Of a stretch of 64,000 nt of DNA, positions 1 through 64,000 are shown piece after piece. The translations under genes were made by a program, and so were the position numbers. Location of the stretch: assembly GCA_038496445.1 (NCBI GenBank), contig JALMLS010000287.1, positions 62,001-126,000 of the forward strand. The letters are read 5' to 3'. How positions within the stretch are numbered: the first letter of the stretch is position 1; each line of letters begins with the position of its first letter. Source of the DNA: Trichosphaerium sp. ATCC 40318. Lineage: Eukaryota; Protista; Tubulinea. The notes beneath the pieces were generated by a model, which saw nothing but the letters and a program-made list of their open reading frames with translations, made no database searches and was not told the DNA's origin.

Positions 1-212
1 TGCAAAGCTTTTTCCAGCCAAGTATTTGTCAATAAAAGTCATTTGTAGTTTAAAAACTGGCATAAAATACACGTGATAATGTCGCAAAAAGAAAACAACG
101 GTTCAACGCAACTTGACTTAAGACCGAGTCATCAACAGTAACTAGGATGTTTATGTTTGTACAACACTTTATTTTATCCAGTGGTCCAATGCTAATTGCT
201 CATGTGTTTAAG

Positions 213-2733
213 TTATTTTAATTGTTTCTCTCTAGAGCATAGAAAAGATGATAATGGCTGCACAGCAGCCAAGTTTTCTAAAGCAACATGCCAATGCCAA
301 AGTACTTCCTCTGGTGTTGTGTCAACACTCCATACATCAGTATCTAACCTTAAAGAAAACCTTTCACTCTCAGATATAATACACATAGTCAAAGGCTTTT
401 CTTGAGATGGTTTAACTGATTTAATGTCACTCAAGGGAAGGTACGAATGAGGCAAAGCACCCTTCGTGAAACTCTAAAAAAAAAGTAAAGAAAATCAGTG
501 TTCACCATCGCTAAAGGTTTGTTTTAAGCAGTAACTGACGTACTTCATCTGATAGGTAGAAACTTAATGTGCAAGGTCTTAGAACTACATAGTAATGATT
601 TTCTGATTCATCATTGGCTGAAGGTAAATACATCCACTGCTCGAAAAATGCAGCTAAGAAAAAGGATTTAGAAAAAAATAGTTTGGAGGTAACCGTTTAA
701 TATCAGTGCGTACGGCCATGAACGAACGGTAATTCTTCTTGCTTCCAATCTGCAGCGCCTTTAGCAACATGTGCACCTGTTTTTATAGCCAAAGTAACAG
801 GGTTGATATAAGTTATTGTTTTCTTTGTAGCTACATATGTATGACCTGCAGAATTCCAGTTCTTTCTTGTCATTTCGCCTTTCTCATGTCCTTGTCTATG
901 TAATACTTGTCTTTAGACACGAAACCAGGTTCAAAAAAGACGTACCTATGTTCGACATATCCTACGTGCGCATCACGAGTATCTTGTGCAACAATTTTTG
1001 TTGATTTGCCAAAAGCTTTAATAACTGTTTTAGCTCCGTGAACAGAGCTACTGCCAATCTGTTTAGCAGCCACTTGATTTTCATTTACAGGATGACCTCT
1101 AGACTTCGCTATACGTTGCTTGTGTTTCCTTTCTTTATACATTGAAGTCCTTGCAACACCACGATGAATAGTTCTTCCAGTAAATGAAGCACCTAGAACA
1201 AGCAAATTTAACCTTGATAACATAAAGACGCACTTACCTATTCCCAGGCCTTTACCAAATCCTTTAACCCCTTTATGGAATGTCTTTGCAGTTGTATGCG
1301 TAGATCCAGTACCTAAGCGTTCATTTTCACTCACAGGAGCTGCGTAACCTGCCGATGTTCTGCTTTGTGCTAGTTTTGATATTCTGTTGAAGGACCAAAT
1401 TAGTCTGAGTTCTAGGAAGTCATCCTGCGTACCCTTTTACACCAGCGCCTATCCCATGGCCAATACCAATCAATCCAACCCCCACAACATTGGAAGCTGT
1501 GCCTATACCTTTAGCAACCTTACTTGAAGTCTCGAGTTTGTCCTAATTGCCATATTCTTAGAAAGATATAAAAATGGTTTATTACATACGCTCACTGTAA
1601 TACGTTGTTCAGCTTTTGTTCTTGCTGGAAAATTACCATCAATAGTAACGGGCATAGTCATCATATTTGTATAAGCATTAAGGAAGAGTCTAAACGCCGA
1701 CTACAAACGGAAACTAAAGTTAGAAAAGTGTACTTAGTTTTCTTAAAAAGTTTTGTTTTGTACCCTTGATGCATCTGTGTACACGTGAAACCACTCGTCA
1801 TTATAGTACATTACAAATTCGTTTGGGTACGGCTCAAAAACAGGGAAACTAGTGGCGGTTAGGTTGAGCACAAACAGGTCATTTGTACTTGGCACAAACA
1901 GTTGCAATAAGTTGTTTGTTGATGCTAATACAAACAACACTTGAGCTACTTAGTTCCCATTCTAAGATTCCCTAAAAACCACAAAATAAGTACTGAGTAT
2001 CCTTAAAATGAGTATACCTCAATAATCTCGTATTCTTCTCCATGACGTATATTAAAGGCATGTGCTCTGATAGGTTCTTTAGCATCAGGAACCAAGTGAT
2101 GAGAAGACTGACCCCTTGTTTTAATTCCATCAGTTTTCTCCCACGTGGGTTTTAGTAACTATAGAACTTACATTGATGGTTGAGATACTGGTGGTACTGA
2201 CCAAGATCTTTGTCTGGCAAACTTTGCAGGACGAGGAGGTGTATGAGGTAAAACTAAAATAATCAGTCAATGAAATATTAAACTAAAGTTTTTTGAAGAA
2301 TATCAATACCTTGTGTACTGTTATGTGATACTGACCTATTCACTTGTGGTGGACCTTGTGTATTTTGTATAATCGGACGTGTGCTATGATCAACACGTGG
2401 TGGAAGAGATGGGTATGAAGGGTAATTTGTTTTTTGTTTTTGATTTATGTTTGTATTGAACTTGGGTCTTACTGGTATTACTGGCCTATCAGGTCCTTCT
2501 GATGGAGCTGTAAAAAACATGTGATCATTGCTGGGTCTATTTTCACGATGAACTTTAGGCGGTTGAGGACGTTTTGGTAAAGGGCGAGATGCGTTACTTG
2601 ACACGGATGGTAGAGGTCTGTTTGCGTTTATAGACGGCGGTTGAGCATTTCTGTTAACAGGAGGAGGTGCATTATAACCCTTTTGATGTCTGGGTACCAC
2701 AGGAGGCGCATCTGAAATGATGTAAGTGGTCAT
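213..2733 (-). CDS. Multi-exon protein: Pro-rich N-terminus, spartin/senescence-like domain, C-terminal PH-like domain
   Basis: ATG at 2733 (MTTYIISDAPP). Spliced exons give Gly/Ala-rich helices (VAKGIGTASNVVGVGLIGIGHGIGAG...HVGYVEHR) like the senescence domain, then YYVVLRPCTLSFY...LSDIKSV...WHVALENL (PH-like). GT-AG introns. Confidence 0.6.
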
Positions 2734-3260
2734 GAAGAAGAAATCCCAAAACGGAAGGTACACGCTTATTATTTATCGTATACACGGTACTCAAGTAAAT
2801 TGTTAAGGTCAGGAAGATTCGTACTTGGTGCGCGTTGTAGCGTTGATGTGTAGGCAACCGGAAATATACCGTTTTGATTAGTACTAAGATTAACGCCTTT
2901 ATACCATCCGCTACTCTCTTGAGAATGAACTTCTAGAACGTCACCTACTCTGAGAGCTTTTTTGATTTAGTGTAAACCGAAATAGCTTTACTGTACCTAT
3001 TTCGCCTACGCGTCGCGGTTCATACGTTTCTATACACTTTCTACCGGGAGAACTTTATTTACAGTTTAAAATCTATAATTTACCTGTTGTTACTCATATT
3101 ATAAGTTGTACTACACCAAGAATGTATTATGCATAATAAACTCTTGATTTGCGGACAATTGAAAGCCACTATGCACTTAACGCATTTTCTGAACTTAACA
3201 AAAAAACTATCGTACACGCTTACAACAACGTTATTAGATTTTTCAATAGCCTGACACGCG

Positions 3261-5463
3261 ATGCGGCTGTATCCTTGGTACACTCACAACATTAAAGACC
3301 AACACTGTAACTTCTAGCAGGGACTTGCTATATGATCCTGCGTCTATTGGCATTACGCTAATAGCGGTTTTTGTGATATGTTATGGTTCGAGAAACTCTG
3401 TGGCAAAAAGAAGTGCTGGTTCTAGCGCTGCAGCTCAAGCCGCGCGTATGTCAATACTACAGAAATGTCAATTCGCTGTTTAGTCCACAAACGAGTCTAA
3501 AATATTTTAAACTGACGTTATTAGAGGGAGGACAAGACATGAAGCTACTTACAGCCATTTTATTACCTGTTTTTGCTTCGGTTGTACTCATTGTACTTTT
3601 TCTCGTTTTGGGTTACGCGTACTGGGTTCTTTTGGCTCTCATGTCATTCTCAGCTCTTTTATGTTCGTATCTCATTTTGGCACCTTTTGTGGACCAGTTA
3701 TTGCAGCTCGTTACCAAAAAGCCTATTTATTTCAAGTACGTAGACACTATGGCTTCGCTAGCAAGCCACTTCTAATCAAAATGCTTCCACAACAAATCAG
3801 AAAAAGCATTTTTTTTTTTTCTTTTTTTTTGATCTTCTTCTTGGCGTCAGTTTATTCATTTTATAGGTTACCTAACCTCTCGTGGAGAATACCACTTTAC
3901 ACACCTTTCACCTTATTATTGAATATATCGATACTTGTGTTGTGGTATACAACTCATAGCTGGATAGTCGTTAATGGCATGTACTCTAATTTTTATTTTT
4001 TATTTTTTTATCACGTGATTCACAAGTGTGAGTATCTTTTGGCTCTGAATTAATGTATTGTTTTATTGTAGGCCTTGGTATAATGTTGGCTATGGCAGGT
4101 GTATCATTTATTAAAATACCAAACTTGAAGATAAGTTTGGTTCTCCTTACATTGTTTTTCTTTTATGATATATTTTGGGTATTCATATCTCCCTTCATAT
4201 TTAAAAAAAGTGTTATGTACGTAACCAACACCAAACATATCATATTCAAAATGAGAATGCCATATTGCAGCAACATCAACAAGAATCTCACTCGTTCAGC
4301 GATAGCATCCAGAGATTGTTATTTTTTTTTGTAGCGTATCTTACTTTGGTTTAGGGTTACTGTGGCAAGAGATGTTACTTCTAAGAAAATCCCTTTACCT
4401 ATGCTAATACAAGTACCGTCTCTATTGGATATGGACTGGAACATCTTCAACACACCCGTAAGAAAGACATTGTTACACTTTTAGTAAACCACTACAACTG
4501 TTAACTTGTTTAGCTTCCTCCTTCTCCAGGCTTATCCTTGCTACACTACTGGTATGAGACCTTTCAAGTCCGACATTTCTTGAACTCCGTTGGATATGGA
4601 CAACCGGCTGCGCTCATGGTTGGTCTCGGCGATATTGTACAACATTCTATACGAATAATTGAACAAACGAACTCATGTTTTCTTGTTAGGTTCTCCCAGG
4701 ATCATTTCTGTGCTTCTTGTATCGCTTCGACTTGGCCAAAAAGCTTCGTATGCTTAGAGGATATTTCTTACCTGCTATGATTGGATATACGCTTGGATTA
4801 CAACTTACTGTTATAAGCTTACTCACACTTCAAAAAGGAGAACCAGCACTTCTCTTTATCGGTAGGTTTTCTTCTTGCTGTTTTTTAGAAAATGTTTCTG
4901 ATTTTTTTCTAGTGCCTAGTATCCTCTTACCAACTATTATTATCGCTTGGAAGAGAGGACACCTTAAAGATATGTGGAACGGTAATGGTAGACGAGCTGT
5001 AGTGAGAGCAACTGTGGTAATGTTTTTTCATTACTTGTACTGGTGAAAGTTGTTTTAATGTTGTTCCTAGGATGAAGCTCCTTTGCTCTCTCAAGACGAA
5101 GATAGTGATCTAGATGATGATGATGATGAAAACAGTTATGACGATGAGGATGATTACTCAGACGATGATGAAGAAGAAAGCAAAGATGTCGTCAATGAAA
5201 AAGATGAAGCAGAAGAAGAAAATGAAAAGGGAGAAGATGGAGAAGACGTTAGTGATGACGATGTTGCTGTTTTTGATATTGAAGAACCAGAACCTGAAAT
5301 ATCTGACCCTGATGATGAAGATTTGACTGTTTTTGCACTTGATCGAAGTCAAGGAGATATCGAATTAACTCTTGAAGAAGAAGATGATGACGAACAAAGT
5401 TTACAAGATGATGACCCAATTAGGGAAGAAGATGAAGAACTGGTAGACTTGGATGAGTCATAA
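3261..5463 (+). CDS. Signal peptide peptidase-like GxGD aspartyl intramembrane protease with acidic C-terminal tail
   Basis: Catalytic motifs FFFYDIFWVF (YD) and VGLGDIVLPG (GxGD), EPALLFIVP (PAL motif), multiple TM helices, Asp/Glu-rich last exon 5071-5463. Start position uncertain. Confidence 0.9.
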
Positions 5464-6108
5464 CAATTGAAACAATCTTTTATGAAACATAAAGTCAATA
5501 CAACGTTCTTCTGTAGATAGCTCCCAGTGTACACTTATATCAATAAATTAAAACAAAAAATAGAACTGGTAATAATTGCATTGGTTTATTGTATGCAGTG
5601 ATACAGTAGAGTACAGCTGGTCAGAGAGGAATGTAAGAACAAAGACATTATCATGGATTGGCCATAGCAATATGGGTAACAGTTTACCAATGGAAGAACT
5701 GCAAACTTATTGTTTTCAAATGCTTGCCAATGTAGGCCAAACGCTATAATAGAATAGCACTATTTCAGGTCAAATCCTACGTCACGTCGTAGCATTCGAC
5801 GACTCATAGTACAAAGAAAAAGCTGACCATGTCCAGCAAGAAGCACAATAACACCTTTAGATAGGACCACACGAAGTACAGAATTGTACTTTGTTTGTAT
5901 CTTCCAAATCTTCTTAACGCTAGCCGCAGATCACAGACTAATATCCTATGTACCTCTTCGATTACATGCGGAGCATGGGAGATGCCGCTTTGTTGGTGCG
6001 AGGTTGTTTTTCTATTGAATCGAATTTTAAGGAAGTTCTCTGACTTTGTTTTGAAGCATTCAGTCTCCCTTGTCTCCTAACTTGCCGCTAAAAGCAAAAA
6101 GAAGAGCA

Positions 6109-9100
6109 ATGTCTGCACCACCTCATCCTGAGAACGGGGTTACTTATGGTGAGGACGGCAAGATAGCGGGAGTAACGTTCTTGAAACTAGTAGAGAAGCT
6201 ATCGTCTCCTAAAGACCTTGGTACGTATTTTGAACTGTTGTTCTTTTTTTGTTAATGAATTACTATTTTACACTAAAGCGCTATTTTAATTATTAATATC
6301 ACGTGTGTAATCACGTGTTTAGGGTAGTATTTTCTCAACACCAAAAGAAAGCGTTTTTTTTTAAATTTATTCTTTTTGGCTATTTGTTATTGGGCGTCCT
6401 TGTGGTTTTGTGGGCTTGACGCTTATGTTTCTTTTAGATCCTGCGCTTATGTCTATTACCTTACTCACCTATCGAAGTTTTACAACTTCTTTTGCGCTCT
6501 GCGATGCACTTAAAGAACGGTACGATCAAAAGAGTTGGTGTTTTCGCAACTTATCGATTGTTTTGTTTGTTTTGCTTTTACTGACCTTCTCGTTGTTAGC
6601 TTTGAGCAGTTTCGGAAACAAAGGAACAGAACAGCTACAGTAGTACTTCTTCGTGTACTTAACGTGTTCAAACATTGGATAGAAAAGTTTTGGTTTGATT
6701 TTTCAAAGGTTTGTTGTAGTGGTAGTTCTATTTTTTTATTGGTCACGTGGCCTTACTTTATTTGTAAGGACTGTCCTCAACTTGGTGAGATATTTATAGA
6801 ATGGGTAAATACATTACTAGCGGATAGAGATGTTGCGCAAGTAGCTCAACAACTAAAAATGAGTGTTAGAGATAAGGTATACGATAGACGCTTTTTTCGT
6901 ATTTTACGCGTTTTAGTTTAACTGAAAATATCTTACGTAATTTTTGTTTAGATGGCGAACTCTTCAGATAAGACATTTAGTAGTTTTGCTCCACCTGTAT
7001 TCGATCCTATGAAATCTGCATTAGACGATCCTGCTTCGCGTAAGTTCCAAAGATATACCACACCTTGATGAGTAACACAGTTTTTTTTTATTCAGGGTAT
7101 AGCGATGTAACTGAAATACCTTCAGAAGAACTTGCAAGACAATTAACACTTCAAGAATACGATATATTTAGGTAAGAATACAATATTTTATTCTAATGTT
7201 TTCTGATAATGTTTTAAGAAAAATACAACCTTACGAACTGCTGAATCAGGCATGGACAAAGGACGATGCAAACGAAAAAAGGTAAACAAAAACAACTTCG
7301 AAAGGTGTCACTTTTATTGGTCTCCACCACGTACAAATACCATTGTTGCATGGCGACTATAATCTACTATATTTTTATGGGGGTTATAAAAACCAAACTA
7401 ATAATTTATGGATGCAGTGTTGCTGTTTCGGGTGTTTCATTTAATTATCATTTTTTTTTGTTTGTTTGTTTCTCTAACTTTTTTTTTATGAAAGCCCGAA
7501 CGTTATCACGTCTATAGCGTACTTTAATAACATATCAAATTGGGTAAAATCAAGTATTTTACTTGTAGAAGATCGCAAGAAACGTATTAAAACAATGCAA
7601 AAGTTTCTTGAGGTGGCAAATGTACGAAAACGTCAAAGAGGTGTTTTACAATCTTTTTTTTTTGTTTTGATTGGCAAAAATCTCCTATGACCACGTATTT
7701 AATTTTACACCGACCGTCACGTGCGCAGTGTTTTTTTTACGCGGAAAAATATAGTTTCAAAACAAGAAAACCTTTGTTCAGCAAGTCTTTTGTATAAGTT
7801 TTGATAAAAAAATAGGTCATGATGAAAACTCTTTCAAACTTTAATGGTATGGTTAGTATATTTGCTGCAATGCAAGCAGGACCTATATCACGTCTTAAAA
7901 GAACATCTGAGGTAAGCTATAAATCATAATAATAAAGGTATAGTGACGGTTGAGTTTAGAAAATCGGAACAAAATACGAAAAAATACTTGAAGCAATAGA
8001 CGAACTTTATCAAGGCGAAGCGAACTTTAAGAGGCTAAGAAGTTTGGTTAAACCGCCTTGTATCCCATACCTTGGCATGCATTTAAAGGATATGATATTT
8101 ATAGAGGAAGGAAACCCAGATACGCTTGGACAGAACCTCATAAATTTTGCGAAAAGAAGACTTGTTTCGGGTAATTAAAACACAAAAAAAACCCCATCTC
8201 CCACGTGGCTTTTGTACTAATGTTTTTTTACTTAGAAACTATTCAAACTATTAAAGTATACCAAAATACACGTTACGATATTCAACCTGATCACTCAATA
8301 CGCTCACTCATAAATTCACGTGCGTACAAACCCAACAATACTACAAATATTCAATAATAACAGTATCATGAAGGAATGGCTGTAGCTCTTTCAGAAGAAG
8401 ATATGTGGGATTGTTCATGGTACTTGGAGCCTAGGTATACTTTTCTAAATTAATTAATGACTGGCGGATCAAACCATTTACACAATGTTTAGAGAAGGTA
8501 AACCAAGGCCAGAGCGACCAGCAGTGCTTGGTCCACGAGTACGTTTTTCGTATGTTGTCTTTTTAAGTACTTATTTCGCTTTTTAGCATGACAGATCAAC
8601 CAGTGATTCTTCAGGAAGCGGTGGGCAAAAGGTTACAAAACTAGGAAAGACAAAAAAGAGTAAATCATCAAATGTAATCGAAAAGGTACAAAACCGGGAC
8701 ATACTCTCGTTTTGAGTACTAACACAGCTTTGCAGAAGAGTCATATAAAGACAAAAGATAGATCTCATACTGTAGCACATACTCACACAACAGACAGGCG
8801 TTTTCATCATGACTTGGTTGATAGAGGTGCTGGTCAAGCGCCATTACAAACACCTGTTCCTGCGCCACAAGAAGCTGCACATTATTTAATGATTATTGAA
8901 TGGAAAGACGAAAAAAGACGTCTAAGAGTACCAAAACGTAAAGCAGTTAGTGTACATATGCTACTAGGTATGTTACGGAATAACAACAAAACCACACGTG
9001 TAAAAAGCATGAGTGCTTAATTTGTCACTTTCTTCTTCCAGTGATACCTTAGAATGTATTTTTTGTACATTTTGTATCCAGTGGATGTACAGGGAGTACA

Positions 9101-10651
9101 ACAGCGACATTTTATGTTGTTTATTAACTTCTTTTTCGAGATAATGTTCGTGAGTTCTTGAAGATTCAAATACCAACTGATAAATTACGGTTTGAATATA
9201 TGGACCCAGAGTTCAAGGAATATATCACATTAGATACAATACGTGATTTACCTTATAAATCGAAAGTCAGGATAATAATACCAGGTACTTATTTACACTA
9301 AACAAAGTTCGACAGCTTGTGTTTAGACATGAGAAAAATGAAGGAATTCACGTGATTTATTTTTCTTTTAGATGAAAGGATATTCAGTCAAGGAAGAAAG
9401 AATCTTCAGTTGATGCAACTTCAAGAAGAAGTAGAAGTGTTAAGAACAGCTGTAAGGAAACGAAGGCAACCACCACCACTTTCTGCACCTGATAGAGAGA
9501 GTCCTCTAGCACATCCACATGATAAAAGAACTAGACAAGTGCCAACACGGTACATCAAGCTTCATCTGTTTTGTTTGACTTCTTTGTAGTAAACGGGCAG
9601 CTGTCCGTCCTTTGTCATTTTCAATGTTTTGTAATGAAGTACTCGAACACGAAGATAGGATTCTTAAAGAGTGGTTTAGAATGGTTAACTCGTAAGTGAA
9701 CTGAAAAGTTTGAACACTTTTTGTTCTTCTCTAAGTCAAGTTGCTCATTTTTTTGTAAGGTCGAGATCTGGAATGATTGATGCTAAGGAGCTCGCTGCTG
9801 CAACATGGCCAGGTTTGTATTATGGTTAAACTTACTTTGTTAATGTTTTAAAGGTGAGAGTCGGTTGGACCTTAGTACATGCGTTCGATTAGCGTCAGTA
9901 TTTGGTAAAACTGGAACAAAACTTTTAGGTTTTTCTGAGTTCGCAGCATTAAGTAAGTCACCCACTACTTCAAGTATAAATTACTAACCCTTCGAAAGAT
10001 AAATATATCGCTCACTTATGGACACCCTTTCATAACAATGATAAGGTATTAACAAACTATATTGTGCTCAAGTGTTTAACCTTTTTTTTTGCAACAGAAA
10101 AAGAAGAGAGCGTTAGGAAGAGATAATATCTTGCACGCTTTGAAAGAACTTGGATTCCACAAGGTAAGAATAACAACAATTGTTAAACATCGTAATCATT
10201 GATATAGATGGGCGATCAGTGTATATTCCCTAACCTAAAGAAGCACCACCTTGATGATCACGGAGATGTCAACTTCTCTGGTAAGTTTTTCATTAAAAGC
10301 TTCTGTAACTGACTTGTGTATAGGCTTTGTATGTTTAGTGACCAAGATAGCATACTTAGGGTACGAAATAGTTTATTTCAAATGTTGTATCGATCTCTAA
10401 CTAACTTTCTTTAATAGAACTCTTTTTGATAAATTGCCCCGCAAGTCAAATCCAGAAACAGCAGAGATATCACTTCCGGAACTTATCGAACTTGTAGCTA
10501 AGTTTAGGGTAAGCTTTGCAATTTTCTTTACTTCTATTGTTAGCTGCACGTGCAAAAATGACATGAAACTGTTTATCCCACTAATGTACTCTAATATTAA
10601 TATTCACTTTAGGAATGTAAAGACCTTGGTGTGTGGCACACAGGGCACTAA
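6109..10651 (+). CDS. RasGEF (REM + CDC25 domains) with a ubiquitin/PB1-like segment and C-terminal penta-EF-hand-like domain
   Basis: LLTYRSFTT and RVLNVFKHW (REM). ELARQLTL, ELLNQAW, NFNG and PPCIPYLG..LKDMIFIEEGNPD...INFAKRR (CDC25). C-terminal WFRMVNSSRSGMIDAKEL...LGFSEFAAL...GDVNFSGF. The N-terminus may extend upstream. Confidence 0.85.
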
Positions 10652-10996
10652 TATAAAGTATTTAAACTCAAAAAGTGTATTATTCAAAATGAAGAAACTA
10701 ACAACCAATCAGCTCAGTTACTTTTTCTTACGCAAAGAAGTAAATATAGTGTCAAATATACACTCTAGTTTAGAGTAGTGGTGAGATTGCTCAACAAAGC
10801 TGGCTCCCATCAGTGTCATTCGGATAAGCTTAATTTTGTTTTTCCATTCACAGACTTCTGAAAGAGGAATTTCATCCTTTGTGTTTACCACTTTATATTG
10901 TTGTCCAAAAAGCAGTGTCTACTCACTACACGTGATTGAATTTAAATATGAAAAGTCCTTAGAGTCAACGTTATTCAATATTATTTAATTATTACA

Positions 10997-12232
10997 ATGG
11001 ACATACCGGAGATAGTTGCCGAAATTATATCTTACGCAAATCTCGCTGATTTCGCAAATTGGAGCCTTGTATGTCGTCAATGGCTCTATTTTGTTTCTTG
11101 GGAGGTAGAAGCGTTATGTCGGAACCATTATAAAGTACCTGTTGACTCAAACACGCTCAATCAACTTCCTGGTTACATAGTACGTACCTGTAGCTGTTTC
11201 TTGGTCTTGAAAGTAACTTTAAACCCAAGACCTATTTTTATCTAACTATATTTAATTACATTTTTGCAGAATCCTTGGATGCACGTCTGTAAGTGCTTGT
11301 TCCGTTCAAAGTTTCTTATGTGCTTTAATAAATATGTCTATCCAATTAGACAATCCATGGACGCTTTGAACAGTTTAGGTATACGGTATGTGACCACTTG
11401 TGATAATTCTGTTTTTGATGGCAGTTGGAAGTCAACGAACTTGAATTGTTTTTCTAATTGTATTTGTTAGAAACGTTGATTTGTTTAACCAACAGTTGAT
11501 GCCTGAAGACAGTCCAAACAATAAAGATACTTTACGTACATTTTTAAAAGGCTATGATGCCATTATATTCTCTACAAACTATGTATGGCAAGACGGCACG
11601 AGCATTTTTATCAGAAAACTAGTTTTTATCTGTGTTCACTAGTGACTGTTTTGTAGATCGTACTGTATGGGGAGATGTTTTCAAGGAGCTTATAGATGAA
11701 GGTGTTGGTGTTATTCAACTTGTTTTCTCGATATGTTCTGGTGCTGAAAACCTAGGTGAGACAAGCCACCTGGACTAAAAAAGGAGTAACGCTGTGTACT
11801 AGGTGGTGCTTGGGAAGCTGCTGGAGTAAGCGCCATAGTCCCGAACACGTTCAATGAATATATGTACGGTAACACTGCTACACAACGATCCTTGTACGGA
11901 TATATGCTTGCTACAGCTATGAAGTAAGAAATAACTTTAGGGAGCTTAAGATTACTCAAAAAGAGTCGAACCATTTTATATATAATGGCATTGTGGACTC
12001 TCTATCTTCTGTGAAAGGATACAAGAGTACTGGTAGACCTCATCCTGAAGGAAGAGTATTGGCTGCTTTTGAGAAAGTTAATAACGAGGGACATAGTTTG
12101 CCTTTTGTAGTTGAACTGAACAAGTTTAAAGGAAAATCAATGGCTATCAATTGTTATTTGCCACAAGTCGAAAAACAGAAGGAACTAGCTATTCTACTTG
12201 CTAACTCACTACTATACTGCGCAAAATCTTAA
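10997..12232 (+). CDS. F-box protein with uncharacterised alpha/beta C-terminal domain
   Basis: MDIPEIVAEIISY...WSLVCRQW (F-box). Spliced exons give YDAIIFSTNYVW..WGDVFKELIDEGVGVI..LGGAW. Includes a GC-AG intron 11596-11656. Confidence 0.7.
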
Positions 12233-12541
12233 GCAACAAGGTAACAATAAAATTATTTATGGCTACAAATGCAGTAACATGAGCAAAACATTATTGTCTT
12301 GCTTGCAACGACAGTGGTGCCAATTGCAGTTACCCAGCATGTCCAATCCGCTTAAACGTTCCGCCTTTCTGTGGCCTTTACTTGCGTAGGAGAGTCTATT
12401 GAGAGTATCTTTCTGGTTTGAGGGCTTTGAGCGAGACCACATGTCAGAAAACTCATAAATTCTGGAGAAGGCAAACATATAATCACGTGATCGTAGAAAG
12501 GCGTAGACTACCTGTCTATTGTTTTGTACCAATTTAACAAG

Positions 12542-14110
12542 ATGTTTAAACCTGTTGAGGGTCCTTCTGCATGGATCGGTTCAGAAATGCAAGGGAAAAG
12601 CGAACAATGGACTTATACACTAACAGAGACTGATATCGCTGAATTAGACGCAGTTGTTAACGCAGTAGAAGAAAAATGCGTTGAAATACTCCAAATTACA
12701 ACCAAGAAGTTTCCACTTCCTTCACTTGGTCCTAAGATTGAGAAAATAAGAGACGACGTACTCACACGTGGTTTTGTACTTATAAGGTTAGTGAACAATA
12801 AAATTGTCCTACCAAATAACACCAGTTAAGAGGTCTTCCTGTAGAAAAATACGGAAAGAAAAAATCAGCTGTTGCTTATTGGTTGATTGGATTGTACTTT
12901 GGTTCGTTGCTTCGCTGATTGTTAGCGTCTTACAGCTCTTGTCAGGAAACCCAGTATCTCAAAATGGTAAAGGGCATCTACTAGGACATATATACGATTT
13001 AGGTAAGTACTATCGTTTCGTTTCGAACACGTGAAAACCTAAAAAAGGCGAGACTTTTTCTTCGTTTTAATTTGGAAAGGTGCTGATCCGAAACATCCTA
13101 AAACTCGCCTCTATACTACTTCTGCACGTCATCTGTATCACACAGACTCTTCGGATATAGTAGGTTTGCTTTGCCTAAATAAAGCGAAGGAAGGTGGATT
13201 GAGCACAATCGGTACGATGTCAGCACTTCTAAACAACTACTAAAACAATTTTACACAGCCAGTTCCGCTACTGTTTGGAATGAACTCTTAAAACGTAATC
13301 CGCATTATGTCGAGTGCTTAACAAAGGACCATTTTTGGGATTGGAAAGGTGAAACTCCAGAAGTACGTATTCAAATGAGTGGTGCAAAAACTTTGTATTG
13401 AAAACTGTTTTTTAATAGGGATTGAAACCTTACTTTAAAATGCCGATTTACAACTGGTTTGAAGGCAAATTATCTTGCTTCTTTGACAAGTACACTAATA
13501 GTTTAATACCATGAGTCTATTAACAGCTAATCAACAGGCATTACATCACAGCAGCACAAGAGCGGTTTAAAGGTATTATTTTCAATATTTCGAAAAAAAA
13601 GACAACACAGCAAACCTATGAGGTCAAATGAGCATAACCTTCTTTCCTATTAGACTTACCTCGAATGACCAAAGATTCATGGGATGCCATCGAGGCATTA
13701 CTTGAAATAGTAAGTCCAAATAAAAGCTCAAAAGCTCAGCGCTTCGACGCTTTTTTTTTCATTTACTTTTATTTTAGTGTAACACAGAAGGTATACATCT
13801 CAACATGGAATTTGAACCAGGTGATATGCAATTTCTTCACAATCACCAAATTCTACACGCTCGTACAAAATATAATGATCATGAAGGTAGGGTTTTGTCA
13901 CGTGAAAATCAATAAGTGTTGTTCAATTTTAATATTTTGTTGTTAGACCCAAGAATGAAGAGGCATTTGTTGAGATTATGGTTGTGCCCACCAAAAGGAA
14001 GACCTCTTCCAGAATGCTATACTGTTAGATTCAAATCAACAAAAATAGGTGCTCGTGGTGGTATCCGAGTACCAAACATGAAATTCAAAGCACCCTTGTC
14101 ACCAGAGTAA
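12542..14110 (+). CDS. TauD/TfdA (clavaminate synthase-like) Fe(II)/2-oxoglutarate dioxygenase
   Basis: GPSAW, FPLPSL, RGFVLIRGLP, HTD (HxD) DIVGLLC, PGDMQFLHNHQILHAR, RHLLRLWL. Confidence 0.92.
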
Positions 14111-14566
14111 CAAAGCCAGGTAGCACTCAATAGTGTGTATCTTAGTGTAAAATGGTCGGGGTAGTATCAATTTAGAAAGAATTAGGTCTCATAAGAATCA
14201 ATGTTGATTAGAATGGTGTAAGCTATTAGTCGCAAATTAGTTTTCTTGTTTCTTACTTTACACTTGAATAAAATGAACAAGTTCCTCCATATGTAAAAAT
14301 TGTGTTTTAATGACTCATTGCCAGCCAGGATTAAAGCAGTAGCTTTACTGTACTCATTTAAAATCACATTTCAATTTCAACCGACTGAAATGTAAGATAA
14401 ACATATTTATTAGAACAGGTTGGTTTGCAGATAAACAAGGGTAGATTTCACAAAAATGTCAAATAAGGTCAAAACACAAGCCATTTTCAACCAGTCGTCC
14501 TAAACTAACGCATTTTTGTTACACCGAAAAACCTCACAAACTGAATTGGGTGATAATACAAGCTAA

Positions 14567-15744
14567 ATGGAACCCATACTGAACAGGGAAGCGCAAAATA
14601 AGGTTTTTAAAGATTATTCACTTGACATTGAGCTGTTAGACCTTCCAACAGAGATACTTGCACATATACTCGGCTATTTGGAGCGGTTTTATAGATTTTC
14701 TGTTTCTCAAAGCTGTAAATGTTTATTAGACGTCATACACCATCACATTGGTTACAACTATATACAATTAAGCTCAAGTAATGATTGTCAACGCCTATCA
14801 GGGAGTCCTCTTCTAAAAAACACTCGTATTTCTTTTGAGAATTTCAATGAAGCAACAGATGCAGATATCGCTCTTCTTTCTGGTGTTGATGCTTTATACC
14901 TATGCCATAATGATAATATAACAGATGAAGGCTTAAAGTCTGTGGTTGGTGTAACTTTCCTTGAGATAAATGTTTGTAAGTTCACAGATGAAGGGATTAT
15001 ACCTCTTGTAAAGCATCTCAAACATATTGATTTGCATCAAGTTGATGGAGTTACAGAAAAGGCTTTGAAGCAACTGGATGGGATACCTTCCGTACACCTA
15101 GCTTATAGTAATGTGACAGACAATGTCTTACAATCACTAGCTAAAGTGCATACTATAGATTTATCAGGTTGTGGATTAATCACGGACTCTGGTATTGCAT
15201 CTATGGCCAATGTTCATTGTATATACTTAGATAATACATCAGTCACTGATGTAGGTGTTTCAGCGTTAGGAGGTGTACATACCATTGGCTTATCAAGCTG
15301 TAACCACATCACAGGTGAGTGCATGAAGAGTTTAAAAAATGTGAATACTATAGAGCTATCTAGTACAGCAGCTACTGACGATTGGATCAAACCACTTTCA
15401 TGTGTGCACACAATTCACTTATCATGGTGTAATGGTATCACTGCAGCGGGTATGAAACATCTTACACGAGTTTACTCCATCGACTTAGGGCATTCAAAAG
15501 CAACAGATGATTGGCTTGAACCACTTGCTAATGTTCACGAGATCCGCCTAAGTAAATGCCAGCTGACCATTGAGTGTACTAAATATCTTTCCAATGTACA
15601 CACCATAAACTTGGCGTATACTGGCGCTACAGACGAGTGGGAAAACTGTTAGGTGTAAAAGAGTTAACGATATATGGTTGCAGTGGTATTTCAAACGCAG
15701 GTATTAGCTTACTACAGGATAGAGGTGTGATAGTGCACAAGTAA
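14567..15744 (+). CDS. Intronless F-box/leucine-rich repeat protein, with an apparent frameshift near the C-terminus
   Basis: LLDLPTEILAHILGYL F-box and about 12 LRRs of type VHTIDLSxxxITD. The ORF stops at 15652, but another frame continues KLLGVKELTIYGCSGISNAGISLLQDRGVIVHK to TAA at 15742-15744. Confidence 0.85.
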
Positions 15745-16003
15745 AACCCTTTTGTATTTCCCTGTTATCCATTTTATCATTATGTTCTACCCAAGTCTAT
15801 TCTAGAGTTTGCAAGTCTTTATTGTTTATTATCTGGGGTTGACTTTCCATAGGGCGCAGAAAAGGCCGCTATATTGTTTGTTTGTAGTTTATTTTTGCGT
15901 CTTTAATAAAAGGTTAAGTTGTCATGTTTAGCATTCGTTCCTAATTGAGTTGACTGTTAATTTTCTACTTTATACTAATTATCACGCGTTATTATTGTCC
16001 AGC

Positions 16004-16386
16004 ATGGCGTATAGAAATATGAGAGCACAGCATAGTGCCTTAAAAGCTTCAGAAGGTGTAAATTTAATCAAAAGCGCGAGATTACGTTTATTATTTGCTC
16101 AGTACGATAGAGACGGTAGTGGTACAATAGATATGGATGAAATGGGTCTTCTTTTAAAAGATTTGGGTTACAGCTCAACACAGGCAAGAACAATGGCAAA
16201 GGTGAGCATATAAACAAACAACATTCGACATAGTAAAAGAGTCTGGTTTTTTTTGTATTTTTGTAGCGGTCACGTGATTTTTAACTTTTTTTTTTTCTCG
16301 TCTAGATTTTGATGCTGAAGGCAAAGAAGAATACTGAAGGTCAACTTACATGGGAAGAATTCAATAATGTATGGAGTGCTAAATAA
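16004..16386 (+). CDS. Small two-EF-hand calcium-binding protein
   Basis: Canonical loop DRDGSGTIDMDE. After intron 16202-16305 there is a second degenerate hand NTEGQLTWEEF. Confidence 0.85.
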
Positions 16387-16572
16387 AAGTCCAAAGGGAA
16401 ACGAGGATTTTCATCCCAAAAAGAATGTTCGAAAAGACGGTTTTATTTTTCAAACTTATCGATAGTTTTATTTTGTTCCTTTCTTTGTTCTATGTACATA
16501 CTTGTTGTGTTATCAAAATTTCTGGCGATAGTATAGTTAAATATTGATTTTACAGTTTTTTATGGATCACCG

Positions 16573-18385
16573 TTATGGTATGTAACCATACTCATCATCA
16601 TTTATTGCAAAACTGTTATTATTGTCTGCTACCAATAGGTCAGTTTGAACAAAAAAATATTCCAACTCGGTTTTTTTTTCTGTTTTACTTGTTCGTTAAA
16701 TTTTGCTTCTCAGGCAAATTGTGAATTAAAAAAGAAGTTATAAATAACCAAACTGGAATATTAAACACTAAAAACTGAACAGCCAAACGAAAAAATAAAA
16801 ACCAAGCGATGACAAAGTTCACCAAGAGGATGATGATTTTGTGTTTTTAGCAACTTTTACAGAATCGTACCAAATCCATTTTGTCGTCCTGTAGGTCTAG
16901 GAGACCTTGGTGATACCAAACTACAATACTCACTGCTATGATTTACATACTGTCTAGGTTTCGAAGGGCTATCATTCGATATATTCAGATATTCTCCAAT
17001 CTCAGCTTCATTTGCTGGTAATTGCCTTGACATAGGCACAAACCCATATTCATCATCATGGAAATTCCCGTTATCACTTTGTCTTGGAGGAGGTACCATA
17101 TACTCATCGTTACCCGACCGTATCTCATCTCCAGAGGGCATAACTTGATACTCTTGTTCATGGTCATCATTTGGGTCAAACATCGGAAGAGATGATGAAT
17201 CTTGCTCGAAAACAAAGTGTTCTGACTTATTTGATGTCACGTTATTATCGGGAACATCATCTTCGTCAAAGATTTCTGGTAAGTCCGCGTAGTTCTCTGG
17301 TTCATCAAATGCAGGTACTCCTTTACGTTCTTTCCTAGTTACCCTCATTGTTTGTGTCTCAGCCTCCCTCAGGTTACCCAAACTAGAGTTCGTGAAAAAA
17401 CGGAAGATTTTTTTATCGGGTTTTTTCCCGAACAGTCCACTTACGTTGTTGGACCAATCCGTATATTGTCTAAAGAGAACAAGCCAGGATCTCTGTCTGG
17501 TCGTTCTGCTACTGTGCGTGATCTACCTATTCCATCCCTGCCTGTTTCTGCTTCCTTCTTTCTGTTCGAGAGTGAGTGAAGAGTATTTTAGTTTAAAATT
17601 GATAACTACCTTTGAGCGTCACGTTTCTTTTTATCTACAATAGCGTCAATATTCGTTTTTTGTTAGAATAAGAATAACTTACGATGGCCAGCTACTACAT
17701 TGTTTATATGATCTACCCATTTTGGTGCGTCCGAGGGAGCTCAAAAAAGGGTCAGCGTGAAATTATTTCACGAAGTGTTGTGCGATCTTTCAAATGAACA
17801 CCGCTTCGTTTCGAACACGTGCTGTACGTTTGAAGACATTTTGTTTGGTACACAGCTTTTCTTTTTGCAGTAGTTGCTTTAAAATCGCAACCAACGTTAT
17901 AGTACGTACAAGTGCGCACATGGTATACTCTGTAGAGTGTCACTATATTAAATAGTTGGTATTTTTTCCTTTCTTCTTTCAGAATAGCTCTAACGACTGA
18001 TGCTATTGGTATTCTCCCTTTTAAACTACGTCTACTCTATATTCACAGTAAGAACAAAGCGTCTAACTACACGTGTAGCATATAAAAACTCTAGAATGCG
18101 CAGTAGAGTGTACCCCTTTCAAAGCGTAATAAGTCACGTGATTTTCAGTCAACACAAACTCTCTCTTTGTCCAGTTCTAACAACAACCTATTAGCCCATA
18201 GTGCTTATACAGCAGAAATAATGTAATAACAAAAACAAGACCAAGCGGAACTTCCCTTGGCAAGGGTTTGAGCAGAGCGCTGTTTTTTGTTGTATATGGT
18301 AAATATTGCTTCGTACCCTTCTCGTAGCCCCGCCTTTCTTTACAGCTAATCCCCTGAATATCTCCTTGTCCGTATTAAAAGCCAT
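16573..18385 (-). CDS. N-terminal PH-domain protein with disordered, tyrosine-motif-rich tail (docking-adaptor-like)
   Basis: Spliced MAFNTDKEIFRGLAVKKGGATRR|NWTKREFVLTENHVTYY...LKGRIPI...LYRVYH...KWVDHI. The tail ORF 16857-17381 has repeated acidic-Tyr motifs. Confidence 0.75.
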
Positions 18386-18743
18386 ACACCACACCCTAAC
18401 ACCGTATCGAGGAGGTTCTGCTCCGGAAATTACGATCACAAAAGTCAAGCAAAATCGGTGCGTCTTAAGAAAAAAGTGCACTACTAATTTTCAATGAAGA
18501 ACATTGTTCGCTGTGGAGTTTCTTCAACAATACTTTGTACCAAGTATAAACCACGTATTCTAATGATAGACTCTCAAAGATTTACAAATAGAACTTCGGA
18601 GTGAATTATCTCACGTGTAAGATGAGATATCTGCTTTTTGGCGTAAGTGCCGTTTTATTTTAATGGTAAAAAAAGAAAGAAGTATGACATTCGTCGCTTT
18701 AACTTATTGTTATCGTCACGTGAAAAAACTCCGTGTGTTTTCT

Positions 18744-20507
18744 TTATTTTTGAACGTGTGGGAAGCATTCCTTGCAACAAGGTTTGTTGCCAATCGGGTA
18801 AAATGGTACACCTGCCATTGGTTTAGAGCACCTAGAGTAAAGTTATTGTAAACTACATAGGATTTGTTACGTGCCTTTGACAAACAAAACAAGCTCTATG
18901 CCATGTTTGACCCATAGCTTTTAGTGCCTTACCACTCACCATTGCTTGACCGCATCCACCGCACCTTAATGACGTGAGAAAGGGGTTTTTTACAGGTGAT
19001 AATCGTTGATGTCGTGATGTTTTTAAACGTACTTATGGCAACAAGCAGTCTTGTAGCATGGCTCACAGTATAGTTGTCCTTCAAATTCATAGAAAGATTT
19101 ATTCTTGGCACCACATTTTATGCAACAGAAACAGTCTTGGTGATATGCTTTTCCCATAGCTATAGAAAATCGAGGTTTTAATAGACAACCGCAATGTAAA
19201 AATAAAAAGAATTAATTCAAAACTAGGGAAGTACCTTTTACTATTTTTTCGTTCATTCTTACAGGTTTACGGCAGACGTAACATATTCCTAGTAATGAAT
19301 AAGTTACAGTATCAGTGAGGATTATTAAAATTAGTAAATAGACGTACCTCTTGTATCATGGACATCGCCGCCTTTAGCATCATTCATTTCAGTACCAAAA
19401 TTATTGAGTAAATCTTCTAGAGGATCATAACCGCTTTTTTTCTTCTGTGGCGACGCATGCTTTTGTTCTCTTGGAGGCGTAGGTGCGAGCGAAGAGCTAA
19501 CCGAAAAAATCCGCTTAGTGATGGAAAAATTATCACGTGATTTTGCACTGAAGTATTGCTTGTTTTTACAAGTCTTACCTTGATGTACTTCGTGAGTGAA
19601 GTGAAGTTGACATACGGGATCTTGGGGTAGGCGAAAGGTCGTTTCTACGAGAAGAAGCTGCTTTTCTTTGTTTTGCAGCTGATCTTGGCCCTGTTGAGGC
19701 CTGTACTGGCGCGTTAAGCGTTGCCAATAGATCGTCTAACCCATCATCGTCTGCCGGTTTGGGTTTAGGAGGTGCCGTCGTAGTCATAGTAAAAGACGAT
19801 CTTACAGGCCCTGATGATCTAGGCTGATTGGTCGTTGCGCCAAAACGGCCAAATGACCCAGCTTCGGATCGCCTTCATGAATTAATAAGCTTTTTTGGGT
19901 TCGATAGCATTGATTTGGGCATACGCTGTTGATTCACCTGCGCCTGGTAAGTCGTCCATCTCTGCTAGTATATCATCGAGTCCATTCTCGTAGTCACCTG
20001 CGATGTTTGGATTACCTGCCTTCTAAAAACAATAACTTACTTGCATTAGACTTCCTATTTGAAGTACTATACTCTTCTGGAAACACAGGCGGTTCAGATC
20101 TACGCTGTGATAAACGTATTGCTTCATCTATATCTCCCATAACGTCTTGAAACATATCATCGGTGCCATTGACAACAGCTATGAAACATATAAGCACACG
20201 TGATAGTTAAAATGGCAAACCCTCGAATTACTACAAAAAATAATAAATTCCAGCCCCTTGCCCGTTGTATCCACCTTTTTTGCCTTCGCGTTACTTAGTA
20301 CCTTTATTTGCGGAAGAATCAACGGTAAGAGTGGAGTCTAAATCTGCTAATAAATTATCTAGATCGTCTGTTGGATCATTCTATCACGTGTCAATAACTC
20401 TTGGGTTATTAATTAAAGCTTTTTTTTTTCAAACTCACACTGTCAACGTTTATTCCAACTGTGGCGTCTAAATCCGCAAGAAGGTCATCAAAGTCGTCTC
20501 CAGACAT
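18744..20507 (-). CDS. Paxillin-like protein: about 6 LD-like motifs and 2 LIM domains
   Basis: FDDLLADL, LDNLLADL, LDDILADM, LDDLLATL, LEDLLNNF. LIM1 CYVC...HQDCFCCIKC...YCEPC, LIM2 CGGC...WHRACFVCQRC...CCKEC, then stop. Confidence 0.8.
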
Positions 20508-20647
20508 GTGGGCGCGTGTTGTTGTATTTTAAGCTACAGAAAGAACAACGCGAGAAGTCCAGCCAAGTCAGTTATACGCCATACAAACGGCCTAATTACG
20601 CTTGTAATTCCTGTTTAGTGGGCCTATATTTGTATTGTCCAAAAATC

Positions 20648-20659
20648 TATCACGTGATA
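20648..20659. promoter_or_regulatory. Perfect 12-bp E-box palindrome TATCACGTGATA in a divergent promoter
   Basis: Lies near the middle of the ~310-bp gap between the paxillin-like ATG (20507, -) and the F-box/SPRY ATG (20820, +). Confidence 0.45.
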
Positions 20660-20819
20660 ATCAGCCTGGAGTTTGTATCGGCTTTCATAAATCCTTACGT
20701 AACCGTGTTTGCGTGATCTGTTCTCTGGACTTTTCTCGCACATTTAGGTCAATACGGCTGTTAAAGCGCTTGATGAGGTTACAACGTGCTTGCACAACCT
20801 AAATAAATAGTACAGTCAC

Positions 20820-22534
20820 ATGGAGGCTATCCCTGAGGATGTAGTACTGTATTATTTTACAAAGTACGTATTAGTATCTGAATAGGCCATAAACAACCTT
20901 AAACCACTAAAATAAACGCGAATCCAGGTATTTGAGCCTTATTGATATTATTCAGCTGCATTGCGCTTCTAGTACTTTAAAACGGCCGCTTTCGCGTAGT
21001 AGTACTTGGAGACACTTTGCTAAGGTCTATTATAACGTACACGATGACATATTGAAACACAACGATATAAACCGCCTGGACGTTAAATATATGTTCTCTT
21101 ATACTTCTCTTTTACATAAAACCGAAATGCGTAACCTCAGCTCGTCGTACGGGTTAACAACTTCAACAACATTCAAGACTTTAGACATACATAAGGTTGG
21201 CACGATAAATGTATCCTTTAAAAAAAAAACGTGTTCGAAACGATTTCTTTAAAGTTAGATGGTTTTTTTTTGACTATGTGAGACATTTCAAGGCGTTAAC
21301 CCTCTTTATCCTTTGCCACAACTCAGTTGTAGTATTGGCTATTACGAGATAAGACTTCATGAGATCGCAGATGATGGAGGGGCACTCTACGACAGGAAGT
21401 AAGTTGTACTTCTGTAACCGGTTGCATTGAGAATTCTAACATGTTTTCAAGCTCTCAGTGGTGCTCCATTGGTGTAGGAGGTCATCTGGAAGGTGTATCA
21501 AATACACTAAATACAAGTCACACTCCCTACCACTTTCATGCTGGCTGTGTTCCTAATGTACGCTTAAAACGAAATCAACTATTTTCTGGGTTTTTTCCAA
21601 TTATGAAAAACGTTTTACTTCATGATTAGATTGTAATCATCTTATATAGAGTTGCGGGTATAGCGCAGATGGTAATGTATACTTTGGGTTTGTGGATAAC
21701 ATAAAGAACATATCTTGTAGTTGGGAACGAACATCAACAATAGGGTAACGCTACAGTACATGAATATTTTTAATAACTTTTTTTAGATGTGGATTAAAGT
21801 ATGATTCAAAAGAGATTTTTTTCACCTTAGATGGCATTCTCGTAGGATCATTCCCATTCTCAAATATCAATGGATCTATGTACCCCATCGTAGGTATGTA
21901 CAGAGATTACAAAACAAGAGCTTAAAGCCGTTTTTTAATCAGTACTTATTAGCAATTTATCAAAATCTGGCTGTACAACAAGTTGACTTTGTATTCGACC
22001 CTAAGGAGTTTTTATTTAATCTAAATGATCTCAATATACAATTGAAGCATCCACTAAGCTTCAGAAAGCGTATCAAGAGTATTATACGTGAGGCAAAGCC
22101 TGTGATAATAACATCAACGGAAATGCGCTCTGGCTACTTTGGACGTTTGAACCAGAACTTCACTTGTGCTATAACAGATCTTGGACAAGCACAGGAATAC
22201 CTAGGTATGCAATTGATACGAATGACTGCGTTTGATTAAAACAAATATTAAAGAACAAGAGGCTTAAGAGCCTTAAACTTCTGTTGCTTTGAGTGTCTCA
22301 AGAAAAAATTGATTTGCTTACTAACCTCTTTCAGACAGTGGTTCGTATTCACTTGACGGTATAAAACATATGTGTTCTACCTGGTTGAGAGTACAGTTAC
22401 CACAGGAAGTTGATATCAATCAAGCTGCGGAAATTGCAAAGACAACAATTGGAGAGTACAAACACATTTCCGTTAGTTTGTTCGTAATTCCTCAAATAAA
22501 ACGAGTGTTATCTTCAAGTCCGTATAAATGGTAA
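20820..22534 (+). CDS. F-box-like plus SPRY/B30.2 domain protein
   Basis: MEAIPEDVVLYYFTKYL N-terminus. SPRY-like IGYYEI, CSIGVG, GYSADG, CGLKYDSKEIFFTLDG, MYPIV. Contains a probable U12 intron. Confidence 0.7.
21211..21282 (+). other. Probable U12-type (minor) GT-AG intron
   Basis: 5' end GTATCCTTT, 3' end TTTTTTTTGACTATGTGAG. The nearer AGs (21254, 21258) run into stops. This acceptor joins KVGTIN|TFQGVNP in frame. Confidence 0.65.
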
Positions 22535-22611
22535 CACCTTCAAATCTATTATGATCCTACTCATTTGTTTAAAGGTCTAAACACAGAACGGAAAACCAAA
22601 TCCATGATATA

Positions 22612-23811
22612 ATGATGGCTACATGGTAATGTCTTTATATCGTTCACGTGATCTGTTGCTTTTTTTTGACTCTTTACTAGCCTCCTCTCTCTTGGACAAA
22701 GGGATTTAGATGCCAGTTTTATCCACTTGATAGAATGGAATAGACGTTGGTTGTGTAATATAGTGTACAAGGAGAATGAATACGAGAATGATGAAGTAAG
22801 TGTTGCCTTTATTTCATAACTTCTAAACATGTTCACTTCATAACAAGCTATTAATGTATTTTGGTTTAGGAGCTTTTCAAAGATGCAGTAGCACATATCT
22901 TCAATATGGTATTCACTGGAGATTCTTTCGTTACAATAGGAGAACTTCTTAATGAAGTTGAAGACATTCAAGTACCGGATTTAGATGACATGATGCTTGT
23001 ACTGAATGACATTGTAATATCATGCGTGCGTACAAAAACACTATGTAAATTTTAACTATGTAATACAGCAACCCTCTATGGCTGCAAAAGCTCTTCAGAC
23101 GTATAAATCTCTGATAGATATAAAAGCTACTGGACCGGATTTGGAACTTCTTTTCAAGACGTATACGGCATTGAAAGATATGTCTTGTACTTCGAATGAA
23201 CCAAATGTTGTTGAAGCTATGCATACGTAATATATTCCTTCAGTTTTGTTTTGACTGCTACCACGTGATTTATGTCAACTTCTTTATTTTTTGCTCAAGC
23301 GGCGCTTGTTTGATAGCATGCTTAATGTTTTTTAACTCTACTGTAGATATTGGATTCAATGGAGTAGATGGTCACCTCTTGTATCGTCATTGAACAAAAA
23401 TGAAGTCAGCTATAGGGCAAAAGCATTACAAGATGTTGGTAATGCCTTCAAGGAACTTTTCAACCAAGTATGTCATAACGAAACAAATTCTACTTTTTTT
23501 CGTCTCGTTGATTTTTTTTCAAGACAATCACTTCGGATATATCAACACTGTCATCATGTCAACAACATGATAACATACTATTGAATAAGATGAAAGAAAA
23601 GTATACATTGTTTTATCCAAACGATTTGAACGAGATAGAGAAGAGCTCGATTATTTCCTTGAAGACTTTCTTAGAAAGAAAAATAGACTTTGAAAATGTA
23701 TCAGTAAGCAGAAAAAAAGAAGAAAGAATATCATTTTGGAAAGATGTTGGATTCTTTTCAGCCAGCTTAATAGTCATCGGTTTTGTAGGCATTGTAATGC
23801 TTAAAAAATAA
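22612..23811 (+). CDS. Hypothetical tail-anchored membrane protein
   Basis: Phase-consistent GT-AG exons. Single C-terminal TM FWKDVGFFSASLIVIGFVGIVMLKK, then stop. Confidence 0.55.
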
Positions 23812-24501
23812 ACAATTTTAATCAAACAGTCAGCTTGTAAGCGTTGAACTTTGATAGCTAACTAAGCCAACAAATTCACCTTTGTAGTATGTAAGAAGTG
23901 CCACAACACACTTTGTCTTACATGTTTTAGGGTTCTTAACAGTCAATAAAGTAGGCTAATACACATAAGAAAAAGCCATTAATGAGAGTAAAAGCGCAAG
24001 TATCATGTACTTGGTCTCCGTTCATTGCATGACATAGTACATATCCACTTTACAACACCATATCTATTTCCCTTTATGTTTTTCTGCTTCATCAAAGTGT
24101 GTATTGATTACAGCTCTTGATGGTAGCGTATGGAATTTTGTGAATGTCTCACTGTTGTATATACTGGTATTTTTGTTAGTGCTTACCTTTTTGTTTGTAA
24201 GATATGTTCTAACGCTTGTGTAAGTAGTTAAATCTGTGAATACTGTAGGATTCACAAAAGCTCACAAAACTATGTGTGCGACATTGTGGTACACGCCTTT
24301 TTATTTGTTTGGGTGCACCTAATCAACCGAGTTTGACCAGGGAGCCAGCATTTGAGACAGTTTCAAGATTCTAAAGATATAAGTTTTTTCAACAGGACAA
24401 AGGCAAAACATTCTGTATTTATCCAAGAACACATTGTCTGACATTTTTCTTGATTGTAATTTCTGGTGTTTAGTCAAAAGCGTATCAAGATAATATCACA
24501 A

Positions 24502-25133
24502 TCAAAGCTTTGCCTTTTTTGGTGCACGTGTGAGGAATCTACGTCAGATAAACAAAAAAAGGACAACTTTTCAATATTATATGCTCGTACGTTCTCTTGG
24601 ATACCACAAACTGAGCATACTTAACATAGAATTGTTCTGTAGCTTTATTTGTTTGAAGTGCTACAGAAATACCAGAAAAGAAAGGATGCTTGTTGACAAT
24701 ACAATTCACAAAGAACTGACCTTGTTCAAAAAAAAATCAGATGACAAATGATACTTTTTTTACATCTCAGTGCACACTAGAATACTTGAGACTTACCTAG
24801 TTTATTGCCTTGGTGTTCTGGTAACAAGAAAACATCAGATAAGTATGCAAAAGTAGTCATATCTGTAACATAACGCGCAAAACCGACTGTTTTGTTGTTG
24901 TAATACACTGCAAAGCAGTATGACTTTTGTATGGTGTTAATAACGGTCTAGCAGTTACATTAAGCATACTACAGTATAAATAGAACACGTCTTGCCTGTT
25001 TACTACGTCCTTTGGCCCAATATGATTGGTTAGAAAGGTAATCATGAACTGTGTCGATTGAGAGATTACTGATATCTGTAGATACAATGTAGTCATTATA
25101 ACACCATGAACAATGAGGTAGAAGTTTATTCAT
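24502..25133 (-). CDS. GNAT-family N-acetyltransferase (bacterial-like) ending in PTS1-like AKL
   Basis: Spliced YIVSTDISNLSIDTVHDYLSNQSYWAKGRSKQ|TVINTIQKSYCFAVY...VGFARYVTDMTTFAYLSDVFLLPEHQGNKLG (acetyl-CoA motif A)...PKKAKL, then stop. Confidence 0.85.
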
Positions 25134-26031
25134 CGTGTTGAAGCTAAAAAAAGATGAATGACTCAGCATCAGATAAATTCTCGTAAATTTCTTCATCGTA
25201 CACGTGTCCAATCTGATTTACAAGTCAGAAATATTGCACTCCATTGCACTCCATTTTGCTATCAGTCTCATCTGTTTGAATAAAACGCCGTGAAGAAGCA
25301 TGTTTGCTATTGACAGAACTGTGCTTATTCTTCATCTCTGTTGTGTAAACAAATTATAGGAAGTGGTATACACTATCAAAGAAGGTACAAGAGTTGGCAT
25401 GAAAAACTATACATGTATGTATGTAATAAACACACTAGCTCAAATACTGTAATTTACTTTCTGTGTATAATAATTATCGTATTCTTCTACTCTTGAGGTT
25501 GTAGTTGCATTGTTTTGTAAATCCTAACTTTATTTAGGCTTGATAACGAACCGATTTGTTGTTACTAAATAATTTTAAGTTGACAGTGCTATTGCGCTCC
25601 AACTGCTAAACGGCTAGTATAACCTAGCTTGTAGCAAGTTGTGGTGCCGGCCGGTTTTGAAATGCGTATTACAACTAGGAATAAGAGTAGGTTAGAAAAA
25701 CTAGCGTGTAAGAGCTCAGCGCTTACGAGTGCAACTTGAATATCAGTAAACTAATTCTTAATTATTTCTCTTTTGATTGCACTACCACGTGACCACAGCG
25801 GATCAAACTCATTGAATTGCTTACAACTAATAAACTAGATAGGCCACGAATAACTGGAGATTAACAACGGTGCAGCCAACAAAAAAACTCGCTTTCTAAG
25901 CCTAGTGCCTGATTTTTGATAAAAGGCTCAAATGTATGAAAACCGAGTATTTGAAACGAGCTGTTTTGCTTGTTTTGGGTAATAAAGTCCAAATTCGTCC
26001 AGTGCTTAAAACCAACGCGTGTTAACACGCC

Positions 26032-28479
26032 ATGGACAATGATTTACGCGAAAATCGCATTTGGAGCGTAGTTTACTCTGGCGTTGCGTTTTGTTTATTG
26101 TTTACATCTTTTAATACTGTACAAGTACGTTAATATGCGTTTACTACAACATTTGACACTTAATGTTCCATAGAATTTTCAATCTACGTTAAATGCATCC
26201 ACAGGCTTTTGGAGGTACTAATACGCGTTATGGGAGTTTATAACGCCCATTTTAGCCTGGGTGTCTTGTATATCAGCTTCTCCGCTTCAAACTTCTTCTC
26301 TTCCTTCTTTGTTAAAAGCTTTGGAGAAAAGTACGTGTACTAGACTAAATACGGCCATTTTACTTGTTTTGCTTCTTTTTTTTTGTCCCAAAAAATAGCT
26401 ATTACACCTGTGGACGCCATAATACACTTAAAAACAGCGTATAGTGTCGCATTGGCACCTCTGTAAAGTGAATAGTTTGTGACATTTTTTTTAGGATTTG
26501 TATGATAGTTGGCGCATTCTTGTATTTGGTGTTCATTGCGACTAACATAAAGGTACGATCTACTATTTTAGAAAGGGTTTTTTTTGTCTACAATTGTTGT
26601 CATGTTGCAAACTTTTTTCAATAATGTTTTGTGCACGTGACTAATCTGTTACAGGTCATTGCTAGTGTATTAATCATAGGCGGTGCTCTATGTGGTTTTG
26701 GAGCGTCTATTTTGTGGTCAGCCCAAGGTGTACGTTAAAGTTAAAAAACGAAAACTAAGAACCTTTCTCTTATTCATTCATCCAGAACACGCTTTTTTCT
26801 TTACTGTTTTTTTCTGAGTTTTGTCGTTTTTTAGAGTTATGTTACCAAATGTTCGAGTGAAGACAGCCTTGGAAAGAATAATGGGATCGTACGTATCATA
26901 AAATTTCTACCAATAGCAATGGTTTGCGACCAAGTACTTATTTTTTTAGTTTTTCAGTATCTTCCAAGTCAATCAAATTATTGGTAATCTGCTCGCTGGT
27001 TTCTTGCTTACAAAAGGAAATGTTAGTAACCAAACTATGCTTATTACATTCACGGTAATAGCAGCAGTATCAGTTGCAAGTATGGTACTCTTCAAGTACG
27101 TATTGGAAACATCCACAAAGCTCGAAAAATCGGAAGACCAAACAACCTGTTTTTCTCAACACCGTCGACCTTGTAACATGTTTATACTACATAGTATTAC
27201 TTTATATGTTTCTATCTGTTATAGTAGTGTTAACCAGTATATAGGAGCGTGCCTAGAAGCAAGAAAAGTGAACCAATAATCCCAAGATTATTAGAAGTTA
27301 TACAACTCATATTCACAAGAAATGCTCTTTTACTGATACCAATGATAATATTCAGTGGTATAACGTAAGTAATACCTACAAACACTCCCTTGCAACATCT
27401 TAAGTCAGTGATTTATTATCACAAACAACGAGTTTGCTTTGCACGTGAGTGCTTTGTAACGTGTCTTTCTTTGACATGTACTTCGAACCCTTCCAATGAC
27501 TTACTTCTTTACTCTTTAGACAGTCGTTTTTCTATGGCATTTTTACGAAACAATTGGAGAAAAAACAAATAGGTTATGTCATGAGCGTTTTTGGTGCTGG
27601 AGACGTAGTAGGTAAAAATACAAAGAACACAAAAGAAGGATCAATCAATTCTCCTTTTTTTCTTTTTTTTTTCCTATCTTGTTTCAACAATGTTTTCTTA
27701 TTGATTTTCTTATGTTTTCTTTTAGGTTCTTTAGTATTTGGTAGACTGCAAGACAAGATTGGTAAAAAGCCTGTTATCCTTACTGGTGGTGTTTTAACCA
27801 TAGGAGTATCTGTTGTATTGATGCTTATTGATCAACCTACCTTACAAGCAAAGTACTTGTATGTTTATTACATACTGGCACTTGTTAATGGTCTTATTGA
27901 CGGTGCCTTCAATACAACACTATACTCTACTCTTGGTATTGTATTTAAAGACAAAGTCGAACCAGCTTTTTCAAGTACGTCCAAAGCTGAACAAATGCTT
28001 TTTGTATCTTATCACAAAATCTGTTGAAACTTTCTTGCATTAGCTCCACTTTATCATATTTTGTATATCTACGTTTATATTTTATTTTGTGATTTGCAGT
28101 GTATGAACCCAGTTTCATGTGCTCCAATCTGGGAAATGATAAAAAATTAGCTGTTTTTATTTACAAAAAAAAACTGACAACTCTTTGTTACTCTTCTTCA
28201 CTTTCGTCATTCACTTACACTTCCTTTTCTTCTTTAGTGTTTAGACTATTTCAAGCTACTTCTACTGCTTCTCTTTTTTTCATTGGAGGATTTGTGACTG
28301 ATAGACAGACAATCCTTAATATCTCTACTTTATTATTGAATTTCTTCCTTATTATTGGAACACTTTTTTATATTATATTGGATATGTTCTATGTACATGT
28401 TGATAAGAAGGATGAAAGTACAAACGAGTCCCTACCTAAATTCATTAATGGTGATAGTGAACCCATTTTGAATCAATAA
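26032..28479 (+). CDS. UNC-93-like / MFSD11-type major facilitator membrane protein
   Basis: GVAFCLLFTSFNTVQN, SLGVLY, GFGASILWSAQ, GSLVFGRLQDKIGKK, AFSMFRLFQA-type motifs and many TM helices. Confidence 0.88.
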
Positions 28480-28871
28480 ATTTTGTTTACTAATTAGACT
28501 GTTTTGTAGTTCCTGATAAAGATCCTGATGGCATGTAAACACCACGCTCTTTTTTGTTTGTTTGTACACTTTTCAAACTTTGGTATGGCATGTCACAGTT
28601 ATTGAAAATAAATGCATCTGTACCTCCCTGATGCATGTCTTATTGAAGCAGTTTTTTCAAAATGTTGCTGTTAATCACGTGAGAAACTGACGCACAATAC
28701 TCACATATTGCCTTGTTGGTTCGTTTTTAATCCAAACAATTATGAGACTGTAAAAGTAGAGGCGTTCACAAGAAAGAAAAAGGTGCCACAGATACCAAAA
28801 GGGGTGATTTTAGCAAGAAAATTTTTTATTGTACAGAAAAAAACAAATAAGTTTTTGTTTTTTGATTTTCG

Positions 28872-30979
28872 CTAAGCCTTGAATGTCTTTACAAGCTGTG
28901 TAATGACACCCTTACATATTGGACAAGGCATACCATTTGCTGTAAGTTGTTGTCCACAATCATTACAACAACAAACATGTCCACTAAACATCAATATAAG
29001 TACGAAAACATTTATGTAAAACGAAAAATCGACAAATACAAAATATCCACGAAATGCCTTTTGTATCCAGCAAAAAACACTGACAAGTCTTTTCAATACA
29101 AATCAGGGAAGCTTTTAAATTGACGTCCATGTTAAACGAAAACTTGACACCAGGTTGGACACTAAAGAAAGAAAAAAAATCCAATGCAAAAAAAAAGTTT
29201 TTGTTCCGAATCTGCATACGCACCAAGGTACAATAACAGTATTGATTTGAGCGTCAAAACAAATTTTACATTCATTTTCATCATCTAAACAAGTCAAATA
29301 AGCGTTCAGGATTGGTAAGAAGATTAAAGTGTCAAACTAATTTCAACAACAAAAAAACTGAATCATACCATCGTCATCAATAAGTGTTGCTGCAGCATTA
29401 CCATTACTAGTTTTCATCTTTTTAGCAACATGCCCTACAGCTACATCATCTGTATCTTCACTAAAACCCTCGTTAAAAATCAACACAACGACAATGGGCC
29501 AAACACAAACCTATCATCTTCTACTTCTGCAGCTAAAAAGGAAAATGTCAGCAAGCAAAAAAAAAACCTAAGATTCTTTACCTGCTTCAGAGTCTCCATA
29601 TGCGATCCATGATACTTGAGCACCATATACTTTAGAGTCATTCCATGTACCAAGCTTTATTTCAAAAGCAGCATCACAGTGTGCTTGATCTGCAGCACTT
29701 ACGCGCAAATCAACATCTTCAATAACTGAAATATCCACCGTGCTTAGCATCGGTACAACGGTTGGGGTATTTTTGAATGGTGATGGAAATGGGATATTAT
29801 GTGTGAGAGAACGTCCTCCTTTTCCCTATTAAATACTTAGAAAGATAGATAATCGCAAAGGACAGAACAATGTCAAAAGCAGTAAAATGTTGTTTGTTTT
29901 TGGTACGTACTTTGTGTAGTTTGTATGCGGCATCATCTCGTTTAAATGCTTTCCTTCCTACGAGGATTTTACCACCAGGTGCATTCATAAGTTTTGGGTC
30001 TATAGCAAACCAAACAGCAGAGCAACCCCATAACTTTGTGTCTAAATAACAAAAAAACAATCAACACACTACTCCCAAGTTAACTATTTACTTTACCTTT
30101 CCATGTACCCAAAATAGCCTCAAATCCACTTGATGTCACGTTAGCTACTCTTGTTGTACATCTCCTAATTATAACATTAACAACAGAGAACAAGTAGCGA
30201 TGTAAACAGAAAGTTAAATTCAGTGAAACTCAAAACGGTTTTGTGACGATAAAATATCCAAAAACGAATCATACATGTCTCCATCGTTGATTACATCAAG
30301 CAAACATAACGCAATACACATCTCAGGCTTGGCGCTGAACTTTTTCTTGAACTTTATGGCCTGTTTACACTCTCTCAAGCCCTTACTTTTGTGTAATTTG
30401 TAATTTGCTGTAGTTTTTTTCCAATCAACTTTCCCGCTTTGTATGCGCGCTCCTGTTGAAAAAAAATAAAATCAGCGCACTGCCTTGGTTATTTAAATGC
30501 CTGTGGGCGATGATTTGAGAGTGTACAGGTTTTTTGATTGTTTTTTGCATTGAAACGGTTGTACATACCGTCTTGGTTTGCTTGGTCCACATCATAAGCA
30601 AACCATGTTGCTGCGACCGACCAAACGTGCGTTTCTTCCCATGTACCAATATTAAGTTTAAATCCAGACGTAGTAATGTTTGAAGGCCATACTTTGAGTC
30701 TTGGAAAGGTTAGCGGTAAAATAACTTGTCAAAAGTTACCTAAAGTCGTCTTCACCATTTATAACATCTATTAATGACATGGAACATACTACGTGCGGTT
30801 TGGTGTCGAATTCATTCTCAAAGTAAATCTTCTTGAAATACGTTCTATCACCCTCTCCCTCATCCAGTTTCCAACCCTTTGTACTACTTTTAGCATGTAC
30901 TCTCCCACTTTCAATACAAAATGCTATTTTACGTCAGTAACACGCCTTAAAATAGCAACCTACGCCACTCTTCAGCCAT
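28872..30979 (-). CDS. Three tandem H-type lectin (discoidin-like) domains fused to a C-terminal C3HC4 RING finger
   Basis: Repeats NITTSGFKLNIGTWEETHVWSVAATWFAY, NVTSSGFEAILGTWKDTKLWGCSAVWFAI and FEIKLGTWNDSKVYGAQVSWIAY. RING CKICFDAQINTVIVPCGHVCCCNDC...CPICK. No signal peptide (MAEEW...). Confidence 0.85.
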
Positions 30980-31093
30980 TGTACACCTCTCAAACGTTTC
31001 TAAGAATAATTGAACATATTTGACTCTTAGGCCACATTAACTGATTTCTGATTGCAGTACAAAGGGCTCTTTTATTCCTCCCGTACATTGGCT

Positions 31094-31628
31094 TTAACAA
31101 GGCGTTCTAGGCTCACAGCACGTTCCTTTTACATCACATGTCGTCGAATTTGTAGCATTCCAAGTCATTCCTTGGCACTGTGTTTTGCATTGGCCGAGGT
31201 AAAACTAGGCGTGTTTAGCCAAGAGCTAAGTTGGCAATGTAAACGTACTTCAGAATTCGCGCACATTACTGTACCCTCAGCTTTTTCTGATCCACAAATC
31301 GATACGTCGGTATCGCAAAGAGCATAACTAGGCCGGGTTAAGCGTCAAACAATTATAGATTGTGAAATGGTTGTAGAAGTTTCTGCCATAGCGTTGGTAG
31401 CTCTCTTGACGCTTGTACTGGCGACAACGTACCCCCAAATGGAGAAATCGCAGGTGTTCGTAATGTAACAGTCTCCAGTTGTTCTATCCCACTTGTTTTG
31501 TAAGCACGGTACTGCTTCTACACTGTATTAGGAGGAAAAGTACATTGAACACTTTCCGACGTACCAACAACGCAAACGAATACAAATACAACGAAGCAAG
31601 CTAAAAGTGTGGTGTTTATGCGTGTCAT
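31094..31628 (-). CDS. Small secreted cysteine-rich protein (not in ORF track)
   Basis: Signal peptide MTRINTTLLACFVVFVFVCVVEA. Four phase-consistent exons ending FYLGQCKTQCQGMTWNATNSTTCDVKGTCCEPRTPC, then stop. Confidence 0.6.
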
Positions 31629-31707
31629 TTGTGATGGCGGTTAAAAGTGACATCGTTTGACCCAACCAAGCCAATTTTCTGTACAAATAGTAACACAAGG
31701 ATAACAG

Positions 31708-34700
31708 ATGCTCCTGTTGGAGCTCTTCATCTTAATTATTCTATGCTGTAGCTGTGTGTTTGCTCAAACACCAGACAACTGCTTACAATTAAATCCTTGC
31801 TCTTCTATCTACAGAGGCAAGTGCGATGGTATATACGCTCGTACGTACTAATTTAAATAAAACGAAGTAATAAATATTACCATTTCTAAAGCGTACTGTG
31901 GTTCTACTGGCAATTTTTGGCTTGAATGTGAGCATTCGTGCGTAAACGGGGAATGTACTTGTTCAGATAACTCGAAATGCGATAAAACGTACGCCAACAC
32001 CATAAATACGCGTCAAAGACAAACGAAACGTATTAAAAAAATTATCTAAACGATCAAAGCACTTTTTCTGTACCCAAAACAATCAAATCAAATACCCGAA
32101 ATTAAACTTGGTTTTTTCAAGTACCCTTGCGTATTCATACATCCTTGTTTAAAAAACGTATGTGTTGATAATTCTTACAACTCTTTAGAGGTACATTCGC
32201 CTGTGGCTCGCGTGAGTGTGTCTGTAAAGATGCTTATTATGGTCCAACTTGTGCATCCCGAAAATGTTCAAGTAACACTTATGTTTGCCAAAACAATGAA
32301 ACTCTAGGCTATTGTACTCCTGGTTCTAGTGACCCTGAACCTGTATCCTTCACAACAATTTTTTTTCTTAACCACGTGATATCGTAAGTACAGCACGTGG
32401 TTCTCGAAAATACATTATAACAATCCAATCAGAAAAAACTCTATTTTCTTTAATAAGTATGCAAGGAATGGACAATTCGATGTGATAATGGATGTAACTC
32501 AATCACTTCACGTTGTGAATGCCCTTTTAATGATTGTGGTGATCATGGTGATTGTATATTTGAATCATTCGGAACTCAATGCGAATGTCATCCAGGATTC
32601 ACTGGTGAAGATTGTAACACTTCTCTTGCATCAGAAACACCTTGCCAAGATGTTCCTTCACAAGAGTGGCATTGTGACGAAGATAACATGGTATGGTAAG
32701 TGACCACAGCCTTTTTTTGAAATTAATGCTAAGTTCTTGAAAAGGTGCTTCGGAGGTAAACCAACAGCGTTTGTTGACTGTCCCAATGGTTGCTCAACCT
32801 TTAATGACCCAGCTGTACGTTTTTCCTGTGCTTTGTTGGCGTAAGGGTAGAGCGTAACTCGACTCTGAAGGCTTACAATAGTTAAACTATCTTTACTAAT
32901 TAAAATCAAAAAAAGGGATTACTTGAATCTTATACAGCTTGTAATTGCCCAGCTCACAACTGCAACAATAACGTATGTTTGAACAAAAAAATTACGTTCT
33001 GCCTTGATTAAGAAATATTTTAGGGCGCTTGTCTTTGGAATGGTAATTGTGAATGTTATCCTGAATATAGTGGAGATGACTGCAGTATAAAATTATCCAA
33101 TAATGTACGCTAATAGACAAGAAAATCAAAGATTTCACACAAATCCGAAAAACTAAACAAAAACCCTTTACTGATTAATACACAGTCAACACCACTTGAA
33201 CCTGGTGTTATAATTAACGAGATTCATGTGGGTACCCCAGATTATGTTGAACTTGTAAATACAGCAAACGCTACAGTCGACATTTCAGGTAAGTTTTTTT
33301 TTCGTTTTCACTTTTTTAGTTTGTTTTGACTTGGCACGTGCGTTGAATATTAGTCTAATGTCTTTTTTCTTTCAGGGTGGCACATAGAAATGATTCATAA
33401 TCCAGGAAATAATGGCGGAAATACATTGATAACGGTTAGAGTGCCAACAAACACAACGTACTTTTCTTAGCTTGTTTTTTGAAAAAAAGATAGTACCTAA
33501 TCACGTGGCAGGTTACAACCAGGAGGTTTCTATATAATTTCAGATGATGCATATCCACTTGAAATCGATGGTTGTGATCATATTCAAGTCATTGATACAA
33601 ACATATTTTGGGATAGAGGTTTGTTATTTGCTAGCTTAGTCTTTTCTATCGCAAAAAAAAGTAACATTCAAGTTTAGAGTTGATTGCTACAGTCCGTTTG
33701 GGTGATGGTGGAAATTCTCAAGTTGATTATTGGGTTAGGGATGATCGAGCTTACCCAAGTGGCACGAAAGTGCTCGCTGACGCTGTTGTATGTTCGTTTT
33801 GGATTTTCAACATTTACATTTTTCGCGTTTTGCTTTGGATTACCAATCAATTCATTAACGTGATAGGGTATTGTTATGTATAGATCTGATTTGATTTATG
33901 AGTCAGACATCGTTGACAGCGATATATTGACACCTTGTGCACCAAATCCTGGTCAAAACACTTCAAGACAAGGACAACCAAATAGACCTCCATTTCACAT
34001 AAATGACTTTTCCACACCGTATTCACAAACACCCGTTATAGCTCCTAATCCACCAATAATGGCACCACCAAATTTGCCCACAACTATAGCACCAACAGAA
34101 AGGTACAGCAACAAAGGCACCTGTATAAAAACGCAGCAGGCGCATTTTGAAATGATTCCTGGCGTGAAGCATAAACATTACTTACACTCTGTTTAAGGCC
34201 TGCTACTTTAAGCCAACTTTCAGAAGAATATTGTCAATCAGTAAAGGAGTCAGGAGAGTATATCGATGGCAATTTTGAGTACAAGTGTTTTAATGCATCT
34301 CACAGAGTCCAATGCAGGTATAGACTTAATCTACAACTTTTTTTTTGTGTTTCCGTTGTTCCTTTTTGTTGTCACATAGATATCTCTCTAACTTTGTCCA
34401 TAGGATCACTTCTGGTTCTCTATCATCGCATTCAATGTTTGCATGTGCTCATGGGTGTATAGAGACAACATTATCAGGCAATAATTTACTTCAAGGAATG
34501 CACAAGTTTCTAATTTATTCTCTTAGCTTCTTGTTTTTGTAATTGTGGTACAAGTTCTACTTGTAATACCAGAGGCGAGTGTTCATCATCATGTGGGACC
34601 TCACGAATAAGTGTATGTATATAGTTGGCAAAAAAGCAGCGTCAGTGTTCTATTCGAATAGGACCTAAATCTTAAGCGCTTTTCCAGCACAGTATTTCAT

Positions 34701-35635
34701 GTGGAAGCATTTGAATAACACCCTACTTCTTTTTTGTACCTATTTTTAAAATATCTAAGCAGTTTATTTAGTGTCCTTTTGGAAGAGAAGGTAATTATTG
34801 CCATGAGTACAGCACATGTTATAATCAACCTGACGGAATCTTATGTTCCACGTCTGATAGTTTAACAAAATCATATGAATGTTATAATAACGTTGATGTG
34901 AGGTCATCTACATGTCAAAATGGTTGTGAAAATGGAACTGGATGCCTTTGTACTGCTCCATGTGTCAATGGGAAATGTGGGTCAAATGGAGTTTGTCAAT
35001 GTTCTCCTGGATGGCAAGGTTCTGTATGTGATGAACCTACAGCTTGTAGAAGTAAGTATTAGTTGTGTTATACGTAGTACTAATGATATGTATAGATCGT
35101 AATACTAGTGCTGAGACTATAGCTCGTTTTTGTTCTGGTAATTCCCGTTATCTTTGTGCAGGAACTATAACTGTTGATTCCACTTTTTGTGAACATGGAT
35201 GTGTTGATGGTTCTTGTATCTGTCCAAATAGCTGCTCATCACATGGTTCTTGTCATCCTGTAACATTAGCTTGTGATTGCGATACTGGATTTCATGGATC
35301 TGACTGCTCAGAAAGTACGGAATAGCAAGCCTTTGTTTGGTTATTTTTTTGTTTATACTTGTCTTTTAGAGTATGCTACTGATGTTGTACTTGCTGTAAC
35401 TATACCTCTTGGAGTTGGTATATTACTTCTAGTGTTGTTCTTGATTATTGTATACTGTTGCTATGTATCAGCTAGAAAACAAATATTCGAGCACAAAGTA
35501 ATACCAATGTCTAATTTAGGGTAACTAAAACAAACTCCTTCTTTTTTTTTGGTTTCTCGTTTTGCTGGACAATGGAACCTAATTTTTAAAAATAGTGGTT
35601 CTGATGATGATGATTTGGATGGTATTGATAGCTAG
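31708..35635 (+). CDS. Type I membrane protein with many EGF-like/Cys-rich repeats and a lamin-tail-like domain
   Basis: Signal peptide. CECHPGFTGEDC, CECYPEYSGDDC, CDCDTGFHGSDC. VIINEIHVGTPDYVELVN..TVDISGW (LTD-like). TM VVLAVTIPLGVGILLLVLFLIIV. Confidence 0.85.
32343..32465 (+). other. Probable U12-type (minor) GT-AG intron
   Basis: 5' end GTATCCTTC. Branch-like TTTTCTTTAAT (32444-32454) with the branch A 12-13 nt before AG 32464-32465. The proximal AG (32456-57) is out of frame. Joins SDPEP|EWTIRCDNGC. Confidence 0.75.
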
Positions 35636-36149
35636 ACGTTATCTAATTACCCAATCACACAACAAGTAAATAAACTTGGCACATGTAGCATAAAATAAAA
35701 TTCTGAAAAAAAAACAGAACAAACACAATAATCGTTTGAAGTTGTCTACTTTATCAAAGCCATAAAGCACAACAATTGAAGTAGCATACTCTATTCAAGG
35801 TCAATAGAGAGAGTGTCATAAGAGGATAGATCTCCTTGGGTATTCATAAATTAGCACGTTTCTCATTTGGGACGTAAAGTGTTAAAACAGGCATATTTCT
35901 GTCAAGAGCATTTCCTTAACCCACCTAAGTCAACAAACCCAGTGGGTGGAACTAATAGAAGAAAAATTGTGGTAACCTTTGTGATAGAAGAACAAAAACC
36001 AGAATTTATGGGAATATTTATAGCGTTATAATAACACTTTACATTTGAACACATGGTGTTCACAGAACGGTTTACTGGTGATAACGTCTTTTGAGAAAGC
36101 TTTTGAGACTTGGGCCACTAGTGACCAGGATAAAGAGACTGCTCAAAAG

Positions 36150-37094
36150 ATGTCAGAGGAAAAATTGGAATCTCTTTTCAAATCTTTTAGTGACGAACTC
36201 AAAACGCAGAAGGCAACATTCTTGGAGAAGTCCAAAGAGCTCAAGGACCGGTTAAAACAGTTTGAAGACGAAAAACTATTAATGTCATCTAAAACAAGCA
36301 AATCAGATATCATTGAGCTAAACATTGGTGGCACGTTGATGTCTACCACTCGAAACACTCTCTGCCTCATTCCAGGATCAATGCTCGAAATTATGTTTAG
36401 CGGGCGTTGGGAAGACAAGCACATCCTAGATAAGAACGATCACGTGTTCCTTGATATGAACCCTCAACACTTCGCTGTCATATTGAATTCACTCAGAGTA
36501 CTGCCTTATAAATCAAATGAACATGCTCTTTCTAAAGTAGTTGAACTCATGCGAGAAGATGAAGATTTTGCAGCTCTTGTAGACTACCTTGGGATTACTG
36601 ACACAAAAGTGTCGTCACGTGACAGCTTTTCATTGGAACAACACGCAGGACCTATCTCCGTTTCTCCTACAAAAGTCGAGCTACTAGCTAATAGACATGG
36701 CGTTGTTGTTGGCACAAACACTTTCGTAGATAATGCTGTTTGGACTTTAAAAGTAACACAAGCAAAGAGTTGGCTTTTTCTCGGTATCATTCAAGAATCA
36801 GACGTAACAAAGATTGACCCTTATTCATACTCATCATTGAATACATGTGGATGGACAGGACGCTATGTATATAATTGTGGAAAAGAAATAGAAGACAAAG
36901 AGCAGAACAGATATAAAGCTACAGAAAATTGTATTATGACTGTGACTCTAGCAAAGGACTCACTTATAATGGAGTATAATGATACCAAAGATACTATGAC
37001 AATACCAACTGGATGTAAATGGCGTTTGTATGTTAATTTAGGCTTTGTAGGAGACTCAGTAGAAATTTTAGAGAATTATTTTATAAATTACTAA
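36150..37094 (+). CDS. Intronless KCTD-type BTB/POZ protein with coiled coil and beta-rich (SPRY-like) C-terminus
   Basis: IIELNIGG..MSTTRNTL..PGSMLEIMFSGRW...VFLDMNPQHFAVILNSLR. First in-frame ATG at 36150. Confidence 0.85.
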   Translation: MSEEKLESLFKSFSDELKTQKATFLEKSKELKDRLKQFEDEKLLMSSKTSKSDIIELNIGGTLMSTTRNTLCLIPGSMLEIMFSGRWEDKHILDKNDHVFLDMNPQHFAVILNSLRVLPYKSNEHALSKVVELMREDEDFAALVDYLGITDTKVSSRDSFSLEQHAGPISVSPTKVELLANRHGVVVGTNTFVDNAVWTLKVTQAKSWLFLGIIQESDVTKIDPYSYSSLNTCGWTGRYVYNCGKEIEDKEQNRYKATENCIMTVTLAKDSLIMEYNDTKDTMTIPTGCKWRLYVNLGFVGDSVEILENYFINY

Positions 37095-37247
37095 TTTTTA
37101 TACCTCGCGTCTACCTAATGTAATTGACACAGTGCTCAGTGTACGAATTACAAGTGTTATTTTGCATACAACATGTTTTTCTTCTTTCAGAAAGCCGCTA
37201 GCAAAGTCAAAAGCCACTTTTATTGCTCACTGACAAAAAAGTTATAC

Positions 37248-38382
37248 TTACAGCGCACTTCCAATAATTCCTTTATTGTGGTACAGATAATATCTTCGCT
37301 CTCAATGCCTTTAAGCTGTGGAAAGATGCAGAAGTTTTAGTACATTCTTTAGGAACCTGTATAACGTAAATAGTTAGGAAACAATGCAATAGGTGTAAAA
37401 TCAAAAATGTTCGCAACATACATGAAGGTCAGCCTTTGTAGGTATACTTGACAAGCTTGTACGTATCAAATCCTTGGTTACTATACTATTAGGACGCTCG
37501 AAGTGTTGTACATGATGGAACTTCATGGCTTGGTCTCCTTTCATCGAAACTTCAAGTGAATCACCGTTTTTACATTTCTGAGTCCATACATCATCTTTCT
37601 AAACAAAACACGTGTTAGTCTTTGGTTTATAAATGAAAAATACGACTAGTACCTCAGTCCAAGTACAAGGAACTTGTGATGCAGTTGGAACAACTACATA
37701 GGTGCAAATGCCATCAACTATTTCATAAAAGAATAGCTAGCAAAGATTAGTAAAAGCACGGTTTCATTGTACTTTTTCAACGATATAGTACCTCAGATAA
37801 AGAATTCAATAGTATGTATGTAGTTTGTACCGTAAACCCAATTTTAAAATGCACATACTCGTCCATACGCTAAGAAAAAGATTAACATTTGCTTTCAAAA
37901 AAAGTGAAATAACAAAACCAAATTTTTTGAAGGTCACGTGTGGACTTTGTCATAGAGGAGAGCTCGTGTTAACTGCTCATCATCGGCTTAAGAGTACTTT
38001 CATATATTCTACTTGCACGATATTCTTAACCGTTTATTGTGAACGAAGTTTTAGGGAATTTTTTTTACTGTTAGCAATCCGATGATAATTTGTTATTTCG
38101 GAAACGTTCAGTGTCAAGTTGAAAAGTCGAAAGAAAAGTACTTGTGCAATTAAAACATCGACTTGTAGTATTTATGAGCCGTACCATCGAGTAATCACCC
38201 TCTGATTGTCCTTTTATGTATACAAAGGTTCCATTCTCTTTAAATTTAATGTCGTAGATGCCTTGGTTCCTCACATGACCTGAAAACGAGAACTTTTGCG
38301 AACTAGCGATATTTGGGAACGTAGGTTGTGCTACAACGCACACGGATGCAAAAATCAGAAGTAAACACCAAATACGGTCCAT
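37248..38382 (-). CDS. Hypothetical secreted protein
   Basis: Signal peptide MDRIWCLLLIFASVCVVAQ and several phase-consistent exons with Cys residues. End approximate. Confidence 0.55.
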
Positions 38383-40423
38383 TTTGATGTTGCTGAGGAT
38401 GATTCACACTTTTTACCGGATTTGACCTGAAATAACGCTATTTTGGGTTTAGATCTAAACCTGATTATTGGATGATTTGTGAGCATAGATGGCCCTCGTT
38501 ACACCCTGCAAGCTATGCCTTAAGGTAGCCTTATAGAGTACTTTATGTGAGCATAAGAGCAGAAAGTCACGTGTGCATGTAGAAATACTCAGGTGTGGTT
38601 GGTTTGCCGTAGGAGCTTTGAAGTAGGGAGCGTAGTTGGTGGGGTTGTCGGTACGAGTAGAAGGTAACGTTGTTGTATTTGAGGAAGGAGAGTCGTTGGA
38701 GGAGGCGTATACGCACACTTTACCTTAGCATATAATAATTGTCTTGTTGTAGCAACGTGTGTATAGTAATACGCTCTATCATTTTACGGAATTCGGTCAC
38801 TTGCAAACATAAATAAATATGTCTAGGTTCCTTTGACATACTTGCAAAGACAATAGAGCCAGATTACGTAAGCATTCCACACATGCTTATCGGCTTTAAA
38901 AGATGCTGTTAAACAAGGTAGTGGAGTGTGAGAGCATAAAATTACGTTGTAAGCACGGAAAAAAGTACTTACTTAAAAGCAAAAACTTGTTGCCTTAAAA
39001 GGAAAGTAGCAACATAAACTCCTTGAACACGGTTTCATGATGCCTGCACATTACACAGCCTTTTAATTGTTCCAAATATGTAGGAACTGAAGTTATAAGT
39101 GTTTTACAGCGTTTAGTGGCTAAAAAAGTTAGTTGCTCTTTAAAATCAAAGAACAATACTATACAAGCGTTATTCGTGCGTAGAATATGCGTTTCCAAGC
39201 ATAAAACACTGTTTAAAACAAAAAGGCAAGAAAAGGTATAATGCCAGGCAATGCCATCGATATTCTCTAAACTATATAAACAGATCATATACTTCTGTTT
39301 CTACATAGTCACGGTTTGGACCGTTTTGGCCCTAGCCTTTAATATTGGTTTTACGAAAAATTCCAGATGTAGAAAACTGGGCCATTTTTAAAAACACATA
39401 AATGTGCCAGCTAAAATACATCATTTGCAACGCATGTGAGTATATCGGTGGCAATAACTGAGATGTAAAATTGATTGTTTGATAACTTTGGGAAAAAAAA
39501 AATGTAAGTGAGTACTTTTGGTGCAAACGCTATTGGCATGTGTATTTTTACAATTGATCATAGTGGCACCACTATGCCATATACTCATTTTCTAACGAAG
39601 AAAAGTGTAGAACATAACATATAACATCAGTGTAGAATAGTAAACCTTTTGTTTCATCAAATATCATTCAACAAACTCCCACATTTGACGCACTTTATTG
39701 TGCGTTTACTTTTCAACATGCTTTGAGGCTATTAAATACGACCATTGACACCTACTCAAAGTGATGAAAACATAATTGATAATGTGTGCAATAAGTATAA
39801 CTTAGCTAAACAATGCTTAAAAAGTCACAAAATTAAACTATTTTTTAGAGTCATTGTAGGCTACATCACTGTTGGTGAATGTTTCATACTCTCTATATAT
39901 TATTCAAAGTATGTATGGCTACTATTTACTCAAGCGTCAATCATAAAAAACTATTTTCAACATCTAAATAATTTTGTTTTAAAAGTGGAGTGCTTACATA
40001 ATCTGGCTCTAGAAGTGGTGCAAGTCTCGTACCCTTTTAACTGAAATGCATTAACAACTTCAGATTGACAACGTAACAAAGCTCCTTTCGGATCTCTATT
40101 GAGTACAAAGGGAAGCATAGTTCGTATACATTAAGAAGATCAAATAAATCGTCTTTTTGTTAACTTACGAAGCCTCTAAAGTTGGGTAGTCAGCCGCAAA
40201 GAAAGCTAAAATTGCACGTGCAACTCTGACTTTTCCACAAGTAATTGACAAAACACGTGGTCAATAGTACTACCATGGTCTATGCTGTATGTAATTAACT
40301 CTTGCCAACGAATAGAGGTCATTGAAGTTGTTCTTATCAAGGTCAGCCAAAAGTCGCTGCAAAGTCAACTCTTGGAGTTTTTTTAGGCATTTGCTTGTCT
40401 TATTCAAAGAGGAGTTACGCACA

Positions 40424-41528
40424 ATGTCGTACATACAACAAAGAAATCAAGACGCCACAATATACGTAGGTGATTTAGACCCAAAAGTCACAGAAGAGAT
40501 CCTATGGGAGCTGTTCTTACAAGCTGGTCCAGTTGGTACGTATATAACCTCGTTTGGTAGTATTTGTTAACAATTAATTTAAAATCGTTCAATAACGCGC
40601 TAAATAACCATATTAGTTAATGTATACATTCCAAAAGATAAAATTTCAAATGACCACCAAGGTTACGGATTTGTAGAATTTCGCTCAGAACCGGATGCAA
40701 ACTACGCAATGCGCGTTATGAATATGATAAAACTCTTCGGACTACCAATTCGTTTGAACAAGGTACATCAATAACCAATGCACTCCCTGACGATCCCAAC
40801 GCGCTTAATTTAACCGTTCACACCCGTTCAAAAGGCAACGAACCTGTCAATCTATTTTATTCTACCAAATCGTTTATTTTTGCCTATAACCACTACTAAC
40901 AAATGTAAAAAAGGCCTCAAGAGATAAAAGAACATGGGATGTCGGTGCCAATCTCTTTGTTGGTAATCTTGATCCAAACATAGATGAAAAATGCTTTACG
41001 ATACATTCAGCCAATTTGGATACCTTGTATCAGCACCAAAGGTACTTAAAACTCGCAATCACGCTTTTTTTCCGCGCGTTTATTTTTGAAAGAATGTTGG
41101 CACTTTCTCACGTTTATTACACTAGATTATGCGTGATCAAGAAACAGGAGAGTCTCGTGGATTCGGTTTCATCAGCTTTGACTCATTTGAAGCAGCTGAT
41201 TTGGCTATGGAATCATTAAATAATACCTTCTTATGTAATAGACCAATTACGGTTAATTACGCTTATAAGAAAGAAGGAACAAGTAAAACAGAGAAATATG
41301 GTTCTAGTGCAGGTAAATACACATTACTTACGCTCAACGAAAAGATTCTTTGGTTGGAGAACATCAATTTCTAAATTTTTTTTCTTTTTTCTACTCTTTG
41401 TTAACTTGTAACGTCTAGAACGTATTTTGGCTGCAAACAATCCTCATGCCCTTCGCAATGGTCCTGGTATGGGTCCACCAGATATGCAAATGGGATTCCC
41501 ATACGGTGGTGCCCCACAACAATACTAA
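40424..41528 (+). CDS. SF3B4: Splicing factor 3B subunit 4 (two RRMs), with a 1-nt frameshift in this sequence
   Basis: [85 protein letters not shown]. Confidence 0.95.
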
Positions 41529-41764
41529 AAAAAATGGCTTTAGAAGTCACTTTTGTATTTTTTACCCCTTTCTTGGCATGCTATGACACGTAATATCGTC
41601 GAATAAATTACACATTGCGCCAACTCAGTGCTAGTGCAGAAACGACAAAAAACCAAGACAGTCTTTTTCTTTTGTGTAGGTGAAAAGCATTCATCATTGG
41701 TTTGGGTTTTTTTGTTTTTTACAGAGTTTTTACAAATACGACAGTCACACCGTTCTTATTTTTT

Positions 41765-44653
41765 TTATTGCATTTCATCACCATCGGAATCATACTCATC
41801 ATCATAATCTTCATCATCAGAGTCACTGAATTCTGCATTGAGACTACGCTTGTGCGTATATTGCCTTATGGCATCCACAGCATCACCATCCATAGGTAAT
41901 AAGGATTTACGTCGCAAAGTTTCTTGTATAGACAGCTGTCGTACTTCCTGAAAAAAGTAAATATGGAATCTGCAAGAAAAAAAGAAACTTCAAATTATAC
42001 TGTACCTTAACCATTTCTTCAAATATTTGATCATCAGAGATACCATCAATATCTTCTTCCTCCAAATTAAATTCTTGAGGAGGTGGGGCCTTTAGAGTGG
42101 AATCTTTTTTGTGAGCAAGCTACGACTATTAGCCAGAAGATCGAGCAATTTTTAATTGTAAAATTACCTCGTATACTTTTTTCCACTTTTCATAACGCTC
42201 TAGTTGCTCCATTCGCTTCAAGTGTCGTATTTCGCGAGCACGGCGTAGGGCTTCATTAAATACGCTCTGATCAATGGACATGAATTGTTTCAGTGCATTA
42301 TGGCTCATTGCACGTATTGACCTTTGAGAAAAATTAAATACTGTGTAATACATAGTACGACAGAATGAACATACTTATTCCAGTGCTTTTGAGATACTTC
42401 ATAGAGTGTAGGGAAGAGAATAGGGAATATGATATTAATGTTATCAGCAATCAAAGCCCAGATATACTGGTCATGCCACAAAGTAAGTGCTTTTTCAGCA
42501 ACCTAACAACACAGTAAGCAAAACTTTCTTTTTTGTTCAATTTCAATCACGCACTTGGAAATGAGTGTTAGCAATACTTCTCGCAATCTGCTTGAACAAG
42601 TCCTCTTGAACCTCAAGGAAGGCCTCATACGACTCTTCATCTCCTTCTGAAAGTACTAGCAATATTTCCTCTACCTCACTAAGGAAGATGATCTCTTTTG
42701 TACTATTTACATGTGGCCAATACCTATCACAACAGTAAGCAAAAATTAAAACTACTGATTCACCACGTACTTTAATAATTGGTCTACAACCTTACGTGAT
42801 AAGCTTCTGTCTTTATCAATATACTGTGCGGTACAATACCGCAATTGTTGATGATATAACGTTAAGGGCTTAGGCTACAAAAAATAAACACAAAAACACC
42901 CTCAAAAATACTCAACAGTACCTTATGTAGTGGTAATAGTGCCTTCTCCAAAAACTCGCGATGTTCATGTTTCAGCGGTAGCGCAAATCCGTTAATAATA
43001 CTAAGGTAAATCCATAAGAACAGTCCACATTTTATGAACATCATAAACAGTACATACCTTCCCAAAATCTCAAGCAACTCTGCAATACCATTATGACGTT
43101 GACTTTCATACGAGAAGGTCAGAAATATGTTTCTAATTTGCTTCCTAATGCAAGGGCGCAATTGAAAAAACTTGGAGTAAATCCTATGAAGTGTTGTCTT
43201 CAAAAAATCGCGTTCACGAGGATCTTCACTGTCGAACAAGAGTAATAGCTGAGAAATAAAACTACAGAAAATAGTCAGTCAAAAAAACTATAATCTCCAC
43301 GCACTCCTTATTAATATATTCTTGTGCAATACCAGCGTTCATTCTCGGACACTCCACAAAGCGCAAGAAAAATTCGTATACAAACTGAATATGAGGCCAC
43401 GCTAATTCCAAAATAGGTTCATCCTCTATAACACAAAAAATCAACAACAATATTCACTTCTCGCAAAAAAAAAAAATTAATATCCAATACCTTCTGGATC
43501 AAATTCTAAACCACTTGGATTTACACGCGGTGGCAATGGGCGAAATAGGTTTATGCTAACCTAAAAAAAATCGTTAGTTAACGTACTTATTGAATAATAT
43601 TTTTTTCGCTATTTTTGTGTAACACTCTACAAATTAGGCAATACAGTCACAGACTAAAGCCAGCATACACAAAAAAAAAATACCATGACGGCATATTCGT
43701 CACCACAAGTAAGTGAGCGACTTGCAACCACTACAGCGTGTTGTCGCGCCAAAAAGCCCAAAAACAAACCAAAAATAGTCACACGCCCGAAAGGCGATAG
43801 AAAACAAAAAAGGCGATTCACAAAGACGCACCATGCTTATGACTGCCTCATATATTGCTGGTGTGATATTGAAGGTTCTACTGGTAACGATATATTCCAT
43901 AAGTTCTGAAAGCGCATCGCGTTTCACTTCCTTTTCCTTAAGGCGCGCTAGAGGAACATTGAAATCAAAAATGCGACGGCACTGGTTGACTTTTTTGATA
44001 AACAACATTTCTCGCTCCTTTTCTGGCGCCCCTAAACCATGATAAGCGACTCACATTGAGTACAGAGCGATTTAGTTGGTTGACAATTAAAATAACCATT
44101 TCTCAAAAATTGTAGAGCCGGTAAGTATCCCAAACGCAGCGCTTGGTTATGACAAACACAATGTCAAGCATGTTTTCAGTTGAGGCTGTTTAAGGAAAAA
44201 TGATAAATAATGCAATGGTAACATGCTTACTGCTAATGAGAGGGAGATTTCTCAGCGGTGCGGACTCTCCGTCCGTTTCCTGTCTAAAACGTGAAGATTT
44301 GCTTGATGTGTGCCTACTGTCCTTTTTGATAGGTATTTGCTCCGCTGCGACTCTATTAAGAGACGGGTGCAATTCTACCGGTGGTGGTTGGTTGTTACTG
44401 GCGCGTGTTGGCCGCTAAACGTGCGTTAACAGATCAGCTTCGCTAGGAACGTTTTGTGAGACGTACACGAGCGCTATTAGGTGCAGATGCGTTTTCGCTT
44501 TCGATCGGTTTGTCTCCGTTTTGGTTGGCACCTTGCTCCATATTTTGGTTCTCCGGTTGCTAAGTAAGAGTGAGTATGATTGTCAAAGCGTTTAAAGCCA
44601 AAAAGCGCAACGTTTGGAGATCTGACCTCGTCGTTGGGATTAGATGTGCTCAT
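41765..44653 (-). CDS. PPP2R5: Protein phosphatase 2A regulatory subunit B' (B56 family)
   Basis: [103 protein letters not shown]. Confidence 0.95.
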
Positions 44654-45524
44654 TGTGCGAGAAACAAGTACTCCGCGCCCAAGTGAATTTACAAATGCCT
44701 TTCGCTTCAATTGTCGAAGTAGAACGTGACAAACGCAGTTGTGAGTAATGAAGTATTTACTGTATTGCGGTGCGACTACAGTAAGTAAAATACGACCTGC
44801 TACGAAATTTTTTTGACATTTTTAGCAACAAAAAAAACAGCGCAAAAGTGTTTTCCATTCTTTAGTAGTAGTAACTGTTTGAACCTACGCCCAGAGACGG
44901 TATCATTAGAAAGAATAATCCTTTTTAGAAGTTTTTTTCTTTATTTGCCTCAAACCCTTGTCATTTATGTACCATTGCACGCCAAACTGCGTAATTAATT
45001 CCTAGTGATCTAAGGCGTCAAGTTTACAACAATTCCCACAAAACTACTTGTTGTTGCTATGGACGCAGTGGGCAATAAAGGAATGAAGCAGTCTGACATC
45101 TGAAAATCTACCTCTATAATTAGAGTACCTGTTCGCAATTTGTTGACGTTTTGGTTAATTCGGCAGTTACGTACTAAATACGCACGAACGAACTGAACGA
45201 GTGCTCATTACGCATGTTCGTTGCGCTTTCACGCGGAACAATGCATTTTCTTAGATTATGCGTTGAAAGGCTCAATTCAAAGCAGGTAAGTATACAAATC
45301 ACTAAAGTAAACGCTTTTACAGATTATGGCGTTTTCGTGACATGCTGTATTTGCTCATTGATTTACGTCCTCAAACTTTTTGCAGCTGTGTACCTTTGTT
45401 TCAATTCTATTGACGTTGGGAGAAAGCTAGTGGAAAGGATTTTTACCCATCCCAAAACAGCTTTGAAAATCCACAGCTTTGCCCAAGTGTAGTTACTTTT
45501 ACTTTATTGTAACAACTCACCATT

Positions 45525-46744
45525 CTAGTATATATGGTGTAGCAAGCAATCGTCATTATGAATCATTATTGTTGTAATGTGTTCAACACTCAAACCGCCT
45601 CTCCACATTTGACAGGTCATATTTACATTGACGATTTGTCCTCGCATTGCCGGAAGAAGGACACCATTTCTGTGTCCACCATATACTCTTGCTCCATTAC
45701 GACCTGAGAAACTGATATAATTAATAACTTTGCTACGACCGGCTTGGATCAACATATTACGCCTCTCAACTTCAGAGAAGGTTATGTTCTGCACTTCGCC
45801 TGCTGTTTTATCTCCAGCTTCTGAACAAATAATCAAATGTTAAGAAGCCAATGTACTTTTTGTGTACCTGAAACATAGCCATCACTAAAGTGGAATGCGA
45901 GATATCTAACACTATGATCGGCAACCAAATTAATCTCAACAATGAACCTTTGTTTGAGCATCATAATGTAAATAGGGTCTTCCCAAAAGACAGGAAAACA
46001 TCTGTCTGTTGCTTTGTACACATCAGAAATCCAGAAGAATTCTTTAAGATATTCCCCCTCATGTAAAGTATCATGTGTGCGTTCCATTCCTACTAATACA
46101 GAATCCCCCTCATTTGTTTTATACAGCACACTATCTAAACAAAACAACAGTAAAAAAACTGATTGAGTGTTTTGTTGGAGCAACTGAAACTTACATTGGA
46201 AGTCCGAAACACCTCCACTTCCGTCGTACTGTACTTTGACGCTCTCTATCCATATACCTGTATCTAGTTCAATGACATTGCCATAGCTATCAACACTTAT
46301 ACTTGTTGGTTTTTGTTGCCAGCCTCTTATCCTTTCCTTGATTGCCTGTGTATAGCTGTTTAGTTTACTATCATAGTCAAAAAAACAGGTGAGAATTTGA
46401 CCAATCATCGTCAAATTCTCATGCTTTTAATTCCCATTCTAGGGAAAAAAAAGTAGTATTGAAGCGTTACTGGTATTAGGAACTCACTCTGCACCAAGAA
46501 AAATCTGCAGGAAGTTGTAGAGTATCTACATTAAGCCTTGAATGAAATAAGAGACAATTAATACGTTTTAACACAAACCGAACCTATCTTCAAGTACTTT
46601 ACGGTACATATGTTTGCAAAACGGTTCATTCTTTATAATTGCACGTAATCGTTTACAGGTACTTCCAAGATTTACTACAGAGTCAAAGTCTGATACTAAA
46701 GATATCACCGTATCTTCTAAAAGCTCATTGGGTAAACTGTGCAT
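45525..46744 (-). CDS. F-box protein with beta-rich, possibly jacalin-like, C-terminal region
   Basis: MHSLPNELLEDTVISLV...LGSTCKRLR (F-box). Downstream IESVKVQY, IVEINLVADHSVRYLAFHFSDG and VYGG resemble beta-prism repeats (weak). Confidence 0.6.
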
Positions 46745-46845
46745 TTGTTTCTACAGGTCAAAGCGAGAAATGGTGAATCTCTTCGCCAAGTCGTACTTAA
46801 ATCTGGTTAAGTCGTACAAAACAGAGGCCTGTACCAGCTTGTAGC

Positions 46846-48544
46846 ATGCGACGCAAGGTAAAATCAAAGCCGAGACGTAACCGTTCATGCTCACAGTTCC
46901 TTGTATCATCGATTAGTGTCAGCATAACATTTTGCGTCGTTTGTTTTGCTGTATGGATATCAAAAGAGACTGGTGACTTGCTTTCGAACTATAACGTCGT
47001 TGTAGTGTCCAAACAACACTTTCAGATTGAAAAGATGTTAGATTACGCTAAATCGTTACCATATCTATTTAAAACGAAGGCAAAAGAACAAGAACCGCTT
47101 CTACAAACACGTGAATTGCCAGAGGTACCGATTTGCTTAAGAAACGTCGTTGATTTTGATAAAGGTCCCTCAATTGGTTAAAACTACTCAACGTGGATTA
47201 CTTACTGTATTGTGTAATGAGAAAACGATGGTTGGACATCCAAAGACTTGCAGTAAGTGTAACAAAGTACATTATTGCTCAAAGGCAGCTCAGAATCGTG
47301 ATTGGAAGTATCACAGGTGACACTAAAAAAAAAGTAATCTGTTGATTGATAAGTTTAGTTACGTTTGCGATAAGTTTGCTACTATAGATGATATTTATCA
47401 CGTGACTCGTGGAGTAGATGTCAAATTAATATCAGAACCATTTGAAAGTAGTTCGTGGGATGAACTGTTTAATAATAGCGTCGTACCTGTTTCTCCAAAG
47501 GAGCAATTATTCATGTCTTCTGTGTTATCGCAAATAGCAACCACGGCATATGCTATAAAACAGCTTGAAGATTTCTTGCAGTTAAACAATGAGTCAGATA
47601 TACTACGTATTCATGTATTAGGTAGTGTAGTGATTCTATTTATGTGCAACTAATGCTTCTAGGTGCAAGTAGAGCTGAGTTTGATCAGAAAACAATGTAT
47701 GAAAATCTGGGGAAGATGCTTCAAGTTGACCAGCTAGATATTACGTTTATAGGTGAACCAAACACTCTGTTAGTAATATTAACATGTTGTAGGACCTGAG
47801 TTAACCAGGCAATCAATGTATTGGGAATCATCTGATCCGTCAGTGTCCATAAAGAACGCGCCTTGGAAAATTTCGTGCAATGAAATTACTAATGTTTGTG
47901 TTTAGGTTTGTAAGAGGTTTTTATCACAATTATGTCAATACAGACACATTTAAAAAGCCCTTAGTCGTAGTTGGATTTAATTGCGGCTTCGTTCTTTATA
48001 AATCATGGTTTCCAACGTACGTGCAGCTAATACATTACTTGCTGTCACTTCATTTTTTCAATTGCTCGCTAACTCAAACAAGGATAGAAGCAATCCTAAA
48101 ACTGGATGTACCAATGATAGTAACTAACTATCGTATATGGGAAACATACGCAGAGCATGAAGTAAGAAGAAAAATAGTAGACCATTTATCAATTCCGTAC
48201 AAACCAAAACTTTCTTTAGGTGCTACTTGCTATGTTTAAAGTCCACGTGTCAGATCCGTATACGAACCCTTTTGCTTCATTGCAATACAAGCAATCTACA
48301 ACCCTCGTGAACGATGTGTTTAGGTTAGTGGCCAAATAGTGGATGAGTAGACAAGGTTGATTGACACTTTACTTTAGGGAAAATTCATATTTTTGGGCAT
48401 TTAAAAAACAGCCGGAAAAAGTCAACAAGGTTTCTTTGTAAGTATTTCTCAATAATAAAACCACCGCACAACGACGTAGTCGCTAACCTTTGTATGATGT
48501 ACGCATTTATCCTTTGTTTAAAACAAGTCACAACGTTGTGGTGA
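46846..48544 (+). CDS. MSS51/ZMYND15 C-terminal-like domain protein
   Basis: LRIHVLGA..AE, ITFIGPEL, GFYHNY, VVGFNCGF..YKSWFPT, NPFASL. End approximate. Confidence 0.65.
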
Positions 48545-49030
48545 CTCTCAACGCATGCTTCCTGTGTCAATAGCTTCGTTAATGCTATTGGACATCCCCG
48601 CATCGCAAAATTCTTCAAAAACGACACGAGCAATCGCTTATCGATATTATTTAGGCTAGTTACCTCACAGCTAAACCAATCAAACTCATAGTCGTGTTGC
48701 AAGATTGACCAGGCTGTTGTTCAGTGGTTCGCGAAAAGCTAATTTCCTTGCCACTGCACAGAAGCCATAATAGTGTCACTGCTTCAATTCAAAGCCCTAG
48801 AGTGTGCTACGATAGTACTCTGACAGCTCAAAGAAGCTCACAAGCGTCAATTGATTTTTCAAATTTCTGTGAAGGATGCTTTCCGGATGTATTTAAAAGT
48901 TGTTTTTATACGTGTGATAAAACTATTCTTGTATTGTTGAATGCGTGAGCTCATGAATTAGACTTAAGGTTTCGTGTGGTATTTGTAAGAACTTAAAAAA
49001 AACAATTGAGTTTACGTCACAACTGTCTGT

Positions 49031-50697
49031 ATGGATAAAGTGGAGCTGTTAAAGGTTCATCACTTACATTATTGGGTCAGCAATGCTGTGGCGTCTGCTA
49101 CGTATTTTATAGCACGCTTTGGGTTCGAACCTTTGGCATACAGCGGCTTAGAGACTGGAGAGAACTCTAGGGTTACTCATGTAGTGAGAAAAGCGGATGT
49201 ACGTAAAGCAGTAACAAAGTTTCTACACTAGGCTTCAAAAGAGCGCATTTATTGCTACAGTGGAAACCTAGGCGTTCCCAAGTCCATTGATCAAAATTCT
49301 CACTTTTCGTAGATTGTTTTAGCGTTCACGAGTACCTTACTTCCACAAACAACGTCTAGTAGAAGCTCAGACATAGCGCAGTCCATCCTAGTACACGGAG
49401 ACGCAGTACGCGATGTTGCCTTTTTAGTGGAAGATTGCACGTCACTATACAACGTACGTGCGTCTAGGAGGGTTTTCAGAACATAGCAACGTTCAAAAAA
49501 AAGATGACATTTCGTTTGGCCTTTTCAAAAAATCTTTGTCCTGACCTTTAAAAGGTTCTCAAGAGCGAAAAAAAGCATGTAAACATCGTATCAGAACCAC
49601 ATGATACTTCTGATAAGAACGGCAAGGTTACACAGTTTACTATAAAAGTGTTTGGTGCGTGTCAAACGAACACTGGGTTTTTTTTTTATCTGACATTTGT
49701 ATCCTCAAGGCGATGTGACCCATACTTTTATTGATACGTCCGAATACAAGGGTCCTTTCTTACCTAATTTCACACCTATTACGGAGAAAGATCCACTTTC
49801 AGAGCTACCTGGGTACATATATTTTTTTAAGTTCACATGATCTAACACGTGATAAAAGTTTACAACCTGAATTTGACACTATCGATCATTTTGTTGGTAA
49901 TTTAGAAAATGAAAAGCTGGAGAGCATCTGCCAGTGGTACGTCAATAAACCATTCTTTGTTTTCGTGTACAATACTGATACTCGATTAAGGTATCAAGAT
50001 AATCTTGGATTTGATTTATTAAACGCATACACAGTAGAAACAGAGTCAAGCTCTTTTCGATCAAAAATTATTATAAACAAAGCTGGAACTATACGTGTAC
50101 CACTTGTAGCTCCTTTAAAAGCTGGTAAAAAGAAGAGTCAGAACCAAGAGTATTTAGAGTATAATGGTGGAGCAGGAGTACAGCACATTGCGTTTTCTAC
50201 AAAAGACATCGTCAAAACAGTCCGAGCACTAAAGGTATGTTTTACTTTTTTCGAGTTTTAATCGTGAACTCACTTGTATGGTCTAGGGTCGTGGTGTTAA
50301 ATTTCAAACAGTACCAGATGTATACTATGACCATTTACAAAAGCGTCTTGCTGAGGCTGGGTTCAGTATTAAAGAGGATATAGAAGAACTTCGTGAATTA
50401 AAGATTTTGGTTGATTTTAGTGCTTCAGGATACTTGCTTCAAATTTTTACAGGGTTAACTCAAGATAGACCAACAACTTTTATAGAACTTATACAAAGAC
50501 ATAACCACAATGTACGTTTTCAACCAAAAACCCAAAGAGTAAAACCTTTCTGTTGGCGCCATGCACTTTTTGAAAAAAAAGTTGGAACGTATTTCTTCGC
50601 TCTAAAGTTGCACTTCTAGGGCTTTGGTGAAGGCAATATTCAAGCTCTTTATGAGTGTGTAGAAAGATCTCAAGATAAACGTGGTAATCTTGATTAA
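49031..50697 (+). CDS. HPD: 4-hydroxyphenylpyruvate dioxygenase
   Basis: HH..YWVSNA, AYSGLETG, HGDAVRDVAF, IDHFVGN, SQNQEYLEYNGGAGVQHIAF, GYLLQIFT..DRPT.FIELIQR, GFGEGN. Confidence 0.95.
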
Positions 50698-50863
50698 CAT
50701 ATAATGGTGTAAAGAAGAAACAAAGAAACAAAAAAGCAAGATAGCCAAATCAACATCGCAAAAAACAAAATGATATTCAACATTTTTGGTCTTTAATTTG
50801 TATTGTATTATAATAACACCTCACCTCCTTCATACATATGCCTACTTATTAATTATTCATGAA

Positions 50864-52387
50864 TTAAAATAGCGTATGTGTTATAGATTGGTCATATTCT
50901 GTATCTCTTTCTGTATCTCCATCAACGACTAAGCTTCCAACAACTTTTGAAAAATTGCTTAGATCTAATTTCTGAGCAATTTTAGACATTGTGTCATCAT
51001 CAATAGTGCCGCTATCTGTTCCCATATAATACTGTAAAGTGACTCTAACAGGAAACCTTGTATCTCTTACTATATCATGCCCTTAAAAAACGTAAGAAAA
51101 CCAAGACTAGCTCACAAAAGTGACAGCTGAAAAACAAGAAAGAATAAGCGAACCTTGAAGTTCATTAAAATCTCCTTCTTCTTCACCGATAGATATGATG
51201 GCTGGTTCAACACTATTATGGCCAGGCGCTGCTCCATACAACTTTGCATAAAAACCATTAGTTGCCATCATGTACACAATATAGCAAGGACAGCACATGC
51301 ATATGAATGCTGACTTGAGCAAACTGAACACCTTCCTTACGATAATTAGTGTAGAGTTTGGCTTTTTTTTCTTACTTTTTTCGTTCTGCCCACACTTCTT
51401 TTCTTGAGGTTATTGGTACTTGTATCAGTAATAACACATTTTGCTGTAATTCTTCTGTATTCATTTCACTATCGTCATCTAAAGACACACCGCGAGCTTG
51501 TCTATCGTCAGATAATCTTGTTCCAACAAATGAGCATCTTTTTCCATTGTTGTTAAAAAACAGTTGTTGTCCCTGAACAGAGCTTAATGTAACTCAGGTA
51601 CCGATTTTTTTAGTACTTGTTCGTTTGTAATGACTTGTGCTGATGAACCTGAAGCGCTGCATATTATTGATAGTACATGAGGGTTATTTAGTCTTGTCTG
51701 GTAATTGTATAATGCAACATTGAATTTGACAGATTCAGATTTAGGTATTGGAAGCATACACGCTTGTGCTGACACAATGACACTTTTATCACGTGATTTA
51801 CAATATAAAGAACTACCACTCCAGCCGTTAGAATCATGGATATAACTCTTGAGATCCTTCAAGTAGTCCACGAGCCTAAATCGTCAATAAACAAAAAAGG
51901 CCCAAGAGGTGATTGATTCTGGTTTTGTACGATATTGTTTTCAAGCTTGAGTCACTTTCGTTACCGACTACAACCATTACATCTTTCATTGGTACATCTG
52001 TAGTAACGTCTTCAAAGTTTGGTTTACGTATTATAGGAAGGAGATTGTTTTGAACTAAGTTTCGTTAAACGACAATAAAAACAATTTACTGTTTGTATTG
52101 GTTCATTGAAAGATGCGACGTCAGGTAATTAAAATAAAGGCTTCAAGCGTATAAATACGCATAAAACGGTACCAACAAGCGTCATATCACTTATACAAGG
52201 TCCATAACTACTCCCTTTTGTTCTTGCGCAGTCTTCCCAAGAAACATTCGTAATTGTCAACCGATGCGATGCTAAAGAAGTATTAACGCCCGTTAATGCT
52301 GTTTGAGGTCGTTTATTAAGTACCAGCAAGTGAAATGGCTGTCTTGTCATAAGCAAGAGTTTTAGCGCGCAAGATAACATCAGCCAT
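50864..52387 (-). CDS. Uncharacterised conserved-looking protein (WEDxxR-GPxISDMTL motif family)
   Basis: VSWEDCARTKGSSYGPCISDMTL, PIIRKPNFED, VGNE, SAQACMLP, LYNYQT, QLFFN, LIQVP, RDTRFPVRVTLQYY, GSLVV across phase-consistent exons. Confidence 0.7.
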
Positions 52388-52752
52388 TGCTTTGCAGGAT
52401 CTGTAGCATATGCTTTTTTTTTCCACTACGGTCAAGAGTGAAAAAGCGCGGCTGTGCACTATGGCATTTGTCAACGTTTGAAAGATTCCTTCTCATTGAT
52501 GAAATACTGTGTAACTAAACCGTCATACAAGAAGAGAACTACTATCATACTGATAGTTCGATCAATTATGTGGAGTTTTCTGATGCACGGTTTTTATTGC
52601 AATTCGTTTATTGTTTTGTATTAACTACATTGGTGACCTTTTGTTGAAGATGATGTTCACGTGCGTGTGGGTACAGTATTTATTTACAAATATTGAATAT
52701 TAGGCTTTTGAGAATAGTAAACCATTTGTAACAACTTCAATTTGGTTTTTGT

Positions 52753-54208
52753 CTATTTTAAGAAAACTAGGTACTTTAAATTTGTTCTCCAATATCTTAC
52801 CAGAACGGTTATTAAACATAGCATCTAACATAGCACTTGCGCTTTCCTAGGTGACAACTATAAGTAAAAACTAAGAAAAAAACATTACCTTGCTAGGAAC
52901 TTTAGACTCCGAATTTGGTAAGTATGCTTCTAAGGCAACTACTAGTTTGAATTGACTCTCATATCGTAAACCTTTGTCTTTAGACTCTGGTGTATCACTA
53001 CTCCAAATATCAACACTTGTAGTACCAAATGAGTCTCTCCATCTTAACATCATTAGCGTTTACCGAAGAACAAAGACTTTGAGTTCGAAGCGCACTTTTC
53101 ATAAAAACCACGTTCTTCAGCATTCCACGATTCCCATATAGACCTTGATTTGTCTGCAAGATTCCAAGCAATTGCTTCGTAAATGCCTGGTATAAACACT
53201 TCTTCTAGTGTTGGATCTTTATCTAAAGGAAGGTTTAAATAACCACTTAACTTAACTAGCGATGTACGTATTGCATGGAGAAGGGGTAGTACAGCGTAAG
53301 ATGCATCATGTTCCGCTTGTGCAGTGTTTGATACTTGCTTTCCTATATGTTGCAAGATGTGAATAACTTCATGACAAGGCACCTGCAGAACAATCAGTTT
53401 CAATTCGAAAAGCAAGTACAAAAAAAAAAACCACGTGCTCTACAACATTGAAAGAAGAAATTGCGATAAAATAAATCCCAATCAAGCTGTCCCTCTAGTT
53501 GCATTACGTAAGATTACAACATCTAGAAAGTATGGTCTTTTAAGATGACTTACTTCCCCACAGCTTCTTCCTCATGTACTCCAAATGAGGTTGTGTAAGT
53601 GTATCAACATTTGGCATAGAAACGCAACTATAATGTGGCCAAGCACACCAATGTGTCTCATAAGGGATCATGTCAGGTCTACCACGCGCTTAAGTAATCA
53701 ATGCAAATAATCAAAGTATTGTACATACGCTCCACATGGTTCATTTGGTACAACCTTGATAGCATCCATAGCAGAAGCCTCAAGATATGGGCAATTTGTT
53801 TTGAAGAATTTCGCTGCTGCCTTAATTATTTTATCGGCCACGTGTGCGTAGCGGTATTTGTCTTTGTTACTAGTAATACTAGATGAGACTTTGGCGTGTA
53901 TTTCATTGATTTGGTCCAAAGAAATAGGTTTTCCTTTTGCCTTCAAAACAATTGTTTCATCGGAGTTCTAGCGGCCGGGTTAGTCGCTTTGAGGGTAAGT
54001 GAGTTACCTCAAGAGTAAGATTGTAGCCGTTTAGACTTTCTTTGTGATTATTTGCAACAGAAAGAAGTAGTGACGCTGTAAATCGATCGGTTACGCGTAA
54101 TCTAATGATATGAGAGCTTTCAGTGGCGTTTCGTTTGTAAATATCCAGCACTGAGTGAATAAGAGTATCAGTGAGTATTTTGCTAGCTTTAGTTGTTGTA
54201 GATGCCAT
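52753..54208 (-). CDS. Hypothetical protein with HExxH zincin-like motif
   Basis: VPCHEVIHILQH followed by AEHDAS, a candidate third zinc ligand. Multi-exon, end approximate. Confidence 0.55.
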
Positions 54209-54905
54209 CAATTGTGTTACAAAGACTATTACGTAGCAAACGACTAACTTAACGTAGCGTTTTTCACAGAATTACAACCTGAACAGAACCTTTTACGTAT
54301 ACTACCCGTAAATGATATTATTGGCTGTTGTACATATTACACGACTACGAAATGTTGTAGATCATTACGGCTTAGTGGCTAGAGTATTGTACTCTCGACT
54401 TTCTCAAATGCAACATAACAAGAATAAGATTAATTGAAACAGAACCACGAAGTTTGTTTGCGGCTCTTGTTTTTTTCTTGTTGGTGTTAGCAGTCGCAAA
54501 CCTGGTCCACAACATGTGTATTACAAAGGCATATAGTGGCATTCGTAGTCACAAACAACTAGCCATAGATAATACGTATAGCCATGTATTTTTCACCAAG
54601 TTTTTGGCTAAGTATTCAGATTTTGAGAACGTAAGCATAAGTAGTAATATAATGAGTCCGTGCATGTCTTTTTACCTTGGGATAAAGGTCTTTAGTTTCT
54701 TGGGTATAGTCACTGAATTTATTTAATGACTGAGTTCACTTACTAAGAAAGACATTGACTAAGTCCATCTTAAGAGTCAAATTGCTTGCGCACTTCTTTT
54801 TCGCATCAACTACGCTATTAACCGCTCATGTTACAACGTATGTCAGGTGAGTAAGTAATAACGATCTTACATGTACTAGGCACTCTTGCAGCTCACAGGT
54901 TTCGT

Positions 54906-57149
54906 ATGCGCTCTGTAGTAAGAGTTTCTGCACCTACAGCAACTAAAACTGTTGAAAAAGATGTACACTGCACCAACAGGCACTACAACAACGGTCCATC
55001 CAACTACAGGCCTTATTCCAGTAAACGGACATTTTACAGTTCAGTACGCTTTCTACTTTACGATTCGACATGTGTACCAGCGATTTTTTCAAACAAGACT
55101 TTTATTAAGGTTGCTATTTTGTTCTCGTCCGCCCGCGCCTTTATCTTCATTTCTAACCGTCTTATTTGATAGGGTTTTAAAGAACAAAACAATAAACGAT
55201 TGCAAGAAACACGTGTTCATAAAGATGAAGAAGGAAACGACAACAGCGGTAGTTTAGAAGGAGAATGTAAAGAATGGCATGAAAACGGACAATTAAGTTG
55301 CAAGTACTTTGTGAAGGATGGCAAGAAAGAAGGCGACATAGAATGTTGGGATGAAAATGGTGAGATGTATTTGAAGGGATGTTTTTCAAACGGTGATAGT
55401 GCACGTGTTGATCCGAACAAGTGGTTACATTACAACAGCGAGTTTAGAGCAGTTTCTATGTTAAATGAGGTTGTACCTCGCCTTTCTAGTGTCCATACTA
55501 TTGATCTTTCTTTTTGCAATGATATTACAGATAGCAAACTACGTGACCTTTCAGGTGTTCATACAATCAAGCTCGGTAGTTGTTATTCACGTGAACTCAC
55601 ACACAAGGGTATTGAAGCTCTCGCTGGCGTTCATACTATTGACCTATCACGGAATGGGAGTGAAGAAATCAAGAGAGGGCTCAAAGCGCTAAATAGTGTT
55701 CATACTATTAACTTGCAACATTGTGGTGCTATACGTGATGACTATCTCAAAGCTCTTGCTGGCGTTTATTCGATCAACCTTGAAAGTTGTGAAGTGACTG
55801 ACGAAGGTGTCAAAGCTCTGAAAGGTGTTCATACAATTAACCTTTCTTGCACTAATGTAACGGATGAAGGTATTAAAGCACTTAAAGGTGTTCATACCAT
55901 TAACCTTGACAACTGCCAATACATATCAGATGAAGGCATTAAGGCACTCAAAGGCGTTCATACAATTAGGCTTAATACTTGCAACATAACTGATGAAGGC
56001 ATCAAACAACTGAAAGGTGTTCATACTATCGATTTATCATTCACCGCAGTATCAGATAGAGGCATTAAGGAACTTTCTGGTGTTCACAGTATTGGCCTTT
56101 TAACTACAAATGTAACAGATGATGGTATTAGAGCGCTTAAAGGTGTTCACACCATAAAACTTGCACATTGCAGACATATATCAGATGAAGGAATTTCATT
56201 TCTCAACGGCGCTAATACTATTGACCTTTCCGCTACTCCAATAACAGATAAGGGTATCAAGGCTCTTGCTGGTGTCTATTTTATAGACCTAAGTTATACT
56301 TCAGTAACTAATGAAGGTATTAAAGCGCTAAAAGGTGTTCATACTATTAGCCTACAACAAACAAATGTGACGAATGTGAATGAACTTGTCGGGGTTTCTG
56401 CTATTAACCTTCAAGAGACTATGGTAACAGATGAAGGCATTCAAAACCTCGCTGGCGTACATACCATTGACCTCTTTAATTGTACAGGAGTAACAAGTGA
56501 GGGTATCAAGGCACTTGCAGGTGTTCATACTATTGATCTTGGTTGTACTAATGTGACAGATGATGGCATCAAAGCTCTTAAAGGTGTTCACTCTATTGAC
56601 CTTAGGGACACTTCAGTAACCGATGAAGGCATTAACACTCTCAACGGGGTTCATACGATTATCCTTGATAACGCTCCAGTTACAGATGAAGGGATTAAGA
56701 AACTTGCTGGTGTTCATACTATCGATCTTTGCGATTGCCAAGAAATAACCACCGAAGGTATAAAAGAGCTCAGAGGTGTTCATACTATTAACTTGACCCG
56801 CACTACAGTAGAAGATGAAGGTGTCAAAGAGCTCAAGGGCGTTCATACCATTAACCTTTGTGAAACAGACGTGACTGATGACGGCATCAAAGCGCTTTCT
56901 GGTGTACATACTATTGACCTTTGTAGAACTAAAGTTACAGACAAATCTATAGAAGCACTTAAAGGTGTGAAAGCCATTAATCTTGAAGGATGCGAAGGCA
57001 TAACAACAAAAGATCCTCTCTCTTTCTATGGCATTTCAACCCTTAATCTTATGGACACTAGTGTCGAAACATACAATATTAGAATGCCTCCTGGGTTTGA
57101 ATTTTATGACTTTAATGATTATGAAATAAATATCAACAAACCATGGTGA
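54906..57149 (+). CDS. MORN-variant repeats (about 2) plus about 23 LRRs, one 5' intron
   Basis: Exon 1 (54906-55043) splices in phase 0 via intron 55044-55172 into the long ORF. EGECKEWHENGQL repeats, then GVHTIDLxxTxVTDEGIKAL repeats. Confidence 0.85.
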
Positions 57150-57724
57150 TAACCTTAATAAAACAATTACATTACACCTTTTTTTAAAATCTCTGTCCTG
57201 TCTTGCTTTACAGTTTCAATATGTATGTAAACTTCCATAAAATACACGCTACAAGAGCTATGTATATCAACCAAATGTTGCTTTTTCTTCAGTGTAACCT
57301 CAAGTGTAAGTTATGAACGCCGTTAAATAGTGCAAGCCTCGTGTCGTAAGAAAAATTAGAATGTAAATGCATTGACCATTGCAATCTTCAAGTTGGCAAC
57401 TGGCAGGTTCATAATTATGGTAATGTTGGCACGTCAGCGTCCACGTTTCCGTCTTGTGGCTAAAAATCCGAATAATGTGCGAATAAGGAACTTACCTATA
57501 ACAACGTCTCAGATTACTCTTGTTACATGTACAGTTACAATGTATCCTCCCTAAATTAACTTGAAAGAGGAATACAATTAGCCAAAACTTGTGCTGATAA
57601 ATCAGTAATTGCCAGGTCAAGCGTTCGTTTTACCCAATCACGTGTACAAGGCAAAACTACCTCAAGCTAAACGGTGTTCATTGTCCTAGCATTAACGGCA
57701 AGACGACGCGGATAATTGCTATCA

Positions 57725-59197
57725 ATGGCAACACAACGCAAGGTACTTGCTCTTGTTACTCATACGTATGCGTTAGGTCCTATTTTAACGACTAAATAGG
57801 AGAATACAACAAAATTGGGTTATGTCAATCTATTACAGCTTCCAACCGAGCTACATCTCGATATTATCGATCTAGACTATGAAGTGTACACAAAATGGCC
57901 TGTTTTATCCTCACAAGCGGCAATGAATACAAGGTTTGATGACGACTTAGAAAAACATGGAAAATGGGTGAAAAAGGGATATGAGCGATACAGCGCAGTC
58001 ACTCATGTACAGGAGACAAATACTTTGTTTGGACATAACCTTTGTGAATATGTAAAACAATTTAAAAGGACCATGAAAACACGTGTAGAATATTACTCTA
58101 AACAAGGTTGCAGAGGAAATCAAATAGTGAACTTAAGACATCCTACATTACAAGTTATACATATTGAACGCTGGAGACATGGTAAACTACATGGAGAGTT
58201 CAAAGGATTCCATGAACTAAAACGTGATATTGGAGGTGATCTAATAGTAGCAGAGAAAGGACGGTATGTCAATGGTGAGCTTGGTGGGGAGTACAAGTGT
58301 TGGGATCAAAACAATGTTTTGGTGAAGAAGTGTAACTTTGTGAATGGTAAGCTTCAAGGAGAATATAAACTTTGGGTTCCGTACAATAGTGTTGATTGTA
58401 TATCACAGAGAGGTACTTTTGTTGATGATAAACTTAATGGGATATGTGAGTTTTGGTATAGTGGTAGCATTAGCAAACAGTGTTATTTTGAACATGATAA
58501 ACCTAAAGGAGAGTACCAATCGTGGAGTGAAGCTAAATTAATTGAAAAAGGAGATTATGTCAATGGTGTACAAGAAGGGGAATGGAATGAATGGAATGAG
58601 TCTGGCCAATCATGTCATCAAGTAAACTATGTGAATGGGAAAAGAGAAGGATACTTAAAGTTCTGGCATGATAATGGTCAATTGCAGAGTCAGACTAGTT
58701 ATGCCAATGATGTAGAAGAAGGAGAGAGTAAGGAATGGGATGAAAACGGCCGATTGGTTTTTTGTAAAACTTACTCTGGTGGTCATTTGCATGGAGAGTA
58801 TAAGCATTGGTATGAAAATGGGCAATTGCAAATTCAATGTAATTACATCAATGGTAGCAGAGAGGGACTTTGTAATCATTGGAATGAAAAGGGCATATTA
58901 GAATTACAGATCACTTATGTAAATGATAAACATGAAGGGGATTACAAGCTATGGTATGATAATGGCCAATTGAGAGAGCAATGCAACTATGTAAATCATA
59001 AACGAGAAGGTGAAGACAAGTATTGGTATGACAATGGTCAATTGAAACAGCTAAGTAATTATGTAAATGGTTTATTGGAAGGAGAGGTAAAGGTTTGGTA
59101 CGACAATGGCCAATTGAAACAACTGAGCAATTATGTCAATGGTAAATTGGTCGGAGAGTGCAAGTGTTGGAATAGAAACGGTCAGTTGAAAGAGTAG
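57725..59197 (+). CDS. F-box-like N-terminus plus about 13 MORN-variant (YwqK-like) repeats, one 5' intron
   Basis: MATQRK, intron 57743-57799, then ENTTKLGYVNLLQLPTELHLDII. 24-aa repeats GEYKxWYDNGQLxxxxNYVNGK. Confidence 0.85.
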
Positions 59198-59466
59198 CCA
59201 TTACATCAATGGTACTGGAATGAGTGAAGAGTGTTGTTTTATTAAGTGCCAATAAAGAATAAAGATTATCGTTTGTAGAAAATCATAACAACCATCTTGA
59301 CAAAAAATTAAGGAAGCAGGTACACATGTGTCGAGCTAGTGAAATTCGCATTTACAAGATGTAAGTAGTAAATAGTTATTAACACGTGATATCATGCCAT
59401 TAGTTTCGGAAAGCAAAAAGATAAACAGTGTCAATTTCAAAGATTTATTTTTTTTCTTGGTTTTAT

Positions 59467-61834
59467 TTACAACTCCCATTTTTTCTTTATTTTGAACATA
59501 GTCATAAAGTCAGCAATAGTATGAACTACCTTAGTATCTAATATTCCTTTACGTGGTATCTTCATTACCATAGGACCATGTTCTTGACACTCTTTATCAT
59601 TACAACACAAACAGTGTGGTTTAGGTACATCACATACTTGAAAGTTATGTTCCATACCAAGGTATATCCTATAAGCATAGTTCTTTGGTGTATACCTGAA
59701 TCCATCAAAGTATTTAAAGGATGAAACAAGGTGTTTATTTTTCATCCAATCAGAAGGTATAGAGCATCGTTTCATAGGTTCATTTGAGGAGAATAGTCGT
59801 AATGACTCAGAAAAGAAAGGTTTAAACATTGACATTGGCACTCTAAGTGAATCAGGTGCAACAAGCAGCCTGCAAAAGAACATGTATCCGCACCTTGCCA
59901 GATGCTTGTACCAATTCTCTCGTACTTTATTCTCATTCCTATATTTAAGAGGGAACTGTGGGACAGCAAGAGATGAAGAAGATAGCTGCTCTAAACGAAA
60001 AAAAATTAGAAAAAAAAAAGAAAGACTCTAACGATGACAACTTTGTTTACCTCTTATCTTCTTCATCTGGTTTTCATATGGAACGATATACTTCCTATCT
60101 GTAATAACAAGTTCTAATTGCTTTAATCCAGCCTCATAAGCCAATGTTTTAAATGCAATAGACCTCACATGGATAAAAGGAATAAAAATGACTGAACTAC
60201 CAGACTTAGCAAAAGCTAACATCCAAGCCTGACTTCCAGTTCCTATAACTATAACATCCGCTGCATATATACGCGATACATAATCGCAAAAAGGAAGGTC
60301 ATCTGTGATAAGACCCGCATCAAAACCTTGATCAATAGTCCATTCACAGAGCGACTCAGCGTTTGCTATCTGTCTATTCCAACCACGTTGTATGAAGAGA
60401 ACGGTCTTTGCTACTTCGTGTTTTTTTCTTGGTTCAACACCACACATCTCAAGTGTCTTACTTCTATAACTACTGAGAGCTTCTTGACTACCAAAAAAAT
60501 TGACATTGTCTGAAGGTACAAGTAGACTTTTAAAGCATAGAGGTTTTGTCTTATCGTATTGATCATACTCTGATATTTCAGGTATTGTAAACTTTCTCCA
60601 TTTAAAGTTTGATCTAAGCGCTTCACAAGTCCATGTCGGCCAATTTTTAATGCTTTTTTTAGCTTTTAATTCGTTAGGATATGTCCATAGTATATGCTCT
60701 ATATGACCGATTTCGTTTTGTAGTTGGTTTAGTTTAAAAAGAACTTCACTTGTATGACCTGGATGTGAAACAGCTACAAAAAGTTAGAAGTCTTGGCAGT
60801 AAGAAAATTTTAAGAAAATAGAAGTTGCTCGGGTACAAACGCCTGGCAAAAAATAAAAAAATGCACTATTACTACTACATAAATATTTTTGTTATTGCGA
60901 TTATGTTTCGCAACATGAAATTATACGAAAAGGAAAAGAGATTTGGTTTAATTTTTTTTTTTTTTCGATATTTCATTGTAGTTGCTAGTTACTTGACGTA
61001 CACTTGTCCCATGGATTATCCCATAGTAATGTATTTTCTGATATCCAATTTACTGTATTTGGAGGTGTTGTAGAAACGATAAGGTTGAAATGGAACGATA
61101 GAGTTCTAATTTCACTACCGGTATTAAACCACCATTCCTTATGATTTTGTTTGAATTGATTACTATTTTTAGTGTAGAACTCAAATTGATTGTCTCGTAT
61201 ACACACATTATTATACAAACAGTGACCTATGTATATTATTATAACTCAAGGGCATAACGAACTTTGAAAATTTTGTACTTACCATTCTTTGAACAGCCTT
61301 CTTTGGAAAACTCGCCGAAACCACTAAAATCGAAATTAAATAAAAAGTTTTCGGTTTTTACGGCTTGTACGTTTCAGTTTTTGCTTTTTCGAACTTCACA
61401 TGTGGACAAATAAACTTGTCTTTGTGATAGTACGGATTATAGCGATTAGAAAGAGGTCTACACGGAAACTGTCCTGTATTCTCTGGAGCGTTCTTCAGCG
61501 TCATATACAGGCGTATTTGCTTCTTTACATGCTGTGACAATTGTAAACTGCTCGAATAGCGCTTATTGCGCAATTGGGCCACGTTACTTATCCCTTGGCG
61601 ATATAGAGACGCTAAAATGCTTATTTTGTACGCAGAATGTTTGACATAAAACACGTCTGCAATTAGTTTCGCCACAGAAAGGTTATCGGTGAAGTGAGCG
61701 TTGCTCCAGTCGAGCGAAATACGCGGAGGGCCATCAGTGACGTTGCGAAGTTTTGTCTGAGCCAAATACAAGTTTGCTACCATCCACAGTATCACACAAC
61801 CCAATAGCCATCCGTAAACACTAGCTTGTCGCAT
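59467..61834 (-). CDS. Type II membrane glycosyltransferase, GT61/DUF563-like
   Basis: N-terminal TM MRQASVYGWLLGCVILWMVANLYL. SHPGH, VLFIQRGWNRQIAN, LPFCDYV..IYAADVIVIGTGS..WMLAFAKSGSSVIFI. Confidence 0.65.
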
Positions 61835-62197
61835 TTGAGCGTCTACAAAGGCGAAAAAGAGTTCATTAAAAGCACCAAGCGCGTGACGCCCCAAAAATGT
61901 TGTGTTGGGGTTACTATCTAACACATGACTGCACTTAATGACTATTAAGTTGTAATAAATATGAATCAACATAACTGTGGGTAACCAAGTGGATTTGAAA
62001 ACGCGTTTTAAAATATCTGGTTTTGGATAAAACGTGTCTAGTTTTGTGACAACAAAACACAACTATCAAAGGTCACCACCGGCAAGAGAGGTCCTACTAG
62101 AATGTTGCAACTCTCTTATTAACAAAAGAAAAACGTAAGAACTTAGAACTGTTGGAAACATCTCTAATGTAACATACAAAACGTGACATGGAATATT

Positions 62198-63718
62198 TTA
62201 CTCATCTGTGGAACTTACGCCTTCCCACATACTTTTTAATACATAAGCTGCCATCTTTGCCATTTCGACTTGCACTGCTTCTACTAAAGCATCTTCATAT
62301 GATTTTCTTATACCAGATACTATGCCCTGTGGTGTGAGATCGTCAACTGAAGTTTCAAATTGTACGCCAACATGAGGTATTCTCCACTGACTCCAGTCTG
62401 TGTCCACAACTTCCTTGCCATCTATTTCAAAGTTCACAACAGTAAGTAAAAAATGAGAATAATAATAAAGGCTTACCAATACCAACGGTTTTGGCTGCTT
62501 CTAACAATGATAGCTCCTTTAGACCAACTTCTAATTGTACGTTTGCTTTCTTCGTATCAATTAAGTGGAAGCTACCATCTACTTGAAAGTCTACCTTGCC
62601 AGTTGTGAATAGGCCAGGTGGGTTTGTTATATTAGCTACGAAAAACAATTACTACAAACGGATTGCGAGAGTACTCTCATACCTCCAAGAATAGATAGCG
62701 GAATATCATTAGCTGTAAATGAGCTAAATGACTCTAATTTATCTCCTCTTTGACTAAGTCGCCATTCACCATCATCTATCTTACCACTACCGTTTGCCGA
62801 GGTGCTGAAAAATAAGCAACAAAAAAAAAGGTATGGTTAACTGTACAATATATCAGCGAGAGCTGTCTTCTTTGAAATATTATGTCCATAGAATTGTTTG
62901 AACAAAAACCTGGGAAATTTGATACTGGATGATGTATATTCAGCAAGTTTATTATCACGTGGTGATGAGTCAACAATATTGACATCTACGTCCTATAAAA
63001 AAGATTAATGCAAGAAAACAATAAGCACGAAAATCTGTCTTACCCGTAGCTCAAGTTCTTTTATATTCCAGTCTAATGGTTTCTCTGATTCCTTTTTAAT
63101 GTCTACTGATACTTGGCTTCTCTACAGCGATGTAAGAAAGGGATATTTTGAGAAATTGGTTAAGTACACGAAGCATCAATTGATGTATTACTATGCTCGT
63201 TGGGTCTATGAGGTTAGAGAGAGCCTGAAGATATTGTAACCGCATGTAACTCGCTGAAAAATCAAAAGTAAGAGCTGGGTGATTCTTTCTTGACACTGTG
63301 AGGCCATGAAACTCCCACTGTCCAGAATGCACAGAACCTTTTGTGTTTGTAAGCATACTTTGTTGATTATAATTAATGATCCCATTTCTGTGGACAACAG
63401 TGAGCGTGCGTACCGTTTACGCTATCAAAATTAACGTTTATGCCTGTGAAAGGTTGCTTTCATTTTGTAAGCTTGATAACACTTTAGTAGGGTACCTGTA
63501 GCGTAGTAATTACTCTACAGAAATTAGTGAGTGCTTTTGTAGCGATGTTACATACCTCAACGAAATTGGCATGAAAATACTGTTACCAGTAAACACTGAC
63601 ACCGCCATTCCCGCTGTGGACAGAAAAAAGCCACCAGCGGTGTATAATGATAATCTACCGTTTAATGTTTAATAAATGAAAGGCAATAGTGTGTTAAAGA
63701 ATACCTTGCCAGCGCCAT
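62198..63718 (-). CDS. Hypothetical multi-exon protein with hydrophobic N-terminus
   Basis: MALAR|LSLYTAGGFFLSTAGMAVSV... and several coding-like exons ending at 62198. No family recognised. Confidence 0.45.
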
Positions 63719-63830
63719 CAGTGAAGAACCGTCGTTTGAAATTAAGCCTAAAAACTTTGCTTGACCATTCCAAACCACGTTGATAGCTCTTTCAAATAAC
63801 TTTTACCACAACAACGTCTAAAGTATCAGT

Positions 63831-64000
63831 ATGAACCCTGATTAGTAAGTTCGCTTTACAACTCCTAACGTACTAACAGCAAACAGCGATTTCTTATTCA
63901 AATTGCTCCTAATTGGCGACTCTGGTGTCGGTAAATCATGCTTGCTTTTACGCTTCGCTGTATGTCTCTAAATAGCTACAAAACTCTCAACAAAAACTCG
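63831..64000 (+). CDS. RAB1: Rab1/Ypt1 small GTPase (5' part, runs off window)
   Basis: MNPDY|[24 protein letters not shown] followed by a GTATGT donor. Confidence 0.95.

Follow-up and report, generated by a model that had tools for sequence, protein, structure and literature searches.

The window, a 64,000-nucleotide stretch of DNA from Trichosphaerium sp. ATCC 40318, carries on its minus strand a spliced gene for a protein of 412 amino acids, whose coding sequence (28872..30979, minus strand) begins with an ATG at 30979 and ends with the stop codon at 28872, precisely where the first-pass annotation had placed it. The coding sequence is divided into 11 exons, of which exons 1-6 lie at 30979-30964, 30923-30740, 30699-30569, 30452-30275, 30164-30097, and 30041-29911, and exons 7-11 at 29825-29582, 29532-29511, 29460-29369, 29284-29224, and 28983-28872. 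The ten introns measure 40-240 nt and all have GT..AG borders, and each is reproduced by spliced transcript contigs, which were drawn from three runs belonging to two studies. RNA joints also match the least conspicuous parts of the model, namely the 16-nt exon 1, the acceptor at 29460 and a micro-exon of 22 nt in the linker region (29511..29532, minus strand; joints 29460/29511 and 29532/29582 in transcript contigs X1 and X2). The mRNA (28826..30991, minus strand) has its 5' end at about 30991 and a 3' UTR that reaches to at least 28826; a single 1306-nt contig, at 28826-30991, contains the 5' end, all ten joints and the 3' UTR. At 30991 the unaligned 5' letters of this contig read GAGTACGGGG (RNA strand), which we take to be the SMART template-switch oligo and hence to mark the cap site. 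As this one contig covers all exons, the lectin and RING parts belong to one mRNA, so that separate transcripts for the two parts are ruled out and the fusion proposed in the first-pass annotation stands. A prokaryote-style ORF reading of the locus was likewise rejected, since the gene is spliced and the mechanical ORF list accordingly contains only fragments of it. The gene is single-copy and the sole H-lectin gene detected in the 70-Mb genome; a search of the same genome for the galectin family gave no match, but its control also matched nowhere.

The encoded protein comprises three H-type lectin repeats, followed by an acidic linker and, at the C-terminus, a C3HC4 RING, the layout that had been read from the DNA beforehand and that is borne out by Pfam scans and by three copies of the GTW..(T/S)..W/Y..W.A signature in the spliced protein. 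Repeat 1 (residues 6-108, exons 1-3, 30576..30964, minus strand) is matched by H_lectin (PF09458) with 20.2 bits in exon 2 and 36.6 bits in exon 3, repeat 2 (residues 111-213, exons 3-6, 29980..30569, minus strand) gives partial matches of 15.3 bits in exon 4 and 12.7 bits in exon 5, and repeat 3 (residues 217-318, exons 6-8, 29531..29970, minus strand) is matched in exon 7 with 47.6 bits (E 1.8e-12). Exons 3 and 7 exceed the curated H_lectin cut-off of 24 bits, and the pieces of repeat 2 fall under it only because introns split this repeat; repeats 1, 2, and 3 are mutually alignable, and exon 7 also matches Helix pomatia agglutinin (HPA) in the PDB (2CCV, E 1.8e-7). The linker (residues 319-360, 29271..29530, minus strand) is rich in acidic residues: counted over 319-361, 15 of 43 residues are Asp or Glu. 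The RING (residues 361-412, exons 10-11, 28875..29270, minus strand) is recognized in the last exon by itself, with 28.4 bits for zf-C3HC4_3 against a cut-off of 27. The highest mean Kyte-Doolittle hydropathy over 19 residues is 1.28 and the first 20 residues are hydrophilic, therefore the protein has neither a signal peptide nor a transmembrane segment, in agreement with the first-pass annotation. An N-terminal hydrophobic core that could serve as an export signal is absent from all 23 RING-bearing relatives whose sequence starts with Met, and in all of these the first lectin domain begins no more than 11 residues from the Met. A reading as a secreted lectin was dropped, as a hydrophobic N-terminus is found neither here nor in the RING-bearing relatives.

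A rigid body made of the three lectin domains, as originally envisaged, is predicted for two orthologues. The AF2 model of the Copromyxa orthologue P0001 (pLDDT 87.9, pTM 0.74) is disordered in the linker alone, where the segment 323-363, which matches the linker of the window protein, has a pLDDT below 50. Residues 10-314 of P0001 superpose on a fungal tri-H-lectin cluster with a TM of 0.94 and an rmsd of 1.8 Å over 263 residues, and the Atlas's own model of the orthologue P0012 matches the same cluster. In Foldseek comparisons of the P0001 model, the target TM was 0.79 for HPA (2CCV) and 0.82 for SLL-2 (3WMP). From these models we infer that the three repeats may pack as one rigid body, much as the subunits of Helix agglutinin and discoidin do in their homotrimers. 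The residues equivalent to the sugar pocket are Arg67/Trp87/Trp93 in repeat 1, Arg171/Trp191/Trp197 in repeat 2, and Arg277/Trp297/Tyr303 in repeat 3, hence all three repeats keep the Arg and the Trp as well as the aromatic residue six positions on, which correspond to R63/W83/Y89 of HPA and W235/Y241 of discoidin. Across the family, pocket residues are well retained in repeat 3 only (20-27 of 28 sequences), which is the best-conserved repeat, and the Arg and Trp of repeat 1 are kept in only 13 of 22-23 sequences. Two further HPA residues, the GalNAc contacts Asp26 and His84, are represented by Glu, Lys, and Lys and by Glu, Lys, and Asn, respectively, in repeats 1-3. Both positions vary family-wide, so that a specificity for Gal/GalNAc cannot be presumed and the lectin body could bind protein instead.

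The RING, which is split by the 240-nt intron, has all eight zinc ligands (C-x2-C ... C-x-H-x3-C-x2-C ... C-x2-C, read from the spliced sequence), and these are invariant or nearly so across the family. It also has an Ile after Cys1, a Pro before the last Cys pair, a Lys after the last Cys, and a Phe at position -3 of a 13-residue tail ending in TFKA, residues whose roles are familiar from cIAP, MDM2, and RNF4. Position -3 is Phe or Tyr in all 24 of the relatives' tails listed and aligns with the tail Tyr of MDM2, and the domain as such can be aligned to the RINGs of MDM2, MDM4, MUL1, cIAP1, and RNF4. The RING of P0001 shares 44% identity with that of cIAP2 (3EB5), at an rmsd of 1.7 Å. As in cIAP and MDM2, the RING of the family would probably act as a tail-swapped dimer, and it would recruit E2~ubiquitin; a complex prediction with two copies of the P0001 RING scored 0.25 against a mark of 0.32, which speaks neither for nor against a dimer. 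Within the linker, which is 43 residues long here and up to ~140 in other family members, lies a basic motif that resembles a nuclear localization signal (NLS), AKKMKT (residues 337-342, 29409..29426, minus strand). The motif is c-Myc-like, reading PPAKKxKL in several members, and the pattern [PA]K[KR]xK occurs in 11 of 26 family linkers where 0.68 would be expected, a number that none of 2000 shuffles reached. The conservation of KKxK suggests that the protein may also enter or act in the nucleus, and a motif of this kind leads, at least in part, away from a role centred on the phagosome.

Judged by sequence comparison, the gene is an orthologue in a family that is spread across at least four lineages of Amoebozoa. 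Residues 1-410/412 of the window protein align to the family protein P0153 at 38% identity, residues 1-412 align to Copromyxa P0001 at 37%, and the Ceratiomyxa, Planoprotostelium, and Protostelium proteins are collinear at 32%; proteins of the same layout were found in these four genera, in Mastigamoeba and in many metagenomes. H_lectin was detected in 27 of 27 members and zf-C3HC4_3 in 26 of 27, with three H_lectin domains per orthologue, and a RING with exactly 13 residues past the last Cys is present in 22 among the best 150 representatives. In a tree of the individual repeats, repeat labels require 16 changes, compared with 41.7 for shuffled labels, and none of 200 shuffles gave so low a number; r1, r2, and r3 of the window protein each group with the same-numbered repeats of relatives (SH-aLRT 85-91, which is moderate). 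As the repeats cluster by position, the triplication predates the family. An ESM Atlas feature search confirmed H_lectin and found no cluster of ≥50 members that joins H_lectin and RING; a word-index protein search with the family alignments yielded 6 and 5 proteins, and some sequences of the query alignment itself were not among them, hence the range of the family cannot be inferred from it. Outside this family, the tri-lectin cassette is fused to fungal NLR-type NTPases (NACHT_N, NPHP3_N), kinases, and proteases, which marks it as a portable sensor module and suggests a widely reused intra- and extracellular glycan sensor that has received little attention so far. Among the candidate pattern receptors of the Acanthamoeba genome paper is a protein with three H-lectins, and the supplement of the paper lists ACA1_383210 / L8GSR8 with three IPR019019 domains and IPR001370, the BIR label (“inhibitor of apoptosis domain”) (Acanthamoeba genome paper, 2013). 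This A. castellanii protein probably belongs to the family. The gene is thus an additional member of a known but functionally uncharacterized family: the literature yielded no functional study and no binding or ligase assay for any member, which upholds the view of the first-pass annotation that the architecture is uncharacterized, whereas the amoebozoan family and the Acanthamoeba listing of 2013 show that it is neither unique nor previously unnoticed.

The reading that we prefer, and on which our judgement is evenly balanced, is that the protein is a soluble nucleocytoplasmic E3 in which the cassette of three H-lectins recognizes the substrate, likely invading or luminal glycans, and ubiquitin is then deposited as a mark for autophagy. 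The lectin body could offer up to three non-identical pockets for Gal/GalNAc-type or deoxy-sugars at the grooves between repeats, and the flexible linker would bring proteins in the vicinity of the bound glycan within range of the RING. The likeliest ligands would be glycans that are normally non-cytosolic, such as those of a bacterial envelope, or luminal glycans bared by rupture of a phagosome or lysosome, and the protein, once bound to them, would deposit the ubiquitin mark for autophagy. By analogy with work on discoidins only, we infer a possible role in sensing damaged vacuoles or bacteria: discoidins are reported to reach bacteria after vacuole damage and then to bind mycobacterial glycolipids, and they are not recruited by sterile lysosome damage (Dictyostelium, 2026 preprint). 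The version of this reading in which exposed host glycans are sensed is therefore without precedent among H-lectins.

A rather unlikely alternative, which nevertheless carries the most weight after the preferred reading, is that the tri-lectin body has been co-opted as a protein-binding module for substrate choice, and that the ligase regulates an ordinary cytosolic or nuclear protein. NHR, SPRY, and FERM domains play this part in other zf-C3HC4_3 ligases, and the RING's closest neighbours in architecture are ligases that combine it with a recognition domain (Neuralized, MYLIP, LRSAM1, and MEX3C); the unconserved equivalents of Asp26 and His84 and the loss of pocket residues from repeats 1 and 2 in many members point the same way. 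However, the Arg, Trp, and aromatic residue persist three times over in the window protein and in repeat 3 across the family, mutation of the same aromatics in discoidin (W235/Y241) abolishes glycan binding, the H_lectin scores are bona fide, and HPA and SLL-2 are matched by the model of the orthologue, all of which argues against this alternative.

Cytosolic glycans of the Skp1, O-fucose, and O-GlcNAc types exist in amoebozoans and other protists. It is quite unlikely, in our estimate, that the protein reads such endogenous nucleocytoplasmic glycans (the Gal-capped hydroxyproline glycan of Skp1, O-fucose, or glycans of the O-GlcNAc type) and ubiquitinates their carriers. A soluble protein that lacks an export signal and has a c-Myc-like linker motif far above chance would fit this alternative, but the motif is absent from about half of the family and might just as well accept ubiquitin or bind lipid, and we found no evidence that ties H-type lectins to nucleocytoplasmic glycans. 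A further proposal, to which we give only a slim chance, is that the protein, with its single-chain pseudo-trimeric lectin, is a self-contained intracellular reader and writer that shuttles between nucleus and cytosol by means of KKxK, and that couples recognition of an invading or nucleocytoplasmic glycan directly to ubiquitination without an adaptor, a galectin or an SCF complex. Should this hold with an endogenous ligand of nucleus or cytosol, for instance O-fucose or the glycan of Skp1, the protein would be the first E3 of the lectin type to read glycosylation within the cell.

Sugar-recognizing ubiquitin ligases are an established kind, and the window protein is cytosolic and constitutively transcribed, which would fit a quality-control ligase like SCF-FBXO2/FBXO6, one that marks glycoproteins retrotranslocated from the ER for the proteasome. 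We regard such a role as very unlikely, as H-type lectins bind Gal/GalNAc or deoxy-sugar epitopes rather than the high-mannose N-glycans typical of ERAD, and as the Pfam scan found neither an F-box nor an FBA domain in any exon. Least probable is an unconventionally secreted agglutinin with an incidental or merely structural, dimerizing RING: discoidins are cytosolic yet exported by unconventional routes, and a RING dimer would pair two pseudo-trimers, much as in the HPA hexamer, but ~26 divergent members keep all eight zinc ligands, the Ile and Pro that contact the E2, and the aromatic residue of the tail, which is the pattern to be expected of a working E3.

In animals, cytosolic glycan sensing is linked to ubiquitin by separate parts, as in galectins with TRIM16/NDP52, SCF-FBXO27, LRSAM1, and RNF213, and it was in amoebae, their natural hosts, that intracellular bacteria evolved. 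On the preferred reading, an H-lectin fold welded to an IAP-like RING would provide a path from glycan detection to ubiquitin tagging within one protein. The protein is small, soluble, and readily expressed, so that its specificity and activity are directly testable.

Among known systems, the closest are the other members of the amoebozoan family, namely Planoprotostelium fungivorum PRP88554.1 / A0A2P6NX58 and the EukProt proteins of Copromyxa protea (P018313), Ceratiomyxa fruticulosa (P015255), Protostelium nocturnum (P015556), and Mastigamoeba balamuthi (P002182). They have in common a short N-terminus followed by three H_lectin domains; the acidic linker after these often contains KKxK, and the zf-C3HC4_3 RING has a tail of 13 residues. 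They align collinearly at 30-38% identity, the window protein sharing at most 37-38% with its nearest full-length member. Discoidins I and II of Dictyostelium (DscA, DscE) are likewise cytosolic amoebozoan H-type lectins with the pocket Trp and the aromatic six residues on. In contrast to the window protein, which has three lectins and a RING in one chain and starts directly with repeat 1, they combine a discoidin (F5/8C) domain at the N-terminus with a single H-lectin, form trimers of three chains, and lack a RING; no exon of the window gene matched F5_F8_type_C in the Pfam scan. HPA and the coral lectin SLL-2 have the same fold, and the equivalents of Arg63/Trp83/Tyr89 of HPA are kept in the window protein, but both are secreted, disulfide-linked homo-oligomers, and the equivalents of HPA Asp26 and His84 are not kept in the window protein. 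The RING belongs to the same zf-C3HC4_3 subclass as those of cIAP1/cIAP2/XIAP, MDM2/MDMX, and MUL1, which also form the very end of the chain, with an aromatic residue at -3 of a short tail, while the BIR, p53-binding, and transmembrane parts of these proteins are missing and a Lys replaces the Arg after the last Cys. The F-box proteins FBXO2/FBXO6/FBXO27 (Fbs) recognize glycans and LRSAM1 recognizes bacteria, and both share with the proposed ligase the logic of coupling cytosolic recognition to ubiquitination. Their recognition folds are unrelated to the H-lectin: LRSAM1, which also terminates in a zf-C3HC4_3 RING, uses an LRR, and Fbs require an SCF complex, whereas the window protein has lectin and RING in one chain and, by the Pfam scan, no F-box, FBA or LRR domain.

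The lectin-RING gene, which lies on the minus strand at 30979..28872, is real, expressed and single-copy, and encodes a soluble member of a conserved amoebozoan family, with three H-type lectin domains and a RING. Its spliced model starts and stops exactly where the first-pass annotation had placed the gene (28872-30979), and comprises 11 exons encoding 412 residues, with introns of 40-240 nt that are all GT..AG; the window as a whole has a G+C content of ~36%, and its genes are eukaryotic with short introns. In spliced contigs of this gene from three public RNA runs, which belong to two studies, 10/10 predicted introns are seen as joints with CT..AC ends, i.e. as GT..AG introns on the minus strand. 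The RNA contigs also confirm a first coding exon of 16 nt (30964-30979, minus strand) and a micro-exon of 22 nt (29511-29532, minus strand), for which the adjoining introns measure only 40-50 nt and which are easy for gene predictors to overlook. One contig of 1306 nt spans 28826 (in the 3' UTR) to 30991, and together with the ten joints it places lectin and RING on a single transcript, so that separate transcripts, the outcome named in the first-pass annotation as fatal to its reading, were not what was found. Past 30991 this contig carries ten foreign letters, which read GAGTACGGGG on the RNA strand and which we take to be the end of the SMART template-switch oligo, hence the start of the mRNA most likely lies ~12 nt before the ATG, with no coding exon farther upstream. 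A second, more abundant spliced minus-strand transcript occupies 31056-31300 (44-nt intron, 31205-31248), and its end near 31056 lies only ~65 bp upstream of the apparent transcription start at 30991, so that the two genes are very tightly packed, head to tail. The same 64 kb also holds long intron-free plus-strand ORFs (14567-15652, 36045-37094 and 55200-59197) for F-box+LRR, BTB and LRR/MORN-repeat proteins, that is, genes resembling ubiquitin-system substrate adaptors as well as repeat proteins. Within the 70.3-Mb assembly, H_lectin matches occur only in the lectin-RING gene, and exon 7 matches only itself.

A domain search run one exon at a time matched H_lectin in exons 2 and 3 (repeat 1), in exons 4 and 5 (repeat 2, weakly, because introns cut this repeat) and in exon 7 (repeat 3; 47.6 bits, E 1.8e-12), and zf-C3HC4_3 in the last exon. 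The repeats are mutually alignable at ~105 residues each, and the PDB matches of exon 7 are the Helix pomatia and Helix aspersa agglutinins and the coral lectin SLL-2, while the last exon aligns to the C-terminal half of the MDM2, MDM4, MUL1, cIAP1/2 and RNF4 RINGs, tail aromatic included. Between repeat 3 and the RING lies a linker of 43 residues (319-361), 15 of them Asp/Glu, and the proposed order of three H-lectin repeats, acidic linker and C-terminal RING is thereby upheld.

With exon 7 as query, HMMER run in full against 1.84 billion representative sequences returned 424 proteins at E <=0.001; 22 of the best 150 have a RING whose last Cys is followed by exactly 13 residues, and these 22 are concentrated at the top of the list. 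The protein aligns over residues 1-410 of 412 to the homologue P0153 (38%), over residues 1-412 to P0001 from Copromyxa protea (37%), at ~32% to relatives from Ceratiomyxa fruticulosa, Protostelium nocturnum and Planoprotostelium fungivorum (PRP88554.1, named just 'RING-type domain-containing protein' in the database), and at 29% to one from Mastigamoeba balamuthi; many more members come from metagenomes and metatranscriptomes. The M. balamuthi model P0013 lacks the linker and the first RING half, repeat 3 running directly into mid-RING, which is probably a mis-spliced annotation and not a real variant. The transcriptome of Ploeotia vitrea, a phagotrophic euglenid, contains a tri-H-lectin-RING sequence (P0007, 25% identity to the protein described here), which may be a genuine non-amoebozoan member or a contaminant derived from prey or from amoebae in the culture. 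H_lectin was found in all 27 aligned members and zf-C3HC4_3 in 26. In a single-repeat tree of the RING family, repeats 1, 2 and 3 cluster by position (16 label changes vs 41.7 when shuffled; supports moderate), so that the triplication predates the spread of the family.

The three-lectin unit extends beyond the RING proteins, as 129 of the 164 matched proteins with H-lectin domains have exactly three. In 63 longer, RING-less members (within P0016-P0149), from other lineages, the partners include astacin, matrixin (M10), aspartyl and trypsin-like proteases, protein kinase, ankyrin repeats, DM9, PKD and NLR-type NTPase heads (NACHT_N, NPHP3_N). Given these varied partners and the prevalent number of three, the unit behaves as a portable recognition module, which looks like a glycan sensor and of which the RING form is the amoebozoan use. 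An extreme tandem array is seen in P0015, a 4335-residue protein with 22 matched H-lectin stretches.

The nearest named orthologue, P0001, was folded with a family alignment of 27 sequences, giving a model with pLDDT 87.9 and pTM 0.74 in which disorder is confined to the linker (323-363). From the way pTM is computed, a chain of 420 residues with a floppy linker can reach such a value only if its lectin domains are confidently placed relative to one another, and we infer that all three are so placed. Residues 10-314 can be superposed on the separately predicted model of a fungal tri-H-lectin protein of 264 residues (TM 0.94, rmsd 1.8 A) and on astacin/M10 peptidases bearing the same cassette; the same holds for the model of Planoprotostelium P0012 provided by the Atlas. 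Single lectin domains match Helix pomatia agglutinin (HPA), SLL-2 and discoidin, and the RING matches cIAP2 (44% identity, rmsd 1.7 A) as well as cIAP1, XIAP, MUL1, MEX3C, IDOL and BIRC7. The lectin body may have an HPA-like threefold symmetry.

Pocket residues were placed on HPA through the exon 7 alignment, with roles taken in part from a discoidin preprint. All three repeats keep the Arg (R67, R171, R277), the Trp (W87, W191, W297) and an aromatic six residues after the Trp (W93, W197, Y303); conservation in the family is highest in repeat 3 (Arg 27/28, Trp 27/28, aromatic 20/28) and lowest in repeat 1. The equivalents of HPA Asp26 and His84 are not conserved, so that a specificity other than for GalNAc is possible. 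In the RING all eight ligands are present; Ile follows the first Cys, Pro precedes the last Cys pair, Lys follows the last Cys, and the tail ends TFKA, with Phe at position -3, where every relative's tail listed has Phe or Tyr. The lectin body would bind glycans, the RING would be an active, probably dimeric E3, and the two together would ubiquitinate proteins near the bound glycan; taken as a whole, this glycan-directed E3 reading has about an even chance.

Alternatively, the lectin fold could serve protein binding, a reading that the non-conserved Asp26 and His84 equivalents favour and the retained Arg, Trp and aromatic disfavour. The protein could also be a reader of endogenous nucleocytoplasmic glycans. 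The linker contains a basic motif, AKKMKT, absent from the first-pass annotation, and [PA]K[KR]xK occurs in 11/26 family linkers, often as PPAKKxKL, compared with a mean of 0.68 and never >4 in 2000 trials with shuffled linkers. This motif is reminiscent of a c-Myc-type monopartite nuclear localisation signal, and it may leave room for a nuclear role. An ERAD-like role is a further alternative. A secreted agglutinin fits poorly with a hydrophilic N-terminus and a hydrophobicity peak (19-residue window) of 1.28 that falls inside the RING, from which the protein should be soluble and not exported, as the proposed lack of a signal peptide or TM had implied, and with the 23 RING-bearing members starting with Met, none of which has an N-terminal hydrophobic core and in which the first lectin domain starts <=11 residues from the Met.

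Public databases already contain the tri-H-lectin-RING architecture from several amoebae, and the gene is a fairly divergent, newly found member of this known family. A three-H-lectin version was remarked on, as a candidate pattern receptor, in the 2013 Acanthamoeba genome paper, whose supplement lists A. castellanii ACA1_383210 (L8GSR8) with three IPR019019 domains and IPR001370, a BIR label that may reflect the IAP-like RING, and a 2024 review treats L8GSR8 as a putative surface receptor, mentioning RING or ubiquitin nowhere (PMC11377244). The proposal that the architecture is uncharacterised was borne out, as full-text searches pairing H-type lectins with RING/ubiquitin ligases or with Acanthamoeba yielded no functional study of such proteins.

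For the glycan-directed E3 reading, known systems suggest a setting. Dictyostelium discoidins are cytosolic H-type lectins that gather on Mycobacterium marinum after vacuole damage, are not recruited upon sterile damage, and depend on their pocket Trp and Tyr (W235/Y241, W238/Y244) (2026 preprint, 10.64898/2026.06.18.733164). By analogy with discoidins, LRSAM1 and FBXO27, the likeliest setting, though itself short of an even chance, would be surveillance of glycans misplaced in the cytosol, chiefly those of bacterial envelopes once a vacuole has been damaged.
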